Below are positions 1 through 7,552 of a stretch of 7,552 bases of DNA, one piece after another. Both the position numbers and the translations under genes were made by a program. Numbering within the stretch: position 1 is the stretch's first letter; the number at the start of each line of letters is the position of its first letter. The notes under the pieces are model-generated. The model did not search any database, was not told the origin of the DNA, and was given only the letters and a program-made list of their open reading frames with translations. Origin of the DNA: Promethearchaeota archaeon (GTDB taxonomy: Archaea; Asgardarchaeota; Odinarchaeia; Odinarchaeales; JBHLKK01); contig JBHLPL010000094.1 in assembly GCA_048939465.1 (NCBI GenBank), forward strand, positions 1 to 7,552, in the 5' to 3' direction.

Positions 1-63
1 ATATGCTTGACCAACGGTCAAGCAAACCATTAGAAAAACAACCGTCAACAAAGATAGACGCAT
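1..63 (-). CDS. 5' end of a probable secreted or membrane protein (partial, continues off the left edge)
   Basis: ATG at 63 reads MRLSLLTVVFLMVCLTVGQAY: basic N-terminus, hydrophobic core and a GQA cleavage-like end. GGGAGG at 80-75 lies 11 nt upstream. The frame is also open further upstream (in-frame ATG at 177), so the start is not certain. Confidence 0.5.
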   Translation of the reverse strand, partial: MRLSLLTVVFLMVCLTVGQAY

Positions 64-157
64 CTTCCGGTAAGCCTCCCTAGTGAGTGATCTCATGCCG
101 CAATGAGCATCGGAAATATTTGCCTTTAAGAAAAGTCTCAAGAATCTGGGATTCCAG

Positions 158-177
158 GTAAGTGTGGGAGGGCTCAT
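158..177 (-). other. Predicted guide segment of the omega RNA (ATGAGCCCTCCCACACTTAC)
   Basis: Sequence immediately 3' of the inferred right end. TnpB guides are known to derive from the right-end flank. The 20-nt length is assumed. Confidence 0.45.
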
Positions 178-392
178 GTAAACTACTCCTCCCTTGCAGA
201 AGGAGCTTATGACTGTGCTTGACCGCAATTCCCTCTCAGGCTTTGGCCTCATCGCATGTCGAATCATGGGACGGTTTACAGCGCCCCAGCCCGGTAATCC
301 GCATATAGCGTCGGGCTATGGAGTCTACTCGCCCACCCTACCCGCAGGTCATCAACCGTTTCCACATCGGAGAGATGTGTGCCTTTAGACCT
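178..392 (-). ncRNA. Putative TnpB-type omega RNA (right-end RNA) scaffold
   Basis: Minus-strand hairpins: CACATC/GATGTG (379-363), AGCCCG/CGGGCT (317-288), TGGGGCG/CGTCCCA (288-267), AGGC/GCCT, and an 8-bp terminal stem with a GCAA GNRA loop (205-186). The loop GTAAAC (279-274) is complementary to the terminal GTTTAC (183-178), forming a pseudoknot. G-U pairs work only on the minus strand. The 5' end is estimated from the TATA box. Confidence 0.6.
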
Positions 393-414
393 GTTAGCAT
401 GTCTAGCGCAGAAG

Positions 415-421
415 TATTTAA
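415..421 (-). promoter_or_regulatory. Candidate TATA box for the omega RNA
   Basis: TTAAATA on the minus strand, about 25 nt upstream of the structured region. The upstream BRE match is weak. Confidence 0.4.
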
Positions 422-480
422 GGACCGCTCAATTCCTCTCCACCCTTTCAGACGAAGTCTCCATAAGGTGGTTTAGACGA

Positions 481-1377
481 ATGGTATCAGGCGCCGTAAT
501 AACAGAGCCGATAACAGATCAAATCCTATTAATCAAAGGAGAAAACAACGGCAAATTTCCTTATTCCAATTCTATTCTAATCTTGGATAACGAGATCGTC
601 ATAATTGACACAGGCTGCGGAATCAAGATCTTAAGGCAACTAAGAGAGGAATATGATATTGGTTACATCATAAACTCCCATACGCATCCAGACCACTCGG
701 CAGGCAACTGGGTGTTTGAAGACAAGCCAATTCGCGTTCCAGAACAGGGATTTGACACAAGCGGAAACTCTGTGTCCCTCTCAGAGAGGTTTGTTAGCAA
801 TGAACTTGCCCCCCTCTGGAGAAAGATGGTCAAGGATCTAATGGGATTCAGGGATTGCAAGCCGACCAGTACATATAATGAGAGGACAATCTTTGATTTT
901 GGCAAAACGATCTTCAAGCCCATTCATACACCAGGACATACGAAGGACCACTACTGCTTCTATGAGGAAAGGAGAAGAATACTCATATCTTTTGATTATG
1001 ATCTGACTGGATTTCCCTGGTATGGCCATAGAGAATCGAATCTTCAAGAGTTCAAAGAGTCAATAGTGAAAATCAAGGCTCTGTCCCCTGAAGTCGTAAT
1101 ATCGTCTCATAGGGGAGCCATTAGTCAAAACATCGATTATGAATTTGACCAATTCTATGGAAAAATAGATGAAAGGGATGAAAGAATATTATCCCTACTG
1201 ACCGAAAAGAAGAATATTGACCAGCTTGTGGAGTCTGCTCCAATTTACGGTAGATTCCCCTATGTTGAGCCGCTTCTTCGTTATTGGGAAGAACAGATGA
1301 TCATGAAGCATTTAAGGCAACTGGCGATTCGGGGAGAAATAGAAAGAGATGGGGATCTCTATGGTCGCACTGGATAG
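481..1377 (+). CDS. MBL-fold metallo-hydrolase with probable C-terminal winged-helix region (298 aa)
   Basis: Motifs IDTGCG, SHTHPDHSAGN (HxHxDH), HTPGHTKDH and SSHRG. The start is moved from 379 to ATG 481 because 379-480 is the IS hairpin/promoter region and AAGGTGG (465-471) precedes ATG 481. Confidence 0.88.
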   Translation: MVSGAVITEPITDQILLIKGENNGKFPYSNSILILDNEIVIIDTGCGIKILRQLREEYDIGYIINSHTHPDHSAGNWVFEDKPIRVPEQGFDTSGNSVSLSERFVSNELAPLWRKMVKDLMGFRDCKPTSTYNERTIFDFGKTIFKPIHTPGHTKDHYCFYEERRRILISFDYDLTGFPWYGHRESNLQEFKESIVKIKALSPEVVISSHRGAISQNIDYEFDQFYGKIDERDERILSLLTEKKNIDQLVESAPIYGRFPYVEPLLRYWEEQMIMKHLRQLAIRGEIERDGDLYGRTG

Positions 1378-1386
1378 GTATGAAGT

Positions 1387-1415
1387 CTGGTCCTTCGACA
1401 GAGGCCAGGGTTTTT
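1387..1415 (+). terminator. Possible terminator between the convergent MBL and dodecin genes
   Basis: CTGGTC/GGCCAG stem (1387-1408) followed by TTTTT (1411-1415). Confidence 0.3.
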
Positions 1416-1423
1416 GACAAGAT

Positions 1424-1636
1424 TTACTCTCTCACAGACTCAACGAGGAAAGCTATTTTGACATTCGCACGGTACTCAATGATTTTTTTGCCTTCCACCT
1501 TTCCTGTCCAACCAACTACGTCGATGCCCCGGATGTTCCGAATGGTCTTACCTGCCTCCTCAATTGCGTTATCAACAGCATCCTGCCAGCTTTTTTCTGA
1601 AGCTCCTACGAGCTCAATTATCTTAATAACAGTCAC
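1424..1636 (-). CDS. Dodecin family protein (70 aa)
   Basis: KIIELVGASEKSWQDAVDNAIEEAGKTIRNIRG...EYRANVKIAFLV is a typical dodecin pattern. GTG at 1636 follows the RBS GGAGGGTGA (1649-1641), so it is preferred over the ORF-track start at 1669. Confidence 0.92.
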   Translation of the reverse strand: MTVIKIIELVGASEKSWQDAVDNAIEEAGKTIRNIRGIDVVGWTGKVEGKKIIEYRANVKIAFLVESVRE

Positions 1637-1670
1637 GATATCACCCTCCGAACAATAATCGACTAGCAAA

Positions 1671-1687
1671 TTAATATAGATTTCTGT
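1671..1687 (-). promoter_or_regulatory. BRE/TATA candidate for dodecin
   Basis: Minus strand ACAGAAATC-TATATTAA, about 25 nt upstream of the RBS. Confidence 0.4.
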
Positions 1688-1757
1688 CAGAGTCTCTTCC
1701 TTATCGTTTGTAGCATGATAATCAAAAATCCAGAATTACGCCTTTGGGCGTGAGCTC

Positions 1758-1775
1758 TTGGAACATATGTTCCAA
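1758..1775. promoter_or_regulatory. Perfect 18-bp palindrome, probable transcription-factor operator
   Basis: TTGGAACATATGTTCCAA equals its own reverse complement. It lies between the divergent dodecin and YHS genes, just upstream of the YHS BRE/TATA. Confidence 0.55.
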
Positions 1776-1780
1776 TTCTC

Positions 1781-1795
1781 CAGAAAGATTAAATA
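1781..1795 (+). promoter_or_regulatory. BRE/TATA for the YHS gene
   Basis: CAGAAAGA-TTAAATA, 33 nt upstream of TTG 1829. Confidence 0.55.
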
Positions 1796-1828
1796 TAGTA
1801 GATGTCTAAACCATGAAGGGTGTAAGAG

Positions 1829-1972
1829 TTGGCTACAGATCCTGTCTGTAACATGAAGGTTGACGAAAAAACGGCGAAATGGAAGAGCGAATATAAAGGA
1901 AATACGTATTACTTCTGCGCACCGGGATGCAAGAAAGCCTTTGATGAGAATCCAGAGAGATTCCTCGGCTAA
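1829..1972 (+). CDS. Stand-alone YHS/TRASH-domain metal-binding protein (47 aa; not in the ORF track)
   Basis: TTG start. Reads MATDPVCNMKVDEKTAKWKSEYKGNTYYFCAPGCKKAFDENPERFLG*, with the DPVCxM and YYFCxxxC signature motifs. Confidence 0.93.
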   Translation: MATDPVCNMKVDEKTAKWKSEYKGNTYYFCAPGCKKAFDENPERFLG

Positions 1973-2211
1973 TTATACTGGTGAAATGTCAGATACCGAT
2001 TGAACTATGAACTGCGGCTAGTGCACAGTATAGTCATAGGCAAATGCCCAGAAACGATAGATTCAAGATTGGCGTGATCATTTCTGCTGATTTCACACAA
2101 TCATCCCCGCCTTATCAGATGTCAAAATATAAGCGATCTCTTGACAGACCAGCATGATTTGAGCTTTATTCCTTATCGTTGCACAAGGATTTTCATTCCT
2201 TGACGATATTG

Positions 2212-2219
2212 TTAAATTA
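2212..2219 (+). promoter_or_regulatory. TATA candidate for the M20 gene
   Basis: TTAAATTA, about 25 nt upstream of the RBS AGGCGGTG (2244-2251). Confidence 0.4.
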
Positions 2220-2257
2220 TAGTAGACAGATAAATATGAGTCCAGGCGGTGTTATTC

Positions 2258-3679
2258 TTGGACAGAGATTTAGTTTTTGAGCATATTGAGGATAATTATG
2301 AAAGCCACCTTGCTCTTCTTCAGGAGCTCGTAAGACAGCCTTCAATCTCAGCAGAGGAACAAGGCATTCGGGAATGTGCGGAGCTCATTAAAGGCTATAT
2401 GAAGAATTTAGGATGCGAAGAGGCGAGGCTTGTCGAAACATCAGGCAACCCGGTAGTATATGGATTTTATAATGCCGGGGCAGATAAGACAGTCATCATA
2501 TATATGATGTATGATACACAGCCAGTAGATGAACCAGGCTGGACTGTTGACCCTTTGAAGGGCAGGGTCGTCGATGTGGAACCCTTTGGAAAATGCCTCG
2601 TAGCGAGAGGAGCATATAATACAAAAGGCGAACTCGGTGCCTTTATCAATGCTTGCAGGTCCATAACCGCTGCTGGCGAGAAAATTCCAGTGAATCTAAT
2701 CTTTGTCGCCGAAGGCGAGGAAGAACTCGGTAGTCGGCACCTTCCTGAATTCATCAAAAGATATTTAGATAAGCTGAAGGAAGCAAATGCCGTCTTTTTC
2801 CCGTGGACTTCTCAGGACCAGAAAGGAAAGGTTCAGATGTACCTAGGTGTTAAGGGGATTATCTATTTTGAACTTGAGCTCGATGGTAAGAACTGGGGGT
2901 ACGGGCCGACAGAGTTTGACATCCACGGAAGCCTTAAGGGGTGTGTTGATAATCCTGCTCTACGCATGATACAAGCCCTGAGTACATTTACTTCGAAAGA
3001 TGGGAATACGGTCGCAATTAAAGGCTTTTATGACAATGTTCTATCACCCAGTGAAGAAGACATGGGACTTCTGGAAGAACTTGAAAAAACCTTCGACGAG
3101 GACACGATGAAGAGTGAATTGAAAATCGATCGTTTCGTTGATGATGCTCATGGAAAGGAGGCATTGTTGAAGTACTTGTATACGCCCAGCCTAAACATAG
3201 ATGGTATTTGGAGTGGCTATACTGGACCCGGAACAAAGACAGTTCTGCCTCACAGAATCACGGTGAAAATGGATGTAAGGCTAATTCCGGATATGACCGT
3301 GAGCGAAGTACTCCCAAGAATCAGAAAACACTTGGACGATCACGATTTTAATGAGATCAAAATAAGGGACCTTCAAGAGGGCTATAGCTGGGCCAAGACA
3401 AGCATAAAAGAACCGGCTGCTCAGGCCGTACTCAAGACGTATCGCGAGTTTGGATATGAGCCAGAAATATGGCCCCATCTCGCTGGAAGCGCACCATTCT
3501 GCATGTTTAACCGCGACCCTCTGAATCTGCCTTTTGTAATGGGGGGATTGGGACATGGACTCAGAGCCCATGCGCCGGACGAGTATCTGGTGGTAGGAGA
3601 AGGTGGACCGACCCAGGGACTTACGACTCTTGAGAAATCATATGTTGTATTCCTGGACAACTTTTCTAAGATGCTGTAA
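2258..3679 (+). CDS. M20 family peptidase/amidohydrolase (dipeptidase-like, 473 aa) with atypical metal ligands
   Basis: LVRQPSIS, YMMYDTQP, ARGAYNTKG, EGEEELGS, LNIDGIWSGYTGPGTKTVLP and HAPDE match the M20 dipeptidase-like layout. TTG 2258 is chosen because GTG 2249 overlaps the RBS. Confidence 0.9.
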   Translation: MDRDLVFEHIEDNYESHLALLQELVRQPSISAEEQGIRECAELIKGYMKNLGCEEARLVETSGNPVVYGFYNAGADKTVIIYMMYDTQPVDEPGWTVDPLKGRVVDVEPFGKCLVARGAYNTKGELGAFINACRSITAAGEKIPVNLIFVAEGEEELGSRHLPEFIKRYLDKLKEANAVFFPWTSQDQKGKVQMYLGVKGIIYFELELDGKNWGYGPTEFDIHGSLKGCVDNPALRMIQALSTFTSKDGNTVAIKGFYDNVLSPSEEDMGLLEELEKTFDEDTMKSELKIDRFVDDAHGKEALLKYLYTPSLNIDGIWSGYTGPGTKTVLPHRITVKMDVRLIPDMTVSEVLPRIRKHLDDHDFNEIKIRDLQEGYSWAKTSIKEPAAQAVLKTYREFGYEPEIWPHLAGSAPFCMFNRDPLNLPFVMGGLGHGLRAHAPDEYLVVGEGGPTQGLTTLEKSYVVFLDNFSKML

Positions 3680-3693
3680 GAACGATCGTTCTT
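3678..3693. repeat. Perfect 16-bp palindrome overlapping the M20 stop codon
   Basis: AAGAACGATCGTTCTT equals its own reverse complement. Confidence 0.6.
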
Positions 3694-3789
3694 TGGGCTT
3701 TTCCCGTCAAGATTTCGTAAACTCTGACAGCGCCCATTGGGCTTTTTGACTTATTAAACAAGGAACATAAGAAGGAGTCTTAAATTAGA

Positions 3790-3797
3790 TTTATATA
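3790..3797 (+). promoter_or_regulatory. TATA candidate upstream of rpo5
   Basis: TTTATATA matches the archaeal consensus. A weaker alternative, CTTAATAT, is near 3846. Confidence 0.4.
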
Positions 3798-3928
3798 ATA
3801 GGACGATAAACCACAATCTAATTCGTTTACGATTCTGGTTAAGGTCTTAATATTAGCATTCTGTTATTTCCTTAAGTTGTGGATCCGGAATCCTGTTGAA
3901 GGTTTCGCTTTGCGAGGTGAGCTCCACT

Positions 3929-4468
3929 TTGGAAGAAGAGACAATAGAAGAAAAGAAAGCAAGAGGTCTTATTGAGCTGAGAGGATATACGCTGGTTGAG
4001 AAAGAGAAACAAGAGGGAATTACAAGATATATATTCAAAGTCCCCGAAGGTAAGAAGGGAGTGATTTTTGCGATACATCGAAAAATCGTTGGAGTCTCCA
4101 GCATTAAGAAATTATTAGCATTTATGGAAGAAAAAGGGATTGAAAAGGGGATCATTGTAGCCGAGAAGAAATACAGTGCAGCAATCAAAAAGGAAGCCAA
4201 GGCTCAGAAGATTGAGCTGATTCCCGGCCGTCTTCCCCCATCAAATATCTTCAAACACGAGCTAGTACCGGGCCACGAGATACTTACACCCGAGGAGGTC
4301 GAAGAGTTATTACAGAAGTATAGGATAGATCTAAATCAACTTCCCCAGATAAAGGTCTCAGATGTGGCCGTTATAGCCATTGGCGGAAAGAGCGGAGACA
4401 TTATTAAGATCACAAGAAGAAGCCCTACAGCGGGAGAACATATAGCCTACAGATTGGTGGTTCCTTAA
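3929..4468 (+). CDS. rpoH: DNA-directed RNA polymerase subunit Rpo5/RPB5 with N-terminal jaw-like domain (179 aa)
   Basis: C-terminal [47 protein letters not shown] is the RpoH/RPB5 assembly domain. About 105 N-terminal residues carry RGY and VGV..GIIV patterns like eukaryotic RPB5. TTG 3929 follows the RBS GAGGTGA (3914-3920). Confidence 0.9.
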
Positions 4469-4652
4469 CGCCCATCGGCAATTTAACGGGTCAGCAGATA
4501 AAACCATTCTTCAGATGTTCAAAAAGAGTTTCAGCAATGCAGACGACCATAGAACGAACCCTTAGTGTATGACCTAGCTGCCTCAGAAGCAATTCTTGGT
4601 TTCGTTCATCTAAGCAACCTCAAGGAGATCCAGCCTGAAAGGGCAGAGTAGT

Positions 4653-5813
4653 TTATTCCTTTTCCTCGAGTTCTTGATATATTTCTCTCTGGATTACAAA
4701 CCTTTGAACCTCGCTTGTACCTCCGCCAATTCTCATAAGACGGGAATCTCTCATGAGCTTCTCCACGATTGTCTCATTGGTGTAGCCAATTCCCCCCAAC
4801 ACTTGAAGAGCATCATCACAGACCTGAAAGGCCGTCTCTGTTGCAAACAATTTTGCCATAGATGCTTCTTTCGTTGCTCTCAAACCCCGATCTATCATTC
4901 TTGCCGCTCTGAGAGTTAAAAGCCTTGCCGCTTCTATTTTTGTGCCCATATCTGCTATTCTGAAGCTAATAGCCTCGAACCTTCTAATCGGACGCTTAAA
5001 TTGAATTCGCTCTGAAGAGTGCTTCACAGCGGTTTCAAAAGCACCCCTTGCATAGCCTACAGCTTCACCTGCAATTGCTATCCTCTCGGAGTCTAACTCA
5101 TCCATTAGGATGTTGAAACCTTGATTTTGTCCCTTCAATATGTTTTCTTCGTCTATCCTATAACCTTCAAGAACGAAGTGTGTATTCCTGCATCCTTTCA
5201 TGCCCATCAAATCGAAGTCCTTTACAATCCTGAAGCCAGGCCTATCACACTCGATGATGAAAGCAGTCATACCCTTTCTCGGATCTACGTTCGGATCCGT
5301 TATGGCGAAAAGGATCATATAGTCTGAGACACTGCCGTTTGTAATAAATCGCTTTTCTCCGTTTATAATCCAGTCATCCCCATCCTTTACAGCCTTCGTC
5401 TCCATGGCGGCTACATCTGAGCCAGCATTTGGTTCAGTTATGGCGATTGCTCCAATCTTCTCACCCCCGATTATTGGGGTCAAGTATTTCCTTTTCTGCT
5501 CTTCTGTGGCATTCCGATTGATAGATATGCCGTAGAGCGTCGCTGAAGTCATACGAGACATGTCCAAACTAGGACTTACCGCCGAGATTTCCTCTGCTAA
5601 TATGGTTTCGTATACCATTCCTCTGTTGGATCCGCCGTATTCCTGAGGGTGCATTATTCCAAGAAAACCCTCTTTACCAAGATTTCTGATGATATCCCTA
5701 GGATACACATTCTTCTTCTCGATCTCGTCAACCTTTGGCACAACTTCTCTACGAACAAAGTCTTTTGCTTCTTCTCTAAACTCCAGTTCCTCATCGGAGA
5801 ATAACAAGGTCAT
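4653..5813 (-). CDS. Acyl-CoA dehydrogenase, isovaleryl-CoA dehydrogenase-like catalytic arrangement (386 aa)
   Basis: AITEPNAGSD, NGEKRFITNG, RIQFKRPI, QVLGGIGY and RDSRLMRIGGGTSEVQR. The helix-G Glu is present in LDSER. Confidence 0.95.
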   Translation of the reverse strand: MTLLFSDEELEFREEAKDFVRREVVPKVDEIEKKNVYPRDIIRNLGKEGFLGIMHPQEYGGSNRGMVYETILAEEISAVSPSLDMSRMTSATLYGISINRNATEEQKRKYLTPIIGGEKIGAIAITEPNAGSDVAAMETKAVKDGDDWIINGEKRFITNGSVSDYMILFAITDPNVDPRKGMTAFIIECDRPGFRIVKDFDLMGMKGCRNTHFVLEGYRIDEENILKGQNQGFNILMDELDSERIAIAGEAVGYARGAFETAVKHSSERIQFKRPIRRFEAISFRIADMGTKIEAARLLTLRAARMIDRGLRATKEASMAKLFATETAFQVCDDALQVLGGIGYTNETIVEKLMRDSRLMRIGGGTSEVQRFVIQREIYQELEEKE

Positions 5814-5967
5814 ATTCCTTACACCTTTCCTGATTATTCTTTTATGGGAGGTTGCTAATAATATAGGCCATCATAATTTAACGTTTCCCTCTTTCAGAGA
5901 ATCGACCTCATAATAGAGGATCAGAAAATCCATTCATTCTAAGAGTGAAAGGTTTGGGTAGAATGAC

Positions 5968-6708
5968 ATGTTGATTTGGATAGTTATGATTTTCGTTCTG
6001 CTGGCACTAACGGTCTTAATGGTGGGCTATCCTCGAATGAACTTCCCACGCAAACCTTGCGACGAGAGTATGGAGGACGTTAGATTAGTGAAAGCCTTTG
6101 ATAGGATAAGCCAGTGGCCTGGGTTTGAATTCATACGCAGGAACATTGTAAGGGAATTAAAGAGAATTCGTCCTAACGGGATTCTGGTGGATGCTGGCTG
6201 TGGCCCGGGCTATCTGATAATGCGTATTGCCAAAGAGATTCCTGACCTGAAGATCATTGGAGTCGACATATCACAAGGAATGATACAGAGGGCGTCTGTC
6301 AATCTCTCTTCCCTCGGGTTGAGCGACAAGGCGGAGTTCAGGAAGGGTGATATCAAGAGAATGCCCTTTGAGGATGATACAGTAGATCTCATAGTAAGCA
6401 CATTTTCCTTGCATCATTGGTCACATCCGGAAAGGTCATTGAGCGAAATTCATAGGATTCTGAAGCCTAAGGGAAAGTTCCTCCTCTTTGATTTCAGAAG
6501 GGACAGCCGCAGAATATTCTATTGGCTTCTCACATTTGCCTCAAGAACAGGACCCTCAGGACTCAGGGAGGCTAATGAACCAGTTTCATCCTTTCTATCA
6601 AGTTACACGGTTTGTGAAGTGAAGGCTCTTCTTTCCGAAACACAATTCATACGCTGGAAAATCAAACCAAGGCTCGGATGGATGTACATCTGGGCATTCA
6701 AAGGGTGA
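5968..6708 (+). CDS. Class I SAM-dependent methyltransferase with N-terminal membrane anchor (246 aa)
   Basis: Motif I VDAGCGPG, IIGVDIS and GDIKRMPFEDDTVDLIVSTFSLHHW. Hydrophobic N-terminus MLIWIVMIFVLLALTVLMVGY. Confidence 0.9.
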   Translation: MLIWIVMIFVLLALTVLMVGYPRMNFPRKPCDESMEDVRLVKAFDRISQWPGFEFIRRNIVRELKRIRPNGILVDAGCGPGYLIMRIAKEIPDLKIIGVDISQGMIQRASVNLSSLGLSDKAEFRKGDIKRMPFEDDTVDLIVSTFSLHHWSHPERSLSEIHRILKPKGKFLLFDFRRDSRRIFYWLLTFASRTGPSGLREANEPVSSFLSSYTVCEVKALLSETQFIRWKIKPRLGWMYIWAFKG

Positions 6709-6750
6709 AATAGACTCCTATTTCTCCGATCACGTTCAAAAGCGGTCGAT

Positions 6751-6767
6751 AAGGTAAACATTATAAG
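6751..6767 (+). promoter_or_regulatory. BRE/TATA candidate for the thiolase-like gene
   Basis: AAGGTAAACA-TTATAAG, with RBS-like AGGAG at 6816-6820. Confidence 0.4.
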
Positions 6768-6830
6768 TTTCCTTACATCATAAGTCATCTTCACGCAATA
6801 ATAGCCAATCACCTTAGGAGAGAAGGATAT

Positions 6831-7552
6831 TTGAGAAGAGTAGCAGTTGTCGGTGTTGGGAGTACAGAGATTAGATCAACAACACCCGATGTTTCTTTTA
6901 AGGAAATGATGTTCGAGGCAGCAACGAAGGCATATGAAGATGCCGGAGTAGATCCTAGGAGGGATGTCGATAGCTTCATAGCGGCTTCAGAAGACTACTG
7001 GGAAGGATACAGCATATTCGACGAGTTCGTTCCAGATCAAATAGGCGGATTGCTGAAACCGGTCTGCACAGTAACAGATGGACTGTTCGCCCTAATAACG
7101 GCATATATGCAGATACGTACGGGACTGGTGGATATAGCAGTAGTCGAAGCTCATAGCAAAGCCTCCGATATTCTCACTTTTGAAGGTATAGTAGCGTTTG
7201 CGTTAGATCCCATATATCATAGACCTTTAGGTGGACATCCGTTCTATATTGCCGGACTTGAAATGACACGATACTTAGCTGAAACTGATACGTCATTGGA
7301 AGAGTGTGCAATGGTCGTATCGAAAAATAAGAGAAACGCCTTGGACAATCCTTACGCCGCGTTCGGGACAAACATATCATCAGATGACGTGCTAGACTCA
7401 AAGCCCATGTTTTACCCCTTGAAAAACCTTGAAATCAGTCCCTTAGCAGATGCTTCCGTGGTCATAGTTATGGCCTCAGAAGATGTAGCAAGAAGGCTTA
7501 CAGATCTGCCTATCTGGATCAGAGGAGTAGGGTGGTGTTCTGATACTATTCA
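6831..7552 (+). CDS. Thiolase-fold / acetyl-CoA acetyltransferase-like protein (partial, runs off the right edge; not in the ORF track)
   Basis: The TTG-started frame is open to the window end: MRRVAVVGVG..SFKEMMFEAATKAYEDAGVDP..AYMQIRTGLVDIAVVEAHSK..VVSKNKRNALDNPYA..SPLADASVVIVMASEDVARRLTDLPIWIRGVG. This is the archaeal/SCP-x-type thiolase layout. Confidence 0.9.
   Translation, partial: MRRVAVVGVGSTEIRSTTPDVSFKEMMFEAATKAYEDAGVDPRRDVDSFIAASEDYWEGYSIFDEFVPDQIGGLLKPVCTVTDGLFALITAYMQIRTGLVDIAVVEAHSKASDILTFEGIVAFALDPIYHRPLGGHPFYIAGLEMTRYLAETDTSLEECAMVVSKNKRNALDNPYAAFGTNISSDDVLDSKPMFYPLKNLEISPLADASVVIVMASEDVARRLTDLPIWIRGVGWCSDTI

What the first reader, a model, noticed from the sequence alone, without database searches (positions are those of the whole stretch)
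158..421. Orphan TnpB-type omega RNA with its own candidate promoter and no nuclease gene
Seen in sequence: the minus strand has a TTAAATA box (421-415), then about 210 nt of stacked hairpins, ending in an IS200/IS605-style right end. A 7-bp hairpin exposes GTAAAC in its loop, which pairs with the terminal GTTTAC. Related ends more often read GTGAAC/GTTCAC, so this looks like a compensatory change that preserves the pseudoknot. Established: TnpB omega RNAs end at the right end, contain such a pseudoknot and use the flank as guide; stand-alone omega RNAs are described for OMEGA systems. Inference: this locus could load a TnpB or TnpB-derived protein encoded elsewhere with the guide AUGAGCCCUCCCACACUUAC, as a trans-acting guide cassette in an archaeon.
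Basis: partly seen in the sequence, partly recalled or inferred. Interest (0 to 1): 0.8.

Follow-up and report, generated by a model that had tools for sequence, protein, structure and literature searches.

The report
Gene-less IS605 mini-transposon with guide RNA
The stretch is one of about 18 copies of a 299-base, protein-less miniature of an IS200/IS605 "jumping gene" in an Asgard archaeon; it keeps the transposon ends, the promoter and the guide-RNA scaffold of a TnpB nuclease encoded elsewhere in the genome, which is a well-supported example of a kind already described.

Summary
On the minus strand there is a TTAAATA box (421-415), about 214 nt of hairpins, a hairpin loop GUAAAC (279-274) and a terminal GUUUAC (183-178).

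The feature is larger than reported. It is a sharply bounded 299-nt element (476..178, minus strand) lying just 3' of a TCAY target (480-477). The genome holds 15 full-length copies, 3 divergent ones and several fragments.

- **Mobility:** a congeneric genome has the exact empty site.
- **Origin:** the right ~215 nt match the 3' ends of intact tnpB genes. These include a full-length parent IS in this genome, split over contigs C70 and C55. The left ~85 nt are that IS's left end plus the tnpB promoter.
- **Structure:** the RNA fold is supported by covariation. So is the pseudoknot, with three Watson-Crick variants at one pair among distant relatives.
- **Constraint:** in orthologous copies the scaffold is better conserved than the TATA-to-start spacer.

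This is a PATE/MITE-type non-autonomous IS200/IS605 element carrying a TnpB omega RNA. Such elements are already described (Meers 2023; Dyall-Smith 2011), and this scan has already found them elsewhere in this genome.

It is a new member of a known kind, of modest interest.

The parts
477..480 (-). Target / transposon-adjacent motif just 5' of the left end. It reads TCGT here; the family consensus is TCAT/TCAC, usually preceded by T.
   Evidence: Empty versus filled sites place the boundary directly after this tetranucleotide. G001:C17 reads CATTCAC|ATGAGCCC. C31, C106 and C69 give the same boundary. The motif is TCAY in both the f1 and the f16 mini-elements.
178..476 (-). The whole 299-nt gene-less IS200/IS605 mini-element (PATE/MITE type).
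   Evidence: 15 full-length copies with unrelated flanks. There is no target duplication, and a congener has a precise empty site.
438..457 (-). Left-end subterminal hairpin (consensus CTCCGTCC-GAAA-GGGCGGAG). The window copy carries three C-to-T changes that turn G-C pairs into G-T.
   Evidence: Alignments. The same hairpin sits upstream of tnpB in the full-length IS on C70 and on G001:C109.
415..421 (-). TATA-like box TTAAATA, the tnpB promoter of the parent IS.
   Evidence: In the full IS the same box lies about 22-27 nt upstream of the tnpB ATG. In f1 and in the diverged f16 mini-elements, a TATA box ends exactly 24 nt before the conserved GTCTAAAGG block. No transcript data.
390..392 (-). 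Predicted transcription start (inferred).
   Evidence: It lies about 27 nt downstream of the TATA centre. Cross-family BLAST similarity starts at window 391 (query position 93).
184..391 (-). Omega-RNA scaffold. The 5' part (about 391-320) derives from the last tnpB codons, from the second zinc-finger Cys-Gly-His onwards. The core (319-184) holds helices 317-312/293-288, 310-308/302-300, 287-282/273-268, 261-245/224-210 and the right-end hairpin 206-198/193-185.
   Evidence: RNAalifold found 27 pairs, 15 of them with compensatory changes. Of all cells, 91-93% are paired against about 40% when the partners are slid. Deletion junction.
274..279 (-). Pseudoknot loop GUAAAC.
   Evidence: It pairs with 183-178. 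The middle pair shows AU 11, GC 5 and CG 2 among 19 relatives.
178..183 (-). Right-end terminus GUUUAC: the 3' strand of the pseudoknot and the last bases of the transposon.
   Evidence: All copies end here and their flanks diverge immediately. Empty sites.
158..177 (-). Flanking host DNA that would be the guide (AUGAGCCCUCCCACACUUAC). The true guide length is unknown.
   Evidence: It lies directly 3' of the right end. The same sequence follows the TCAC motif at the empty site of G001:C17. There is no second genomic match with 0-1 mismatch over 16 nt.

Best explanation
Window 476..178 (minus strand) is a non-autonomous IS200/IS605 mini-transposon of the PATE/MITE type.

**How it arose.** It came from an IS1341-like, tnpB-only element by an internal deletion. 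The deletion removed the tnpB reading frame from about its start codon to the second zinc-finger motif. This fused the left end, with its TnpA-recognition hairpin and the tnpB TATA box, to the last ~215 nt of the element. Those 215 nt encode the TnpB omega (guide) RNA scaffold and the right end.

**Shown here.**
- Its boundaries.
- Its copy number.
- Presence/absence polymorphism between congeners.
- Homology to tnpB 3' ends.
- The conserved, covarying RNA fold, including the pseudoknot.

**Inferred.**
- The TATA box drives a transcript of about 214 nt that starts near 391 and reads across the right end into the flank.
- That RNA is bound in trans by the TnpB of the parent IS (contigs C70/C55; 381 aa, RuvC motifs present).
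- Its flank-derived guide then directs cleavage of the vacated site (TCAY + ATGAGCCC...) whenever a Y1 transposase excises the element. The only such transposase found is the tnpA on C105. Repair from a sister copy would then restore the element. [quoted passage not shown]
For: **Repeat family with sharp ends and unrelated flanks**
-.

**Mobility**
- Empty site in congener G001:C17, with the TCAC motif joined directly to the window's right flank.
- The reverse also holds: sites filled in G001/G002 are empty in this genome, at C31, C106 and C69.

**Parent IS**
- C70 and C55 overlap by 77 identical nt and together give left end + tnpB (381 aa) + right end.
- The same layout sits on a single contig in G001:C109.
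- Pfam finds Cas12f1-like_TNB and OrfB_IS605 domains.
- The E and third-D RuvC motifs align to solved Cas12f/TnpB-family structures. The GVDLGV motif is read directly from the sequence.

**Deletion junction and promoter**
- In the IS the TATA box lies about 22-27 nt before the tnpB ATG. The mini-element joins TAAAGGCA to CACACC of the zinc-finger codons.
- The TATA-to-GTCTAAAGG spacing is identical (24 nt) in two diverged mini-element lineages whose spacers are unrelated.

**RNA structure**
- 30 of 46 pairs changed on both sides; 0 of 500 shuffles reach the observed values; slid controls give about 40% paired.
- The pseudoknot covaries.
- The model finds the 3' ends of distant tnpB genes.

**Constraint in vertically inherited copies**
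- Scaffold identity is 87-90%, against 70-74% for the TATA-to-start spacer, in two orthologous pairs (Fisher p = 0.02 for the first pair).

**Possible mobiliser**
- The sole tnpA element (C105) has left- and right-end hairpins like those of the mini-element.

**Literature**
- Archaeal PATEs arise from IS605-type elements by deletion of the core (PMC3119063).
Against:
- Copies are only 72-86% identical, so most insertions are old.
- Within the genus, 79 one-sided and 17 two-sided changes break pairs, against 103 and 11 that keep them. Several copies have a broken pseudoknot. Many copies are therefore decaying.
- The window copy's left-end hairpin has three G-T mismatches as single-stranded DNA, which may impair mobility.
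- The mini-element's helix 261-245/224-210 is shorter than in the parent IS, so compatibility with that TnpB is assumed.
- The parent tnpB is joined from two contigs and could be a chimera of two copies.
- The spacer used as a 'neutral' yardstick is only 30-34 nt long.
Confidence: 0.85

Rival explanations
1. Inert fossil. The copy is a dead remnant of a past burst of mini-transposon activity. It is no longer mobile and no longer produces a guide RNA that any TnpB uses. Its structure looks conserved only because it was inherited from once-active master copies.
For: - Copy divergence is 14-28%.
- Many pair-breaking changes and broken pseudoknots occur in sister copies.
- Heavily deleted remnants exist: C139:9820-9895 and window 4610-4656.
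- Only one tnpA was found in the 91%-complete assembly.
- The window copy's left-end hairpin carries three C-to-T changes.
Against: - The window copy is among the five best-scoring of 20 in this genome (159.5 bits), with its TATA box, all helices and the pseudoknot intact.
- Orthologous copies keep the scaffold better than the spacer.
- Presence/absence differs between congeners in both directions, so the family was mobile after the species split.
- An apparently intact cognate tnpB is present.
Confidence: 0.3
2. Mobile promoter or regulatory insertion. The main consequence of this copy is on its neighbours. Its outward-reading promoter transcribes the flank at 177..1, and the 299-nt insert separates the metallo-beta-lactamase-fold gene (481-1377, plus strand) from the gene formerly abutting it.
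For: - The insertion lies exactly between a stop codon and the next ATG. G001 reads ATG-TGA-ATG at the empty site.
- The promoter geometry is conserved.
Against: - The upstream gene is already a decayed remnant in this genome (stops in 1-180).
- Insertion sites of other copies are unrelated.
- Nothing suggests selection for a regulatory effect.
- This reading does not explain conservation of the RNA fold.
Confidence: 0.1
3. Domesticated guide for a nuclease-dead, TnpB-derived regulator (TldR-like). On this reading the flank-derived guide represses a host promoter.
For: Stand-alone guide RNAs with their own promoters are the hallmark of TldR systems (preprint 10.1101/2023.11.30.569447, seen only as title and abstract).
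Against: - The cognate TnpB keeps the RuvC D/E/D motifs.
- The 16-nt guide has no other match in the genome with 0-1 mismatch.
- The element is mobile and multi-copy, and each copy has a different flank.
Confidence: 0.03

Closest known systems
PATE-like gene-less IS200/IS605 elements carrying omega RNAs in Geobacillus stearothermophilus (ISGst families; Meers et al. 2023, PMC10055086)
   Same: - Protein-less, with the left and right ends of a co-resident tnpB element.
- Keeps the omega-RNA scaffold that ends at the right end.
- Needs TnpA and TnpB supplied in trans.
- Inserts 3' of a short TAM without a target duplication.
   Different: - The host is an Asgard archaeon (the congener is a Candidatus Hodarchaeota MAG), not a bacterium.
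- The RNA appears to be driven by the archaeal TATA-type tnpB promoter, brought next to the scaffold by the deletion.
- The TAM is TCAY and the right end is GTTTAC.
- Nothing has been tested experimentally here.
Haloarchaeal PATEs (HqIRS families of Haloquadratum walsbyi; Dyall-Smith et al. 2011, PMC3119063)
   Same: - Archaeal, with near-terminal palindromes related to those of IS605/IS1341-type elements.
- No target duplication.
- Derived by deletion of the core of the parent IS.
- More numerous than the parent.
- Strain-specific insertions.
   Different: - A different phylum and unrelated sequences.
- The 2011 description predates the recognition of omega RNAs, so guide-RNA content was not analysed there.
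TnpB omega RNA / reRNA of tnpB-encoding IS200/IS605 elements (ISDra2 type), and the haloarchaeal sotRNAs (Rfam RF02656/RF02657)
   Same: - Encoded over the tnpB 3' end and the right end.
- Multi-helix scaffold with a pseudoknot next to the guide.
- The guide is the DNA flanking the right end.
   Different: - There is no tnpB upstream, and the RNA has its own promoter rather than being processed from the tnpB mRNA.
- No Rfam family matched the window at E <= 1.
- The comparison with the ISDra2 structure rests on my own knowledge and was not tested here.

Membership tests
PATE / MITE-type non-autonomous IS200/IS605 element | Too short to encode a transposase or nuclease; no conserved ORF. | tested here: met
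   The element is 299 nt. The tnpB-tail frame ends after 26 codons, and the first ATG after the predicted start gives 9 codons (sequence). No Pfam TnpA or TnpB hit lies in the window.
PATE / MITE-type non-autonomous IS200/IS605 element | Subterminal hairpins at both ends, related to those of a co-resident IS605/IS1341-type element. | tested here: met
   The left hairpin is CTCCGTCC-GAAA-GGGCGGAG and the right hairpin is CTCCTTCTGCAAGGGAGGAG. Both are shared with the full IS on C70/C55 and G001:C109, and both resemble those of the tnpA-tnpB element on C105.
PATE / MITE-type non-autonomous IS200/IS605 element | Inserts 3' of a short conserved motif without a target-site duplication; precise empty sites exist. 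| tested here: met
   Empty sites: G001:C17 for the window copy, plus C31, C106 and C69 for copies in congeners. The motif is TCAY and no duplication is seen.
PATE / MITE-type non-autonomous IS200/IS605 element | Multiple dispersed copies with unrelated flanks. | tested here: met
   This genome has 15 full-length and 3 divergent copies. Congeners hold 5-16 copies, and a second family (f16) holds up to 17.
PATE / MITE-type non-autonomous IS200/IS605 element | Mobilised in trans by a Y1 TnpA. | not testable with these tools
   Only one tnpA was found (C105:1180-1545), and its element has similar end hairpins.
TnpB omega RNA | Homologous to the sequence overlapping the 3' end of tnpB and running to the right end. 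| tested here: met
   Close homologues: C55, G001:C109, G034:C77 and G026:C33. Distant tnpB loci are hit by the covariance model.
TnpB omega RNA | Conserved secondary structure supported by covariation. | tested here: met
   93% of cells paired against 41-48% in slid controls, 30 of 46 pairs with changes on both sides, and 0 of 500 shuffles as high.
TnpB omega RNA | Pseudoknot between an internal loop and the bases immediately 5' of the guide. | tested here: met
   Six complementary bases, 279-274 with 183-178. One pair shows three Watson-Crick types across relatives (AU 11, GC 5, CG 2), and the other five pairs are invariant. The pseudoknot was not part of the model that made the alignment.
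TnpB omega RNA | Transcribed, bound by TnpB, and able to guide TAM-dependent DNA cleavage. | not testable with these tools
The promoter is inferred from its geometry only.
Rfam sotRNA families RF02656/RF02657 (haloarchaeal omega RNAs) | A match to the curated covariance model. | tested here: not met
   No match in the window at E <= 1. The element is not a member of those particular families.

The most novel reading that the evidence does not exclude
The mini-elements are not mere debris. They would be a selected, dispersed set of self-promoted guide-RNA units. Here they outnumber their cognate nuclease gene by about 18 to 1. They have kept the same 'tnpB promoter fused to scaffold' design across at least two families of Asgard archaea. 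On this reading TnpB-mediated homing maintains non-autonomous elements in trans, or the host has co-opted some copies.
Probability: 0.2. Interest if true: 0.55.

Novelty: new member of a known kind. Interest (0 to 1): 0.3.

Why it matters
This is a clean, comparative-genomics case of a guide RNA separated from its nuclease. The data give:
- exact transposon boundaries
- the TAM (TCAY)
- a full-length parent element
- a promoter captured by the deletion
- a pseudoknot supported by covariation

If the RNAs are expressed and loaded, a single TnpB in an Asgard archaeon would serve about 18 differently targeted guides. That would show that RNA-guided retention also works for gene-less elements in archaea. 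It would also supply a compact, natural TnpB and omega-RNA pair with a defined TAM for testing.

The concept is already in the literature for bacteria, and this scan has already reported the same kind of element elsewhere in this genome. It extends known biology rather than changing it.

Tried and rejected
- **Rfam scan of the whole window.** It returned only a chance snoRNA-like hit at E = 0.57. Neither the sotRNA families nor any other family matched.
- **Single-sequence folding of 158-421.** The z-scores were -1.2 and +0.6, which are uninformative, so structure was judged from alignments.
- **Pseudoknot covariation within the family.** None was found. Both hexamers are almost invariant, and the departures only break pairs. 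Distant relatives had to be fetched with the covariance model.
- **Guide targets elsewhere in the genome.** Over 16 nt, 2 or 3 substitutions were the closest second-site matches. I therefore rejected the idea that the guide addresses a second locus.
- **Minus-strand ORF 1..267 (89 aa).** It had no Pfam hit and is not conserved in the congener. The plus strand there is the decayed 3' end of a radical-SAM-type gene, so I rejected this ORF as a gene.
- **Sigma-70 promoter scanner.** Not used, because the host is an archaeon (RNA polymerase Rpb5/RpoH domain at 3896-4468).
- **Upstream flanks of the second orthologous pair.** They could not be aligned because of another insertion.
- **Organism name.** The search for related loci gave only three close tnpB loci, but it did name the congener.

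Full report
**Observation**

- TTAAATA at 421-415.
- A run of hairpins.
- GTAAAC at 279-274, in the loop of the hairpin 287-282/273-268.
- A terminal GTTTAC at 183-178.
- The flank ATGAGCCCTCCCACACTTAC at 177-158.

The window is the whole contig C25. It contains no tnpB or tnpA match.

**A bounded repeat, not a single locus**

BLAST and a profile search of the genome found 15 full-length copies at 72-86% identity. They also found three divergent full-length copies and several fragments.

In a flank-inclusive alignment, similarity starts and stops abruptly. All copies end in ...GGAGTAGTTTAC and begin with TCAT-CTAAACCACC.

The exact ends come from empty sites:
- In the congener G001 (contig C17), the metallo-beta-lactamase-fold gene that starts at window 481 lies next to the window's right flank. 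Only ...CATTCAC|ATGAGCCC... lies between them.
- Conversely, sites filled in G001/G002 are empty in this genome at C31, C106 and C69.

These comparisons put the left boundary directly after a TCAY tetranucleotide and show no target duplication. The element is therefore window 476..178 (299 nt). The target motif lies at 480-477 and reads TCGT here.

**Origin**

Contigs C70 and C55 overlap by 77 identical bases. Together they give a full-length IS consisting of:
- the same left end;
- a 381-aa tnpB with GVDLGV, VIEDL and NSDLNGARN motifs;
- the same right end.

The congener carries this layout on a single contig, G001:C109, with 82% protein identity. Its protein has the Pfam Cas12f1-like_TNB and OrfB_IS605 domains and aligns to solved Cas12f and TnpB structures across the E and last D motifs.

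Aligning the mini-element to the full IS shows what was lost:
- Similarity runs through the left hairpin and the TATA box, to within a few bases of the tnpB ATG.
- It resumes at the codons for the second zinc-finger Cys-Gly-His.
- The junction reads TAAAGGCA|CACACC, with a short similarity (GGCA/GGACA) on both sides.

The 'own promoter' is therefore the tnpB promoter. In the IS it sits about 22-27 nt upstream of the ATG, the geometry of a leaderless archaeal gene.

Other deletion derivatives exist:
- C5:935-1316 keeps part of the zinc-ribbon coding sequence.
- C84:8667-8770 and C41:8644-8747 are 105-nt elements with only the two hairpin ends.
- C139 and window 4610-4656 hold still smaller remnants.

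**RNA structure**

I aligned 37 sequences: mini-elements from three genomes of this genus, mini-elements from a second family, and the tnpB-linked right ends.
- RNAalifold predicted 27 pairs, 15 of them with compensatory changes, all between window 317 and 185.
- On the 142-nt core, 91% of cells form pairs, against about 40% when partners are slid by 1-3 columns. There are 113 cells changed on both sides, against 11-41 in the slid controls.
- Within this set the pseudoknot hexamers are almost invariant, so they say nothing either way.

A covariance model of the nested structure (R1) was then run on 150 genomes of the phylum. It found 20 copies in this genome and weaker hits in other families. 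These weaker hits lie at the 3' ends of tnpB genes whose proteins are only 25-33% identical to the parent TnpB.

In those relatives the loop/tail pair reads GUGAAC/GUUCAC or GUCAAC/GUUGAC, where this family reads GUAAAC/GUUUAC. At that one pair the counts are AU 11, GC 5, CG 2 and one non-pair. The pseudoknot was not part of the model, so this covariation is not an artefact of the fit. The tnpA-tnpB element on C105 in this same genome ends in GTTCAC.

**Promoter**

No transcript data could be obtained. The indirect evidence is:
- the correspondence with the tnpB promoter;
- the start of cross-family conservation at window 391;
- identical spacing in two lineages. Mini-elements of the second family have an unrelated, longer spacer and a different TATA box (TTTAAATA). 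In both lineages the box ends exactly 24 nt before the conserved GTCT(A/C)AAGGCACACC block.

**Constraint**

Among the 25 copies of this genus the picture is mixed:
- Paired positions differ from the consensus less than unpaired ones do (0.10 against 0.15).
- 103 one-sided changes keep pairing and 79 break it.
- 11 two-sided changes keep pairing and 17 break it.

Two orthologous, vertically inherited pairs are more telling:
- C66 against G001:C22: core 90.1%, 5' scaffold 86.8%, left end 86.2%, TATA-to-start spacer 73.5%. The coding flanks are 84-88% identical.
- G002:C115 against G001:C10: 86.6%, 89.9%, 81.0% and 70.0% respectively.

The scaffold thus evolves more slowly than the adjacent spacer (Fisher p = 0.02 for the first pair). 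The spacer is short, however, and gene conversion between copies is not excluded.

**Function**

The 16-nt guides of the 15 full-length mini-element copies and of the parent IS on C55 match only their own flank. No second site has fewer than two mismatches.

The window's guide matches the sequence that follows TCAC at the empty site of the congener. That is exactly the target expected under the retention model shown for bacterial IS605 elements. There, TnpB cuts the vacated donor joint and recombination restores the element. [quoted passage not shown]

I adopt this as the most likely mechanism, with the transcription, binding and cleavage steps marked as inferred. The main rival is that this copy is an inert fossil. 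A regulatory (TldR-like) role is disfavoured by the intact RuvC motifs and the lack of a second target.

**Comparison and novelty**

The element meets every sequence-testable criterion for two known kinds:
- a PATE/MITE-type IS200/IS605 derivative, as described for Haloquadratum (PMC3119063) and Geobacillus;
- a TnpB omega RNA.

It does not match the Rfam sotRNA families (these families are named in PMC12558985).

The host is an archaeon, since an Rpb5/RpoH domain lies in the window. The congeneric genome is labelled a Candidatus Hodarchaeota MAG, and related tnpB loci are in Borrarchaeota MAGs.

Earlier notes of this scan describe the same kind of element on other contigs of this genome, with the same conclusion. 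I reached my reading before looking them up. It is a new member of a known kind. The promoter capture, the defined TCAY motif and the pseudoknot covariation are useful details, not new principles.

Noticed in passing
window 4605-4656 (+): A 47-nt one-hairpin remnant of the same family. It has TTCAT, then CTAAGCAACCTCAAGGAGA, a single hairpin, and ...GAGTAGTTTAT. It lies between the Rpb5-domain ORF and the end of the acyl-CoA dehydrogenase gene. It looks like a left-end/right-end fusion through the similar hairpins. The profile hit is positions 1-43, E = 0.003.
   Followed up: partly
window 178-180 and 4653-4655: The complement of the right-end terminus GTTTA(C/T) supplies a TAA stop codon for the gene on the opposite strand. 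At 178-180 it replaces the TGA seen at the empty site in G001 (ATG-TGA-ATG). At 4653-4655 it is the stop of the acyl-CoA dehydrogenase ORF.
   Followed up: partly
window 1-180 (+): The decayed 3' end of a radical-SAM/activase-like gene. In congener G001 the frame is open (...DLMPYHELGINKYKML...NLGFMVSIGGLM*). Here it has several stops and an internal deletion, and only the last ~20 codons are recognisable. The 89-aa minus-strand ORF 1..267 is therefore spurious.
   Followed up: partly
own genome: about 40 places matching only profile positions 1-80, e.g. C71:13470-13546 and C59:389-472: Many solo matches to the left end plus TATA box, followed by a different downstream sequence. This suggests at least one more mini-element or IS family sharing this left end. 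Earlier scan notes mention about 222-nt elements ending in TAGTTCAC in this genome.
   Followed up: no
own genome C105:1008-1043 (L025): A right-end fragment of this family (GACTCCATCCGGAAGGGTGGAGTAGTTTAC) lies immediately upstream of the left end of the only tnpA-tnpB (IS605-type) element, whose own right end finishes in GTAGTTCAC. This may be a nested or adjacent insertion.
   Followed up: no
own genome C139:9820-9895: At a site that holds a full mini-element in both G001 and G002, this genome keeps only about 22 nt (CCAAACCA + GAGGAGCGGTTTAC). This is an internal deletion rather than a clean empty site.
   Followed up: no
window 3896-4468 (+): An ORF that combines an Mrr_cat/restriction-endonuclease-like N-terminal domain with the RNA polymerase Rpb5 C-terminal (RpoH) domain.
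   Followed up: no
L060 (G001:C17), about 60 nt into the orthologue of the 481-1377 gene: The congener's copy of the metallo-beta-lactamase-fold gene has an in-frame TAA where the window has GAA (...LLLKG*KNGKF). It may start further downstream or be damaged there.
   Followed up: no

Follow-up and report, generated by a model that had tools for sequence, protein, structure and literature searches.

A two-domain archaeal Rpo5 with a predicted inactive Mrr-type N-terminal domain akin to the jaw of eukaryotic Rpb5

The analysed window, a stretch of 7,552 nucleotides from an archaeon of the order Odinarchaeales, carries a long form of the gene for RNA polymerase subunit Rpo5 (H). We assign a probability of roughly 0.8 to the reading that its product is a two-domain Rpo5, in which the universal assembly domain at the C-terminus is joined to a domesticated, catalytically dead Mrr-type domain homologous to the jaw of eukaryotic Rpb5, and that this stand-alone gene has replaced the short rpoH. 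The N-terminal module of Rpb5 has been described as exclusive to eukaryotes (PMC1802627, PMC3906176), and the family Rpb5_N is listed as confined to Eukaryota (PMC3424549). A 2026 survey of the small subunits of archaeal polymerases, in which Rpo5 of Bathyarchaeota and Asgard archaea was modelled, does not comment on its length and reports no long Rpo5 (PMC13257274). In a search of the full-text literature, with subscription journals outside its coverage, no account of an archaeal Rpo5 with two domains came to light. Should the long form occupy the same place in the polymerase as Rpb5, one more "eukaryotic" addition to the transcription machinery would be older than eukaryotes, with an origin traceable to a restriction nuclease.

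The long rpo5 gene and its assembly domain

The product is about twice as long as the solved archaeal H subunits (77–84 aa), which bears out the preliminary description of a 179-residue Rpo5 longer than the typical archaeal RpoH. The features of the gene are collected in Table 1. The TTG codon is the likely start, since it is preceded by the GAGGTGA motif, the homologues begin at the same position, and the upstream frame is not conserved in the same-genus relative L002, where an indel breaks it and both GAGGTGA and TTG are kept. An in-frame GTG at 3917 could also serve as the start. The 26-nt block CTTAAATTAGATTTATATAATAGGA, a candidate BRE/TATA promoter, lies about 130 nt upstream of rpo5, and the rest of the spacer has diverged from that of L002. 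The stretch was detected in DNA metagenomes from mangrove and sediment; no RNA run contains it, which has no bearing on expression.

Table 1. Features of the long rpo5 gene (positions in the window)
Feature	Position	Strand	Description
rpo5/rpoH, long form	3929..4468	+	open frame of 179 codons plus stop in the ORF translation; 179 aa, TTG start, TAA stop; the genome's sole Rpb5_C match
N-terminal domain, residues 1–105	3929..4243	+	Mrr_cat match; RGY at 18–20, YSAAIK at 82–87
C-terminal Rpb5_C (assembly) domain, residues 106–179	4244..4465	+	PF01191, E 1.8e-29
Shine-Dalgarno-like GAGGTGA	3914..3920	+	ends 8 nt before TTG; identical in same-genus L002
Promoter-like block CTTAAATTAGATTTATATAATAGGA, putative BRE/TATA	3779..3804	+	25 of 26 bases identical in L002

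A Pfam search of the 179-residue protein identified Rpb5_C at residues 106–177 with 101.7 bits against a cut-off of 23.5. The C-domain aligns with subunit H of T. kodakarensis at E 8e-25, and the nearest solved sequences are archaeal H subunits, with the match confined to this domain. In fold alignments it is 59–66% identical over 73–74 residues to the classical H/Rpo5 subunits (PDB 4qiw_H, 8cro_H, 7ok0_H), for which the same assembly role on Rpo1 is presumed; these lack the N-domain and are encoded directly upstream of rpoB, whereas every long-form gene examined stands apart from rpoB. Eukaryotic Rpb5 chains in the PDB align with the long Rpo5 from residue 47 to 177 in a single-sequence phmmer search. 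Five yeast residues, H147, P151, D182, R200 and R212, are critical for the binding of Rpb1 (PMC1802627, Zaros et al.). In the phmmer alignment to 1dzf the numbering differs by 37 throughout, so that they are equivalent to H110, P114, D145, R163 and R175 of the window protein, and all five are invariant or nearly so among the homologues (alignment A1). To judge from these alignments, the C-domain holds everything known to be needed for binding of the largest subunit.

The long rpo5 is the only Rpb5_C match in the 1.96-Mb, 91%-complete genome, and is predicted to encode its RNA polymerase subunit Rpo5 (H). The metabolic surroundings of the gene (genes for an M20 peptidase and an acyl-CoA dehydrogenase), outside the rpoB–rpoA cluster, and a resemblance of the N-domain to NA-iREase1 (PF22722; 25 bits, below the Pfam cut-off) would also suit a paralogue that is not a polymerase subunit, for example an inactivated defence or regulatory nuclease module with a borrowed RpoH domain. 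This is very unlikely, as the gene is the sole carrier of Rpb5_C in the genome, the operon position is empty and the five Rpb1-contact residues are all present. Moreover, in none of the surveyed host-phylum genomes do the long and short forms occur together, and some genomes have two long copies in tandem.

Fold and kinship of the N-terminal domain

Residues 11–100 match Mrr_cat (PF04471) in Pfam with 30.2 bits, above the cut-off of 21. The full-length AlphaFold model, built on 30 homologues, has a pLDDT of 89.6. In this model a module of PD-(D/E)XK fold precedes Rpb5_C in one chain, as in eukaryotic Rpb5. The modelled N-domain has the order α-β-β-β-α-β-α-β, with a core α-β-β-β-α-β as in the PD-(D/E)XK enzymes. 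An alignment with true Mrr_cat proteins places EGITRY at the catalytic GDGGxD and IFAI at VQCK (QxK), and the consensus at the latter site across the long-form family is IWCxP (alignment A1). The GY turn and the pattern ...VG...GI.VT..FT..A...IEL are common to the N-domain and the true Mrr_cat proteins. With both catalytic motifs, GDGGxD and QxK, lost, the domain cannot work as a nuclease, and it is best described from its sequence as a catalytically dead Mrr-type PD-(D/E)XK fold. It carries a net charge of +7 and is conserved like the C-domain (79% versus 77% identity within the genus).

The full-length model superimposes on the Rpb5 chains of Pol I, II, III and IV and of African swine fever virus (ASFV) with TMq values of 0.76–0.82 over about 200 columns. 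These whole-chain values are helped by the C-domain, and the N-domain was therefore folded alone (pLDDT 88.7). An exhaustive structural search with this N-only model returned AF1548 (Z 10.5), NucS (10.1), Can2 (9.5) and AspBHI (8.6), as well as Rpb5 at 8.3 and 8.2; the nucleases of Mrr-like or NucS-like type thus reach Z 10.5–9.3 compared with 8.2–8.3 for Rpb5. AF1548 superimposes on the N-domain with a root mean square deviation of 2.7 over 98 residues. A Foldseek comparison of the N-domain, proposed in the preliminary description as a check, did retrieve the ASFV Rpb5, but with EndoMS level with it. By its modelled fold alone, the N-domain is slightly closer to the Mrr-like nucleases than to Rpb5, and the fold does not decide between them. 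The Mrr nucleases (PF04471; AF1548, PDB 1y88) and NA-iREase1 have the same fold (Z 10.5). They possess the catalytic D and (E/Q)xK that are replaced in the Rpo5 N-domain. Unlike them, the N-domain is fused to a subunit of RNA polymerase, and its gene is maintained in single copy with a housekeeping character.

A profile of the Bathyarchaeia-type N-domains was compared with 1.84 billion proteins. Other long Rpo5 proteins were retrieved first, followed by true Mrr_cat nucleases, which score up to 59 bits (E down to 3.5e-11) against about 40 bits for Rpb5; eukaryote-length Rpb5 is absent among the best 150 matches. The N-domain accordingly reads, by its sequence, as a bona fide although inactive member of Mrr_cat.

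Kinship with Rpb5 was tested with profiles of the N-domain only, without the C-domain, against 177,635 distinct PDB sequences that include Rpb5 and many PD-(D/E)XK nucleases. Profile A2 comprises 29 Bathyarchaeia-type N-domains, the window protein among them; A3 is a broad set of 61 archaeal N-domains from two phyla, and A4 contains 27 N-domains from other families of the host phylum, with the window protein and Bathyarchaeia left out. All three profiles match Rpb5 alone among the PDB sequences. With A2, the Rpb5 chains are the top matches at E 0.005–0.05. With A3, Rpb5 of Drosophila is matched at 1.7e-9, human at 2.7e-9, Arabidopsis at 8e-7 and yeast at 2.4e-4. With A4, Rpb5 is matched at 1.8e-8 over its residues 12–116, and the span of Rpb5 covered in the A3 and A4 alignments is about residues 12–117. 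Neither A3 nor A4 retrieved any Mrr-like, NucS, MspJI or AspBHI chain from these sequences below E 10. Sequence profiles, unlike the fold, separate the kinship of the N-domain with Rpb5 from that with the nucleases. The preliminary description had opposed an Mrr-like grouping to one with RPB5; membership in Mrr_cat is true, yet the PDB profiles match only Rpb5. The window gene is of the Bathyarchaeia type and less Rpb5-like than the forms in the other families of the host phylum.

The alignment of the N-domain with Rpb5 is collinear. It covers helix 1, whose terminal RGY faces DRGY, and proceeds through a "vvFP" strand, a VG(V/I)KTI(K/R) turn-helix and an "aIlV" strand to the (Y/M)TxxAK loop. 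The LRGY motif comprises residues 17–20 and is aligned to human DRGY, with R18 and Y20 invariant in A1; RGY (residues 18–20) does not vary across the family. In yeast Rpb5, the substitution R26E in the DRGY region is lethal. Yeast P118, located in the (Y/M)TxxAK loop, faces the DNA cleft (PMC1802627). A eukaryotic insertion of about 18–20 residues after RGY faces a gap in the archaeal N-domains in the HMMER alignment. Three matches with Rpb5 that had been proposed by eye were reproduced by HMMER, namely RGY/DRGY, IVGVSSIKK...EKGIIV/KVGIKTIK...TRALIV and NIFKHELVP/NITEHELVP.

By contrast, searches with the Pfam family Rpb5_N (PF03871) left the window protein unmatched up to E 0.1, and the whole genome up to E 10. 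Among the archaeal relatives, L123 from the same phylum comes closest to Rpb5_N, with E 1.3e-4 and 23 bits, below the cut-off of 27. The N-module spans 105 residues compared with about 140 in eukaryotes, and lacks the eukaryotic insertion. The earlier claim of a full-length RPB5-type subunit is thus upheld by the architecture and by the N-only profiles, but has to be qualified by the missing Rpb5_N match, the shorter N-domain without the insertion and its concurrent assignment to Mrr_cat.

These features were weighed against a convergent fusion, in which an archaeal Mrr-like domain joined RpoH independently and the eukaryotic jaw arose from another PD-(D/E)XK ancestor. A domain that passes Pfam Mrr_cat and fails Rpb5_N, with AF1548, NucS and Can2 as top structural matches and a profile that reaches Mrr_cat nucleases at E 3.5e-11 among 1.8 billion proteins, might be expected under such a history. 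Nonetheless, convergence is unlikely in view of the N-only profiles, which single out Rpb5 among the 177,635 PDB sequences with no nuclease below E 10, and of an alignment that stays collinear between helix 1 (RGY/DRGY) and the TxxAK loop. In addition, the order of the domains, the position of the linker and the predicted inter-domain orientation are the same as in Rpb5, and one archaeal member touches Rpb5_N at 23 bits. We conclude from the sequence comparisons that the archaeal Rpo5 N-domains are homologous to Rpb5_N and link it with Mrr_cat, with the window protein as a member.

A comparison with eukaryotic Rpb5/RPABC1 (PF03871 and PF01191; PDB 1dzf, 8uhd_E, 7eu0_E, 9mu7_E) reveals the same two domains in the same order. 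Both share a PD-(D/E)XK fold without nuclease residues, an RGY that closes helix 1, a VG(V/I)xx(I/V)(K/R) strand-helix and the (Y/M)TxxAK loop; the five Rpb1-binding residues are kept and the predicted TMq is about 0.8. The archaeal long form differs in its smaller N-domain (about 105 versus 140 aa), in which the roughly 20 residues inserted behind RGY in eukaryotes are absent and the first helix is shorter. It also falls below Pfam Rpb5_N while still scoring as Mrr_cat, and would serve one polymerase instead of three.

The top Foldseek match of the full-length model is the Rpb5 of ASFV and giant viruses (PDB 8q3b_E, 8q3k_E; E 2.4e-14), which has a compact jaw, is of viral origin and is just 14–24% identical; there is no evidence of a direct relationship. 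ASFV Rpb5 ranks with the best in the fold searches whether the full-length or the N-only model is used, which would agree with a passage of the two-domain gene from eukaryotes or giant viruses to archaea. Such a direction is extremely unlikely, since the archaeal domain is less derived, scoring as Mrr_cat and lacking the eukaryotic insertion, and occurs, deeply diverged, in about 20 families of a single phylum as well as in Bathyarchaeia.

Distribution, gene order and origin of the long form

Both domains are common to more than 150 protein clusters and 238 genome loci, and the two-domain protein is therefore not a product of chance. An Rpo5 match was found in 146 of the 151 host-phylum genomes. 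As judged by the extent of the match, the long form occurs in about 20 of the 27 families, whereas a short form of 81–125 codons is found in families f2 (same order as the host), f8, f9, f13, f15 and probably f23. A scan in which a single genome represented each species left 80 loci; all are long, and all but one are labelled Bathyarchaeia. The taxonomic survey called for in the preliminary description thus places the two-domain Rpo5 in most host-phylum families and in every Bathyarchaeia locus sampled. The N-domains diverge deeply, with 22–50% identity between archaeal long forms.

Several variants were observed. Two long rpo5 genes stand in tandem at L109:1474-2034 and L109:2115-2666, and likewise in ten genomes of family f6, an arrangement that hints at alternative polymerase subunits. 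In L126, L127 and L128, Rpo5 extends to 439–475 codons, with three tandem dead-nuclease N-domains ahead of Rpb5_C. The long Rpo5 of L124 (617-1642, minus strand) and L125 (759-1580, minus strand) ends in 100–150 residues of K/P/A/T-rich repeats (e.g. KPKPKTTT), reminiscent in sequence of the DNA-binding tails of histone H1 type. The loci L116–L122 form a divergent long-form clade with a C-domain insertion of about 25 residues; their N-terminal helix, LWxxVKKIxxxGRGY, is the archaeal sequence closest to the eukaryotic LWRIRKT..DRGY helix. Two Bathyarchaeota GenBank records (P0280, P0281) are 81 aa long and correspond to the C-terminal part, and P0271 in the same 90% cluster has 182 aa. Start-codon calls in GenBank records help to conceal the Rpo5 N-domain in databases.

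In the three short-form loci that were fetched, rpoB lies directly downstream (3/3). By contrast, no rpoB was found near any of the 80 Bathyarchaeia-type loci within up to 6 kb on each side, nor near the host-phylum long-form loci, for which the flanks were shorter. The gene order in the sister family is tRNA–tRNA–rpoH (79 codons)–rpoB. In the host genome, a homologous intron-bearing tRNA gene (C66:10830-10930) is followed by 222 nt and then by rpoB (C66:11153), with no detectable remnant of rpoH between them. Because this interval is devoid of rpoH, unlike that of the sister family, the operonic short rpoH has been lost here and the long gene is the sole Rpo5. What is new in this genus is the loss of the operonic rpoH that sister genomes have kept, with a stand-alone long gene in its place.

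The window Rpo5 is 48–58% identical to every sampled Bathyarchaeia protein, compared with 29–47% for the long forms of its own phylum. For the C-domain, the median identity is 65% to Bathyarchaeia, 48% to the own phylum and 51% to the short RpoH of the same order; for the N-domain, which the latter does not have, it is 42% and 29%, respectively. In a quick maximum-likelihood tree, the window Rpo5 and that of its genus-mate fall inside a Bathyarchaeia clade, with an SH-aLRT value of 96 for the enclosing 44-row set. As the gene is most similar to the Bathyarchaeia version, its acquisition from Bathyarchaeia by this genus is, on balance, probable. However, an AU test does not reject a tree joining all own-phylum rows (p 0.46), so that monophyly of the host phylum's genes is left standing beside horizontal transfer.

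The identity of the host genome was also considered, and the host is taken to be an Asgard archaeon. Strong matches to Ras-family GTPases number nine in this genome and nine in the nearest public relative, compared with none in four Bathyarchaeia genomes; this relative is labelled Candidatus Hodarchaeota and has 78% identity in Rpo5. An ESCRT-II EAP30 protein is encoded in the genome above the Pfam cut-off. A genome search with Pfam profilin carries no weight, as it matched no control genome. The host rpoB is 74% identical to that of same-order genomes (1.3–1.4 Mb).

Besides rpo5, the window (1–7552) carries genes for dodecin, M20 peptidase and acyl-CoA dehydrogenase, for a class I methyltransferase, and for two further proteins, one with a metallo-beta-lactamase fold and one resembling thiolase. 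All seven window genes are syntenic, with 69–90% identity, on a 25-kb contig of L002, an independent assembly of the same genus. Contamination of the 7.5-kb neighbourhood was rejected as unlikely on account of this synteny. Rpo5 has diverged further from its L002 counterpart (78% identity) than have the neighbouring metabolic proteins M20 peptidase and acyl-CoA dehydrogenase (88–89%).

Proposed role and evolutionary scenario

We infer that the long Rpo5 is a component of the polymerase; the place and function given here for its N-domain are likewise proposals. The C-domain is the universal assembly domain of archaea and eukaryotes, which binds the largest subunit. By analogy with the structures of Pol II, the N-domain would make up the outer portion of the lower jaw, lengthening it next to the downstream duplex in the DNA channel, and would add a basic surface available to DNA or to factors of initiation and elongation. 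The Rpb5 module docks TFIIB, TFIIF and other factors (PMC13257274 introduction, PMC1802627), and the archaeal N-domain may similarly stabilise the loading of DNA or act as a docking site. A possible functional analogue is Rpo13 of the Sulfolobales (PDB 2waq; PMC2675907, PMC3479171), an extra element of the lower jaw that lies beside Rpo5 and contacts downstream DNA; unlike the N-domain, it is an unrelated helix-turn-helix protein, encoded by a separate gene and confined to some Thermoprotei. The stand-alone long rpo5, with its own conserved promoter-like element, has superseded the short rpoH upstream of rpoB.

A broader scenario is put forward tentatively, at somewhat less than even odds. The Rpb5 jaw would be an archaeal invention, an inactivated Mrr-type nuclease that was fused to RpoH before the emergence of eukaryotes and was inherited by them from an Asgard ancestor. 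The long gene would behave as a mobile replacement cassette, of which a Bathyarchaeia-type copy displaced the operonic short rpoH across phyla in this Odin-like genus. The loss of the operonic rpoH together with a Bathyarchaeia-type stand-alone gene would represent a rare displacement of a core RNA polymerase subunit.

Further observations concern a related domain and the rpoB region. In P0167, a protein of 283 aa, a weak match to a TFIIB-type zinc ribbon (E 0.006, below the cut-off) is followed by a domain similar to the Rpo5 N-domain, so that the dead nuclease fold may have been put to use in transcription in a further way. The host rpoB/Rpo2 gene (C66:11153-17632; L136) is a single frame of 2159 codons, with Rpb2 domain 3 split by a pair of intein stretches (Intein_splicing, LAGLIDADG); the rpoB of the same-order relative L130 is free of this intein-bearing insert of about 3.2 kb. 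Intron-bearing tRNA genes of 101–144 nt adjoin rpoB in the host genome (L133:1431-1531, equal to C66:10830-10930) and in L130 (3386-3515, 3525-3625 and 3953-4096). These tRNA genes score 39–49 bits with Rfam and were missed by ARAGORN.
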